A DNA stretch of 64,000 nt from Naegleria gruberi (lineage: Eukaryota). The first letter of the stretch is position 1; each line of letters starts with the position of its first letter. The notes under the pieces were generated by a model. That model was not told the origin of the DNA. It searched no databases and saw nothing but the letters and a program-made list of their open reading frames with translations. The position numbers and the translations under genes were made by a program. The stretch lies in assembly GCA_000004985.1 (NCBI GenBank), contig GG738849.1. One strand, written 5' to 3'. Shown piece by piece: positions 1-64,000 of this stretch.

Positions 1-113
1 ATTAACAAAGCACAACAACCTTCCACCACTATTGCATTACCAATTCCGATACTCTTTTAAATTATAGTAAACGTACAAGTGTTGGATCAGGTCTTGACCC
101 AACACTACTTTCC

Positions 114-348
114 TCATGATCCTCCAAAACAATTTGGACCTTGTTTAGGTGGTCCTTTCACTCTTCCAATTGTTTTTCCTCCCGATCCTGAATAACCTCC
201 AGATTGACCACCTTTGGATCCCTTGTTTTGTGGATTGAGTGAAGAGAAGAACAAGACAAGGAAGGATATAAATGCAGCCCACCAATACTTGATGGTTCCT
301 ATCAATCCCCTAGATGATTGAATTTTACCACTACTGTCAATATACATT
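114..348 (-). CDS. Hypothetical small single-pass membrane protein with a Gly-rich tail. Start is assumed at the ATG near 348.
   Basis: ORF track 114..491; first ATG gives ~78 aa containing one hydrophobic helix (WWAAFISFLVLFFSSL) and a GGxSGG tail; no recognisable family. Confidence 0.2.
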
Positions 349-543
349 TTCCGAAGATCAGTTGTTGTATTGATAGTGAAGCGACAAAGAATGATCCCTT
401 GGACAAAATTACGTATTTTTTTTCTATTTTTAAATTTTATTTTTGATTTTAAATTAAACACACATAAAGTTTTGATTAAGAAATTTTGCATTTGTTTTTA
501 TTCTCATAGATTATGATATAAATGTTAATTTTTTGAAAAATAT

Positions 544-3500
544 TTAATTGGTATTGTTGAAATTTCGTTGTAATAAAAGTAAGGAATCATAACTCTTTAC
601 ACTCTTCATGGTGCTAATCTTTTCATTATCTTTTGGAATCTGGAATGGTTTTTGTTGATCTTTGTACAAGGCACTATTTACAGGGAGGGGAGAATAAATA
701 CCCAAATCTTCGCTGTCTCTTCGTGGAGAAAGGAGGAGGGGAGTGAGGCCACTTGTACTACCCTTTCTTTCCTTAAAATGTGGTTGATTTGAATGGTAGA
801 CTTCATTATTTACAGGGCTAGAGCTGGAATTTTCCATTCTCTTTAGGATGAATCGGTGGAATTCATCAACAAATCTTTCCTGTCTTCTATTCTCAATAAC
901 TCTGGTACCACGAGCAAGTTTGACAGCTTCCATAGCTTTGGCAGAGTCTAACAAGAGTGGTTGACGAAGTAATAGTACACAACTAGCAAGAGTACCTGAT
1001 CTTCCCAAACCAGAAACACTCTAAAAATTGTTTGTAAAAATTCAAAGCAAATATACAACATACCACAATTACAACATCTTCACCTTTCTTATCCAATGCT
1101 TCCTTAATCCATTCACACAATAGCAGTGTGTAATTCATTGGAGGAGGATGTCTTTGTTGGACTGGTAACATTCTTGTTTCTATACCCAAATTAGTTGCCT
1201 CTCTCAACAAGTTACCAGAGAGGTGTTCCAATTCGTCTTGTGTACTTAAAACAACGAGCTTTTTAACATTATTCTTTTGTAACACTTTCAAATCATTGAC
1301 CATAACACCACCATGTGAAGGACGACCAGGAATGATTGAGATACCAAGTCTTCCATACTTTTTCTTTTTTGGAGTTGCACCATTTTCTGAGTTTTGAGTA
1401 TTGTTAATTTCTCTCTTTTCAGCTGCTTGTTGATCGAGCATCTTTAAATTAATCCAATCAATGTGGTACTTGTCATTTCTGAATGCCTTTCTTTCAATCT
1501 TTTGAGCCAGAGCACATGCTGTTGCAAGGGCCCAAGCTCTTTGATAAAGAGTTAAAGAGTTCAATGTTGCCATATGAAGAGTGTATCTAAGAAGAACAAT
1601 ATCTAATTGAACTGGGTTACGATCTCCTCGGACCAATCTCTTTGTAATGCTTCTCAATTCAGCAACAGTCTCCCAAGCTCTCTTGAGCTTCTCTGATTTC
1701 AAACCAGGAAGTGTTGGAGGTAATGGTTCAGCCAAGTCTTTGACAGAAACAAGTTCCTTAGTGATTAATAAAGCCTCTTCGAGTTCCTTTTCATTTTCCA
1801 ATACAGTATACTCAAAGAGAACATCAGTCTCAAACTTGACCACATCTTTCAATATGTGAGTTCTCTCTGTATATTCAAAATCTATGAGCCATACATTTTC
1901 ATTGCTGTCTAGAATTACATTTCTTCCATTCAAATCGCCATGTACAAATGAAACGTAGTGGAATGATTTTGCTAAATATCCTTGCTTGATCTTTGGAATG
2001 GAATCTCTCAAAAAGTGTACAATATTCCTCACTCTAAATCCTCCTGGGAATATCAAATACTTTTCTTCACCATGAATTGTTGGCATTGTAACGGTTGAAC
2101 TAGAGCTATTGGTAAATACATTGGTACCATTTGAGGTTGATGTTGCAGAGATGGGTGTTGAGATTTCCTCAACATCCGAAACAGTAGGAGAATTATCTTG
2201 GGTAAGTTTTGGAACTTGTCTTGGCTCAAAGAATGAGCAATCTCTCAGTTCTGCAAACATTTTAAGTGTTCGATCTCGGACAGCATCTGGATTATCTGTT
2301 CCTCCAGTATGCCAGGCCCAGCCCTTTCCATTGAAATCATACGTTTCGAACAAGTCAATTTGTTCCAAAACTGCTGCATCATAGAATCTTCCCAAAACGC
2401 CATAAAAAACTCGATGGAGAACAGATTTGATAGTTTGCATACTTCCTCCACTAATGTACAACTCTCTGAATGAGCCTGCTGATGGTGTCTTGGGTTGCTT
2501 CTTACTTGCAAATGGAGAGAGTGGTGATTTAGGAGAAAGTAAATCTGAATCTGATGAATATTGAAAATCATCCTCAAACATGGAAGCATATGCAAATTTG
2601 ATACCAGCTCTATCTTTCAATTCAGTAAAACCACGAATTTGAGGAGCATTATTACCTAAAATTTCCTCAACCTTTTCAAAATTGACTCTTTCTCTTGTGA
2701 TGGGACCTCTCCTTCCTATTTTCAAAATTGAAGTTGCTTGAACATGTCCCATACTATCCTTTGAGTTGACTTTAAATACCCATGAGCCTGAATACCCTCC
2801 TGAAAGAGGAGTAAACATTACATCAGTGCTATCATGGTACAATAAACAAATAATTTCCTTATCTACATCCGAGATTTTGTTAATATCATCACCCAGAGTT
2901 TTCCAATGAATACATGGAATAATACGATGCTCCTCGATTGACTCGTTTGCATCATCTAGTTCCATATCATTATCAGAGGATGGTATTGACAAGTCAAATG
3001 ATGTTGAAGTGGGAGATGGTGATATTTGTTTGAAGAAAAAGGCTCCACTACTCACAATGGAACTACTAGGAGTCTTTTTCCACCAAAATGGTATCAGCCA
3101 TTCTTGAAAGTCACATAAACTGTAAAATATTGAAACACTAAAGTACCTTTCTAATTGTTGTAAGCTAGCAAAGTGTTGATGTCTGGAACGACTTGCTGTC
3201 AAGGCACTACAAGTACCAAGTATTTGAGCAAACCTTCTATATCTTGTGAAGAGCTCATAAAATAAATATTGAATTGTTGATTCTGTCCATACACCAATAG
3301 CTCCAATTTTAACATTGAGCTTTTTTTGAGTACCATTTGTTAAATTTTCTTGGTCGAGTTGTTTTTGTTTTTTCTGAATTGCGTTCTGTATTTTTTCTTC
3401 TAGATCTGTATTGAAAAATGCATTAACACTTGTAATGTTTACATAGGATTCATTCTCACGATTGGGCACATCTTTATCCAAATTTAATACCAAGTTGGCA

Positions 3501-4825
3501 CCTGATGTTCCCTTAACAGAAAATAACCCATTACAAATATACTTGTCAGGAGAATCATCCTCACTAGTGGAGTCTGTCTTTTTACAAACCAAGTGATCAA
3601 TTTCATTCCAAAAACGAACATGAATTATTTCTAAATGAGCTGATGATTGTCTTCTGGCCCAATTCATAAAGTTTTTCAGTGGACCACTTTTATAATCACT
3701 TCCTAATAAACGTTGGCTTTCAGGTTTGCCAACATGCATAAATGTGCTCGAGTCAAAATCGAGAGAGCCCGAGTAATTTGTTCCCACTTGTTCAGGAAAC
3801 TTTCCTATAAAATCATTTTGTAAACAATTCGTAATTAATATACTAAAATCCTCAATATCCGAATTTTCCAAATTATTGTTATTTGAATTTTGTTCATAGA
3901 TATGTTGTGATTTGGAAGTTGAACTTTCCAACAATGAATTATTGGCCATAATATTATTATTATACCTTGATAAACTTTCCGATAATGAATTATTAACAAA
4001 TTTCAATAGTGATTGATTTGTTATAGTAGCTGCTGTATTACTATTTTTTGAATATTGGTGATGATTGCCTTCTCGTTGCTGTTCTTGTCTACTAGAAAAA
4101 AAGTCTTTTTCACCCATTAACGGCGATTCATTTTTTTGATTCGTTGGTGTTGGTGTGTTGTTATGGTGAACATTCTTGATTGGAGCAGATGTTTGAAAAT
4201 TCAACAAGTTTTCATCTCCGTCCGACATTTGTGTGAGTTGTTTGGAGTTTAATACACAGTATTGGTCCTTCTCACTCAATGAATGAGGAGGATTGAGAAG
4301 AGAAGAAGTATTGAATGATGCTGTTGCTGCGGTAAAATTTGTTAGATTGGAAGAATTAATTGTGCTCTCGAGGTGATTATTTGGTTGTATTGAATGTGGT
4401 TGTTGTTGCTGATTGAACATCCAACGAGTGCCGTGTTGTCTTAAATTAATGCTGCTACTACTATTGCTCTTATTACTTCTTTCCGATGATGAGAGAGATC
4501 GATGATGAAATATATTATTGTGATGAGGTGTTGTTGAGATGGTTGGAGTGAGGCAATCATGATTGTAGTTGTTAGTTGGTGGCAGTGGTTCAGATATTCT
4601 ACGGAAAGAAGGGGAACCATTTGTATGATGATGCTTACTTGGTGATGATGATGATGTTTTAGATTCAACACTTGTGGTAGCAAAGAGTTTTGTTTGTTGT
4701 TCTTTCATGACACTTATTTTCAATGATTCTTTCTGAGCTTTTCCAATACTATGTGTTTGGAAATGATTTATTAGAGATGATGACATTGGATTCTCTTGTG
4801 GTTTCTGTTGATGAAGGTTTTGCAT
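544..4825 (-). CDS. Large low-complexity protein with an aminoglycoside-phosphotransferase/actin-fragmin-kinase-like domain and a C-terminal PTP/DSP-like domain. Two exons, with a putative 43-nt intron at 1021..1063.
   Basis: ORF 983..4825 has a true ATG at 4823-4825. The kinase-like motif is 'FVHGDLNGRNVIL...VWLIDFEYT' (APH/choline-kinase-like Brenner and DFE motifs). The downstream ORF 544..1008 carries a PTP loop 'GLGRSGT' plus 'AVKLARGTRVIENRRQ'. It joins in frame through a GTATGT...TTTTAG intron. The junction predicts 'VVIV|SVSGLGRSGT', a Ser where the catalytic Cys is expected. Confidence 0.55.
1021..1063 (-). other. Putative intron (GTATGT...TTTTAG, 43 nt) joining the kinase-like ORF to the PTP-loop exon.
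   Basis: Minus-strand donor gtatgt at 1063..1058 and acceptor ag at 1022..1021. The frame is preserved (exon 1 phase 0, exon 2 'agt gtt tct ggt ttg gga aga'). Confidence 0.4.
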
Positions 4826-5195
4826 GTTTTTTCTTCTGTTCTAGTAGGTGATGATTCTTCAACTGTTGTTGATCTGGGAAGGAAGTCCTGATTCAACGAT
4901 TGACAGATGAATTTGCAACATTTGTATTATTTATTAATTACAATCTTTATCTTATTTCTGTAAACAATTTCTTAAAGTAGAGTTTCATGTTTCTGATGTA
5001 TTTGAAATCGACTTTACAGTTTAGTTGTTCAACAATTTTCATTTATTGGAAATTATTAAACTAAAACCAAAGCATACTCAAATTTAATTTTCAATTTTTA
5101 TAACTCTTTTAACTAGTTTTATTAAATCATATTACCATATTTTATAACATTTTATTATTAATAAATATTTCTTTTTGAATTCTAACCACAAAAAA
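4826..5195. promoter_or_regulatory. Divergent intergenic region between the APH-kinase-like gene (-) and the DEPDC5 homolog (+).
   Basis: About 370 bp with A/T homopolymer runs ('ttttataactcttttaactagttttattaaatcatattaccatattttataacattttattattaataaatatttctttttg') between two divergent ATGs. Confidence 0.4.
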
Positions 5196-8100
5196 ATGAA
5201 ATTACACAACCGAAGAATTAAACCTGCTGGAAGTGGATTAATTTCAGCCGTGGACAAGAATGCATCCACTGGGAATTTATTGGCACCACCACAACAACAA
5301 AATTCATCAAGGAGTGCTTCACCATCGTCAAACAATGTCGGAGCAGGAAATTTTAATACACCATCATCGAGTTATAGAAAATGTTTATTGATGGTCCATG
5401 AGAAGGATTTTAGTGATCAGGAAATATTAATTAATGGAAAAGCAATTACGTGGCTTCAAATAGGAGATATTTTGGAAATTTCTCAACCAAAGACGCCACC
5501 TTCTAATGAACATAATGCTACTACTTCATCATCACCAGTTTCTTCATCAGTGAATATTAATAGTGCCTCAACACCAATTGATATTTCTGGTGTTGCCACT
5601 CAGAATTATTCGGATTTATCCTTCTCTCCTTTTTCTTCATATAAATCACCAGCAAAAGCATCAACACCACCAACAGGGGCAAGTTTTAAACAAGCACCTT
5701 CAGTGGGGAATGTTACAAGTAATGCACAACAACAACAACCACAACCTAGTTTTACCTCCTCAGCAAGTAATCCAAAGACATTTATTGTAAAAGTAACTTC
5801 TCTAGATGCACAAAAAGGTGTTCCCTATTTGAGCATTTCAAAAAACATTGCAGACGTTTTTGATTTTCAATCGAGAAAGGATGTTTATGTTCGAGTAATA
5901 CCAAAAGAAAGTGCCATGTTGGACTATGCTGTTTTTTCTATTCGGGATCACTTTCTTTCCAGATCAGATATGTGGAGATTTGGATTATATTTGAATGATA
6001 CTAGTGTTTATGAATCAAAAACTTTAACATGGCATGGTGGTATCAGAGTCCAAGTAAAGGAACTCATGAAAGAAACAACTGGAAAAGTGTCATCAGGAAT
6101 AATAGTTTATGGTCATACCAAGATAACATATCGTTCAAATTCAGCTGTAATATATTGGTTATTCCAAATGAGTAGAGAAATGTGGGAATATGACGAGTAT
6201 GGTAACTTGATTTTTGAAAGAGTTATTAATGGATTTATTAAAACAGTTTTTGATAGATGGAGAGAAGTTGGTGTTAACCACTCACTATCAATAGTATTCT
6301 TTTCGAGACACTACATAACAGAAGAGGACAAGGATAATTTTGAAGAGACGAGAAATGAAGAGGATCATATGGCATCCTTAGGAAATAGAACAAATATTAA
6401 TCATTCTATTATTGGATCTAAAGATGGAAAACGATATGTAGATTTTTACAAAGTAGTTGATTGTACTGAAACTCAAAGAATACGATCACAAGAAATCAGA
6501 ATTCTTTTAAAGAAGGAATTTTTAGAATTTGAAAATATGGTAAAAGGTATAGCAGAAAAGGAAAGAGTAGTATTGCAAAATTCATCGGCAGCAGATAGTA
6601 ATTTTATGGAAGCTATTAATTTAGTTTTAAACAGTTATGACAAGTATTACATTAATCGTGATCTTACTAGAACAGGCCAAGTTATTCTTTTGGTATCACC
6701 AGGTAGTGGAATGTTTGATGTACAAATACCAGTTTTGGGTAAGATTACTACCAAAAGGTTGATGGATGTTGGTTTATCAGTTGACCTTATTGCCCATTCT
6801 GTTCCCCCACTTCACTCGGTACCTATTTTCAGGTATAAAAAGAAAGAAGTTGGAGTTTCTAATAACCAAGAATCACCTCATTTGAAGGAATATACATATT
6901 ATAGATCTCCTGATTGGATCAATATTACATTTTACAGAGAAAATTATTTCAAGAATGATATTTGTATAGATCATGAGGATTGTGAATGCACAGATAGCGC
7001 CAGTAATCTCTTCCTCCCAGTTTCTAAAATGCCTAATTTAGAAACGCTTCCAACCAACATTCCACTATTTGAAAAATACTGGACTAACTTTAATTCAATT
7101 AATAGCAATTCTCATCATACCAATAACTCGAGTGGAAGTATTGCAGAATTGTGTCGTCAACATGATGAACAAGTTTTCAAAATCTTCCAACAATCTCGTC
7201 AAACCTCCCACTACCAAACATCTTCCCTTTCCAATATTTCCCACATATCTAAAAAGACAAGCCTCTCATCACACGACCTTATTCATGGAACACCAACAAA
7301 GCAGAGAGAGGAAAGGTCCATAATTTCCGACTCGAGTCCAAAGAATCCCCACATTATCAATCACCACCTGGAAGAATTGAAACAATCTGAACACATTTCA
7401 GGACTGCCCAGCAGTGGTAGCAGTGTTGGATTTGAATCATCTTTTGATACCAATCATCAGAATGACTTCAATGGATCAACACCAAGTAATAATGCATCTA
7501 CAAATACTCCTCAACACGGAGGTTCTCATTCAACTCATCATCTTCCAATCACTCATAATTCTGCCAGTTCAATGGTAAATATGGGCAGTGCAAATAGTGG
7601 TGTTCTGCGACGTTCACCACATTCTGGAACACCATTCATGGCTGAACTAGCTGAAAGACACAAGGCCAAAGAATTGTTCTACATGAAACTGTTCAATCCA
7701 TTCCATATGGATTCCGAAACCTTATCAAGCCCAGGCTCACTTCAAAACAACAATCAACAAAACACTTTCCACAGAAAGAGATGGGGTCACTTACATCCAA
7801 GTTCAGGTCTCAGACCAACCCAAAAATCAGAATATATCAAACATTTTCTTCTCAATGTTAACTGGCAAGGTGTTTCAGAACCTGCCTGTTTACCAATTAC
7901 CACAGATTATTGGCCTGAGTCTGCCCTTAAGATTTTGAATGATTTTGATTTGCACACACATACCATTACTGATACCAATAATATTTACAAAAGTATTTCA
8001 ACCCTTGTGAGAGAATTAGTTTGTCAAAGATTACATCAAGGTTTCCAATTATTTAATGATGATTTACCCAAAGATCCTCTCAGTAACCAACCAATTATAA

Positions 8101-9792
8101 TAACACCTTTGCCAACTCGTAATGATGATACAGATAATACTTCTTCTTCACTGCGATAACACTGAAAAGTCTGATGCATCCAATAATATGGAAGCTGATA
8201 ATATTTCAACTATATCCACTGGATCAAACAATTCTGAACTCTCAACTCAATCAAAGAGAGGAAGAGGAGGAAGAGCTCTCAGAGGAGGAAGAGGTGTCAA
8301 TGCTGCTGCAATGAGAAGAAGGCCACCAACAACCAATACTTCTAACAGCACATCAGAAACAACAGTAACACACGAATCTTCATCAAAACAAAAGGTAAAA
8401 CCTCAAAAGATGGAATATTGTCTTTCTTCAGCAAATCAATTCCACAAAATAACCTACAATCCAAATATTTCCAACATGGTTACAATTGATCGTTATGTTC
8501 CTAAGGTTGCTAAAAGTGCAGACAAACCATCATCAACTACAAGTAGTGGAACCAATAGCTCATCCAATAATAGTTCCTCTACAACACTAGTCAATGATGC
8601 TGATCCATTTAATAATGCTAGATCCACTTACACTTATAGATACATGCTTTGGAATCCAACTTTGAAGAGCTATGAATCCAGAGTTACCAGATTCAATTCA
8701 GCAGTTGACTATAATTGGAATAAGTTGGATTACTTGATTTGTGGTGATCACAATCAAATGACAGACGAACTGCACAACAGATCCCTTCAATTCCACATTG
8801 TGCCAATCAACAACTCTAACAAGAACTTGTTTGCCTCTCAAACTCAATTATTTGGAGCTTTCAATAATAATTCTAGTTTACAGGTGCTTGGTGGTTCTAA
8901 CAACAATTCTAGTAGTGATTTATTCTCACAAGCTTCTAACAGCTCTAATGAATACACCAAGAGATTGGAAAACTTTAAGAAATTTAAAGATGCAATTGTA
9001 AATAGGTCATTTAGGGGAATGGATGGAGATAATGTTGATGTTTCACTTATTGGAGATGAGAGCTCAACTAACCAAATACCATCCAACAGCTCTGCTAAAA
9101 CAGCCAAACTTCAATTTGTCCCACAAGAAGGAGGAATTGATGACAACAGTCGTGTGGAGTGGTTAAATATTGTATATAAGGCATCTTACCATCCTGCAGA
9201 ATTTTGGTCGTTTAAGGTACAATGGCTTGTCTGTACAGCTGCCCTCATTGATGAATTTTTACAGACATTGGCCAGAAGAGCCAGGCAATTAGGATTTGCA
9301 ATGATTCAAACTCCAGCTGAAATTGATAGCTATACAAACTTTGTTCATGCCTCAAAACAAGCTGCAGATAGATTGTTACATGGCAATTATAAAACAGGAG
9401 GTCTAGATCCATTGGAGAATGTACATCCTTTCAGAAGTTATGTCAGAATACCAATTACCTCAATAGAGGCAATGTATTCTATTAGAAATGCCATTTGTGA
9501 ACCTCCTCTTAATTTTATTCCAGACTCTTTCCACAGAAAGAATTCAAAGAGATTTATTCACATCAGTGGTTGCATTATTTTACATATTGATGCTATTAAG
9601 GGCTCTGATACTGCCCTAATTACTTGGATAGACAATCCATTCCAAACTTTTGATTTGAATGTTGCCAATTCAGTCGACCAAAATGATATACTCAACACTT
9701 TGAGAAAACTTGTATTCTCGGAGGCATCAGGAGCAGGCAAGTTCACTTTACAACTAACTCCTGGAAGTAATCCTTTTGAATATTCCCAATAG
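5196..9792 (+). CDS. DEPDC5/Iml1 homolog (GATOR1 subunit). The coding sequence is split into two overlapping ORFs (5175..8159 frame 0 and 8122..9792 frame +1), implying a short intron or a 1-nt frameshift near 8119..8195.
   Basis: The N-terminal region aligns by eye with the human DEPDC5 Iml1 domain ('DMWRFGLYL...VIYWLFQMSREMWEYDEYGNLIFERVINGFIKTVFDRW...SIVFFSRHY' vs 'GDMWRLKKS...[35 protein letters not shown]...VVLFSRTFY'). Total length of about 1530 aa matches DEPDC5. A GTAATG...GGAAG candidate intron (8119..8194, 76 nt) would restore the frame but is not AT-rich. Confidence 0.6.
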
Positions 9793-9852
9793 TGCAATGA
9801 CTCAATTTCTCAAGTTGTACAACTATTCAAGAATAAATACGAAATAAATTAT

Positions 9853-12459
9853 TTATTTTCTTTTGTGTTTTCTTTCTGAGACTTGTTGGAATGCAAAATT
9901 ACTATCTTCCCAATCTTCTGGATTTTGCTTCTTTCTTATCTTTTTAGTTTTACCAGCATCTAATGCTCTATCATATTCATCCCTCCCAAAGACTTTTGGT
10001 GCAATAACTTTTTCATTGAAAATCTTTTGTTGCTTTGCCTTTTCTTGAGTTTCCTCATCATCCCAAACATCTACATCCTCAGAGTATTGAGAGCTAGCAC
10101 CCTTAAAGAGTTGATTGGCAGATATCTTGACGGATTGTGTTGTTGGCTCTTCAGATGTTTCATTATCGCTGCCTGATTGATCTGATTCATAGTCATCGAA
10201 CTTTCTCTTTTGACCCTTCTTTTCAAAGACATCTGTTTTAGTTTGACTTGGCGAGAATATTGGAGAATCAGAAGTGTAATTATCGAGAGAGAATGGATTT
10301 TGTGGTTTTCCATCGTCTCCATTTAAAGTTTTGATCGGCGTAGAAGGAACATTAACTCGAAATAATTTTTCAGTAGAAACGATATTCTTCTTAAGACCAT
10401 CCAAGTGATTCTTATTGACCCACATTGCTTCAATATTAGATGAAGAGGAAGAAGAGAGAGTAATTGGTGAGAGCAAACCTCCAACACCTCTCATAATATT
10501 GATAGGTGGAACTGATCTCATAGATTTAAGGACTTGAAGTTTTTGAGGTGTCAACTTTTCAAGAATATCAATTCTAATTGGAGCATAGAAAGGACTTGGT
10601 GGTTCTAGTTTTGAAGGAGGTGTAGTAAGCTTGGCAGATGTTGAGGTAGTCTTAGGAATGGAAAGGTTTGTTGGTTTCTTTGAATCGCTAGCTTTTTCTT
10701 CATTGGTCGTGGCAGATGTATTATTTGTATCGATAATTGTGGTAGTAGTACTAGTTGGTTGTTTAGATTGGTTTGATTGTTTTTTACGAATGACTGATTC
10801 TTTTTCATCGTCATCTTCCATCTTGTCATCAGATGAGCCTGTTGCTGGACTGGATGATGTTGAGCTTGGTGATTGAATTTCTTGCCACTTTTTGACAGAT
10901 TCCTTGAAAATTGCAGTACACTTATCAGACTTGAAATCATCCATATTTCTCGAGTAAAATAACATGTAAGCTTGTTGACCAAGTGCTGTATTTTGACTGA
11001 CTTGAGTGACAGAACTATCATCCATTCTATACCAAATACCATTACTATTTTTCACAAATGAGTAATAGTGACCAGAACTAGAGGACCCTCCAGAGTGTAC
11101 AAGAACACCATATAAACTGTAACGAGCAACAGTATTCTTATTGCTCATGTATGGGGAAATATCGAGGGTGTCTTCGTATGAAATCTTTTTGCTAACCTTC
11201 TTTCCGAAAATGTTAAAACGTTTGAGTTGGAGAATTAAATTAATTGGAGCCTCGTGAATTGTAAGCTTTTTAGAAGCTGTGACATAGGTATTAGTTTTTG
11301 GACACTTGTACTTGTTCTTTCCATCCAATCTGTCAGGAGTAATATAATTTTGGAATGATTTTTCAACTGATGTACAATTATTGAGTTGAAGTTCAATATC
11401 AATAAATGCGTCATACTTGTTGGAAATGTAATTTGTTTCCATAGTCTTAATTTGGCTTCTCAAATAGCCACCAAAAACTTGATGAACAGGATTAGTTTCC
11501 AATACTATATTATCCATCTTTCCCTTATATTTCTCTACGATAGCATTCTCCATCTTGTCAAGTAATTGAACAATAAACTCGTGTGCATCTTCTTGATACC
11601 CCAAAACAAATCCACCAATACCTTTCAAATGTTTGGCAATAAAACCAGGAGAAACAACATTAGATCTTGAAGATCTACCAGAAGATGTTTCATTTCCTAA
11701 AAACATTTCTCTTGCAAGGAGTGACATGGCATCAAGTGCATTGAACTTTTTCGATTGTTCTCCAATCTTTCTAGAAAGTAAAAAGTTTCTCAAAGCAGGT
11801 GTGTACATCAAGCATTGAAGTGCAGCATTCATGAAACAAGTATTTCCAAGATTTTGTAAACCAGGTCCAATCTTTTTAATTTCTGTCCAACTATTCAAAG
11901 AAATAATCTTTTCACGAGGAATGAGGAACATATTTGGAGGATCCAATTCCTTGTTATGTTCAATATCATCACCCTTTTTTGCTTCTGGTGTTGCAGATGA
12001 TGATGTTGATGATTTTGATGTGTGCTTTTCTGAATTTTCTTTTGAATTATCTGCTTGGTGGTCATAAACAAAAACATTCGTGGAAGTGCCATTAATTGGT
12101 TTCATCTTTGAAAAAACATTTTCATAATTGTCAGGAAGTTGTGCCTTCACAAATGAAATTCGTTGTTCAATTATCTCCGATGATCCTTTTAATAGTGCTT
12201 TTAATTGTTCATTATTTTCAATATCATCATCACCTTCTGTGTCTTTTTGATATCTTTTAACTTCTCTTTCATCCTCACTATCATCAGAAACTTCTCCTTT
12301 TCTACTACCATTCTTTGTAAAGACTCGTTTTCTTTTAGTTTCCTCCGAGCTATTGTTGTGGTTGCCATTCAATGTTGTTTCTTGTTGTTGCTGGCTGGCC
12401 CGTTTGAACATCTTTCTTGGCTGATGTTTTCCCGCTGCGTTAGGTGCTCGACCGCTCAT
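9853..12459 (-). CDS. Ubiquitin carboxyl-terminal hydrolase (USP/UBP family deubiquitinase).
   Basis: Cys box 'GLQNLGNTCFMNAALQCL' and His box 'GHYYSFVKNSNGIWYRMDDSSV'; true ATG at 12457-12459; single 868-aa ORF. Confidence 0.8.
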   Translation of the reverse strand: MSGRAPNAAGKHQPRKMFKRASQQQQETTLNGNHNNSSEETKRKRVFTKNGSRKGEVSDDSEDEREVKRYQKDTEGDDDIENNEQLKALLKGSSEIIEQRISFVKAQLPDNYENVFSKMKPINGTSTNVFVYDHQADNSKENSEKHTSKSSTSSSATPEAKKGDDIEHNKELDPPNMFLIPREKIISLNSWTEIKKIGPGLQNLGNTCFMNAALQCLMYTPALRNFLLSRKIGEQSKKFNALDAMSLLAREMFLGNETSSGRSSRSNVVSPGFIAKHLKGIGGFVLGYQEDAHEFIVQLLDKMENAIVEKYKGKMDNIVLETNPVHQVFGGYLRSQIKTMETNYISNKYDAFIDIELQLNNCTSVEKSFQNYITPDRLDGKNKYKCPKTNTYVTASKKLTIHEAPINLILQLKRFNIFGKKVSKKISYEDTLDISPYMSNKNTVARYSLYGVLVHSGGSSSSGHYYSFVKNSNGIWYRMDDSSVTQVSQNTALGQQAYMLFYSRNMDDFKSDKCTAIFKESVKKWQEIQSPSSTSSSPATGSSDDKMEDDDEKESVIRKKQSNQSKQPTSTTTTIIDTNNTSATTNEEKASDSKKPTNLSIPKTTSTSAKLTTPPSKLEPPSPFYAPIRIDILEKLTPQKLQVLKSMRSVPPINIMRGVGGLLSPITLSSSSSSNIEAMWVNKNHLDGLKKNIVSTEKLFRVNVPSTPIKTLNGDDGKPQNPFSLDNYTSDSPIFSPSQTKTDVFEKKGQKRKFDDYESDQSGSDNETSEEPTTQSVKISANQLFKGASSQYSEDVDVWDDEETQEKAKQQKIFNEKVIAPKVFGRDEYDRALDAGKTKKIRKKQNPEDWEDSNFAFQQVSERKHKRK

Positions 12460-12917
12460 TTTTTTGGCTTCAACTCAATAACAAAGATGAAAGAGTTTCA
12501 ATTGAGTTTCAATCCAATAATGAGAATGTTGCTGTATTGTTTGGATGATATTATCTAGGGTAATATTCTGAATTCAGGATAACAATTAGTAAAAAAATAA
12601 CATGAACTAATTTTTATATTTAAAAGCATGATAAATTATTTCAATGAATAGAAGAAGAATTATTTTTCATGTTAACCTTAAGCCAAATTCATATTCCTTC
12701 TAATAATTTCAAGTATAGCTTTCTATCCTTGTAATCAATCAGTCACTTTTTATCTCGAATGGAACATCTCTCAATCTCAATCTATTGAAATGTCTCTTCA
12801 ATCCAACACACTGCAATGTAAGATTGTGACTGCTTGCTGAGTTTTGCTCGTAGTAAAACACCAAGAAGCATCCAAAAAATCGTAGTGGCCATTTTAGTGC
12901 TATCAAAACCTAAAAAA
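12460..12917. promoter_or_regulatory. Divergent intergenic region between the USP deubiquitinase (-) and pkaR (+).
   Basis: About 460 bp AT-rich spacer flanked by true ATGs at 12459 (minus strand) and 12918 (plus strand). Confidence 0.4.
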
Positions 12918-14402
12918 ATGTTCAATTCTTTCCAAGCTGGCACTCAACAAGGCAGGGCTACTGCTTCAACTCAAGGAAACTTCCAAGTCGCTGATTTGCA
13001 ACAATATCTTCAAGAGAAACGTGTCGAAGATTTGTTTGTTAGCTTGATGCAAGCAATATGTCTGGAACGTCCTGCAAATGTTGTTACCTTCCTCCAACAA
13101 AAGTTACAACAAATTGAAGGATTTGCTTCCGGTGGTAGTGTTATACAACAACAACCAACTTTAATACAACCACAATCACAACAACAACCAATTCAACAAA
13201 CACAACAACCAAAACAAACTGCTAAATCTCCTACTACACAACCTCCTCAAGCTAAGTCTTCAATTTCTTTTGAAAATACTACAGCACAAATTCCACCAGC
13301 TAAAAATCCATCTCCATTCAGTTGGGCTAGTGGTAGTACTGCTTTGGAAGAATCTCGTCCAGTTGAAAAACCAACACCAAAGGAAAGTTCTCAAGGTGTC
13401 CGATTCCAAACATCATCATCAGAACCTGAAGGAATTGATTGGAACGAAAGCGAAAATCGTAGAAGAAGATATTCAATTTCCGTACCAAGAAGAAGAGGTG
13501 TTAGTAGTGAATCTTTAAGTGATTCTAAACCACTCACTGCTGAAGATTTACCTGTGCACAAAAAGACTCCAGATGAAATTCAAAAGCTTAAAGAAGCCCT
13601 TTCATCAAATGCTCTTTTCATGTCTTTGGAAACTGAAGATTTAAAGGTTATTCTCGATGCCATGTTTGAAGTTTCTGCAAAACAAGGTGATAATATTATT
13701 CGTCAAGGTGATGAACAAGGTGATTTATTCTATGTTCTTTACAGTGGTGAATGTGAAGCAATCAAAAAGACTGGCAATGAAGAAAAAGTTGTTAAGGAAT
13801 ATCAAGCAGGTGATGCATTTGGTGAATTAGCTCTTATTTATGGTACACCAAGAGCTGCTACTGTTCGTGCCAAGTCTGATTGTAAACTCTATGCTATTAA
13901 TCGTATTACATTCCGTCGTATTGTTATGATGAATACCAAACGTAAACGTGAAATGTATGAAGACTTTTTGAAACGTGTTCCGCTTTTGGAGACTTTGACT
14001 GACTATGAAAGAATGACTGTTGCTGATGCTCTAGTTCAAGAAACCTATAATCCAGAATCTGATAAGGGACGTTATATTATTAAGCAAGGTGATCGAGGTG
14101 ATGCTTTCTATATTGTTATTGAAGGTGAAGTTGCTGTCAAGAAGAGACTCAATCCTTCTGATGAGTCATCTGAAGAAATTGAATTGACAAGACTTAGCGT
14201 TGGTGATTACTTTGGTGAAATTGCCTTATTAACTGATCAACCTCGTCAAGCTAGTGTTGTCATTCCAGATGATGTTGAAGAAACTGTTAAATTTGTCAAG
14301 CTTAATAGAAAAGATTTCAAGAATCTTCTCGGACCTTGTGAAGAGATCTTGAAGAGAAATATGAGACTTTACAATCAATATGTTACTGCTTCTCAAATAT
14401 AA
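12918..14402 (+). CDS. pkaR: cAMP-dependent protein kinase regulatory subunit (PKA-R) with a long Q/P-rich N-terminal extension.
   Basis: Two cNMP-binding domains carry the canonical 'FGELALIYGTPRAATVRA' and 'YFGEIALLTDQPRQASVV' motifs, plus an 'RRRGVSSE'-type inhibitor site. There is strong similarity to dictyostelid PkaR over the C-terminal 300 aa. The A-rich context 'aaaaaaATG' is at 12918. Confidence 0.85.
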   Translation: MFNSFQAGTQQGRATASTQGNFQVADLQQYLQEKRVEDLFVSLMQAICLERPANVVTFLQQKLQQIEGFASGGSVIQQQPTLIQPQSQQQPIQQTQQPKQTAKSPTTQPPQAKSSISFENTTAQIPPAKNPSPFSWASGSTALEESRPVEKPTPKESSQGVRFQTSSSEPEGIDWNESENRRRRYSISVPRRRGVSSESLSDSKPLTAEDLPVHKKTPDEIQKLKEALSSNALFMSLETEDLKVILDAMFEVSAKQGDNIIRQGDEQGDLFYVLYSGECEAIKKTGNEEKVVKEYQAGDAFGELALIYGTPRAATVRAKSDCKLYAINRITFRRIVMMNTKRKREMYEDFLKRVPLLETLTDYERMTVADALVQETYNPESDKGRYIIKQGDRGDAFYIVIEGEVAVKKRLNPSDESSEEIELTRLSVGDYFGEIALLTDQPRQASVVIPDDVEETVKFVKLNRKDFKNLLGPCEEILKRNMRLYNQYVTASQI

Positions 14403-14593
14403 GAATATTCTTTGGATAACAATTTTTAACTACATTCTAACTGCTCAACAAAACACATGTAAACTTAATGTAAAAAATAGCTAAGTAAACAACTAAAAAC
14501 ATCTCTGATTCTTTTCAAATATTTCAAAATAATATCAACAACGTCATCACTCCCCAACCTGTGTATTGTAGCAAGCAAAAATAAAAATTAAAA

Positions 14594-16480
14594 ATGAGTC
14601 AACTGAATGATGATGCTTCACCAGTGATGCACTCATCACAAAGTAGTTCTTCTGTTGGAGACCCTGAATTGGGTCAACCTACCAGTAGAAGCACAAGTGT
14701 TGCAACATCTACATCTACACAAAAACGAGGTGTGCAAACTTTTGTTGAAAACCAATCTTTTAATGCTTCTATTACGGAACCGGTTGGTAATTATACAAAA
14801 ACAACAAAAAGTTCAACCTCCAACCTGGCATCCTTCCTCAGAAGAAATAGAAAATTAATAGGATTTATAGTATTATTATTTATTTGCTTTTTGGTGTTTT
14901 TGTTTGTGAAATTTGATATTTTACATTTCTCTCCTGATAAACAAGTTGAATCGGAGCATATCGATTTAATAGATCCTCTTGACGATACGGCATCTGTAGA
15001 TAGAGATGACCATACAATAATTCCTTCATCCAAACCATCTTGGAAGAGGCCAGAATTAATGACCATCGACGATTACCAAAGTGATTTTATGAGTGACAGT
15101 GCAAACGAAAAAAGAAAGGCTGTAAGAGATGCATTCATTCACGCATTCAAAGGATATGAAAATGTTTGGGGAAAGGATGAATATAAACCAATCAGCAAGA
15201 GTTTCCACAATTGGATTCAAAATTCTAATGGTTTTGGTATGACACTGATTGATTCACTTGATACAATGGTTATCATGGGTTTGAAACAACAATATGAAAA
15301 ATCATTGAATTATATTAAGAATGACATGCCTTCATTTTCAACAATTAATGGTGGAATTAGTGTTTTTGAAACAACTATTCGTGTTGTTGGAGGTTTTGTG
15401 AGTGCGTATGATTTGACAAAGGAAAAGATCTTCCTCGAAAAAGCCAAAGATATGGCTGACAGATTACTTCCTGCCTTCTCTTCGCCAACTGGTATTCCAT
15501 ATTCGGAAATTAACTTGAGAACTGGTGAGAAGAAAACTTTCGCCTGGGCTGGTAATTGTTGTCCTCTCAGTGAGTTTGGTACTCTTCAATTGGAATTCAG
15601 AAGATTGAGTGAATTGACTGGTGATGAAAAATATAACAAATTAGTTACTAAGATTATGGATGTCATGTTTAAGAATAAGCCAGCCAATGCCTTGTATCCA
15701 ATCAAATTCCATCCTGATAATGGAAATTGGTGCTCCAATCATGTCTCATTGGGTGCTTTGGGTGATTCATTCTATGAATATTTATTGAAACAATGGTTGT
15801 TGAATAGAGGAACAAAGGGTGCTGAGAGGTATCGTGAACTCTATTTGGAAACTGTTAAAGGAATATTTGATCACATGGTTATCAAATCCAATCAAGGCTA
15901 TACCTATGTTGCTGAGTACAATGGCTCTCCATTCCACAAGGTTGACCATTTGGCATGTTTTGCAGCTGGTATGTTTGCATTGGGTGGTTATTTCAATATT
16001 TCCACTCCTGAATCCCCAATCTCAAATAAGCGTCAAATTGAAGTTGGTGCTGAATTCACAAGAACATGTTATGAAACTTATGCTCAAATGCCTTCAGGAA
16101 TTGGACCAGAAACTTTCCACTTTGATCCATCAAGTGGAAGATTCAGGCCTGGTGTCTCTACTTATTTATTAAGACCAGAAACAGTTGAAAGTATTTTCAT
16201 CATGTACAGAGTTACTGGTGATGAAAAGTACAGAGAATGGGGATGGAAGATTTTCCAAGCAATTGAATCAAAATGCAAAATTGCTTCTGGTGGTTACAGT
16301 GGCTTGCACAATGTAGGTGTTGCTAACCCTACTCAAGATGATTTCCAACAATCATTCTTCTTGGCTGAAACATTGAAATATCTCTATTTATTATTCTCTC
16401 CAAAACATATCATTCCAATTGACAAGTTTGTTTTCAATACTGAAGCTCACCCAATTCGTGTTACTCCAACCAATCATTAA
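14594..16480 (+). CDS. Class I alpha-1,2-mannosidase (glycoside hydrolase family 47), type II membrane topology.
   Basis: N-terminal TM 'LIGFIVLLFICFLVFLFV'; GH47 motifs 'VFETTIRVVGGFVSAYDL', 'GALGDSFYEYLLKQW', 'HLACFAAGMFALGG', 'LRPETVESIFIMYRVTGDEKYREWGW'. Confidence 0.85.
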   Translation: MSQLNDDASPVMHSSQSSSSVGDPELGQPTSRSTSVATSTSTQKRGVQTFVENQSFNASITEPVGNYTKTTKSSTSNLASFLRRNRKLIGFIVLLFICFLVFLFVKFDILHFSPDKQVESEHIDLIDPLDDTASVDRDDHTIIPSSKPSWKRPELMTIDDYQSDFMSDSANEKRKAVRDAFIHAFKGYENVWGKDEYKPISKSFHNWIQNSNGFGMTLIDSLDTMVIMGLKQQYEKSLNYIKNDMPSFSTINGGISVFETTIRVVGGFVSAYDLTKEKIFLEKAKDMADRLLPAFSSPTGIPYSEINLRTGEKKTFAWAGNCCPLSEFGTLQLEFRRLSELTGDEKYNKLVTKIMDVMFKNKPANALYPIKFHPDNGNWCSNHVSLGALGDSFYEYLLKQWLLNRGTKGAERYRELYLETVKGIFDHMVIKSNQGYTYVAEYNGSPFHKVDHLACFAAGMFALGGYFNISTPESPISNKRQIEVGAEFTRTCYETYAQMPSGIGPETFHFDPSSGRFRPGVSTYLLRPETVESIFIMYRVTGDEKYREWGWKIFQAIESKCKIASGGYSGLHNVGVANPTQDDFQQSFFLAETLKYLYLLFSPKHIIPIDKFVFNTEAHPIRVTPTNH

Positions 16481-16853
16481 ATTTATACTTCCTTCTATTA
16501 TTTAATTTCTTACTCTAAAGATATTATTTCCTTCTTACTGATACGTGCAATCATCATTGAATTAGAACATCATGAGGAAGTGAATGGTAATCTTCTCTCA
16601 CTGTTACACAGGCAGGAACAAATCAATGTCCAAAGTTCCTCCTTCGTTCTTCCCACATTAAAAAAAAGTTCAAGAGTTCAGTCTTCATCCAACAAAGAGA
16701 GAAGACACATTGTTTTTGCTAAAACAACATTCGCGACATCATATTTTCAATCCTTTAAAGTAGAGATTGACTTTATTATTGTGTGGATCGGAAATCTTGT
16801 CTATCAATTTAGATCATCATCATCATATGGAATTATCATTAAATTAATTAAAC

Positions 16854-19800
16854 ATGAAATCAAATAGTTCGGATGACTCTCCCACAACAGCAATTGCATC
16901 AAATATAATGGAATCAGTCAGACAACATCCTTCCATATCCCTAACTACAAGTAACAATGGTGGTATTCAAAATCAATTATCAACCTCGTTAACGAACAAT
17001 AATTCTAACACTTTATCTCCACTTAAGAGAAATAATATGTTTTGTAGCACTGCTTTCGAAAGTAGTGGATCGGGTGATGGTGATTTATTTGACTTTGAGT
17101 TAAGATCATCAAAGATGAAATCAACAACATCAACCCCAACAACACCTGTAACTTCGAATGTATGTTTTTAAAGATGATGATCATTATTAACGTTTTTAAT
17201 ATGCTTTCTAGACAAGGAACAATATGAACTTTCCAATTAGTAGCAGCACCAATCCAATTATTAATAATCAACAAGTAGATGTTACAATTGATCATCAACC
17301 AAACAAAGAAGCAAAAGATGAATCTGATTATGGTGTTAACATATCTGATACATCATCAACAATGACTTCTTTGGAACCATTAGGAGCAATCATTTTTGAA
17401 CAAAATTCAATTGAGGAACTGAGTTTTGAAGGAAAACAATTAAATGATGAAACCTTTCTGAGGGGTGTTACATTGAATATCGACAAGGGAGTCATTATTA
17501 ATTTACAAAATCAATTACAAAATCATTTACAACAGTATTCTTTGAACACAGCAAGACCTATTGCAGCAGATGAGTAAGTTTAATTTCAAAATTAATTTCA
17601 AAACTAATTTCAAAAGCCCTCAACAATATCATCTCAGAGCTTTACAGAATGTAAAGGAATTGAATCTGTCTGAAAATCAATTATACAGATTTCCTTTCAG
17701 TCTATTCTTCCTCAATTTACCGTCATCACTTTTATCATTAGGAAGCCCTCAACATAGGAAGAATAATGACTTATTACTTCCAAATATTACAAAATTGGAT
17801 ATTTCTCGAAATATTCTCAAAGTGTCAAGAATAGAATCAATTTTAAAGAAACAAAAGAATTTTGAAAAGATTCTGGAAAAGGAAAGAAAGGAATATTTGA
17901 AAGGAGAATCTAGTTCATCACATCGTAAAGTCTCATTGTCATTATTTAAAAATCAGGAAAATAAGGATTCTAATCTATCTGAGGAAGATCATAGGTCTTA
18001 CAGATATGAAAGTCTGAAGGAACTCAAGATGAACTTTAATCAGCTGAAAGTATATCCTCTCTTTGTTCACACTTTCTTCCCAAGACTGGCCAAATTAGAT
18101 TTAAGTTTCAATCATTTGAATTCTGAGAGTATTGAACTTTCTGAGAATAGAAACTCTAAAAGCTTACAAACCATGTTCGAAAAGGAGAGAGGAGTCAAGC
18201 AAAAAAAGTTGGGACTTTTCAATAGAAAGAATCAACACAACAATGATAATAGTCCTCCAAACTTTCTTTCTGTTCACTCTGGTTCTGATGTTGAGACAAG
18301 TCCTGTTGTCAGCAATATACCTACAAACGAAATATGGTCACCAAATACATCGGCAAATGTAGATGAAAAAATTTTCACAAAATCCCACAGTAATCCTATT
18401 AATCCTAACACTCGATTTTTTGAGGCTGGAACTTCAGATCCCTCATTAACAGAGTTAGATTTGTCTAGTAATTTGTTCAAAAATTTCCCCATTTCTCTCA
18501 AGCTTAGGAATTTGAGAATTTTAAAACTCAATAAGAATGTGCAAATGAATCCTATGGCTGAGAAATCGAATATTGGTGATGTGTCAAAGAAGGAAATGAA
18601 ATTGTTGGCTGAAAGTTCAGAAAAGGGCTTTGATTTTGATTCAGACCTTCATAGAGTATGCAAAGACAATTTACCTAATCTGGAATATTTGGAAATGGTT
18701 GATTGCAAATTTGTTACATTCCCTTCCAATATCTTGTGTATAGAACCATTGAAAACCTTGATTTTTGATAAGAATCCATTTGGTGCTGGAAGTTTGCAAC
18801 ACAGAAGTCAGCAAATCGTGCAAAAGGTTAAAATATTATCAAAAGACAAGAATACATCACCAAATATTCTCGAAAAAATCAGTGATGACAGCGATATTAA
18901 CGATTCCTTATTGAGAGGATTCCCAGATCTTACTCAAATTGGATCCAAGTTTAGTATTGGTCTTACAAAATTGTCTGTAAATAGTTGTAGATTGAACCTA
19001 GAGCAAGATTTACCTAGAATTCTCAAATTTTTACCTACACTCAAGTGCCTTAAAGCAAGTAATAACTTATTCAAGGGAAAGATTGATTCTACTTTTGAAG
19101 TTTATTCAAATATTGAAGATTTGGACCTTTCTAATAACTACCTCCAAGGTTTTTCCTTCAATATTTTCCCAAATGCCAAGTTAATTAATTTGGAAAACAA
19201 TAAGATTTGTGAGGAAATAACATGGATTCCTAATTCTATTATCTCCTTCAACTTGCAAAATAACCTATTCTCTGGAGATTTAGAAAAGATTATTTCTAAA
19301 TGTACAGGCCTAGAGGAATTAATTGTTTCTAAAAACAATTTTACATCACTTCCACTAATTGATAATTTCCCATTGTTGAGAAGTTATAAGGTTTCTGAAA
19401 ATAAGATCAGTCTCTCACAATTCCCATTATTGGCCAGTAATAATTTCGACATGAATAACTTGGAAGCAGTTGAAATTGCAAACCATGGCATTCTAGATAT
19501 TCCTTCCGAGTTCTTTACTAGATGTTCCAATGTCAGCGTTCTTGACTTGTCCAGTAATTTTATCAGAAGTATTCCTAGCGAAATAGCAAGACTCACAAAA
19601 TTGACTCACCTCTACTTGAAGTATAACGAAATCTCTGATTTGGTCGAGGAAAGTTTTATGACATTGGCAAGTCTTAAATATATTGAAGCAAAGCAAAATT
19701 CAAAGAGGGTATCCCAACTCATAGAATCAGATAGTAACTTGCATAAATGGCTTGTTGACCACTCGATTGATATTTCAGAGAATAGTTTTAAAGAGCCTGA

Positions 19801-20320
19801 CCTCATTGAACCAACCTTATATCTAGGATGTAAACAATCCTCCTCTCATTACTCTACCTTAAAGAATATTGGTATTACTCACATTTTAACAATAGCAAGT
19901 GAATTCAATCCAAGATTTCATGACAGAGAGTACTCATCACTGCCAGATTTTACAGAAAAATTATCTTTCATAGAATCAAGTCACGAGTTTGTCACAAAAC
20001 ATGTGAAAATGAAGGAAACTCAGAATACAGATCTAATTGCTACTTTTGAAGAATGCTTACCTTTCATTGAAGAGGGTACAGATCAGTCTCAAGGTCCCAG
20101 AAAGATTCTCATTCACTGTCATGTTGGTATCAATAGAAGTGCCAGTATTGTGATAATGTATTTGATGAAGAAGAATCAATGGACTCTCAATGAAAGTTTA
20201 AAATTTGTAAGAGACAAGAGACCTATAGTTCTTCCAATGCCCGAGTTTGTTAAACAATTGAAACAGTACAATATCCAATTGAGAAAGGAAAGAAAAAAGG
20301 ATTCTGGGGTTGGTTTTTGA
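16854..20320 (+). CDS. MAP-kinase-phosphatase-like protein with leucine-rich repeats and a C-terminal dual-specificity phosphatase domain (dictyostelid 'mpl' type). Three exons: 16854..17159, 17212..17573 and 17617..20320.
   Basis: LRRs ('LDLSSNLFKNFP', 'LDLSNNYLQGF', 'LDLSSNFIRSIPSEI'); DSP signature 'VLIHCHVGINRSASIVIMYLM'. The three ORFs 16854..17171, 17224..17577 and 17561..20320 join in frame through a GTATGT...TTTCTAG intron (17160..17211) and a GTAAGT...AAAAG intron (17574..17616). Confidence 0.75.
17160..17211 (+). other. Intron 1 of the mpl-like gene (52 nt, GTATGT...TTTCTAG).
   Basis: Canonical donor and acceptor; joins phase-0 exons 'TPVTSN|TRNNMNFP'. Confidence 0.6.
17574..17616 (+). 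other. Intron 2 of the mpl-like gene (43 nt, GTAAGT...CAAAAG).
   Basis: The donor follows 'GA' (phase 2) and the acceptor restores 'GAC CCT CAA CAA TAT', in frame with the 919-aa ORF. Confidence 0.55.
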
Positions 20321-20612
20321 ATGTTGAGTTCTTGTGAATTATCCAAAGGTTATTTATCAAATAAATAATATGAGATGACTAAAAGTTAACGAGTTCTATA
20401 AAAATCATTGAAATTATTTTCAAATTTGGTGAGAAATAGAATTTTTAGTATCTAAAACATTTGGTGATTTTGTTAAATTACAAAACTGAAATATCAAATT
20501 AGTTTCCTTATTCGATTTCTATTTCAGTAAATCATTCCCCTGTATTTTTTATAATTAAACAGATTTACTCAACTATTAACTTTATTCCAATTTAATTATA
20601 TTACATGTAAAA

Positions 20613-21080
20613 TTATTTAACCTTGGGAGCAATGAAATATCCAGCCTTAACATCCAAAGTATTTCCTTGAATTAAATTCTTTCTTCTTGCTATAGATTCA
20701 GCTTCTGATGTATTCGTTGTCGGAATGTCCTCTCTCCATCTATTATTTCTCTCCTTATAAAATTGCATTGGTGAATACATTGGAATTGTCTCGGAAGGTA
20801 CTTTTGCTTGTTGTAAAATATCCAAACAAAGTACAATATTATTTACATCCTTTGTTAGTTTTTCCAATTGATTTTCCTCTTTAATTGAAACTCTAGATAA
20901 GAGACAAAGTTTGTTGATTTGTTCCTTTGAAATGATTGAATTTTTTGTCGACAGTGCCGAGTCATCATTTACTCTCATCAATTGTGCTATTGAAAAACAA
21001 CTCTCTGGCATGGATCCGCTAGCTTTAAGTTGACTCAGTGTTTTTCCTCTCAAATGTGTTAATACTCTACTTGCAGACAT
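20613..21080 (-). CDS. Small, probably mitochondrial protein, GatC-like (Glu-tRNA(Gln) amidotransferase subunit C-like).
   Basis: 'LLSRVSIKEENQLEKLTKDVNNIVLCLDILQQAKVPSETIPMYSP' fits the GatC consensus (LARLxLxxEE...IL.YV.QL..VDT.GVEP). True ATG at 21078-21080. Divergently arranged, only about 46 nt from the PIG-M ATG. Confidence 0.4.
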   Translation of the reverse strand: MSASRVLTHLRGKTLSQLKASGSMPESCFSIAQLMRVNDDSALSTKNSIISKEQINKLCLLSRVSIKEENQLEKLTKDVNNIVLCLDILQQAKVPSETIPMYSPMQFYKERNNRWREDIPTTNTSEAESIARRKNLIQGNTLDVKAGYFIAPKVK

Positions 21081-21126
21081 TTTTTATATTTCTTACTAAT
21101 ATTTAAATAATATTCAATATATAAAA
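21081..21126. promoter_or_regulatory. 46-bp bidirectional intergenic spacer between the divergent GatC-like and PIG-M start codons.
   Basis: ATG of the minus-strand gene at 21078-21080 and ATG of the plus-strand gene at 21127-21129; the spacer 'tttttatatttcttactaatatttaaataatattcaatatataaaa' is more than 85% A+T. Confidence 0.45.
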
Positions 21127-22586
21127 ATGTCAATACATTCAGAAACCAAATCACCATCATCATCATCGGAACATTCGGCACCATCTTCAATTAAAAACTC
21201 GAATGAATTAACTATTAAACAAGAAGGAAATGTTAAAAAATCATTCATCTTGGGATTTTTAATTAGAATGATTGTAATATTATATAGTATTTGGCATGAT
21301 AGTACATGTATGTTGTTTTGATTTGATACTAGTAATATATAATAGAATTATTTGTTAATTTCTTCAGTCGAGGTTAAATATACAGATGTGGATTACCAAG
21401 TATTTTCCGATGCAGCACAATTTGTTGTGGAGGGAGAATCACCATTCAAAAGAGGAACCTACAGGTATACACCACTCTTGTATGTGTTTTTAAAAATCAT
21501 TCATCATTAGAGTATTTTAATTATTATCAAATTTATAATAGGAGTTTCATGATGATTCCAAATATTTTGATTCATCCAATATTTGGAAAATTAATATTTT
21601 GTGCTGTGGATTTACTTGTTTCTTGGATTGTTTTTCAATTACTAAATTCGAATTTTCACAGATTTTATTCGAAAAATAATAGTGGAAATAATTTTAGTCT
21701 CCTCCTTACTAATTGTACAATTTTATTCAATCCAATTCTGATTAATGTATCTACGAGAGGAAATGCAGATCAATGTATTGTATTACTAGTTCTATTATCA
21801 TTATATGCTCTTGATAAGAAAAGATTACTCGAATCGAGTATATGGTTTGGTCTGGCTGTGCATTTCAAAATTTATCCAATCATTTACTTGCCAACCATTC
21901 TAATTTATTTATGGTATAGTGTTGACTATTTAATGTCAATTAAGGAAAAAATCAAAGCTTGTGTGTTATATTGTTTAATAAGTGGAACTGTATGCCTCTC
22001 TCTCATTGGAATATTTTACTTTATTTATGGATTTGAGTTTTTATACGAATCTTATTTATATCATGCAGTGAGAAGTGATAATAGACATAATTTTTCAATT
22101 TACTTTTATTATCTCTATTTGGGAGGAGCTAATGGAGCTGATAAGGGTTCAAGATTGATTTCACTTCTTGCCTTCTTACCTCAATTTATTTCACTCTTGG
22201 CTCTCTCATGGAAAACCAATAGGAAGAATCTCTTCAATACCATATTTACACAGACATTCCTATTTGTAATGTTCAATAAGGTGTGCACAGTTCAGTATTT
22301 TGTATGGTACATTTCATTATTTGGATTTACTTTACAAGCATTTTTCTATGAGAGAATGAATCGTGAAACACGCTCCAAATCCTTGACTATCCTTATTTTG
22401 TGTATTGTATTTTGGTTTATTGGACAAGGTGTTTGGTTATCAAATGCTTATAGATTGGAATTTTTAGGAGAAAACTCCTTCTTTTCAATCTGGTTGAGTG
22501 GTCTTTTCTTTTTCATTATTAATGCCTGCATTGCCATTGTATTTAGACCAGTCAATGAAAAGATCCATAATAATAAAACAGATTAG
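21127..22586 (+). CDS. GPI mannosyltransferase I (PIG-M). Three exons: 21127..21307, 21368..21479 and 21542..22586.
   Basis: The exon 2 translation '[38 protein letters not shown]' carries the PIG-M DXD motif. The multi-TM body matches human PIG-M ('[19 protein letters not shown]...[18 protein letters not shown]...[20 protein letters not shown]...[13 protein letters not shown]'). Introns are GTATGT...TTCTTCAG (21308..21367) and GTATGTG...ATAATAG (21480..21541). Confidence 0.85.
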
Positions 22587-22869
22587 CATTGTTGTATGCT
22601 GAACAAATAAACACTCTATGTTGTCGACAAGGTTGAAATGCAAAATCGAATTGCTATTGCCATTCACAAAGCAAAATGAAACCTCTTTATGTTACTCAGT
22701 CCAAACAAATCATTGCAAAGGCTTTTTTTAAAAAATATGAAAACATTGTAGCGCGGATCGTTTAAACAAGCAATTAAAGTACCTCATCTCAACTCTCTAC
22801 CAACAATAATCAAAATAGCATTGAAAAGAGGAGCGTTTGCAGCAAAACAATATTACATTTGAAATTTAA

Positions 22870-25188
22870 ATGATGAATTCCCCTAGTAAAATTGAAGATA
22901 CACCTCCATCTACAAGATTGGACGGAACAGACATCAAATTAGAGCCTTTACATCTTTCTTCGACAGAGGAGAATGATGTTTCATCCCAATCCTCTCAGTT
23001 GACAACAAATTCTGACCCTAATTCTATAACCTCTCCGACAACATCTAGTAGTGATTCCCTTCCATCTCCTACCACCTCTATAATTCCGACCATTATTCAT
23101 CAAACAATTCATCATCAATTTTTAGATATTCTACATTTGCCCGAAGAACTTCAAATTTATATTATTCAATTTTGCACACCTCTAGAGCGTTTTCAGGTTA
23201 TTTGCAGAATTTCTAAACACTTCTATAATCTTATTTTCTCCCATAAAGGTTGGAGTTGTGTTGTTGGTTCCATGACCTCTCCTCACATCAAGGACATTTC
23301 AAGTTGCATTTTCGATTGTGCTTGGTTTTCGAAAAAGAAAAAACTTCACACCCTTGCTGTAGGTCTCTCTAGTAGTACAAGTGGTGAAGTCACTGCCTCA
23401 GCAAGTGTAGGTAGAAGGAGGAGAGCCATTCTTCAAGCAAGACTTCCATCCAACAATGGTGATGGTGAACAACAAGAAATTGTCATTAATAAGGACAAAT
23501 CCGACGAAACAATTGAAAATTTATTTAGCAAATGCAATTTTGAACACATTGAAGTGAATTGCTCGACAGTACCTAGCACTAGACTTTTGCTAAGCTATGC
23601 AAAAGAATACTGTAAATATTTAAAAACATTGATATTTGGTTACAATTACCACGTAGATATTAAGGATTTAATAGAGAACATCTTGATTCCATTTTCTAAT
23701 CAATTGGAAAATTTACATTTTAGCTTTCAATGGGATTCTTCAATCATTTACAATGGTCAGGACACCTTAAAACCAACAAGCTCTCCTGTTCAAGACCTAA
23801 ACGTGAAACCTCAACTCTTATTCTCTCCAAAGGGCATTCCATTCTTTGCATCTCCTCAATCCAAAAAAACGGAAGAAAAGCCAAAACCGGCCACTATTAG
23901 TCAATTACCAATTGTGGACTGCTTTACTCCTTCTTTCGAGTTGACCAAACTTAAAATACTGGATATTTTTATTGGCAACTCTTCTGCCATAGCCAAGCAG
24001 TTCTTTATCAAAGTATGCCAATCCTCTCCTAACTTGAGAGTTTGTAAATTGAAAGGAGACATTCAAATAGAAATGCTATTATCCCTTTCTAAATTTTGTA
24101 GATATTTGGAAGTTTTAATTCTGTACAATACCGGTAAAGAGAAGTTAACAGATGAGTCAATAAGTGACATGTTAAAAATTGGAGGGGCTTTCAACATGTC
24201 ATTACGAGTTTTATCCCTGTCATGTCCTTCATTAACACTCAGATCTATTGCACTGATAACAAAGTTTTGTAAAAATTTACAATACTTTGCCATATCAAGT
24301 CTAGATATTAAGAGGGAATCAAATAATGACTATATGACTTTCCACAAACTCGAGCAACTTAAAGTCCTTAAAGTCAAAGATGAAATGAATCATGCAAACT
24401 GGCTATCAGACAGACTACTAAAATGTCTATCAAGTGACATTGAATATATTCAGGTACCTGTACCAACTGATGAATCAGATGTTACATTCACTCTTTCAAG
24501 TGAAGAGATTTCCTTTAAAAAACTCAAAAATTTGAGGCTAACACAGATTAATTCAGAAACTTTTCCAAATTTTTTCCTGGGAGGATGTGCCAACAATCTT
24601 CAAGAGCTCTATTTGGAGTTTGATAATACTCAATGTAGCATGTTGAATCAATTGAAATTATTTGTTCCACAACTGGTAAATTTGACCACACTCACCTTGG
24701 AAATGTCAGAATTTGATTCCACTCTTTTCACCATACTATCACACCTTCCCAACTTACGTAGGCTTTACATAAAGACTCGAGGAAATATTGAAAAGTATGA
24801 AGCTGAAAATGGATGGAAACTCAAAAGATTAATGAATTTGGATACCCTTGTAATTAATAGTGCTTCAATATCCCAATTTTTCACAGAAGATTTTATCATT
24901 TCTCTTAACAATCTAGTAATGATTTGGCTTGCTTGTCCAGTAAATTGCAAGGCAATCATTGATCATGAAGAATTATCTGAAGAGGATAAGCTGAATATTT
25001 CAGTGGAAAATGTCATTAGATGTTGTGACCAGTATATTCACGATCATTTCGATGAATTATCTCAAGAGGAAAAATTGGAAATGAAGAAGGAAATCAAACA
25101 CAGACTAATGGGTGACACTCAATACGAATACAAGTTTATTAGTCCTAAACCTAATATACTAATGCAAAAACATTTTTGCACATTTTAA
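22870..25188 (+). CDS. F-box-like / leucine-rich-repeat protein (hypothetical).
   Basis: F-box-like segment 'LPEELQIYIIQFCTPLERFQVICRISKHFYNLIF', followed by degenerate LRR-like repeats and an S/T-rich N-terminus; single 772-aa ORF. Confidence 0.4.
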   Translation: MMNSPSKIEDTPPSTRLDGTDIKLEPLHLSSTEENDVSSQSSQLTTNSDPNSITSPTTSSSDSLPSPTTSIIPTIIHQTIHHQFLDILHLPEELQIYIIQFCTPLERFQVICRISKHFYNLIFSHKGWSCVVGSMTSPHIKDISSCIFDCAWFSKKKKLHTLAVGLSSSTSGEVTASASVGRRRRAILQARLPSNNGDGEQQEIVINKDKSDETIENLFSKCNFEHIEVNCSTVPSTRLLLSYAKEYCKYLKTLIFGYNYHVDIKDLIENILIPFSNQLENLHFSFQWDSSIIYNGQDTLKPTSSPVQDLNVKPQLLFSPKGIPFFASPQSKKTEEKPKPATISQLPIVDCFTPSFELTKLKILDIFIGNSSAIAKQFFIKVCQSSPNLRVCKLKGDIQIEMLLSLSKFCRYLEVLILYNTGKEKLTDESISDMLKIGGAFNMSLRVLSLSCPSLTLRSIALITKFCKNLQYFAISSLDIKRESNNDYMTFHKLEQLKVLKVKDEMNHANWLSDRLLKCLSSDIEYIQVPVPTDESDVTFTLSSEEISFKKLKNLRLTQINSETFPNFFLGGCANNLQELYLEFDNTQCSMLNQLKLFVPQLVNLTTLTLEMSEFDSTLFTILSHLPNLRRLYIKTRGNIEKYEAENGWKLKRLMNLDTLVINSASISQFFTEDFIISLNNLVMIWLACPVNCKAIIDHEELSEEDKLNISVENVIRCCDQYIHDHFDELSQEEKLEMKKEIKHRLMGDTQYEYKFISPKPNILMQKHFCTF

Positions 25189-25251
25189 TAAAGGATTGAG
25201 TGTTCTTTCAATGCTTTGTAAACAATAATTGCCAAATTTAAACAAAAAAAA

Positions 25252-26482
25252 ATGTCTTCAAGCACCGAACCAACAACATCTTCATCAAACTCGGAACAAT
25301 CACTGTATGCAAATTCTGTTAATGATGACAATAATGCATATAAAAGAGTGGAAAAAAGCTATAGAAAACACTTTGTTCCAAACAAGCATGGGAAAATGGT
25401 TGGTAGGTTTATTTGGAATAGTTTCGGTTGTAACACAAATAGAGGCCGATTATCCAGACACAACTAATGTGATTGATTTTCATAATTTGGAAAATAATAC
25501 CCCTGAAAATTTACAAGTTTTGGAACAAGTACAACTTCCTAGTACTGAAATGGATATGAAACATTTTGAAACGGCTTTGGAAAAGTATAATAATTATTTT
25601 GCTAATGATGAACATTTAAAGTCAACCATGTCATTTACAAAGGAAGAACTTTTAAGCAAAAAGATTTATACCTTTAAAGGATATCCTGGTTTTTATGTTA
25701 TTAAAGATTTAATGACACCAGAAAAACAAATCTATTGGATAAAGCAAGCACTAGAAACCTATCCAAATCCACCAAATATTACCAATCACACAATGAAAAA
25801 CGGAGAAATCTTGGATATTTTCAAGAGAAGTGTTGAAGGGGATGAATCTGCAAAGAACTATCTTAAAAAATTGGCTTGGTGCACTCTTGGATATCAATAT
25901 GAGGTGAGTTTTTGGATGATTTTCAAAAATTTACAAGTTGGATTTGTTAAAACAATTTAGTGGACTACAAGAAAATATCACAAGGATAAATTTGTTCAAT
26001 TCCCACATGATATTGGAAATTTCTGTGACCTCATTGCTTGCCAATGTAATTATGGCCCATACAAGCCAGAGGCAGCCATTGTCAATTTCTACTCAAAGGA
26101 CAGACTTATGGGAGGTCATGTTGATGATGCTGAATATGAAATGACCAAACCAATCATCAGTTTGAGTATTGGATCAAAATCAATTTTTTTGCTTGGAGGT
26201 GAAACAAGAGATACTGAACCAAAGGCTATTTTCTTGGAATCTGGTGATTGTATGATTATGGGAGGAAGAGCAAGATATTGCTTCCATGGTATTGCTAGAA
26301 TTCTCAAAGATACTATTCCAGAATATCTTCAAACTAAGTTCGTCGATCCAAAATATAAAATCTATGCTGAATATATGGAAAGAGACATGATGAGAATTAA
26401 TATTAATGCAAGACAAGTTTTTGTCGATGAAGAACAGAAGCAAGATTTTGATACTAATGGTCCTGTAACATCATCTCAATAA
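25252..26482 (+). CDS. AlkB-family Fe(II)/2-oxoglutarate dioxygenase (ALKBH1-like). Three exons: ~25252..25402, ~25443..25903 and 25961..26482.
   Basis: 'SYRKHFVPNKHG', 'VIDF', 'KGYPGFYVIKDLMTPEKQIYWIKQALETYPNPPN', 'LAWCTLGYQYE|WTTRKY' and 'GPYKPEAAIVNFYSKDRLMGGHVDDAEYEMTKPIISLSIGSKSIFLLGG...GDCMIMGGRARYCFHGI' parallel human ALKBH1, including the HxD...H iron ligands. A GTGAGT...ATTTAG intron lies at 25904..25960. The first intron (about 25403..25442, GTAGGT...AAATAG) is less certain. Confidence 0.75.
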
Positions 26483-26561
26483 ATTTTTCAAAGTTTGTTT
26501 TTTGCCGCCAATTTTTAATAAGCGCCAAAACCAACCGTATTACATTTTAGAATCAAAAAAA

Positions 26562-28316
26562 ATGTATTCCGTTCATCGTCACAGAAAGATGCTTGATGAT
26601 GCTCGAAATAAGGAGGAGCAGAGCAAGGTTATCATGAGAAATCCATCACCCAAGAAATCATTGTTTTCTCCTCCTCCTATTTATGCCCAAGATAAGTTTA
26701 AGGAACCTCCAACAAGTTTGAGGAATCAGCTTCCCGAGGAAACACCAAGAAATTACATTTTGGAAGATTTTAAAAAATCGTTCAAAGTACCTCCGAGGAC
26801 ACCACTTGCTGACACTCAGCACTTTATCCTCAACAAGTATAAAAACATTCATAGATCTAAATTTTCGGAAAATCATGACACTTTAACCAATGATATGCTC
26901 AATGCTGCAGAAACTGTAAGCAGGGTTTTGGAACAGTGTGATCCCGATGATGAAAAATATAATATTAGAATACTTTTGGAGGAATTGAATAGACTTGATA
27001 TTCAACAAAAGAAAAGGAAAAGTCTTGTTCCAATGAATCCAATATCCTACACTAAAAAGGAAAATAAGAAAAACATGGAATCAACAACACGAGAAAATCT
27101 AGAGTATTCTTCATATTCTCCTGCAAATAGGAATTTGGAATCTTTTAGTAGCTTTTCAATGAAAAGACCAGGCTCTGCCCCGAGTTGTAGACAACATTCA
27201 GTAGCCAGTGTACCAGTATCAGTTTCGAGAACATTGATAAGTAATAACTCTCAATACTTGTCATCTGTAATGCCTTCGAAATGTGTAAATAATTTTGTGG
27301 CAAATAGGCCAAGCTCAGCATCAAGACCGAGTTCTGCCAAACGTCCATCTAGTGTAGCCCATGTAAGGTACCTTACTGAAGGAAGAGTACCCCCAACTGA
27401 CATTTGGGATTGTGAAGAAGAGAAAAATGCAAAAGAACAACAATTGAACGAAATGTTGTACGATCTAGTTTGTGAGTATCACTATCTTAAAGAGAAGGGA
27501 AAGGAAGAAACTGAGAAGGAAAAGAAAGAATACCAAGAAATGAAAATTAACTTTCAACGAATTTATCCACTCATTAAGAAACATTTCCAAACCTATTTTG
27601 CATCGAGGAAGGAAATTAAGTGGAACGATCAAAAAGTAATACAACTTAACAAGGATATTGAAGATATAGCTCTTGAGGAGCAAATTAGAGATAGAGTTGA
27701 ACAAGAACATATGGATTTTCTAACTAAAAAGCTCAAAGTCAACCAGATTAGAAAATCCTTCAAAGCTCAAAGACAGCACAACTTTTTAAAGAGAGTAGTT
27801 GTTAATGATCCTAGAGCCTTGTCTCAACTGCAGAGATTGTGTACAGATGAGAGTCTTGATGAAGCTTTGAATGAGGAGGTAGAAGACTGGGAAAACGCAG
27901 ACTATTACGATATGAATGATTATGGGAGACCTTCATTTGAGATACCCAAAATTGATCTTACAAAAACAAAGAAAAAGTCTGTCGATCTTACCTCAGTTGG
28001 TGGGCAGACTGCAAGGGTTGGTACCCCGACTATTACGACCAATGACAGAAATGCTCATCTGAAATACATGAGACTAATGACACCAGAAGCAACTCAAACT
28101 TTGAGAAATAGTGCAACTCCTGATGCTTCTACCTATAGACCATCATCCAGACCTCTCAGTTTAAAACGTCCATCATCTAGCCAAAAGCAAAGAACCCCTC
28201 CTGGATTTGAGGAATTGGACAAACGAACTGAGATTTCAATGAAAAATCCGTTGAACGAAATTCATGATTTTGAAAAGAGAATGGTAGAGGCAAAAAAGAA
28301 GAATTCCAAGTGGTGA
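26562..28316 (+). CDS. Hypothetical S/P/K-rich protein with coiled-coil segments.
   Basis: Long ORF with coding-like composition and no recognisable catalytic motifs; repeated 'RPSSA/KRPSS' phospho-site-like motifs. Confidence 0.35.
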   Translation: MYSVHRHRKMLDDARNKEEQSKVIMRNPSPKKSLFSPPPIYAQDKFKEPPTSLRNQLPEETPRNYILEDFKKSFKVPPRTPLADTQHFILNKYKNIHRSKFSENHDTLTNDMLNAAETVSRVLEQCDPDDEKYNIRILLEELNRLDIQQKKRKSLVPMNPISYTKKENKKNMESTTRENLEYSSYSPANRNLESFSSFSMKRPGSAPSCRQHSVASVPVSVSRTLISNNSQYLSSVMPSKCVNNFVANRPSSASRPSSAKRPSSVAHVRYLTEGRVPPTDIWDCEEEKNAKEQQLNEMLYDLVCEYHYLKEKGKEETEKEKKEYQEMKINFQRIYPLIKKHFQTYFASRKEIKWNDQKVIQLNKDIEDIALEEQIRDRVEQEHMDFLTKKLKVNQIRKSFKAQRQHNFLKRVVVNDPRALSQLQRLCTDESLDEALNEEVEDWENADYYDMNDYGRPSFEIPKIDLTKTKKKSVDLTSVGGQTARVGTPTITTNDRNAHLKYMRLMTPEATQTLRNSATPDASTYRPSSRPLSLKRPSSSQKQRTPPGFEELDKRTEISMKNPLNEIHDFEKRMVEAKKKNSKW

Positions 28317-29009
28317 ATAAGTTGTTAGGAATGAATTATGATGTGGAAATATTTGGAAATGATGGAACAGGTTCTGAAAGTGAATTAACTCTACCAGAGG
28401 AGTTTTTTAATAATAATTGAAGATCCAACAATATTTATTTAGTCAGTAAAGATGTTCAGGTTATGTTCATCCATTGCAACTAAAAACATTAGTGATTGTC
28501 ATGATATTTCAAAAAATCTTATTACTCGAGTTTTACAAAGATTTCTAGTTATTAAACAACACGTTTTAATTGCCAATTTTCAAAGATATTGAATTCCTTT
28601 TTAATACTAAACCAAACTTCCATTAGAAAATTGTGAAATACATTGATGCAAAACACTTAAGGAACTCTCCAAATGACAAGTCCTTTTATGTACCTTTTGT
28701 CGCTGAGGTCCAAATTAATAGTTTGTATCGGCTTCATAAAAATCGCTTTCTTGAAAAATCCAACAGAAAAAAAAATTGATCTACTTGCAACAGTACAACC
28801 ACCAACAACATAAACAACAACTACGGAAACAACAACCCGAGAGGACTTTGAAGATTTGAATTTTCATCATCACTTATTCCGTGTGTGTGCTTTTGTGTAG
28901 ATCGACATTTCTGCTTCATTTGCCACATTATTTGTATATAAGCCTTCATATATTTTCATCAATCCAGTAAATAATAATAATAATACAACAGAAATTGACC
29001 CAATTTAAA

Positions 29010-30614
29010 ATGCAAAAGGAATCATCAACAGCAATCTACTCTAATATTGGTGGAGCAATGAAGAGACCACTCAGTAAACAACAATTACAACCACTGCGCT
29101 ACCAAGAAGAACCTCTACTCTCCCTTCTTTCATTCTCCCATCAACAACATTCTGATCTTTTACCACCTCCCCAAATCAAGAGAGTTAAATCAAGCTCTCA
29201 CCTTACTCCATTTTACCTCTCCGAGACCTTTTCCTTTACCCCAGTTTTGACCACTCCGCCAACTCCAATCACTAACATCCCTACTAACCAAACCAATTGT
29301 CAGGTTATTAATGCACTTACCTCTCACCCAATTGAAATTAGTGAATTTCAAAAACCATTATCTCCACATCACCACCAATTTTGCCCACACCACCATGATT
29401 TTATTATGAATAATAAGATTATGGACATGTCATCCGAGCCAACCATAGAAACAATTCTTAGCAGAATCAGATATAACAAGGAATTGAAGAGGCTTGTCTT
29501 GAATTTTGAAGGATTACACGTTTGTAAGAGAGAACATATTAGAAACGTTCGTGATAGCATTGAAGGTGTGGTACTGGCCTACCACCCAAATGAACCAGTC
29601 AAGGTTCAATGTATTGTAAACTATGACAATTACGTTATTGATGATCATCTTATGGATGAATATACCGAATCAGTTGTAGTATATCTACAAAAATATTATG
29701 ATAGTATTGAGCGATTCACTACAAACAACTTCCTTCAAGAGCAGGTTAAAAAGTTAGAAACGGCACTCACAAGATATAGGAAATCTTCCATCATATCTCC
29801 AAAAGTTAATGTTGGAAAGAGAATTGTAGGCTCTAGATATGTAATTCAAGACTTGTTGGGTGTTGGCACTTATGGTAGAGTTAGCTTGGCACAAGATAGA
29901 GAGAGTGGAGATCTAGTAGCTATTAAGGAACTCTCCAAACACAAGGTTAACTCTATTGGAATTATGGACTGGGTCAGAAGAGAAATCCAAATACTGAAAA
30001 CCCTTGGAAAACATCCACTTATTTGTACTTTATTTGATGTAATAGAAACAGAAGAAACAATATTCCTCATTATGGAATATGTAGAAAATGGTGCAATTGA
30101 AACTCCCTATGACGAACATCAACAATTCCCAGAAGAGACCTGTAGAAAATATTTCAAACAAATGACAGATGCTCTTGATTATATCCACAATGTACATAAC
30201 GTTTGTCATAGAGATTTTCAATTGTCCAATGTATGTCTAGATAAGAATAGTAATGTCAAGGTGTGTGACTTTGGCGTTGCTGACTTTTTTACCATGAAAG
30301 AAAAGTCTCACCAACTTTTTGTTGGCAATAGCAATTATAGTTCACCGGAAATGTTAATGAAAAAGCCATACTACGGTCCTGAAATTGATGTCTACATGCT
30401 TGGTGTCTGTTTGTACAAAATGATGACTGGCTTTTTACCTTTCAGAAATGCACAAGCTAAATTGATGGGTTGCATGACTGTTCCTCTCGAAGAAGAGGAA
30501 GATATGAGTGATGACGCTAAAGATTTAATAAGAAAGTTATTGGAACCAGAGCCTGAAAAGAGAATCACTATTCGTCAAATTAAGCAACATCCATTTTATT
30601 TGCGTTCTGAATAA
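29010..30614 (+). CDS. Ser/Thr protein-kinase-like protein with an atypical catalytic loop ('HRDFQLSN').
   Basis: Gly loop 'LGVGTYGRV', 'LVAIKEL', 'HRDFQLSNVCLD', 'VCDFGVADF' and 'SPEML' are present. The catalytic-loop Lys is replaced by Gln. Confidence 0.65.
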   Translation: MQKESSTAIYSNIGGAMKRPLSKQQLQPLRYQEEPLLSLLSFSHQQHSDLLPPPQIKRVKSSSHLTPFYLSETFSFTPVLTTPPTPITNIPTNQTNCQVINALTSHPIEISEFQKPLSPHHHQFCPHHHDFIMNNKIMDMSSEPTIETILSRIRYNKELKRLVLNFEGLHVCKREHIRNVRDSIEGVVLAYHPNEPVKVQCIVNYDNYVIDDHLMDEYTESVVVYLQKYYDSIERFTTNNFLQEQVKKLETALTRYRKSSIISPKVNVGKRIVGSRYVIQDLLGVGTYGRVSLAQDRESGDLVAIKELSKHKVNSIGIMDWVRREIQILKTLGKHPLICTLFDVIETEETIFLIMEYVENGAIETPYDEHQQFPEETCRKYFKQMTDALDYIHNVHNVCHRDFQLSNVCLDKNSNVKVCDFGVADFFTMKEKSHQLFVGNSNYSSPEMLMKKPYYGPEIDVYMLGVCLYKMMTGFLPFRNAQAKLMGCMTVPLEEEEDMSDDAKDLIRKLLEPEPEKRITIRQIKQHPFYLRSE

Positions 30615-30695
30615 AAAAGTTCAAATCTTAAAATTTCTAAAGGAGTCTTTGCAAATTGGATTTACTTTAACAAGGTTCTTCTGAATCTGGTGAAA

Positions 30696-33600
30696 CTAAT
30701 TTTTTTTAATAGTTTTCTTGATAGTTGTAAGAGTGGAAAGTATGGAATCAAAACTTGGTCTAATTTCAGGTTCCGACCAGCACTTTTTCATCAACAATAC
30801 AAACAAGAAAATAACAGAGGAAAGTGCTTCTGGTTTGACACCTTCTTTTTCTGGGTTGTGATAAATACTTATCCATCTCTTACATTGATCTCTATTATTG
30901 AAAGGAATGAGTGGTCTAATTCCATGAATGATATATCTGGCTAGCTCTGTACCATTTCTATTGTTGAGTAATGAATAAATCTTCAAATCCTCTGATTGAT
31001 TGCTATCAGAATCGGTGAAATAGCTTGGATCTACACGTTTAGATATTGAGTATGGAACAGTTTCGAATAGAATTTCATACATGATAATTGCAAAACTGAA
31101 AACATCAATTTTTGCATCAATTGGAAGACCTTGCAATACTTCAGGGCTAGACCACAAGAGTGTACCAACATTGCCAACCAATTCATCAGATGTATTCTCC
31201 ATCGATGAAGTACTGAGACCAAAATCACAAACCTTACATTCACCATTCGATCCAATCAAGACATTACCTGGTTTCAAATCTCTGTGAATAATTGATGAGG
31301 AATGCAAATAGGCCATACCCTTACAAATATCCATCATGATTGAAACTTTTTGTTTGAATTTGAGCATAATCTTTCCCTTGACTGCATTGGAAATTAATCC
31401 ATCCAAGGAGCCACTTGGCATCCATTCAGTAACAAGGAATTTCTCTCTCTCGGTTACACTCACTCCAAAGAATGCTACTATATTAGGATGTCTGAGTTGA
31501 CTGAGCAAACTGGCCTCCTTTTCGAATGAGGTATCATCACTGCTGTATTTCACCTTCTTTATGGCAACCTCAACACCTCTCCATTCTCCTTTAAATACTA
31601 CACCTCCACCTCCTTCTGCAACTCTTGTCAGGAACTTTAAATCCTCCATATGAATAATATAACTAACATCCTTAAATGTGATTGCATCGGAATTAATAAA
31701 TTGAAAGTCCAACAATCTCTTTTGTAATTCAATTTCATTCTTTTCCTTTGTTTTCAACAATTCGAGGTTTCTTCTCAATTTCAAAACACCCTTTGCGATA
31801 CCAATAGTAACTCCAAAACCAATTAACAAGGATAAAATAGATGCTGAAATAACAATAATTGCAATGAAAAGGTGAGTATTGTCAACGTTGCAATATTCTC
31901 CCATATTGGTCCACAAGTGATCTATATCTGTAGGACAACTACAAACAGTTGAAACCTTCTTGGAGCTATCGAATAGACATGTTCCCTCTCCTCCACACAA
32001 AAATGGTACAGTTGCTGACAAGATGTTTTCTCCACATATTGGTGTTGAACATTGTTGAGAAAAACTCTCCTGAATACTTGTTGTAAATTCAAAAAATGCA
32101 ATGAAATACACATCACGATACAGTGATCTTCCAGGCGAGAAGGTATCTGTCATTCTCAACTCTTTTCCATCCAAAAAAGTAGTATTTGATGAAAATTTGT
32201 AAGAAATTAACATTATCAATCTATTGGATGAGTATGGCATGAGTTCAATAAAAACTCTATTAGATAACAAAGTGCTGCGTAAATGTGAATTTTTCTCTTC
32301 CATTCTGTCAATATCAATCATATAAATCATGGCTTTTGGTCTATCCAAATAGTACAAATGGCCATCATCTGAGAATTCTGCTGCATTTCCTATTTGGTAA
32401 GTGTGTCTGGTTACATTAATATTCAAAAGTCGTTTCTCCTTCAAATCAAATGAAAAGATCATACTACCAGGTCCAGGATCCAATGATACATTTCCAATAG
32501 TGCCACTATAAAAACCATATCCATAGAGTTTTCCATTGTAAACTCTTGCTCTATTGATACCCATTCTCGGTGGGCTTTCCGATAATGTATCATAGAATCG
32601 TGTACTATTTAAATTGATAATTGATGAGAAATTTACAGAAATAATCCCAATTCTCGAAAGAGAAGAGCTAGCATAGTCTAACTTGAACACGTAAAATGCA
32701 GCCATAATTCCACTCTGGATCTCATCATAGGAAATTCCATTAATTTTCAAATTGGCTCTACTACCAAATGCTGAAAACATTAAATAATTATCAATAACAC
32801 GTAGGTAATCAAAATATGGACAAGCTTCATAAACACATTCCAAATTCAAATCAAATAAATGATTAACAGTAAAACTAGGTTCATTATACTCATATTGGAA
32901 TACTGTAACAATAGGAGCATATTTAACTTGAGAATAGACTGGATTAGTTGTAAGATTCATTCTAGTTTCATATGTTGATCTTTCTCTGTGAATAATCAAG
33001 TAATTTTCATAGAGAGTAATTATATTCTTATACGTTTGTTTTCTACTCAATCTATAATCCAAGGATGATGATATAAAGGTATCATTGCCAATTTTAATTG
33101 ACATGAATACCAACTGTTTATACTCTATAGTTTCCCTAGGAAATGAAAAAAATATGACATTATCTTTCTGTATGAAACTTGGATCTCCCAATAATTCATT
33201 TGTAATATTTGTCTTGGCATGCCATGTTATACGTCCAGTGGAAATATCAAAAGTACCAACTACAAGTGTAGATGCCAAATTTGATGTCTTGGCAGCATCT
33301 AGAATACTCTCACATCCAATCTTTAAGTGATTCATTCTACTCATAAATGTTAAAAACACAATTTCATTACTATTCAATTTGTTAACTTGAAAAAGTATGG
33401 GTTGATCATTTCTCAAATAATATCTAAATGATCCCATTGCCGAAAGTTTATATTCATTATCATAAGCAGCCTGTTGATGATCACTATTTAATAAATTAGT
33501 TAATTCCACTTTTAATTTTGCTTTCAAATTATCCTCATGATGATGATGTAAATGATTGTTGATAGAATTAATATTGGCCGATAATGTACAATTTACAATA

Positions 33601-33800
33601 CCAAAACTTTCAAAAGTTAAAAGAATAAGTATGGTTGTGATGAAAATTATTAATAAATTAATTATCCTTCTTTTATGTTGATGTGTTGATGATAATAGAT
33701 TTAATATATTATTATTATTAATATTATTATTACTATTATTAATATTACTATTATTACTCCATGAATGTAGTAGTAATTGTTGCTGTTGTAGATTGGACAT
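30696..33800 (-). CDS. Receptor-like tyrosine-kinase-like (TKL) protein kinase. It has an N-terminal poly-N segment with a signal/anchor helix, an ectodomain of about 650 aa with an EGF-like Cys cluster, a TM helix and a cytoplasmic kinase domain.
   Basis: Hydrophobic helices 'IINLLIIFITTILILLTFESFGI' and 'LFIAIIVISASILSLLIGFGVTIGIA'; Cys cluster 'CSTPICGENILSATVPFLCGGEGTCLFDSSKKVSTVCSCP'; kinase motifs 'GGGGVVFKGEWRGVEVAIKKV', 'HRDLKPGNVLI', 'VCDFGLS', 'SPEVL'. Confidence 0.75.
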   Translation of the reverse strand: MSNLQQQQLLLHSWSNNSNINNSNNNINNNNILNLLSSTHQHKRRIINLLIIFITTILILLTFESFGIVNCTLSANINSINNHLHHHHEDNLKAKLKVELTNLLNSDHQQAAYDNEYKLSAMGSFRYYLRNDQPILFQVNKLNSNEIVFLTFMSRMNHLKIGCESILDAAKTSNLASTLVVGTFDISTGRITWHAKTNITNELLGDPSFIQKDNVIFFSFPRETIEYKQLVFMSIKIGNDTFISSSLDYRLSRKQTYKNIITLYENYLIIHRERSTYETRMNLTTNPVYSQVKYAPIVTVFQYEYNEPSFTVNHLFDLNLECVYEACPYFDYLRVIDNYLMFSAFGSRANLKINGISYDEIQSGIMAAFYVFKLDYASSSLSRIGIISVNFSSIINLNSTRFYDTLSESPPRMGINRARVYNGKLYGYGFYSGTIGNVSLDPGPGSMIFSFDLKEKRLLNINVTRHTYQIGNAAEFSDDGHLYYLDRPKAMIYMIDIDRMEEKNSHLRSTLLSNRVFIELMPYSSNRLIMLISYKFSSNTTFLDGKELRMTDTFSPGRSLYRDVYFIAFFEFTTSIQESFSQQCSTPICGENILSATVPFLCGGEGTCLFDSSKKVSTVCSCPTDIDHLWTNMGEYCNVDNTHLFIAIIVISASILSLLIGFGVTIGIAKGVLKLRRNLELLKTKEKNEIELQKRLLDFQFINSDAITFKDVSYIIHMEDLKFLTRVAEGGGGVVFKGEWRGVEVAIKKVKYSSDDTSFEKEASLLSQLRHPNIVAFFGVSVTEREKFLVTEWMPSGSLDGLISNAVKGKIMLKFKQKVSIMMDICKGMAYLHSSSIIHRDLKPGNVLIGSNGECKVCDFGLSTSSMENTSDELVGNVGTLLWSSPEVLQGLPIDAKIDVFSFAIIMYEILFETVPYSISKRVDPSYFTDSDSNQSEDLKIYSLLNNRNGTELARYIIHGIRPLIPFNNRDQCKRWISIYHNPEKEGVKPEALSSVIFLFVLLMKKCWSEPEIRPSFDSILSTLTTIKKTIKKN
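33655..33790 (-). repeat. (AAT/ATT)n-rich microsatellite-like tract encoding the poly-Asn N-terminus of the receptor kinase.
   Basis: 'attattattaatattattattactattattaatattactattattactcc' reads on the minus strand as 'NNSNINNSNNNINNNNILN'. Confidence 0.7.
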
Positions 33801-34084
33801 TTTCCTCGAATTTTAAATTCCAATCAAGTTAAAAATTATTATAGTAATCGGAGTGATAATGTTTAGATTCAATTTTTTACAGGTTGAATTGAAACTTTGA
33901 TAAAAGTATTGAGACAAGGTGGTATTAGATAACAAAATATACTTTATTGAAAAAGAAATCAAGTTAGCAAAAAGTTTGTGAGCCTGTTAGAAAATTAAAT
34001 CAGCTTGAATCGAATATATAGTTTGGATTGAAATACTCATTTTCTTTACTGTACACTTGTGTAAAATTTGGAATGTAGACGAGG

Positions 34085-35526
34085 TTACTTCGTCGTATGC
34101 TTAATGACCACCCAAATTACTGCTAATACTAAAACAAAAAGGGAAATTAATTTTAAAAGATCTGCATTTTTGGTTCCACTTACTTCATTCTTTGATGAAC
34201 GATTTTCAACAGTTGACTTGGGGTTTGTTCTGTCAAATTTTGAGTTTTTAGAATCTTCTTGCTTGGAGTTGCAGGATGAAGGTTTTTCTTGACTTGTCAA
34301 AATTTCATCTTCTGAAGTTGGTGAATCTATTTGATTGTATGGAGTTTGAGATTGTAATCTATTACGTGAACTGTTCAAATGGAAACCTCTTCCAATAACG
34401 AAACCACCACTCACACGACCAATTGAATGACCAGCACTGTATAAGGATTTTTGTTTGTTTTCAGGATTGTTTGCTGCAGTGGATGTAGACATACTCTTTG
34501 CTTGTTCATCCTTGATAATTTCAGATTCAACTTGCTCCAATGAGAGAGGAGGTAATAAATCTGAGGCAGTAACCATATGGGCAGGATTTGAAAGTGGAGA
34601 CAGCAACTTTGGCAAGGAAGGAGAGAATGAAGGAGAATTCAATGAAGGAGATGAAGGTGGAGAGAATGAAGTAAATCTGACTTGAGTTTTAAGTGCTTTG
34701 AGGACTGACTTTTTGATATTTTCCTTCTCGTTATACTTTTTAACACCTCTGTTGGCTTGATATTCAATTGTTGTTGTCTTGTCAATTTCTACACTCTGCA
34801 AAATCTTTCTAATTTTTCTCATTACAAATTGAATATGCTTTCTGTCAAGCATGCATCCGTTCCAAATTTGAATTGCATCATAAGGTCTTTCTACTACTCA
34901 ATACAATACCACTCACTTCATACTTGTCAGTAAAATGTTTTTCTCCTATAATTGCCAATACAATTTCATTCCATGTTTCCTTTCTCGTCTCCTTGTGATG
35001 TGTTTGAATTACCCAACGACCACCTTCAATATTCTAAAGTTTCATATTAAAAAATTGGCGAAATAATTGATATTAGAATATTGGAAAAGGATGATTGTTT
35101 TCAACTTACCCTTGGATCTTCGTAGAGTGGTTTTATGTGTGATTTGAACAATCTAATATTGAGATAGGAAGGCATCTTGTTGTATGATAGATTGATATTA
35201 TTCCAATATCTCCAAAACTCTTCAATAGTATCAAATGCTCCAACTTGTTTGATAGATTGTTCATAATCTTCAGGTGAGGCTCCTTGTTTGAAACCTTGAT
35301 CATAGTAAATAGTCCACTTATTTCTGAGAAGATGTGTTGAACTCAATGGAGATTGATCTCCTAAATTATCATCAACGAGATCCTCTTCATCTGTATCTTG
35401 TGCTTCATCATCACTATAAAGTAATGATGGTGAAGAGGAAGGCTGAAGTACATCAGGAGTGGTTATTCTTTGGAAGTGTTCATCAGAATACAATTGTGAA
35501 TCATCTTCCTCGTCATGTTCTAACAT
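34085..35526 (-). CDS. eIF4E-family cap-binding protein with a long Ser/Pro-rich C-terminal extension ending in a hydrophobic tail. It has a 76-nt intron at 35034..35109 and an apparent +1 frameshift near 34881-34883. It may be a pseudogene.
   Basis: 'RNKWTIYY...FDTIEEFWRYWNNI...LRLFKSHIKPLYEDPR|NIEGGRWVIQ...WNEIVLAIIGEKHFTDKYEVSGIVLSSRK' then, in frame +1, 'YDAIQIWNGCMLDRKHIQFVMRKIRKIL...IEYQANR'. This tracks human eIF4E ('QNRWALWFF...FDTVEDFWALYNHI...YSLFKDGIEPMWEDEKN...GGRWLITL...GESFDDYSDDVCGAVVNVRAKGDKIAIW...IGYQSHAD'). One extra T disrupts continuity. The C-terminus ends in 'LLKLISLFVLVLAVIWVVIKHTTK'. Confidence 0.6.
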
Positions 35527-36532
35527 TTCAAACCATGACTTTGGTGATGTTGGTGTTGATATTGTACTACCATTGAGTTTGGGAGAAGAAAGACCAACCT
35601 CAACTCTTTCCTTCAATTGTTTTTTCTATTAACATGATTATTAAATAACGGAACATTGGTAGATGAAATTATCAATTATTATTTTGTTTCATCAAATCGA
35701 ACCATAAAGGTCATGGATGGAATATCAATATCCACAAGAAGAAGCAGAATATAATATTCAATATCATACAAGAGTTTCAAATCAGCAAACTACTCCTACA
35801 ATACCGAAGGTGTAGTCATTTGCTTATTTTATTTGTATGTGTAATGATGATAGTGAAAATGAAGATAAAAAAAGGTGACTCGGTTTCAAACTCCTATTCA
35901 GTGTTGTTCCTAGCCAAAAAGTTCTGTTGCTGTTGTTGATGATATGAAGAAGAAGCAAAATTTGAAGAAGAAAACTCTCTATGTCTTGACTCGTTCTTTT
36001 TCTTTTTTATCGGATGAAAAAAGAAAACTACAAGAGTTTAATGATCAGCAATAAGAAAAACTTTGATTATTTTGTGTATTTTACTAAATTATAATCGAGA
36101 TTGTTGTAATCATCACCATTTTGTGTGGAAAAAGAGATATAATCCATTGTTATTGTAGTGAAGGGAATAATGACGAGAAAGTATATTGAGGGTAAATCAT
36201 GCTGAATAACATTACTCAACAACCAACTCACTCTACTATAACATTAAGACAGTCAGCTAAAACGATATACAGTGTAATGTGAGCACTTTACTGTAATAAG
36301 CTAGATACAGGAGCGAAAATGTCCATGACTATTTTAATCATGTCCTTGTTGAATCTTTTGTGGTGTAAAAAATAAACTTGGCCATGGTGTGTTGTAGGTG
36401 GTGACACAACCGTATTGAAATTTTGAAGATTACATTCTATTCCTATTAGCTTTTATTCGAAATGATCTTTCAATAATTTGAATTTTCAAATAAAATCCAA
36501 AATTCAATTAAAAAATCAAAAAATCAAAAAAA

Positions 36533-38383
36533 ATGCAAAGAATCACAGAAAGAACTAACTTTATCACCCGAGACATTGATGTAGTCGGAGATGTTGATGG
36601 TATGGTTCGTTTACTCCGAACAAGTGATGCACAAATGTTTTGTGGATATGAAGATTTTCCATCATGTTTTGATGAGGATTGTTTGGGTGCTTTGGAAAAA
36701 ATTTCCCTCCGAATGAAACTCTGTATGCAAGATAGATTAAATGGAGTGAGAGGAAGTGTTGTTATGAGTGGTTGTGGAACAAGTGGTAGAATTGCCTATT
36801 TTTGTTCAAAGAATTATAATTATTGTTTTAGAAAAGTATTTTCTGATAGGATTGATAATGATGAATGCTTTCAATTTATTATTGCTGGTGGAGTGAATGC
36901 TCTTGTTTCACCACAGGAAGCTGCTGAGGATAAACCAGATATTGGAGCAAGAGATTTGGTAAATGTCATTTCGAATACTAAAACTGAGAGAGGATTATTT
37001 ATTGGTATTACTTGTGGATTTTCTGCTGGTTATGTAGCTGGTCAAGTGATGCAATTGAGTGAGGATAAGAGTCTTGGTTTTGATTCTGTTTTATTTGGGT
37101 TTAATCCAAAGGAGTTGGCTAGGGATAGTCCAATTGAAGGATGGAGGGATGGAAATATTTCTTTCAAGGACGTAATTGAAAATGTGGAAAAGAACCAATC
37201 GAGAGAGGATGAATTTTTCTTTTTGAATCCAATTGTTGGACCAGAATCTATCACGGGTTCTACAAGAATGAAGGGTGGAAGTGCAACCAAATTTCTGCTT
37301 GATGTTGCCTTCTCTTCAGCCATTATGAGTATTCTGGATGAAAAGAAGAAGATTAGAGACAATATCATTCAAGTACTCTCTGGTTTTGAGCATACTGTGA
37401 GAAGTACATATGATTTTTCTAGTAATACCTTTTCAACAAATAGTCTCAAATCCATTACTCCAACCATTGAAATGGCAGCAAATAGTTTAAAGAATGGTAA
37501 CCTAGATGAAAGAAACGAGGATCAAATGGGCCATATTTATTACATTGGTGCTGAAAATGCTGGAATTTTGGGATTTATTGATTCTTCAGAGTGTGTACCA
37601 ACTTATGGTGCTCATCCTAATGATGTTAGAGGATTTATCAAAAAGGGATGGAACGATGTCTTTACCCATCACAATCAAGATATCAATAGTGATTTTGAAC
37701 AAAAGGGATCAAGTTTTGGCATTTCCTATGATTTCTTCAAACAAAATATTTTACATACAGTCAATTCTAGGGATTCGGTCTTCTTTTTGGCAATTGAACA
37801 ATGTATAGATGAAGAAACTCTTGCTGACATGAAGGAAATCCTAAATACGGTCAAGGAAAGAGGGGCCTCTGTCTGCTGGATTCTTGTAACCACAAAAGGT
37901 AATAATTCATTGTACCAGACCGTATCTGAATTGGGATCCCCAATATTGCACCATGCGCTTGACTCGCTTGGTCCAGTACCTTTCTTATATGGTTATGCAG
38001 AGCTTAGTATGAAACTTTTTTTGAATGCCATTACAACTGGTGCTCACGTATTGAAGGGTATGACATTTGGAAATAGAATGATCAATCTCAAAGTTAGTAA
38101 TAACAAACTATTTTATAGGGCTATTAATATTGTCAGTTCGATAATGAATGTAACTGAAGAGCTTGCAGAGAAATGTGTATTGAGAGCCATCTACAATGAT
38201 TCAACTCCAGAAAGTAACCTCGTCTCACTTCACATTAGTCATGCTATCAAGATGAATAAGGTAGTTCCTGTTGCCCTCTTGCTTGCTTCTTCAGGTGGTA
38301 CCTTGACTGTGGAACAAGCTAGAGAAATGTTAGCCAAAGACCCGGTGGTTAGGCAAGTAATTCTAAAGGAAAAGAAGAATTAA
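36533..38383 (+). CDS. Glucokinase regulatory protein (GCKR) homolog; double SIS-domain, MurQ-related protein.
   Basis: 'VVMSGCGTSGRIAYF', 'FNPKELARDSPIEGW', 'LNPIVGPESITGSTRMKGGSATKFLLD', 'GAHPNDVRGF' and 'TTGAHVLKGMTFGNRMINLKVSNNKLFYRAI' match human GCKR ('LSGGGTSGRMAFL', 'FNPVSMARNDPIEDW', 'LNPAIGPEGLSGSSRMKGGSATKILLE', 'GADFRDVRGF', 'STGAHVLLGKI...LRISNSKLFWRAL'). The length (616 aa) is the same as GCKR. Confidence 0.8.
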   Translation: MQRITERTNFITRDIDVVGDVDGMVRLLRTSDAQMFCGYEDFPSCFDEDCLGALEKISLRMKLCMQDRLNGVRGSVVMSGCGTSGRIAYFCSKNYNYCFRKVFSDRIDNDECFQFIIAGGVNALVSPQEAAEDKPDIGARDLVNVISNTKTERGLFIGITCGFSAGYVAGQVMQLSEDKSLGFDSVLFGFNPKELARDSPIEGWRDGNISFKDVIENVEKNQSREDEFFFLNPIVGPESITGSTRMKGGSATKFLLDVAFSSAIMSILDEKKKIRDNIIQVLSGFEHTVRSTYDFSSNTFSTNSLKSITPTIEMAANSLKNGNLDERNEDQMGHIYYIGAENAGILGFIDSSECVPTYGAHPNDVRGFIKKGWNDVFTHHNQDINSDFEQKGSSFGISYDFFKQNILHTVNSRDSVFFLAIEQCIDEETLADMKEILNTVKERGASVCWILVTTKGNNSLYQTVSELGSPILHHALDSLGPVPFLYGYAELSMKLFLNAITTGAHVLKGMTFGNRMINLKVSNNKLFYRAINIVSSIMNVTEELAEKCVLRAIYNDSTPESNLVSLHISHAIKMNKVVPVALLLASSGGTLTVEQAREMLAKDPVVRQVILKEKKN

Positions 38384-41300
38384 TTGTCATCTGCAAGTGA
38401 AGTAGTAGAAATTAAAGAAACATCACTATCATCTTCTTGATCTACATTTTGGAAAATCTCTGAAATACTCATTTGTTGTCTCTTGTATTTTTCTCCAAGT
38501 GTATGTAGAGATCTTTCAAAATCAAGTCTCAATTTCTGCTCAACTTCAGAGAACTTATCGAGTGCTTCCTCTTCCAAGGTTGCTAATTTGGAGAAAGCTA
38601 CCTTTTGGTTATTGAGTTGTAGATCTTTGAGGAGGGTCAACTCTCCTTTCAACTTAACAATCTTGCCACGTACTTCAGGTAGTAATGAAGTCAAAGATTG
38701 AATATTGCGCTTCAATTGAAGATTTTCTTTCTCAATCTTTTCAATAAGTGATTTGTCGCTACTATTTCTATCAGTTTTTATCTTGACTTGACTTCTCAAA
38801 TCTTCAATCATGAGTTCATAGTAGTGGGCCTTGCTTTGAGTTTCATCTAGTTCTCTTCTTAAGCTTTGGTTTGAAGTATTTAACTCTGACACTCTTGACA
38901 TGGTATAATCTGAAGGAAGAGAGGAAGCATTCAATTTTCTCAACTCTTGTTCTCCTTGTTCGTAATCTTTGAGCATTTCATCCCTCTCTTTTTGGAGCAT
39001 ATTCAAGTTCTTTGTCAATATGATCATTTCCTTTTCTTGTTGTTTCAAATTTTCTTTCAAGGATTTAATCTCCTCATTACGTTGTTCAACTTGTTGTCTG
39101 AGCTTATCATTTTCTGCTTCCTTTTCTCCCAAAAAGTTATTGTTTTGTTTTGATAGTCTGTGGAGTTTGAGTTTCAAGTCTTCAATTTCTTGATTTCTCT
39201 CTGATAACAACTCCTCCAATTCGGATACATGGGTTGTTTTGTCCTTCTCATATCTTGATCTAAGCTCATTAACTTGTAAGGAGTGTAAGTCTCGTAAATC
39301 GGCTATCTTGGATTCTGCTGTTGATTCAACTTCTTTCAAGTTTTTAGCAAAATCTCCCTTCAAAGTCTCCATTTCTTTTAACAGCTTGTCACACCTGCCC
39401 TTCAATGATTCGTTCAAAACCTCAAGAGATTCAATTTGTTTTTTCAAATTTTCAATATTTTGAATATAGGAGATGTTCTTCTCCTTGGATGTCTCAATTT
39501 CTTGAGTGAGTGATTCATTCTTCTTCTTCAAAGAATCACAACTAATGTTGAGAGAATCTTTGATTTGTTGGAGATTTCCATTCTGTTCCTTGAGTGATTG
39601 ATTAAGTTTCTCTATAGAATCAATAGTACGAGTTTGATGTTCAATATCTTTCTTGAGCGAATCATTGGTTTGTTTGAGAGTTTCATTTGATTGGGTTGCA
39701 AAGTCAAGATTCGTTTTCAATTCGCCATTGTTTTTCTTCAAATTTTCAATATTCTCCTTCAGGTCTTCAATACTATTCTTTAGCGATTCATTTGTTTGTT
39801 TGAGGGTTTCTCCCATATGTCTTTGCTTTTCTCCTTCCAATTTAGCAATCTCTTTAGTGTGCTCTCTGACTTCTTCCAATTCTTTTTGAACCAGTCTTGT
39901 TTCAGCCTCCTTCTTTTCAATTTGTCTCTTGGATTCCAACTGAGAAAGTTTCAACTCATCAATAAATTGATCCTTTTCGAACATAATCTTCTTTTGCTCC
40001 TTAATTGTTGCCTTGTATGTTGAGATGTCCAGTTCTTGTTCTTCAACTTGTCTTTGGAGTTCTGAAATAATTTTCTGCTTGTCATTAATGGCTTTTTCAA
40101 CATCCCTAACCCGTGATTCTGTATCAGTTGAAGTATTTTTGATCATTTCCAATTCTCTCTCCACAGCTCTCTTTGATCTTTCTAGAGTTGAGAGGTTTTC
40201 CATACATCTTTCAATTTCTTCCTCCTTCTCCTTCAATCTTTCTTGCCATTCTGTAAGTTGTAAGGAGAATGTTGAAGTATCTTTTTCTTTCTTTCCCTTT
40301 ACATTCTCTAACACAAGTTCTAATTCTTCAATTCTTGAAATAGTGTTATGGTTTTCAGATGTCAACCTTTCTATTTGAGATTTAAGTTGAGTAATTAATG
40401 AGGATTTGGATTCATCTTCTTCCTTCAATTCCTCAATTTCTCTGAGCAATTTAGTGCATTTAATTCCTAAATCTCTATGCTCTTTTGACAATTCCTCGTA
40501 TTCTTGTTGTTTTTCTTCAACTTCTTTCTTAAATTGTTTAAGCTTGTCATTTCTGTCTCTATTTTCTTGCTCCAAGCTCTCAACATTATTTCCCTTTGAT
40601 TCAATTATTTCCTTATACTTTTCAATAACAGATTGCTTTTCTTGGATCACTTTGGATAAACTTTCAGACTCTTGTTGAGCCTTTCTTACAGATTCTTTAA
40701 AATTTTCTTTGATTTCTTCCACTTCAGCAGCAAGAATTTCCTTCTCTTTTTGATACAATTTTTGGCTAGAAGAAGTTTCCAACTTGACCTTGTGGAGTTG
40801 TAACAGTTCTTGAGAGAGCAAGTCATTATTGGCCTGTGTTGTCTTTACCTTTTCTCTCAAGTTTGAATTCAACTTGGCTAATTCATCGCACATATCAACT
40901 ATTGCTTTAAATTTCAAAGATTGTGAGCTTGGTGATAATGTTCCAATCTTTTGCTTGAATAAAGAACTCTTTTCCAAATAGGTGCTATCGTGAATTGATA
41001 ACTCTATTTCGTGTAGGACTTTCTTGCTCAAATCAAGCTCCTTGGTCAGGGATTGGTTCATATTAATAGTGTTTCCTAGATTTTCCTCTAATTTTCTCTC
41101 TCTTTCTATCGATTCCTTTAACAATTGCTTCAACTTCTCCACGTCAGCACTTTTGATTCTGAAAAGAGCAGCCTCTTCCTTAGATTCCATAATCTCTTTT
41201 TCCCTTGCATCGTGAGTTTCTTTCAATCGCTGAATTTGAGCTCCCAGTTGTGTAATATGATTCTTAAGATCATCAATTTCTTTTTGATATTCTCCAGACA

Positions 41301-42265
41301 TTTTTTTTCTAATTCTACTTCTTTCCTTTTCAATAATTTTCTCAATCATCTTTTGAGTAATTTCGGTATCTTCTTCCTGATTCTTGGTCATTTGCTCAAT
41401 TGCTTTTTGAAGTCTTACTATATCCTCTTCTGCCGAAAAGAGTGTCTTTGATACTCTATCCTTTTCTTTTGATACATTCTCTAGTTCAGATTCTTTTTGT
41501 TCCAGCTCTCTCTTTGCAAAATCTCTTTCGCTTTCTAGAATTTTACTTTTTCTTTCGGCATCGATCTTGTCTGTAATATGTTTTTCTATTTGTGAATTCT
41601 TATCTGAAACTATTTTATCGAGTTTGGATTCTAAGTAATTCAAAGTTTCTAAAAAGTTCTTTTGATCAGTCGCAGAGTTTCCATAAGAGCCTTGTTTTAA
41701 AACAGTCAAATATCTTTTGATTGTATACAAGGTATAGTCTTCGGAAACCAAAGGTTCTTCTGATATGAAAGTTAGAATTCTACTCTAATGAAATAATATA
41801 TTACTTACCCTCCTTTGGTGATAACAGCAAAGGCGATTGATGACTTGCAATGCTCCTTGAAGCAGTACTTTGGAGATCTTTCAATTCGCGAGTTAGACCC
41901 TCAATTTCCTTCTTTTGTTGTTTGATTTTCTTTTTGAGTTTGTCTTCATCCTTAGAATTCGAACCACTACTACCACTGGATTTTGTTGAACTCTCCAATG
42001 AAGAGGTTAATGTATTTAATTTTGATTTTAATTTTGAAAGTCGTTCGCTATTATAATTGCTGTATTTAGAGTCTATAAAAGAAACAACTTTTGATGCAGG
42101 ATTGTGTTCCATTACCTTAACATCCTCAATTACACCTTGGTCCGTTACTCTAACACTTGTTGAGGCCACCTTCTTTCCACCATGATAAAAGTGATGGTGT
42201 TCGTGGGTGACTTGGTGAGGGTTTTCGCCCATTTTTTTATTTTTATTTAAAATTTTAAGCGGCAT
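38380..42265 (-). CDS. Giant coiled-coil protein (about 1290 aa, E/K/L/Q-rich, myosin-tail/interaptin-like). Two exons joined by a 49-nt intron (41760..41808).
   Basis: Continuous heptad-type sequence over the 1123-aa ORF 38380..41751. The upstream ORF 41801..42265 ('...KKIKQQKKEIEGLTRELKDLQ...SPKE') joins in frame via GTAAGT...CATATCAG ('SPKE|EEPLVSEDYTLYT'). ATGs lie at 42265 and 42232. Confidence 0.6.
39450..39880 (-). repeat. Imperfect internal tandem repeats (about 125-130 nt) within the coiled-coil gene, encoding '...NESLK..N..L...IE.LK' units.
   Basis: Recurrent 'gattcattggtttgtttgagagtttc' / 'gattcatttgtttgtttgagggtttc' / 'tgattcattcttcttcttcaa' blocks on the forward strand; the protein shows 'LKQTNDSLKKDIE', 'LKQTNESLKNSIEDLKENIENLKK', 'NQSLKEQNGNLQQIKDSLN'. 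Confidence 0.5.
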
Positions 42266-42377
42266 TTGTAAATTTTTGGAGGGAATTTAAATTGAATACA
42301 AATGGCGGGAGTTCAAAATTTTATTATCAAACCATCGTTCGCTTCCAACAATAATATTCTCATATTTTCTATTGTAA

Positions 42378-44877
42378 CTACAAGTAATATTGTTTCTTGT
42401 TGAGATTTTTGTGAGGACTTTTAGAAATGTTCGATTGACCATGTAAAAATGCTACCTTGTGAGCTAATATACAAGGTACAGGAACACTCGAAATTCCCAA
42501 ACGATTATAATACAAGTGACACAATTGGTACGATATATTCTGATAGAATACCTTATTAAATCCACTCCCATTTTCCAAAACCTTATACCTTGTTGGAGTT
42601 GCTGTTCCCTGAAACGAATCAACATGATGAGATTGAAGAAAGAATGACATTTCGTTTGGATCTGATGTCAGAATATCACCATCTAGAACTGTTCCTGGTT
42701 TCAAATTACCAAAATTGTTTCCATTTAGCCCAGCATATATTCTATTATTGATTCGTTTAAGTACAAGAATGAAATTGAGTGGAATAGAGTTGTATTCTTT
42801 GCAAACTTGTTGGATGGCTAATATCTCCTGATTGTAAATGTGATCTTCTTGCCCTGAACCTACACCATCTCTATAGAAAATAATATGTGTTGGAGAAGTT
42901 TTGTTCTCATTCATGAAATTCTCAATTGCATTCCTCATTAGATTTTTGATATTTTCAACCAACTCAACTCCTGGCTTCTGGACTTGGATTTGAGAATAGT
43001 ATGCGCATACCTTTGAATCGTAGGATGATACGAAACCAACGAGAGAGGATTTACTTCGATGGTAAACTTCACCTGAATGATTAACATCCATTCCGACAAT
43101 CATGGTATGTGGTTTCATTGGAATTGATGTCATCCAAGGAATTCCTCCAAGTTTAGCATTCATTTCAATTGTGATATTCTTCAAAATAGATGATTTTTTT
43201 TCAGAGATAGCAATGTTCCTCTCAGTAATGCATTGGCTAGGAATTCCCATATCTACAATGGTTTTTTCTTTCAAGGTATGGTATTCGGTACTTGTTTTGT
43301 TTTTAGTTATCATGAGAATGAATGAGATTGGGTAAGAATTTCTAATAGTATCAGTGAGATCTTTTTTTGAAACATGAGGAACATATTGTTGAAAGACATA
43401 GTTCATATTGGATGTTTCTAAATTCATTTGAGAACAAAACTGTTGCAACTTGTTGCAAAAGTCAACCAAATCTTTTGATTTTGTACCTTGATGAAGAACC
43501 AATACGCGTTCAAGAGATTTGCATTCGAACATGTTACTATTATTTTCAATTTTGAACATTCCTCTTTCTTTTTCAATTTTAACTTTTCCTCCAATTTTAA
43601 TGGAACAATCTTCAAGTGATTCCGTTTGCACTTGAATCATTTTTGGGACAATAGATATACCCTACTTATCCAGCTCTAATTTGAACTCTGAATGTTCCAA
43701 ACATTCGCGTTGATTGTTTAAAGTTTCTCTAATTCTGTCATTTGGTGGTTTTTTAGTGACAGAGGCAATTTTCTGCATTGTGGTAAAATTACTTCTCATA
43801 TCCTGACTTATTCCTGTCAATAGACACAACGAAGGAATATAGTATTCAACCTTTCCATTCCTCTTGTTAATATGTTTAAGTAAGGGTTGTTTCAAATCAA
43901 CGTCTTCACCATATTGTGTATTGTAATATTCTGCGAATGTAATTTCCTTTCCTTGAAAATTGAATGTTGACACAGGACTCATATCAAATTCAACACTTTC
44001 AATATAAATAGTTTTCTTTCTGTAAGTCAAGTAAACAATAGAATTTCCAAATTCTCTCTTGATTTTCGTTTGGGCAGAACGTTCTCCAAACTGTTCAATA
44101 ATCTTTTTCATTTGGCTTAAAACAGTATCTGTTCTCATAGTTTTATAAATTGGCTCAACTAGGAGAGCAAGGCCTTTAGAGGTGGTACAGGTTGAGCTTA
44201 GAGTTCCTCCCAATATTTGAAGCCCACAATCATGAATAGTTGTTTTGGTCTCTTCATTGTAAAAGTTTCTTCCAATTCTTGTTAGATTCAACTTGGCTTG
44301 AGCGTTCTTAAGGACAGAGTTGACGAATTGTACAAAGTCCTTTCCAGAATTTGAAACAGTAATGGTTGTTGCCAGCGTGATTGAAACAGTGTACACAATA
44401 TTTCCAATAGAACACGTCTTTTCTAAGTGTTTCTTTTGAGGTGGAAGAATTGAGTTGAGAGAGTATAAAATTGACCCACTCTGTAAGAAGTCAATTAGAA
44501 AGTCACTTAAAGCCTGCTTTACAATCCTATTAGCAAGGTATTTGTTTTCAATTTGCGGACTAATGTTAACATGGTACTGATAAATTGAAGTGTGCTTTCA
44601 ATTCAATTGGGAACATGTTGATTACATCCTTTCCCTTTCCCAAATTAAAATAATCAACAACTGGAATTTGGGACAAGGGTTGGCTAGGTGAATTTGAGGA
44701 GAATTGATTTGTTTTCTTATGATGTTGGTTGTGTGGCTTCTTGTCAGAGTTATAGGCTTTGTACTTGGTTCCTTGTGATAACATTTTTTCTTGTTGTGTT
44801 TTCTTCCATTTTGCAATTCCCAACCCAAAAATAACAATGTTGGGAAGTCTGGAAGATATGTTGAGTTGGGAAAGCAA
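42378..44877 (-). CDS. Piwi-like Argonaute protein (PAZ plus PIWI domains). The PAZ-containing exon (43665..~44571) and the PIWI-containing ORF (42378..43640) are in the same frame, separated by one in-frame TAG (43662..43664) plus 21 nt. An upstream exon lies at about 44621..44877 with an intron at about 44572..44620.
   Basis: PAZ-like 'FNFQGKEITFAEYYNTQYGEDVDLKQPLLKHINKRNGKVEYYIPSLCLLTG'. PIWI motifs 'IIFYRDGVGSGQ', 'GTATPTRYKVL', 'LCHLYYNRLGISSVPVPCILAHKVAFL'. 'MIVGMDVNH' is the first catalytic Asp. Frame arithmetic: (44396-42378+1) is divisible by 3. The GTAATC...TTTATCAG intron joins 'NLGKGKD|YHVNISPQ'. Confidence 0.7.
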
Positions 44878-44922
44878 ACAGGTCCTTATTTAATTGTTCA
44901 ACTTACTTTGAAAGATAATAAT

Positions 44923-46756
44923 TTATTTGAAAACTTGTGATATCACACCAAGTCCCTTTGTTGTTCCTTCACGGAAGATTAATCGTTCACCAACTCTGAG
45001 ATATTCAGGTCTGAACAGGAATCTAAATTTGACTTTAGCCTTTTCACCTGTTCTTAGAGATTCATTATCGTTAATCTTTACAAGTTTAGCAGATTGTCTA
45101 ATACAATTACAATGTATAACTGGTTGATAATTTTCCTTAATAGTGGTACTATGATACAATACGAGAATATCAGCTTCAAATTCCCAAACAGCTTTTGGTT
45201 CTTCTTCGTCTACAATAACCATTCCCTTTCTAATTCCGGAACGTCTTTCTTTTTTCAATGCAAAACTTGCTTGTTGACCAGCATGAACTCTTTTCACGTT
45301 GACTCTCTTACAATGAATACTCTTAATTACGACACTTCTGAAATGTCCGTTGCTATCTGGTCCTAGCATTAGTTTGTCATTTACAGAAATACTTCCACTT
45401 TGTACAATACCAGAAACAACTGTACCAACACCACTGACAAAGAAGGTTTGATCAATGACATATTGTGCTGGTTTGTCAATTAATGATTCCCAATCTTTTC
45501 TAATTGGTAACAGATTGAGGAACTTATGCAAGAGTTGCAGATTTTCACCAGTTACTGAACTCATCAAGAACATTGGACAAATTCTGTCACTTGCTAAATT
45601 TTTGGCACAAGTCAGAACATCGTCATCATTCTTGACATGATATGGTAACTTTCTAACTCCAGGAAGTTTAAGAATTTTGTGAATGGTTTCAATAGTTTGT
45701 TTGAGAATATTTTCTGGACAAATGTCAACCTTAGTAATGCAGAAAAACATTGGAATCTTGAGAGCCAGACACAATCCGATATGTTCCTTGGTCATCTATA
45801 GTCATTGTTAGCATTCAAAAATAATTTTAAAAACTTACCTTTGTGACACCCATGTTACTACCAACACATAGGAGAGCATAATCTGGTCCTGTTGTCATAC
45901 CAAAAACGGTTGTTTTCAAGTACTTTTCGTGTCCAGCAAGGTCAATAAATGTACAAACTTTTGATGACTTATCAATAATATCTTTCCATGAAGGAGACTG
46001 TAAGTTTGAGTAATTTACAGTGTCACCTTTAGAATCAAATCCCATAATTTGATGACTGATACTAGAAGTTCTTCCTGTTGTCAATTCGTGCTTGTGGACA
46101 AAAACATTAGAACGAGCTAATCCTCTACCATTGTCAAGTTGTCCATGTGTCAGCACACCAATAAGTGTTGATTTTCCAGAGTCAACATTACCACAAACTG
46201 CAATATTTACATTCAAATATTCTTCTTCTCCGAATCTTCTTACAAGCACTTCAGCAACCCATCTCTTTTCTTCTGGATTGGTTATAGTAGCAGCTTGCTT
46301 CTTATTCTTTTTACCTTCGGAGGATACTTGCTTTTCACAAATAACTGAAACAGTGGCTTGTAACTCGATGGCCATCTTTTCAATATTTCCTAGTGTTTCT
46401 CTGTATTCTTCCTCAACTAATCCCAATGGATAGCCATCATCGTTGATTCCTATTTCATAGATGGCTTCACCTTGTCCTTCAGATAAACGATAGGACATTT
46501 GGGTAACAAGATGTTTAAATCTATCTTCTGACAATCCTACTAACTTCCATTTGTATTCTACATTTCCATCATCACTTTCCTTGGATAATATTTCATTAGA
46601 TGCCAAAAGTGATTTTTCTTCAATTAATTCCTTATCTTGCTCTAAATTGATAACTTGTTTATGTTCTGTACCAGAAGAAGAAGAAGCTTTTGTAGTAGTA
46701 GTGGCACCATTAACACTCTCTGTTGTTGATGGTATGGGATCTTTAGTCTCTGACAT
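44923..46756 (-). CDS. GTP-binding protein 1 (GTPBP1/AGP-1 family translational GTPase). Two exons with a 43-nt intron (45796..45838).
   Basis: 'EGQGEAIYEIGINDDGYPLGL', G1 'AVCGNVDSGKSTLIGVL', G3 'IDLAGHEKY', 'SNMGVTK|MTKEHIGLCLALKIPMFFCITKVDICP' across a GTAAGT...CTATAG intron, and a beta-barrel domain 2 'VSGVGTVVSGIVQSG'. Confidence 0.8.
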
Positions 46757-47209
46757 TTTTCTTTAATATATATTGTGTGATGATGAATAATACAATGTAT
46801 TATTATTTTACTTAATCAAAGTGGTGGTGGGAACTGGTGAGTTAAAAATAAAATTAAACTTGAAGTTTTCTTTGGGTGTGATTTGGAAAAATTTGTATGA
46901 AACCTTTTCGCTGCTACTCAAAAATCGCTAAATGGTCTGTTGCGAATAACAAGTTTGAAAAGTTTTTTTTAAAGTTTTATTTTGGTGGTGCATTTTGAAA
47001 ATGCTTTCATCACATTAAATTGAAGCAAAAGAAGAACATGCTGAGAGAGGTGCACGATTGAAATGGCACAGATGAGTGATACCCATGTGTAGTCATAGGC
47101 TGATGGTGGAGGTGGATTACATTTGCTTGTTGCACTACCCATGCAATTTTCTTGTCGTATTATAATTGTGATGATTGGTGATGGGTTGACTGAGTAATAG
47201 GGCGTTATA

Positions 47210-50200
47210 TTATTGTAATAGATTTTGTTGACTGCTACCACTTTGGAGGGAAATATCAGATTCTGAACGACCAACTAGTCTACTAAAGGTTCTTGGATCG
47301 ACTGCTCTGGTTGGTAGTGATTGACTTGATGAAGAGACATCAGATTCCAATTTAATTTCATTTTCATCGACGAAAACTACTGCCTTATCACTCTTCTGCT
47401 TGGAGCTTGAAGAATTGGAGTCTTCTTCCTTCTTACTGAGATTTCCATTTGAATCAACAAAGGTTGGCTCGACTGGAATTGGTAAACCACGATCCATTAA
47501 TTCCACATCCCATAATCTATTATCATCATATTCGTCCAAGTCAACATCCAAAGATTCTCCTTCAATCTTCTTCAAATATTTAACGAAACGTTCCCATAAT
47601 TTAACCATTCCTTTCTTGAGTCTGATTTTGAGTGGAGCTTTTGTGGTTGTTTGTGGAACTGGTGTTTCAGATGGAATGTCAACTATAGTTGTGGCCGACT
47701 TTTCGGTGAGCTCTACTTGAGTAGTTTGAGATTTGGAGTTTTCTTCTTTGAGTTCAATATCATTGGAGGAGAGGAATGAATTATTGACACCAGCAGACAA
47801 TATGGCCTTTTGATTCTTTTGCTTTTCAGCGAGTTGCTTCTTGATTCTTCTATCTGCCAAATATTGAGATAAAAAGTCGAGAGCAATAAGTAAAATAATA
47901 GCTGCAGAACTGATTATAACAGATATAATACACAAATAACCAAGTGCTGAGCCTGTTGCTTCGTCTGGGAACTCATTGACATAGAAGAGCAATCCAGAGA
48001 AGAGTAAAAACTCAGTTGACAAGAGGACAATATACTCCATAACATTGTGGAATACTCTTCTGTATGGAACGTGATGGGTTTGCAAAATGAATGAAATGAA
48101 AATCACAAACATGGTGAAGAGAATGACAATAATTGGCCATGTGGAGAAGAAGATGATGGCTGCAGAGATGGCTAACTTTCTCAAAATTACAATAATTTCC
48201 CAGAACAATCTTCCATTTCTGAAACGAACGAACAAGAAACGGAATCTTGCATAAAATTTGTAACTCTTGGTAGCATCGTTCTTCTTCCAAATAATGTAAG
48301 CAAATAGGGCAATAGTTCCCAATCCAAAGAAGATGAATGTCAATAAGGCAAATGAAAAGTAGACCCACCAAGTATTCTCAAAACAATAAAGAGTGGTGTC
48401 AGCACTCACATAAAATCTCTTGACACCCTGATCCAAAACCTCTCTACAATCAAATATTTCAGCTGCCTTTGTAATAACAAAGACATAACTAAAACTAATC
48501 ACCACAATGAAAGTGTGAATAAATTTGTCACCATAGGCAATAATTTCTCTCTTGGATCTTGGAGTAAGGAAGTATCTCAAAATGTCTCTTCTAATTCCCT
48601 TCATAATTTTAATGAAAATATTCTTATGTTCAATGTTGAACCATTCGACAACCTTTGGATGTTTTCTTATGGCAGCTATGAACGGCAATTTGGAAAGAGT
48701 AACAGTTCTTAAGCATTCCAAACCAAATACAATAATCAGTAACACTGAGATGAATACAGGCATGGCAATGGTAAGACCCCACTTGAGTCCATATGTAATA
48801 ATCTCAATACATTCTGGAACGACTGATATTATTCAATTGAATTATTTTCTTAGGTTAAACAATTAAGATAATGATACTTACAAATATCAAGATTAAGATT
48901 GAAAAATTTCAAAGTGTCAAATGCCTGTTGTAAACTGTCAGGCCATTCAAAATTATACACTGTAAAAACGGCAATAATTTGGAAATAGCTGATAGCAATA
49001 CTAGCACTAGACAAGTGAGAAACCTTCAATTGAGCAAACTTGAACAAAACCAAAGCAATAATAATTACAACTGCAACAACAATCAAGAAACGCAATTGAA
49101 CATCAGTATTACACTCCTTACAAATGTCACCACTCTTAAAATACAATCCAGTAACACATGAAACGCATTTGATACCAGAATAACCTGTAGCACATCTACC
49201 TGCCAAAGTTAAATTACCAGGACATCTCAATTCTGCATTTGGTTCATCACATTTTACAATGACAATTTTTCCATTCTGAATTTTGGTTGTCTCTGCATCC
49301 CACCAATAGCCAGGTAATGGTTTTGGAAGAGAGGAGCCACCTTCACATGTTGCTCCAGTTGGGCATGGCCAACATTCAGCAGTTAGAATATCACTATCAT
49401 TTCTTCTGTAATAGCCCTTTTCACAGTCACAATTGAATTGAGAGCTTGATCCTGCAGAGAGGGTGGTTTTGAAAGCACCACATGAAACACATTTGGATTG
49501 AGCTGTCAAATTGTTATAACTTCCAACTTCACAAGGAATACAACTAAAGAAACCTTCTAATGGTTTATATTGGCCAATTGGACATTCAGTGCACGATTTT
49601 TCATAATCCTCAGCAGTGAAACCAACTGGACAAGCTTTAATAAAGATTGGATCTTTAGCATAGGCATATTGATAATTATTGCTATATTTTTGTACGAAAT
49701 TCAATGTGTGTGAATAATTTGAAAAAAACAACCTCTACTTACTATGACACTGAAACCTTGGCATATCCATCAGGATGTGAAGGACTTGTGCAATTAATTG
49801 CATAATCTTCCAAAAATAAACATTCCTCAGAGGATGTAAAATCTCCCAATTTGAAATAAATCTTTTCACTTGAACTGAACTTGGCTCCGGTTGACTTTGC
49901 TCTTACAGTTACCATATCACCACCTTTGGCTTCAATTTCTAATGGACTGACAGAATCAACAATTGGATTTTCAAATAATTCAAATAAAAATCCATCACTT
50001 CTCAAATTAGTTGTTGTTTCCAAGTAGATTTTGAAATTGGTCTTGTCTGGGAATGAGATTCTGGAATTGAATGGTCTAACATTGTAACTATCAATAAGTG
50101 ATTTTAAATCAGCTGCATTACATATACATCTGAATTCTGTACTAGATAGTCCAGAAGTAGCAGTATAATTTACACGAATGTTGGTATCAATTGAATACTC

Positions 50201-53096
50201 AAGCACACATCTCACAACATCAGTGGTAATACCTTTGAGAGTAACAGTGAAATATCCAACACCTTTAGAATCATCTGTTGGATTAATTGGTGCTCTACTT
50301 GGAATGGCTTGAACAATAACAGGTACTTCAGATTCTCTGACTGTAATCAAATAATCATTACCATCTTTCTTTGGATTATAAACACCAAATCCAAATGAAC
50401 CATCAAATGAAATACTGACATTGAATTTGAGTGGTAACAAGATACCAGAAGTGAAAACATTTGGAGAGGTACATCTGATTTCTGTTGAACTAAATCCAGA
50501 ACAATCAGAAAGGAATGAAATGGAACCAGTACTTTCTTGAAGAGCCAATTGTTCTTGAATTGATCTCTTTTGAATTTTAGTAGAGGCACTTCTGATATGT
50601 TGTCTATAGTTCTTTCTTGACATTTTGGCTAAAATTGATCTGGTATTAATTGAGTTTTGTTGATCTACTACAGTAAATTTGATCTTGATAGTTTCTGACA
50701 TTGGGAAGTTTGTACCAATAATTCTGAATTTGGATTCAACAGGTGAGATTGTATCATCTGAATATCCTGCTGGAATTGCTGTATTATTGACACCTAGATT
50801 GTACTGTTCAAACTTTGTTAATGAAATTTCACTTGGAATAATAACATTCAATCTTCTCACTCCATGATCTGTACTAAATGTTCCCAATTTACCATCAAAT
50901 GACAATTTCAAAATATATGTACCAGAAGCTGAAATGGTATTAGCAGAAACAGTTGAGAGAGCTAATTGTTTTGCATTGACATAGGTGGCTGTTCCCTCAT
51001 ATTGATCAATTAATTCTTGTCCAGTAGCAGGATCAATTTCTATCCATTTGTAATAAATTGTATTGCCTGGAGTTGGTTTTCCAAAACTATTGGAAGAGGT
51101 AAATATGGAAATTGCCACTTGATTCATACTATCCAAAAGAATAGTATCTGGATAAATTGTCTTGACAACTAGTGGTGGCATGAGTGAGAAACTATTACTA
51201 GTCCAATAAGCAATTGGCTGAGAAGTCTCATCTTTGGTAATTGCAATACCTACACGAATGTCACAATTAGCTAAGCAATCAAGAGGTGCAATTGTATCAG
51301 CTTGAGCCAAAGTACATGCACACAAAACATTCATTTTAGGCACCTGGTAAAAACTTTGCATATCACAAGAAATTCCATTCTTTCCAGCTTGAGAAATGTA
51401 TGAATAGGAACAAGAGATGATAAAAGCATTATTCAATATATTTGAGGTCGACAAGTAGAAGGTATAATTGAAGAGGGAAGGTACATAAATTTCCTCAATA
51501 TCTACAACATTGATTTTCAGATTGGAATAGACAGGACCATCTTTAAACTTGAAGGAGTACATGGCAGTAGGTGAATTAATTTGTGCTGTCAAGTACTGCC
51601 CATAGAGAATCTTTGGATTACCAACAATGGAGCCTGAACCAAGTGATTTCTGCTCTTGAAGACTTGCTGCCATAGTTGGAGTTCTCAAATAAAAATTTAA
51701 TTCCTGAGGAGGTGTAAACAAGTACTCAAAAGTTGAAGGACAAGGACATGATAATATTCTAGCATCACTTGCCAACCAATTACATGCCAATGAGTAGGGA
51801 GAATTTTTAACCTCCAACTCGAATAAACTCAATCTAACACTATTATTAGTGACCTCTCTGTAGAAATTGGTTTCTTGTGGAATGGTGAGTGTGAAATTAT
51901 TGAGTCCAAAAATTGAGCAGAAACTAGTACCATCATAATTAATAGTTGGTGGTACATTGAAATCATAAATATTCAGGTCCATATTGACAAATTGTGAATC
52001 AGCTCCTCCTTGTGAATATCCAACACTGGTTTTTCCATTCTTATAGGCACTATCTGAGCATGTAATTGTTGCCTTAACCAAAGTTTCAGAAACAATTGTA
52101 ACTTGAGAGCTAGAACTGTCTTTAAATAATTCAGAACTTTGGAAAATTGTTCCACAAATTTTCACAGTCAATGAATTGGTAGGAGAGAATAAGTAGCCAG
52201 ATGATGTAGAGTCTATTGAAAAGGTCAGTGTTGTAACTTCATTAAAACGGATTAGTGTTGGTGAAACCTTAATATTGGCACCTGAAATTGAATTGTAAAA
52301 TAAAATACCATCAGTTACAGGAACTGTAGTTGGACTTGCAGAGTTTGAATCCAAAACAACTTCAAAATCAATTTTTTTGTATCTATTTAAAGAATCATAA
52401 GAAGTCAATTGAAGCATACTTTGTGTATCTGAAGCAGGAATTGTAAAGTGATAAGAATTTGCACTTTTTGTTATGGAAAATGAATAAATTGGTGCAATTG
52501 AAGATCTGATACTATTTGACATTTTGTCAAAAAACATTGAAAATGTTGAAAATGAAATACTTGATGGATAATATTTCAATTCAAATTGTTGAGCAATATC
52601 TGTTCTGAGTTCTCTTCCATTAGGTGAAATGTACAAGTCAGAAATTACAACAAATGAATCAATTTCACTCGAAATTGTTTCACTCCCATTAACAATTGTT
52701 AAATTACAAAAACCAGTACCTCCAATCACAACAGTTAAAGAATTTTCACTATCAAAAACACAACCCGAAACATCCAATCTATCCGAAGTGCCTGTAACAG
52801 TGCTACAACCACACTTACTACCAATCGGATAGGTATTTTTCAAGTTGATGAAACGAGTAGTTGATGAATCGGATGATGGATAGTACAGAAATATTCTATT
52901 ATTTTCATCAAAGTCTGTTGTTAATATAGTTATATTCGAAATATAATGTTAATCCGATGACATGATTAGAACAAATTATTGATGAGATCCATTGATATGA
53001 TTAGACAACTTACTATAGGTTTCTTGTTGGTGTGTAAAGGAGAGTAAAATAAAAAGCAAAACTGAAAATAACAGTGTCAGTTTCAGACGTGTCATG
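47210..53096 (-). CDS. Large multi-pass membrane protein of about 1900 aa. It has a signal peptide, a roughly 1000-aa beta-rich ectodomain (IPT/TIG-like repeats), a Cys-rich GCC2/GCC3- or EGF-like module, about 8-9 TM helices and an acidic/Ser-rich cytoplasmic tail. Four exons: 53014..53096, 49743..52914, 48882..49681 and 47210..48823.
   Basis: Exon 1 'MTRLKLTLLFSVLLFILLSFTHQQETY' (cleavable signal). Introns are GTAAGT...AACAACAG (52915..53013), GTAAGT...AAATATAG (49682..49742) and GTAAGT...AATATCAG (48824..48881), all frame-consistent with ORFs 49742..52843, 48850..49731 and 47210..48763. The Cys module is 'CTECPIGQYKPLEGFFSCIPCEVGSYNNLTAQSKCVSCGAF...CWPCPTGATCEGG'. There are multiple hydrophobic helices after 'FLIVVAVVIIIALVLF'. 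Confidence 0.65.
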
Positions 53097-53349
53097 TTGA
53101 TGTGTATTTTGTTTTGAATATTATTATGACTCTTCTATTTCAAGGTGGAAAAATCTTGTTTCATCAACACTTTGGGTACGGTTGAAAGGACCAATCACGG
53201 TTGAATAATAATCAATTACAATTTCCTCCTTATTTTACATCAAAGTTCTACTAAACTTCCACTATGAATACGCCATTAATTGGTTTCAACATTGACATTA
53301 AATTGAGAAGTAGGGTTTTTAACTATAAGAGAAATAAAAAGAGAAATGT

Positions 53350-54939
53350 TTATTCCATATTGTTGTGTTGATGACGATGGGTGTAGTTTGTACTTGAAGA
53401 CTTTTTAGCAGTGAATTTATATTGAGCTGCAAATACATCTGATGGAATATCCTTTGCTCCTTCACGATATAAAACTTCTACAGTCCTTGATGTTGGACTG
53501 AATGGGAATGATTCAAGTAATGAAAATGCTTTCCAATCTTGATTAAATCGTAAATATGTTGCCAACATGGTATTATAAAGACGTTCTCTAAGGGATTCAT
53601 CTTGAATCTTGTCACGGAATCGGAAAAATACTCTCTCAGCTTCATTGAGATTACCAGTTATTGTGTATGCATAAATGATTTGATAGGCAGAATTTGAACC
53701 TCCTGTTTTGTCTATTATTATTCTTTCCAATTCTTTCAGTTCATTAAGCTTTTTTGAATCTGCAAGAGCAATCAATAAAATTCTATAAGAATTGATTGGA
53801 ATTTCATATCCATCCTTTAACAATTCAACATAGTAGTGATAGACCTTATCTAATTGGTTCTTGTTAAAGTAATAATAGAATAAGAATGAATAAATGGAAA
53901 CTGAAGGTTTAACCTTATCCTTTCTCATATGACTGAATAAAAATGAAATTAAATCATTTCTATCTTGATTACAGGCAGCAGAAATTAAAATTGTATATGT
54001 TGAGGTCATTCTCTTAATACCCATATCAGGCATTTCATGGAAGAAACGAAGTGCCAAATCAATATTATTGTTTTTAACGTGATGATTAAGAATTGGAGCA
54101 AAGATATCGGCTGTCAAGTGCTTTGAACCTTGCAATTTGACAGTAATTTCGTGAGCTTTTTCCATCATACCTACATTGACATAGGCATAAACAAGGGAAG
54201 ACCAGTGTCTACCATTTGGATTTTGTAATCTAGAAAAGAGAGCTTCAACTTTTTCAATATCCTTCATTCTTGCATAAAGTGTAATTCCTGTATGGATAAT
54301 ATTTTCGTTATTATTATCCTTAACATTTTCAAAAATCTCTAATGCTTCCTTGATACATCCTCTTTCTTCATAAAACTTCATCAAAACTCCATAAACTGAT
54401 GATCTTGGCAATTGTTTGATTGATTTAATATTGTCAAATAAATGTTCTTCTGAAACTCTACGATTAAAGATACATAAATCTGATAATTGTTTAAATACTT
54501 CCGATTGTAATTCAGGTGAAGCATCTTCTTGTCCATTCTTCTTGACATATTCTAAAATCTCGTTTAATACTTTAACGTTTGGAGTAAATGTATTGGTGTG
54601 TTTAATGGCAGAATCAAATATAGCTGTTTTTAATTCATTAATAGATGATTCTTTAGAAACTTCCTCTAGAAGAAAATCATCAACAAAAACATCTCCGATA
54701 GTAGGAGCTGGTGTTGTTGGTAAAGAAGTTTCTGTAGTACTATTTGTTATTGCTTCAACTTCCTCACTAATTGGTGTGGTGCTATTGTTCATTCCTCTCA
54801 TAATAGTGTGATATTTGTTATTAGTAGATGAAACAAAGCAACTTTGAGTGCTTTTGGAAAAATTCATGAATTTATATTGTGGTAGAGCACCTCTCATCAC
54901 AACTTTGGAGACAATTCTTGGTAATTGTGACGCTCTCAT
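53350..54939 (-). CDS. Pentatricopeptide/TPR-like repeat protein, probably mitochondrial.
   Basis: Repeated 35-aa helical-hairpin units ('YNTMLATYLRFNQDWKAFSLLESF', 'IIYAYTITGNLNEAERVFFRF', 'YTILISAACNQDRNDLISFLFSHM'); N-terminus is presequence-like; true ATG at 54937-54939. Confidence 0.5.
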   Translation of the reverse strand: MRASQLPRIVSKVVMRGALPQYKFMNFSKSTQSCFVSSTNNKYHTIMRGMNNSTTPISEEVEAITNSTTETSLPTTPAPTIGDVFVDDFLLEEVSKESSINELKTAIFDSAIKHTNTFTPNVKVLNEILEYVKKNGQEDASPELQSEVFKQLSDLCIFNRRVSEEHLFDNIKSIKQLPRSSVYGVLMKFYEERGCIKEALEIFENVKDNNNENIIHTGITLYARMKDIEKVEALFSRLQNPNGRHWSSLVYAYVNVGMMEKAHEITVKLQGSKHLTADIFAPILNHHVKNNNIDLALRFFHEMPDMGIKRMTSTYTILISAACNQDRNDLISFLFSHMRKDKVKPSVSIYSFLFYYYFNKNQLDKVYHYYVELLKDGYEIPINSYRILLIALADSKKLNELKELERIIIDKTGGSNSAYQIIYAYTITGNLNEAERVFFRFRDKIQDESLRERLYNTMLATYLRFNQDWKAFSLLESFPFSPTSRTVEVLYREGAKDIPSDVFAAQYKFTAKKSSSTNYTHRHQHNNME

Positions 54940-55097
54940 TTTTTTTGAAAATCAAATTCTAAAATTGATTGAACAATAAATAATTATTCGACATTCAATG
55001 AATTGGGAGCAATAACAAGTTCTTTGTAAATAATTGGAAAATCAAGAAAAGATAATATTTTTAATAGAATGCAATGATTGGATTTCTTGATTTTTCA

Positions 55098-56776
55098 TTA
55101 GTAGTCTTGGGATGATTCGAGTAATTCTCTTTTCATTCTATTAATGTCCTCAATAGAGAACCCTTCATTCTCATCCTCCCTCTCTTCTTCCAATGACGAG
55201 TTTGGTGAATGAGCTTGAATCCTTGAATTTTCTCGTTTCTTATTTTGTGAAGCTCTCTTCACTTTGCTTGTCTTTTTCCAGTAAGCATTGTAAATGTCAT
55301 TCAATAATCCCCAAATTGTGTCATAATCTCCTGAAATAACTTCTTTCGTGGACCACAAGAAACGAAGCTCAATTGTCTTGTTATCCCTTAATACTGAAAA
55401 CACCCGTTCCAAATTATTGTGCATGGCCGCAGTAGTTTGAGGAAGTCTGCTAATTCCTTTCATTTTTCCCTCTCCTTCAATTCGAGCAACTATTTCTGCA
55501 AATTTTAAGCCAGTCCTCAAATCATTTTCGCATTGAATGTTTGAATTGAATTCGATACCTAAATCGTATTCAATCCACCGGGCAATATGTTTAAATTTCT
55601 CCATAGAGTTCTCGTCTAAAATTTGTGGCTCATTATTCTTTTGTACAAATGATTTTCTCTCTGCTCTCATTGGCTGCTCTACTTGCTGATGAGTTACCTC
55701 AGGTTCCTCCTCTTCCTCTCGATCCACATTTGGTTTCCTTGTAGGAATGAAAATTCGTTTGCTTTGGGTATGTCCACTTGTTTTTGAACTGGTTTTGGTT
55801 GCGAAGTAATTGCAAGATCTTCAGTGTTGGTTTGGGAATTGTAGAGTGGAGCAGAGACTGGTGCACTTGGTTGATTGGAAGAAACATTCTTGATATTTAG
55901 TTTTGGAATGGAAGTAGTTGGTTTAAAAGGCAAGTTCGATTTTCTTGGTTTGTTTGCTGATACTTGTCGATTCTTCCAGTCCAAGTCCAGATTTCTTCTA
56001 TTATCCAATTCCCCCAGGAATCTTGTCCTTGTAGATTCTTCATCTGCAATAAGAGATTCCTTTTTAATATACACTGATCTCATTACTGGACCAATAGAGG
56101 GCCTTCTATCAATATCCATATCCCCATTTGAATCGGATTCCAATACATTAAGGGGTTGAGATTTTTTCATATCATTCATTTGATTTCTCCTTGATGTATT
56201 ATTATTAATTGGTGGATCGTCTTCCCACGACACCTTAGGTTTTGTTGACTGTTTTTCTTGTTCCTGTTTCTTGCTTGTTGTATCCAATATTTCGTCCTGC
56301 TGTGGTTGATGATTTGATTTTGATGAACTAAAACTTTGACGTTGTTTCTCCAATTCTACTTGATTTTCGAAGTGTTCTTTGAGGAATCCCACTGATATAA
56401 CAGTTCTAATCGGAGGTGTACACTGAGGTCTCCTCCTTTCTCTTCCTATTAATTTGTGGTAAAATCCAGAGAAGGTAGTATTTAGGGAAGAATTGGTAGT
56501 ATTGATAGTTGATTGTACATTGTGAAACCTTGAAGAAGAAATTACTTCTTCCTCTTCATCCTCTGAGGATTCTGTATTTTCTGTATTAGGTTGTGCATTT
56601 GTTGATTTATCAACTTGTTGAAATGAAGGAAGGGAAGATGGATCACGATAAATAGAGGGATTTGCAAACTTTGATTTGAGGGCTGTTATTCCGTTCTGTG
56701 TCGATGAATTATTGCCAAGCACAATTATTTTGCCCTTAGAAAAACTCGTGCTCGAACCAAGATGAGCAGTTTTCAT
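55098..56776 (-). CDS. Hypothetical S/T-rich protein with a C-terminal calponin-homology-like domain. Two overlapping ORFs (55694..56800 and 55098..55727) in different frames, so either a frameshift or two tightly packed genes.
   Basis: The C-terminal ORF 'EKFKHIARWIEYDLGIEF...LRTGLKFAEIVARIEG...NLERVFSVLRDNKTIELRF...DTIWGLLNDIYNAYWKK' resembles Hook/SPEF-type CH domains. The upstream ORF stops 23 nt before the first ATG of the downstream ORF, on the same strand. Confidence 0.3.
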
Positions 56777-57145
56777 ATTCTTTTTTGTGATGATTTTCAA
56801 AATTACGAGTAACGTTCAAATGTTGTGGCTTCTCTGTTTAGTAAGTTCTTAATGGGAAAATTCACTGCTGTGAAGATGGTGCTATTTGTCTGGTACCCAA
56901 ATCAAATTTAAGCAAACAGGTCATGAATTCCTCATATTTATCTATTGAAAAATGTTCCATTGGAAATAATTCTTCTTTTATTGAGGTTTTTTAATAGTTA
57001 TGTACACAACAATTTTAGGCGCCAAATAATTAAAAAACATGGGATTGCATTAAAATCGTAACTTAATCAATTAAAAAAAACATCAACACACTTTTCCGCA
57101 CCAACTGATTAGAGTGTTGTATTTTTGCTGTTGCTGTTGTATTTA

Positions 57146-58593
57146 AATTCGGAAATGAAGAGAAGATTATTAAAAGTAGTGGAGCATGATCCCGATACTA
57201 ACAAGGATGAGTTGGAATATCGTAAAATCTTGATGGAATTCCAAAAAAAGAGCAAGGAATGTGAGAATGATTCTGCTGGGGATATGTTGAGCAAATTTGG
57301 ATTGGATGAAAATTACAAGATTATCAGTCCAAAATATGGTGTGGTTTATACAAAAATTAAATATGGATTGTTTATAATTGTTGGCTTTGCATTGAGTTTG
57401 ATTTATCAATCAAACATGAAATATTTCAATCCAATATTGAAGAAAACTGGCGTTTATGCTGGTGAGGAGGACGTTCCAGTGATAATACACTTTTTATCCT
57501 TGTCATTGACAGTAAGTTGACCACACATTAATAGGATCCTTGAATGAGTTTAATTTTTCTCAAACTTAAATAGTTATTTTTTGGATTTCATGCTTTATTG
57601 TGCTCTCCACTTTTGGGATCAAAACATAGAAATAAGAATGATTACCAGAACAAGTATTTTTTGGGTTTCAAGATTCCATTATTTGTTATTTGCTTGATAG
57701 CTCCATATTTCATTGTACCAGAGTTTGTGATTAATGTTCATGTTTACATTTCAAAATATGTCATGTTCTTCTACTTGTTTTTGAGTACAATATTTATCAT
57801 TGATTTTGCTTACCGTTGGAGTAGAGCTTGGCATGATGAAGATGATTGGAGATGGGATACTTGTTTGATTTCTATTTCGTGTGTATTTATTATTTTGTCA
57901 CTTGCCATCTATGGTGTCTCTTTCGTAAGTATCAAGTAGAATTTACCATCGTTATCGACCATTACAATAGTTTAATAGTGGATTTAAGAATTCTGGATGT
58001 CTCCTCAATTTTTATGTTACTGCCTTTACATGCTTATTGTCACTAATTTTACTAATTTCATCCCTTTTCACAGAGCATGCCTCCTTATTTAGTGGAAGTA
58101 TGATTACATTCTATATTGCAATCACTTCTCTCAATGTATTAATGAGCAAACCAATGCCAGAAAAACAATGCTCATTCTCCAATACTTATCCTGTAACTAT
58201 TGCTGTAAGTAGTGGTTTTACTAGTTGTGTATTAAGTGAAATATTTGTTATTTATTCGAATAGGCCATGGTATTTGCTCTCTTCTCAATCATGTATAGTG
58301 CCATTTATTCCACTACTGGTCTCCAATTCCTGGCCCACTTTTTATGGTACGGTGAAGAGCCAGAGGAAGATGAGGAACATGACTTTGTTAAGGATGATAA
58401 GGCTCTCAATAATAGTTACTTCTTCTATCATTCCTTCTTGACAGTTTGCAGTTTTTACTTGACAAACTTTTTCCAACAATATCAAGGATGGAATGAGCTT
58501 GGAATTCAGGCATTCCTCTTACTTTTCACAATGGCTCTTTATGGATGGTCCTTATTGGCCCCATACGTATTGTATTGGAGAAGATTTGACTAA
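57146..58593 (+). CDS. Serine incorporator (SERINC/TMS1) family membrane protein. Four exons: 57146..57511, 57574..57924, 58076..58204 and 58264..58593.
   Basis: 'KHRNKNDYQNKYFLGFKIPLFVICLIAPYFIVPEFVINVHVYISKYVMFFYLFLSTIFIIDFAYRWSRAW' parallels SERINC ('HNGFWFFKF...ILIQLVLLIDFAHSWNESW'). The C-terminus 'NNSYFFYHSFLTVCSFYLTNFFQQY...WSLLAPYVLYWRRFD' parallels the SERINC end ('[25 protein letters not shown]...WTLVAPLVLTNRDFD'). Introns are GTAAGT...AAATAG (57512..57573), GTAAGT...CACAGAG (57925..58075) and GTAAGT...TCGAATAG (58205..58263). The N-terminal exon assignment is less certain. Confidence 0.65.
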
Positions 58594-58666
58594 TTTTCTA
58601 GATTTGCAATTCACTCAATATAACTTACAATAAAAAAGGAATGTTTTTATAGACTTTAAATGATTA

Positions 58667-60020
58667 TTAATCAAAGAATTTACCATCAAAAGTATCAAAC
58701 CAACCCGATTGAATTCCAGCAAGAGTTCTCAGCATGAACCATCTAGCTGGCTGTATATTACATAATGGACCCATTACTATGTCTCTCATATACGAAACTG
58801 AATGAAAGTTGCTTTGGAAGAATGGTGTTAAAATTCTTGAAGCTAATCTATAACCAATTACATGGCTCATTCTTTTATCTCTATACTCGGCCAGAGCTTG
58901 TTTGAGAGAATAATTGGATTGAGCTTGTTTCGAATAGAGAGGCGTCTTTTCGAGACACTGATTCAAAACATGAGCATCCACAAAAGCCAATGAACATCCT
59001 TGTCCCAATTGAGGTGAGGTTCCATGACAATAATCTCCAATAGTTACAACTCTATCAGTTACCCAATTATCAGGTGACATTTGAACATCATTATAAGTTG
59101 CATAGGTCAATTGATCCTTTGAAGTAATTTGAGAAATGAATGGTTCAAGCGAGGGCCAAAAATCAACCAAAGATTGTTTCCACTCCATAAAATCAATTCC
59201 ATCTCTACTTAATTTTTGGAATTCCATATAATCCTTCTGTGTCAAACTCCAAAATATACTCACTAGATTATCCTTAGGTGATGAAATGCATTTTCCAATT
59301 GGTAATAATCCTGACATTTTGTTGGCATTTCTGTATTTTTGATAGAGGGTTCTATCATTGGAGTATCCAGTGTTATCAATTGCATTTCCCCATAAACTTC
59401 CAAATTCATAAGGTTTGGCCAATCTATTTTCAAAATTACCCAATTTGGAATGTGTTCCAGTGGAAATAATTACCATATCATAATACTGATCCAACAATTC
59501 ATGTTTTCCTTCTGGAGTTTTAAAGTATAATCTTGCCGAATCTTGATTCTCCTCAATCTTACAAACTTCCATACCACATTTAACATTAATATTAGGAATA
59601 TTCGAAACTTGATTAAATAAAAGTTCAAAAAGTGTGCCTCTATGTATTCCCAGTCCATAATATCCTTCTCCCAGATATTTATACTGTAAATCTAGAACAC
59701 ATTTATGGACTTGTTGTGAAAATTTCCATGGTTTTCCAAAATGACGATCCGTATGACCGTACAATCGATCAATTCTTTGTCCATACTCGAGAGCTGATTC
59801 CAATAAACCCAATTCTTTCATTACTCTCATACCAGTTGGTTGGAGGAGAATGCCAGATCCAATTGGTTTGGCCATTGGAAATTTTTCGAAAATATCAATG
59901 GAGTGTCCCACTATTTTGTTGGATGATTAGATGATATTATTTCAACAACAACATACGCTTTGATGCAAAGAGACTGAAAGCGGGTCCCGCTGTGCCAAAA
60001 CCAATCACAGCTATTTTCAT
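58667..60020 (-). CDS. FAD-dependent monooxygenase (PHBH-fold aromatic hydroxylase family). Two exons with a 46-nt intron (59911..59956).
   Basis: Exon 1 'MKIAVIGFGTAGPAFSL' (GxGxxG dinucleotide-binding fold) joins via GTATGT...AAAATAG to ORF 58667..59911. That ORF carries 'GDYCHGTSPQLGQGCSLAFVDAHVL' (the GD.AH...GQG motif of flavin monooxygenases). Confidence 0.65.
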
Positions 60021-60133
60021 TTTTTTAAAATTGATTTTGCTGTGTTATCTGGAGTGGAAGTATTGACATTATGATAATATTATTGAACTTGGTTCAATGT
60101 TTAAATTTTGATTGAATTACAATATAATAAAAT

Positions 60134-61000
60134 TTACTTTCTCATTAACTTTTTCAATAATCTGTAAATACTTGGAGTAATAGCCAAAGTAACAGCCATT
60201 CTCAAAGGTTCAGTAAATTTAGTCAAAACCCAAGCAACACCGGCATTGGCATACATTTCTGATTTATCCAAATCAGACATGTCAATAAGCTTATCAAGTC
60301 CACTACTATGCAACCATTGTAAAACATCCTTAGTTGCGAAAACTCCTTGTTGTAATAAGAGGAAAATTGTACCTAAAACCAAAAAGTAAATACCAAAATA
60401 AATTACAATACCCAAAGCACCGTATTGCTTGACAAATCTCTTAATCTTGGCAAATACTGTTTCTTGGGATCTGATTTCTTGTTCAGTTGTTTGTAAAACG
60501 TATAATTCTTGATTTGGTGACATTTTAACATTTAATTTCTTTCCAATATCTTCCCTTGTTGGCTTTGGTTCGAATGGAATTTTATGAATAATTCCTTTAT
60601 AATCAGCTTGCATTTCTCTAATTTCATCACCAACAACTGGTTGTCTATCAATTCTACAAACAATTTCATTATCCTCTACTGGATCTCCTTCAACTTTTAA
60701 CCATTCAATAATAACATTGGAATTTTTTACAACATCTTCAGGTGTTTTTACAGTAATATATTTTGTTTCGGAAAGTTCTGGATCAACAGCTTTATGAATC
60801 ATACTATTCACTGTACTAAATGAACGATTAATTGTTGTTCCACTAAAAGTAGTACTACCATTATTATTAATAATATTATCAGATAATGAATTGAATTTTC
60901 TAGAATTAATTGATGATGATTGTCTCATAGACAAGGCAGTGGTCAAAGCCTTTCCCAATGTACGTCTATTTCTACTACTACTCAATACTACTCTATTCAT
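60134..61000 (-). CDS. Mitochondrial FAM210/DUF1279-family protein with an N-terminal lipoyl/biotinyl-like hybrid-barrel segment that lacks the modified Lys.
   Basis: 'KIKRFVKQYGALGIVIYFGIYFLVLGTIFLLLQQG' is the DUF1279 pattern. 'VIIEWLKVEGDPVEDNEIVCRIDRQPVV...YKGIIHKI' resembles a lipoyl domain, with DRQ in place of DKA. The N-terminus is S/T/N-rich and presequence-like. Confidence 0.4.
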   Translation of the reverse strand: MNRVVLSSSRNRRTLGKALTTALSMRQSSSINSRKFNSLSDNIINNNGSTTFSGTTINRSFSTVNSMIHKAVDPELSETKYITVKTPEDVVKNSNVIIEWLKVEGDPVEDNEIVCRIDRQPVVGDEIREMQADYKGIIHKIPFEPKPTREDIGKKLNVKMSPNQELYVLQTTEQEIRSQETVFAKIKRFVKQYGALGIVIYFGIYFLVLGTIFLLLQQGVFATKDVLQWLHSSGLDKLIDMSDLDKSEMYANAGVAWVLTKFTEPLRMAVTLAITPSIYRLLKKLMRK

Positions 61001-61361
61001 CGTTTAACGTGATTATTATATATGATTTAATAAATTAATCCTTCTCTCTCTCACTTGTAATAATTAATCAATCGCTCACAGGGTACCGAAAGGACTCCTC
61101 AATGATAATGATGAAAATTGTCTAATTTTTTATTAATTTTGAAAAAGCATAATTGAAAGATCCTCCCCATCACTGCCATTCGTGAGGAATATTTTGATTG
61201 TGCTTCCGTAACAAGTTCGAATTATGTTATTTGTTTGCTGCTTCTTGATGTGAGCAGCGGTGTTTGCAATGTAACCTAATCAATTTTCGAAATTATTTTG
61301 ATTGGAAGAGTAGTATTGTGTCATCTTCCATTAACTTGAGAATTATCCAATAAATAATATA

Positions 61362-61775
61362 TTATTGTTGAGTGGTAGTGGTAGCCTCGGAGGATGAGCA
61401 TTCTTCAGAAGTGGATGGTTTCTTCTTTCTAGCTGCTCTTCTTTCCAAACTTTCAATTTGTTCATCAATACCCTTGATGTTCATACTAGCATCAAGATTT
61501 GTTTCAACTTGCTTTTTGTTTAATCTGAGTTTGAATCCATCATCTTCATTTTCTTTAACTCCTTGCACTACGGAAGCAACAATGAAGGTTGCTGTTTGGT
61601 TGGCATCGGAAACGAGTTGTGTAATTCTGTTGGCATCCTTTTCAAATCTATTCTTTTCAAATTCTGTTCTGATTTGTCGGAGTGAAAGTTTGAGCATTCT
61701 AGTATCTTTATCAAAAACAATTCTGCTTGCTCTTAAGAGTTGTCTGTATGCTTGAAGGGAAGGGGTTACGGACAT
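61362..61775 (-). CDS. LYR-motif protein, LYRM7/Mzm1-like (complex III Rieske-protein chaperone).
   Basis: 'LQAYRQLLRASRIVFDKDTRMLKLSLRQIRTEFEKNR' is the Complex1_LYR signature and is similar to MZM1L ('[37 protein letters not shown]'); 137 aa. Confidence 0.55.
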   Translation of the reverse strand: MSVTPSLQAYRQLLRASRIVFDKDTRMLKLSLRQIRTEFEKNRFEKDANRITQLVSDANQTATFIVASVVQGVKENEDDGFKLRLNKKQVETNLDASMNIKGIDEQIESLERRAARKKKPSTSEECSSSEATTTTQQ

Positions 61776-61899
61776 TTTTTATTTGATTTTACAATTAATT
61801 TCATAATGAATTTAATAATTTTACAATTAATACAATGCATTCGATTGCTTTTGAATGTGTACCAAATGAATTTTTAATCCAAAATATTTTGGAAAGGTC

Positions 61900-62706
61900 T
61901 TAAAATCCATTGAATTTAGTCGAACCTCTTCCTCTCACATAATCAGATGAGTCTCTATTTTCATATCTGTGTGATGATGAATAATTATTCCTAGAATGGT
62001 CACCATATGGCCTATACCTGTCGTCATATCTATAGACACGTCCAGTGGTTGGTGGTGCATTTCGTTTTGGTGATGAGCTATCTTGTTTTTCTCTATTGTC
62101 TTGCTTCTTCTTTTTATCCTTCTTTTGTTTCTTTTTCAGTTTCAACTCTCCACAATTAATAATGACTATCTCTTCAAGTGGTGTATTATCTTCATTGACT
62201 TTGACCTTTTCAATCTGTTTTATAATATTCATTCCTTCAATAACCCTTCCAAAAACAACATGCTTGTTATCCAAATAATCCAATTCAGATGACATTGTAA
62301 TGAAGAATTGAGATCCTACAGTATTTGGACCAGCGTTCGCAGCAGAAAGTAATCCAGCCCGAGAATGCTTCAAAATAAAGTTTTCATCTTCCATCATTCC
62401 ACCATAAATTGATTCTCCTCCTCGTCCATTAAAATCAGAAAAATCTCCACCTTGAATAATAAATTCAGGTACCACCCGATGGAAAATACTTCCTTTAAAA
62501 TGTAATGGTTTTTTAGTTTCCACTCCGATACCTTTTTCTCCAGTGCAAAGACATCTAAAATTTTCTGCTGTTCTTGGACAAATATGTTTGTATAATTTAA
62601 ATATTATTCTTCCGATCTTTTCATCTCCTATTACAATATCAAAAAAAACTCTTGGGTTTTTTATGTGTTTGGATAGGAGTGGATTTTTGGTTGATGATTT
62701 TGGCAT
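61900..62706 (-). CDS. Cyclophilin-type peptidyl-prolyl cis-trans isomerase with a K/R/S-rich C-terminal tail.
   Basis: 'PRVFFDIVIGDEKIGRIIFKLY', 'FHRVVPEFIIQGGDF', 'GGESIYGG' and 'GPNTVGSQFFIT' are canonical cyclophilin motifs; the tail is 'KKKQKKDKKKKQDNREKQDSSSPKR...'. Confidence 0.85.
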   Translation of the reverse strand: MPKSSTKNPLLSKHIKNPRVFFDIVIGDEKIGRIIFKLYKHICPRTAENFRCLCTGEKGIGVETKKPLHFKGSIFHRVVPEFIIQGGDFSDFNGRGGESIYGGMMEDENFILKHSRAGLLSAANAGPNTVGSQFFITMSSELDYLDNKHVVFGRVIEGMNIIKQIEKVKVNEDNTPLEEIVIINCGELKLKKKQKKDKKKKQDNREKQDSSSPKRNAPPTTGRVYRYDDRYRPYGDHSRNNYSSSHRYENRDSSDYVRGRGSTKFNGF

Positions 62707-63145
62707 TTTTTTATTATTTAAAATAATTATTATTTAAATCATCAATGCTCAATTAATCTATTTTTACGTTGATGTTAGGAAATTGTGGAAAGAGGGCAAA
62801 ATAAAGGAGTGTCTTGCTATGTTTTTAGAGAAGCCTAATACATTCGATGCCTCTTTTCTGTTGTACAAGAAAGTATAGTGCCGAAGAACATATCAAAATA
62901 TTGGAATCAATACCGTATTCAAATCATCTTAGCCACAATTTTATCATTACAAAGAAGCTCCATTGATGCAGAATTGTATGTGAAGGATCCATCATCAATG
63001 ATTTATGTATCAAAAGATGATGATTTGAAAAAACTTTCACCTCTGTCCATCCAATTAATTTTGGGAACCATAAGGCTTGTGAGTTGTTGGAATATATGAA
63101 GAATGTAAAAATGGATGCAATAATATTCCTAGTATTGATAACATT

Positions 63146-64000
63146 TTGCACAGAAAAAAACTACTCATGGAAGGAATTGATATGCATAAAAAGATCATGG
63201 AATATAAGATAGAATCCTTAAAGGTTGACAATGCACTGATGAACTTTTATACGAAATGTGAAATGCCAGATGAAGCATTAGAAATTTTTGACCACCTCAA
63301 AAGTGAAAAGAAACCAATTGATATTATAACATGGACTTGTACTATTCAAGCTTACATGTCCAAAAATCAAGTTTCAAAAGCTATGTCCTTACTCTCAGAA
63401 ATTCAATTATATCAAACCCCTGACCCAATATTGTTTTCAACAGTATTACATATTTGTGCTGAAAATAGGTTGATTGAAGAAGGACAGGAAATTCATCAAA
63501 GAATTAACAAATTGAAAAAGCAGAATATCATTTTAGACAATGCACTGATGAATTTTTATACGAAATGTGGAATGCCAGAAAAAGCATTAGAAATATTTGA
63601 AAAACTCAAAAGTGAAAAGAAGCCAATGGAGGTCATGATATGGAACTGTGCAATTCAAGCTCTTGGTGAACAAAAGAAGGCCATTGAGGCATTTTCTCTT
63701 TTCAAAGAAATGGAAAGTAATAGCATAATTCCAACTGAGATTACATTTAATATCTTGTTAAATATTTGTGCTGAAAATAAGTTGATTGAGGAAAGGACAG
63801 GAAATTCATCAAAGAATCAAAAAATTGAAAAAGCAGAATATCATTTTAGACAATGCATTGATGAATTTTTATACTAAATGTAAAATGCCAGATGAAGCAT
63901 TAGAAATATTTGAACAACTCAAAAATGAAAAGAAACCAATTGATATTATAACATGGACTTGTGCTATTCAAGCTCTTGTACAAAAGAAATGCATTGATGA
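63146..64000 (+). CDS. PLS-like pentatricopeptide repeat protein built from tandem DNA repeats of about 315 nt; 3' partial at the window edge. A frameshift lies at about 63790 in the third repeat, after which the ORF ends at 63877 and the repeat continues in another frame.
   Basis: 'DNALMNFYTKCEMPDEALEIFDHLKSEKKPIDIITWTCTIQAYMS...KAMSLLSEIQL...PDPILFSTVLHICAENRLIEEGQEIHQRI' then a near-identical second unit 'DNALMNFYTKCGMPEKALEIFEKLKSEKKPMEVMIWNCAIQALGEQ...'. This architecture mirrors plant PLS PPRs ('ALIDMYAKCG...A..VF..M..KDVVSWNAMI.GY...EAL.LF..M...G..PD..TF..VL.AC.H.GLV.EG'). Nucleotide units 63223-63540, 63538-63850 and 63848-64000 are more than 85% identical. Confidence 0.6.
63181..64000 (+). 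repeat. Tandem nucleotide repeat (period about 315 nt, at least 2.6 copies, continuing beyond the window) encoding the PPR triplets.
   Basis: Direct comparison of 63223..63345, 63539..63661 and 63850..63972: 'gacaatgcactgatgaa(c/t)ttttatac(g/t)aaatgt(g/a)(a/g)aatgccaga...' is conserved nearly base for base. Confidence 0.8.

What the first reader, a model, noticed from the sequence alone, without database searches (positions are those of the whole stretch)
63146..64000. Plant-like PLS-type PPR protein encoded by near-identical 315-nt tandem DNA repeats, with a frameshift in one repeat
The repeat unit encodes three PPR-like motifs. The 'ALMNFYTKCGMPEKALEIF..L..K....W...I......EA..LF.EM......P...TF...L..CAEN.LIEEGQEIH' pattern is that of land-plant PLS-class PPR proteins, which are organelle RNA-editing factors. 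PLS PPRs outside plants are known mainly from a few protists with organellar RNA editing. The DNA copies are more than 85% identical, implying recent expansion or concerted evolution. The third copy carries a 1-nt insertion at about 63790 ('gaggaaaggacagg' vs 'gaagaaggacagg') that terminates the ORF at 63877 while the repeat continues. This is either a pseudogenised copy or a collapse or indel error typical of tandem-repeat assembly. The gene runs off the window, so a C-terminal E/DYW deaminase domain cannot be assessed.
Basis: partly seen in the sequence, partly recalled or inferred. Interest (0 to 1): 0.6.

Follow-up and report, generated by a model that had tools for sequence, protein, structure and literature searches.

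The report
Broken Naegleria plant-type PPR repeat gene
This is one more copy, probably decaying, of the plant-like PLS/DYW-type PPR RNA-editing-factor family already described in the amoeba Naegleria gruberi, so it is real but not new.

Summary
The window is Naegleria gruberi nuclear DNA: a window ORF is 100% identical over 616 aa to NAEGRDRAFT_78308. Region 63069-64000 holds about 3.5 tandem units of 309-313 nt, not 315. Each unit encodes an S-P-L triplet of PPR motifs (Pfam PPR E=4e-36).

Whole-unit DNA identity is 77-86%. Only the S motif and L tail reach about 89%, so ">85%" is overstated.

The 1-nt insertion is real (A-run 63792-63794) and the ORF stops at 63877 while the repeat continues in the +1 frame. 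I found a second frame break at an A7 run (63154-63160). There is no recognisable N-terminus or start codon upstream.

The closest relatives are N. gruberi DYW-type PPR proteins: NAEGRDRAFT_32040 (46% identity, E+DYW) and 45423/45424. They are built from the same 103-104-aa "NFYTKCG" unit in near-identical tandem copies. This family, and C-to-U editing in N. gruberi mitochondria, were published in 2010-2011.

The PLS reading is therefore right, but the kind is already known. This copy looks like an unannotated, 5'-truncated, frameshifted paralogue, most likely a pseudogene. Homopolymer sequence error is the main rival. The E/DYW question stays open because I could not reach sequence beyond 64000.

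The parts
63069..63164 (+). Remnant of 'unit 0' (P-motif helix B plus the start of the L motif). It is read in a different frame from the main ORF.
   Evidence: The unit HMM built from paralogues only matches HMM positions 52-85 at E=6.8e-5. No unit homology is detectable upstream of 63069 in any frame.
63154..63160 (+). Frame break 1: an A7 run, one A short of keeping the frame. In the upstream frame it reads A_AAA_AAC.
   Evidence: Unit homology switches frame here, and the sequence was read directly. There is no stable RNA structure downstream (z=+0.2).
63146..63877 (+). Longest open frame across the array (243 codons from a TTG). The first in-frame ATG is at 63167, in the middle of an L motif. 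The ORF ends in 27 out-of-frame codons and a TAA at 63875-63877.
   Evidence: No gene with this product is on record.
63215..63523 (+). Unit 1 (309 nt, 103 codons): S motif (35 aa, NFYTKCE), P motif (34 aa) and L motif (34 aa).
   Evidence: HMM E=4e-32. Aligned with paralogue units and with plant S1/P1/L1 motifs.
63524..63836 (+). Unit 2 (312 nt plus 1 inserted A): S-P-L triplet.
   Evidence: HMM E=1.7e-32 up to 63793, then the tail continues in the +1 frame. 58% protein identity to unit 1.
63792..63794 (+).
   Evidence: Removing one A restores ...LIEEGQEIHQRIKKLKKQ.
63837..64000 (+). Unit 3 (partial, cut by the window end), open in the +1 frame: S motif plus the start of the P motif.
   Evidence: HMM E=3.3e-20 for 63846-63995. 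DNA identity is 83% to unit 2 and 86% to unit 1.
61900..62706 (-). Divergently oriented neighbour: a cyclophilin gene. Its start codon lies only 363 nt from the first detectable PPR homology, which limits the room for a PPR N-terminus.
   Evidence: Pfam Pro_isomerase E=4e-44; ORF.

Best explanation
Region 63069-64000 is the 5' part of a nuclear locus of the Naegleria gruberi plant-type PLS (DYW-type) PPR family.

Structure: it is a head-to-tail array of 103-104-codon units. Each unit encodes one S, one P and one L PPR motif.

How intact family members work (from established knowledge of plant PLS-DYW proteins, not tested here): each motif contacts one RNA base through residues 5 and last, and a C-terminal E/DYW cytidine deaminase converts a nearby C to U in mitochondrial transcripts.

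This copy: as it stands in the assembly it cannot make such a protein. It has two single-base frame breaks in A-runs, its first unit lacks its 5' half, and it has no start codon or N-terminal presequence. I therefore read it as a decaying, unannotated paralogue (a pseudogene or gene relic). It probably arose by intragenic unit amplification and unequal exchange in a family that has many more members (10-11) than known editing sites (2).

Shown versus inferred: family assignment and frame breaks are shown. Pseudogene status and RNA-binding or editing function are inferred.
For: Organism: a window ORF is 100% identical to NAEGRDRAFT_78308.

PPR and PLS assignment:
- Pfam PPR E=4e-36.
- BLASTP gives 46% identity, E=4e-78, to NAEGRDRAFT_32040, which carries E motif and DYW_deaminase.
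- The same 103-104-aa unit with invariant NFYTKC, W, C-A and G occurs in 32040, 45423 and 45424 and in environmental relatives.
- The units align in register with plant S1-P1-L1 motifs.
- The best PDB match is a synthetic PPR-DYW protein.
- 73 of the 150 best-scoring representatives carry an E motif.

Decay:
- Two frame breaks and no unit homology upstream of 63069.
- No similarity to paralogue N-termini.
- Only 363 nt to the neighbouring gene's ATG.
- In the exhaustive representative search, no protein is more than about 41% identical to the ORF, so the ORF appears unannotated.

Past coding constraint: dN/dS between units is 0.37-0.47.

Real indels in relatives: a 1-nt frame break occurs in the non-repetitive E motif of L002, and another inside the repeat array of L003, both in MEGAHIT contigs of related organisms.

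Literature: N. gruberi has 10-11 DYW-type PPR genes but only two verified C-to-U sites (PMC4202320).
Against: - Both frame breaks sit in homopolymer A-runs, where sequencing and consensus errors concentrate.
- Apart from the two breaks, the frames are open. There are no in-frame stops across about 290 codons of units 1-3.
- Other array-bearing gene models in the same assembly are also split or 5'-truncated (45423/45424, 32040, P0296). This could point to a technical problem with tandem arrays rather than biology.
- I could not see reads, transcripts or the sequence beyond 64000.
Confidence: 0.58

Rival explanations
1. The gene is intact in the organism. The two frame breaks are base-calling or consensus errors in a hard-to-assemble tandem array of the reference genome. 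The real product would be a full PLS-E-DYW editing factor continuing beyond the window.
For: - Both breaks are 1-nt length changes in A-runs (A7 and A3).
- Correcting them gives uninterrupted, conserved units.
- dN/dS is below 1.
- The neighbouring-numbered models 45423/45424 of the same assembly are split in the same way.
Against: - Errors do not explain the missing 5' half of unit 0, or the absence of any start codon or N-terminal region.
- The long ORFs elsewhere in the window are intact, up to 1280 codons.
- A comparable 1-nt break occurs in the non-repetitive E motif of L002, and one occurs inside the repeat array of L003, both in short-read assemblies of related organisms.
Confidence: 0.27
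2. The locus is expressed despite the breaks. Either a short PLS-only protein is made from ATG 63167, or the breaks are bypassed by ribosomal or transcriptional slippage at the A-runs (for example a -1 shift on A_AAA_AAC at 63155-63161).
For: - The upstream frame presents the canonical X_XXY_YYZ heptamer A_AAA_AAC, and a -1 shift restores the unit register exactly.
- The same heptamer sits at the break in L003.
- Frames stay open on both sides of every break examined.
Against: - The heptamer is the automatic result of deleting one A from GAA/GGA AAA AAA C.
- There is no downstream stimulatory structure (z=+0.2 and +2.2).
- The other breaks need shifts of a different kind: +1 at 63792-63794, and the L002 break sits on a non-slippery site. 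No single mechanism fits them all.
- An ORF starting inside an L motif has no targeting sequence.
Confidence: 0.07
3. It is a generic P-class PPR or TPR protein, not a PLS-type array.
For: - Designer P-type PPR proteins also score strongly against it (E about 1e-47).
- Motif lengths are 35/34/34-35 rather than the plant 35/35-36/31.
Against: - The three motifs of a unit are distinct, and each aligns with its own plant counterpart (S1, P1 or L1).
- The closest relatives are E/DYW proteins.
- About half of the top 150 relatives carry the PLS-specific E motif.
- The top PDB match is a PLS PPR-DYW protein.
Confidence: 0.02

Closest known systems
Naegleria gruberi DYW-type PPR proteins (Knoop & Rudinger 2010), e.g. 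NAEGRDRAFT_32040 (XP_002679496.1) and NAEGRDRAFT_45423/45424 (XP_002682649.1/XP_002682650.1)
   Same: - Same organism.
- Same 103-104-aa S-P-L unit with the NFYTKCG signature, in tandem copies that resemble each other more within a gene than between genes.
- 46% identity to 32040 over 279 aa.
- Like 45423/45424, the array is interrupted by a 1-nt indel.
   Different: - It lies on a different scaffold: 850,158 bp, against 573,072, 1,001,995 and 331,721 bp.
- No annotated protein corresponds to it.
- It has two frame breaks and no N-terminus.
- Its E/DYW part, if any, is outside the window.
Land-plant PLS-class PPR RNA editing factors (E/E+/DYW subclasses)
   Same: - Ordered P-L-S motif triplets with the characteristic consensus: xGNALIxMYxKCG for S, W..(M)I..Y for P and TF..vL.aCa....eeG..iH for L.
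- 25-28% identity over 250-300 aa, in register.
   Different: - The S motif carries a 4-aa insertion (35 aa rather than 31) and the L motif is 34 aa.
- Units within a gene are far more alike than plant motifs usually are.
- This copy is not an intact ORF.
Synthetic PLS PPR-DYW protein (PDB 9kfx) and PLS9-PPR (PDB 5iww)
   Same: Best sequence matches among solved structures (E=2.6e-57 and 1.2e-46). The helical-hairpin PLS fold is therefore expected.
   Different: These are designed consensus proteins. No structure was predicted for the window protein here.
Environmental heterolobosean-like PLS arrays (ENA ERZ27315067 k141_1309238 = L003, k141_310422 = L002; ERZ25039499 contig_51910 = L001)
   Same: - Same 312-nt (104-aa) unit. 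L001 has 9.4 copies at 87% identity.
- L002 and L003 end in E + DYW.
- Each has 1-nt frame breaks. Those read at the DNA level, in L002 and L003, lie in A-runs.
   Different: - 29-45% protein identity; the organisms are unidentified.
- L001 is a chimeric contig fused to bacterial DNA.

Membership tests
PPR repeat proteins (Pfam PF01535/PF13041) | Tandem helical-hairpin repeats of about 35 aa that match the PPR profiles above the gathering score | tested here: met
   PPR 121 bits (cut-off 25) and PPR_2 118 bits (cut-off 30).
PLS-class PPR | Repeating triplets of three distinct motif variants homologous to P, L and S, in fixed order | tested here: met
   In-register alignment with the S1/P1/L1 motifs of Cryptomeria and Thalictrum DYW proteins. 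The unit HMM gives E about 1e-32 per unit.
PLS-class PPR | Canonical motif lengths: P 35, L 35-36, S 31-32 aa | tested here: not met
   Lengths here are S 35 (a 4-aa insertion before the last residue), P 34-35 and L 34, for a unit of 103-104 aa. The N. gruberi paralogues share this deviation.
PLS-class PPR, E/DYW subclasses | C-terminal E1/E2 (E, E+) motifs | not testable with these tools
   The array runs off the window at 64000 and the N. gruberi scaffold is not retrievable. The motifs are present in the closest paralogues.
PLS-class PPR, DYW subclass | C-terminal DYW cytidine-deaminase domain with HxE and CxxC zinc ligands | not testable with these tools
   Same reason as for the E motifs. 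P0133 and P0198 have HSE/HAE, CGDCH/CNDCH and C-terminal DFF/GYW.
Functional organellar PPR editing factor | Continuous ORF with a start codon and an N-terminal organelle-targeting region | tested here: not met
   Two frame breaks; no ATG-initiated N-terminus; no homology to the N-terminal 128 aa of P0152.
Functional organellar PPR editing factor | A matching C-to-U editing site in organelle transcripts | not tested
   The literature reports two sites in N. gruberi mitochondria (PMC4202320). No target was predicted here for a broken array.
Naegleria gruberi DYW-type PPR family | 103-104-aa S-P-L unit with the NFYTKCG signature, repeated in tandem within a gene | tested here: met
   Unit spacing is 103/104 aa in the window and 100-104 aa in P0133, P0152, P0198, P0001 and P0003, mostly 103-104. 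Invariant columns are N10 F11 Y12 T13 K14 C15 W40 I44 F75 C82 A83 G91.
Programmed -1 ribosomal frameshift site | X_XXY_YYZ slippery heptamer in the 0 frame plus a downstream stimulatory RNA structure | tested here: not met
   The heptamer A_AAA_AAC is present at 63155-63161, but the downstream 90 nt fold no better than shuffles (z=+0.2; L003 z=+2.2).

The most novel reading that the evidence does not exclude
Every heterolobosean PLS/DYW array I could inspect carries single-base frame breaks, while the frames on both sides stay open and conserved. The cases are: this locus (two breaks), NAEGRDRAFT_45423/45424, and two short-read metagenome contigs. Where the DNA could be read, the breaks lie in A-runs; the 45423/45424 break is inferred from protein sequence only. 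If these indels are real and are tolerated or bypassed by slippage at A-runs, expression of these editing factors would depend on recoding. Alternatively, the arrays could be a rapidly turning-over birth-and-death repeat system, homogenised within each gene.
Probability: 0.05. Interest if true: 0.6.

Novelty: new member of a known kind. Interest (0 to 1): 0.2.

Why it matters
It matters little beyond annotation. DYW-type PLS PPR proteins and plant-type C-to-U editing in Naegleria gruberi have been known since 2010-2011.

The locus adds an apparently unannotated, probably decaying copy to that family.

It also shows that the family's genes are built from gene-specific, tandemly amplified 104-codon S-P-L units that are repeatedly interrupted by 1-nt indels. 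This is useful for re-annotating the N. gruberi PPR genes, since several current models are split or 5'-truncated. It is also relevant to the observation that these amoebae have many more DYW genes than editing sites.

Tried and rejected
1. Extending past 64000. Exact-product look-ups failed for the cyclophilin, the FAM210-like gene, the SIS-domain protein (also tried as P0010) and two versions of the PPR ORF. The N. gruberi scaffold is not in that index, so the E/DYW question stays open.

2. Word-index homologue search with the PPR query. It returned only 9 hits and missed NAEGRDRAFT_32040 despite shared 8-9-mers, so its silence is not evidence. The exhaustive representative search was used instead.

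3. A 'bacterial PPR' lead. The best hit (P0001) sits next to bacterial genes. However, GC jumps from 31% to 50% at about position 2990, inside a truncated cox1. This is a chimeric contig, so the lead was rejected.

4. A TALE-like idea: near-identical units with variation focused on the PPR code positions (5 and last). In the 45423/45424 array, S5, P5 and P-last do vary, but so do about a third of all columns. There is no convincing enrichment, so I make no claim.

5. Programmed -1 frameshifting at A_AAA_AAC. There is no downstream structure, and the other breaks need different shifts. Rejected as the main explanation.

6. An intron bypass of the breaks. Unit homology is contiguous across both breaks, so no GT-AG intron can remove 1 nt.

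7. N-terminal homology upstream of 63069, tested with paralogue N-termini: none found.

8. A JGI metagenome scan with the unit alignment: no confirmed relatives.

9. tRNA scan of the window: none found.

Full report
**Source organism.** The window has about 34% GC and is densely packed with long ORFs that encode low-complexity, eukaryote-type proteins. The ORF at 36533-38380 is 100% identical over all 616 residues to NAEGRDRAFT_78308 of Naegleria gruberi, on an 850,158-bp contig. The next-best matches, at 53-59% identity, are an unnamed environmental (ENA) protein, N. fowleri, N. lovaniensis and Willaertia. The window is therefore N. gruberi nuclear DNA. The gene just upstream of the finding, on the opposite strand, is a cyclophilin (61900-62706; Pfam E=4e-44).

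**The observation.** The repeats are real.
- The repeat finder reports three copies of a 186-nt block at 63171, 63480 and 63793, spaced 309 and 313 nt apart, plus a 36-nt block spaced 312 nt.
- In coding register the units are 63215-63523 (309 nt), 63524-63836 (312 nt plus one extra base) and 63837-64000 (cut by the window end).
- The period is therefore 309-313 nt, not 315.
- Whole-unit DNA identity is 77% for unit 1 versus unit 2 (14 gap columns), 83% for 2 versus 3 and 86% for 1 versus 3.
- Only the block running from the L-motif tail through the S motif to the start of the P motif reaches 89%, and only for units 2 and 3. The second helix of P and the first helix of L are much more diverged.
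- Tandem Repeats Finder does not call the array at default score.
- Nei-Gojobori estimates between units give dS 0.46-0.8 and dN/dS 0.37-0.47. The copies are not very recent, and they evolved under coding constraint.
- The 1-nt insertion is exactly as described: GAGGAAAGGACAGG at 63788-63801, against GAAGAAGGACAGG one unit earlier.
- The ORF 63146-63877 ends 27 out-of-frame codons later. The repeat continues in the +1 frame to the window end.

**What the units encode.**
- The frame-corrected translation matches Pfam PPR (E=4e-36) and PPR_2 (E=1.5e-34).
- Each unit holds three different motifs.
- BLASTP against plant DYW-type proteins (Cryptomeria P0199, Thalictrum P0293) aligns them in register. 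'VDNALMNFYTKC..ALEIF' pairs with the plant S motif 'VGNALIDMYSKC..AHELF'. 'IITWTCTIQAY...' pairs with the P motif 'VVSWNRMIAGY...'. 'ILFSTVLHICAENRLIEEGQEIHQRI' pairs with the L motif 'FTFASILRACAKMRALTQGIHIHQRI'.
- The order and homology are therefore P-L-S, but the lengths are not canonical. S carries a 4-aa insertion (35 aa, not 31) and L is 34 aa.
- The best match among solved structures is a synthetic PLS PPR-DYW protein (9kfx, E=2.6e-57). PLS9-PPR (5iww) also scores highly.
- Of the 150 best representatives in an exhaustive search of 1.84 billion proteins, 73 carry an E motif and 18 a DYW domain, judged by HMMs I built from Pfam-delimited regions.

**Closest relatives.**
- By identity the nearest proteins are N. 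gruberi's own: NAEGRDRAFT_32040 (P0133, 799 aa), NAEGRDRAFT_45423 (P0152, 749 aa) and NAEGRDRAFT_45424 (P0198, 822 aa).
- P0133 and P0198 carry Pfam E_motif and DYW_deaminase; P0152 does not.
- BLASTP of the window protein against P0133 gives 46% identity over 279 aa, E=4e-78.
- All three are built from the same 103-104-aa unit with the NFYTKCG signature, in tandem copies. The copies are much more alike within a gene than between genes.
- These paralogues lie on other contigs (573,072, 1,001,995 and 331,721 bp), so the window locus is a separate family member.
- No protein in the representative library is more than about 41% identical to the window ORF. The ORF therefore seems to have no annotated gene model.

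**What is already known.** PMC4202320, PMC3858427 and PMC13386178 all cite two papers. Knoop & Rudinger 2010 discovered 10-11 DYW-type PPR genes in N. gruberi. It was the first case outside land plants and was attributed to ancient horizontal transfer. Rudinger et al. 2011 verified two C-to-U editing sites in N. gruberi mitochondrial transcripts.

**State of this copy.** I built an HMM from paralogue units only, with no window sequence, and ran it on all six frames of 62600-64000. It hits in four places:
- 63224-63523 in the ORF frame;
- 63533-63793 in the ORF frame;
- 63846-63995 in the +1 frame;
- 63069-63164 (unit positions 52-85, E=7e-5) in yet another frame.

The switch between that last piece and the ORF frame falls in the A7 run at 63154-63160. 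One more A would give ...FCTEKK-LLMEGIDMHKKI, matching ...ICAENR-LIEEGQEIHQRI.

Further signs of truncation:
- Upstream of 63069 there is no unit homology in any frame. That includes the S motif, which is the most conserved part of the unit.
- There is no similarity to paralogue N-termini and no ATG-initiated ORF.
- Only 363 nt separate 63069 from the cyclophilin start codon.
- The first in-frame ATG of the ORF (63167) lies in the middle of an L motif.

**Pseudogene or error?**
- Both breaks are 1-nt changes in A-runs, which fits either polymerase slippage in vivo or base-calling error.
- In favour of real decay: the missing 5' half of unit 0 and the missing N-terminus cannot be explained by point errors. 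Other long ORFs in the window are intact. The family has more members than known editing sites.
- Relatives from a MEGAHIT short-read assembly show the same kind of lesion. L002 breaks frame in the non-repetitive E motif at GAAAATTAAG, where A5 is expected. L003 breaks frame at GGAAAAAACTT, where A7 is expected and where the previous unit reads GKKLIEM.
- In favour of error: several array-bearing N. gruberi models look technically damaged. P0152 ends in ELSQHNY*. I worked out by hand from codon reading (not a computation) that this is the shifted reading of ELS-NTIIN. P0198 then starts mid-unit, so 45423/45424 is one gene split by a 1-nt indel. P0133, P0198 and P0296 also start inside a unit.
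- My weighting is about 0.58 for a real decaying paralogue, 0.27 for an intact gene with sequence errors, and the remainder for expression despite the breaks.

**Frameshift-bypass idea.**
- In the upstream frame, the first break reads A_AAA_AAC, a canonical -1 slippery heptamer. A -1 slip restores the unit register, and L003 has the same heptamer.
- This motif is the automatic product of deleting one A from 'xxA AAA AAA C'.
- The 90 nt downstream fold no better than shuffles (z=+0.2 and +2.2).
- The other breaks need a +1 shift or sit on non-slippery sequence.
- I keep this only as the low-probability novel reading.

**Mechanism (inferred).** In intact relatives, each PPR motif reads one RNA base through residues 5 and last, and the DYW domain deaminates a C just 3' of the bound stretch. 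This rests on established knowledge of plant PLS-DYW factors and is not tested here. I read the code positions by eye from the unit alignments:
- unit 1: S = N/D, P = T/D, L = S/N;
- unit 2: S = N/E, P = N/T, L = N/N;
- unit 3: S = N/D.

The units therefore differ at specificity positions, as expected for a once sequence-specific array. No target prediction is meaningful for a broken, truncated copy.

**Not resolved.** I could not determine whether an E/DYW domain follows beyond 64000. The N. gruberi scaffold could not be retrieved, and a JGI metagenome scan found nothing.

**Verdict.** This is a real PLS-type PPR tandem array and a real frameshift in the sequence. It belongs to a family already described in this organism and is most likely an unannotated pseudogene copy. 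Interest is low.

Noticed in passing
L001 1-2990 and 2990-11959 (ENA ERZ25039499 contig_51910): A 312-nt PLS-unit array (9.4 copies, 87% identity, 31% GC, four frame changes) abuts 50%-GC bacterial genes (cox1/cox2, PAS-GGDEF-EAL). The join lies inside a truncated cox1. This looks like a chimeric metagenome contig, not a bacterial PPR gene.
   Followed up: yes
Proteins P0152/P0198 = NAEGRDRAFT_45423/45424 (not in the window): 45423 ends in ELSQHNY*, which is the shifted reading of ELS-NTIIN, and 45424 starts mid-unit. The two annotated genes are probably one PLS-E-DYW gene split by a 1-nt indel. P0133 and P0296 also start inside a unit, so their models look 5'-truncated.
   Followed up: partly
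L002 ~3283 and L003 ~414-424 (ENA ERZ27315067, MEGAHIT contigs): Environmental relatives that have the same unit plus E + DYW each carry a 1-nt frame break in an A-run. L002 has A4 where A5 is expected, inside the E motif. L003 has A6 where A7 is expected, between units. The frames are otherwise open and conserved.
   Followed up: partly
window 53350-54939 (-): A second, unrelated PPR gene (529 aa; Pfam PPR_2 E=2e-20). It has no NFYTKCG unit and looks P-class. It matches the PLS unit only weakly (tblastn E about 1e-5).
   Followed up: partly
window 60134-61000 (-), 61362-61775 (-), 61900-62706 (-): The neighbours of the PPR locus are a FAM210A/B-domain protein, a Complex1_LYR-family protein and a cyclophilin with a basic/RS-like tail. 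From general knowledge, the first two families are typically mitochondrial.
   Followed up: no
window 45796-45838 (-) and 49682-49742 (-): Likely short spliceosomal introns that join adjacent ORF pairs: GTAAGT...TATAG (43 nt) and GTAAGT...ATATAG (61 nt). The ORF pair 55694-56800 / 55098-55727 (-) overlaps in different frames and has no obvious intron.
   Followed up: partly
window 63800-63875 (and the equivalent position in each unit): The coding sequence GAAATTCATCAA...TTGATGAATTT forms a modest hairpin (z=-2.05 over 63795-63884). It arises from the EIHQ...LMNF codons and so probably recurs in every unit. No function is implied.
   Followed up: no
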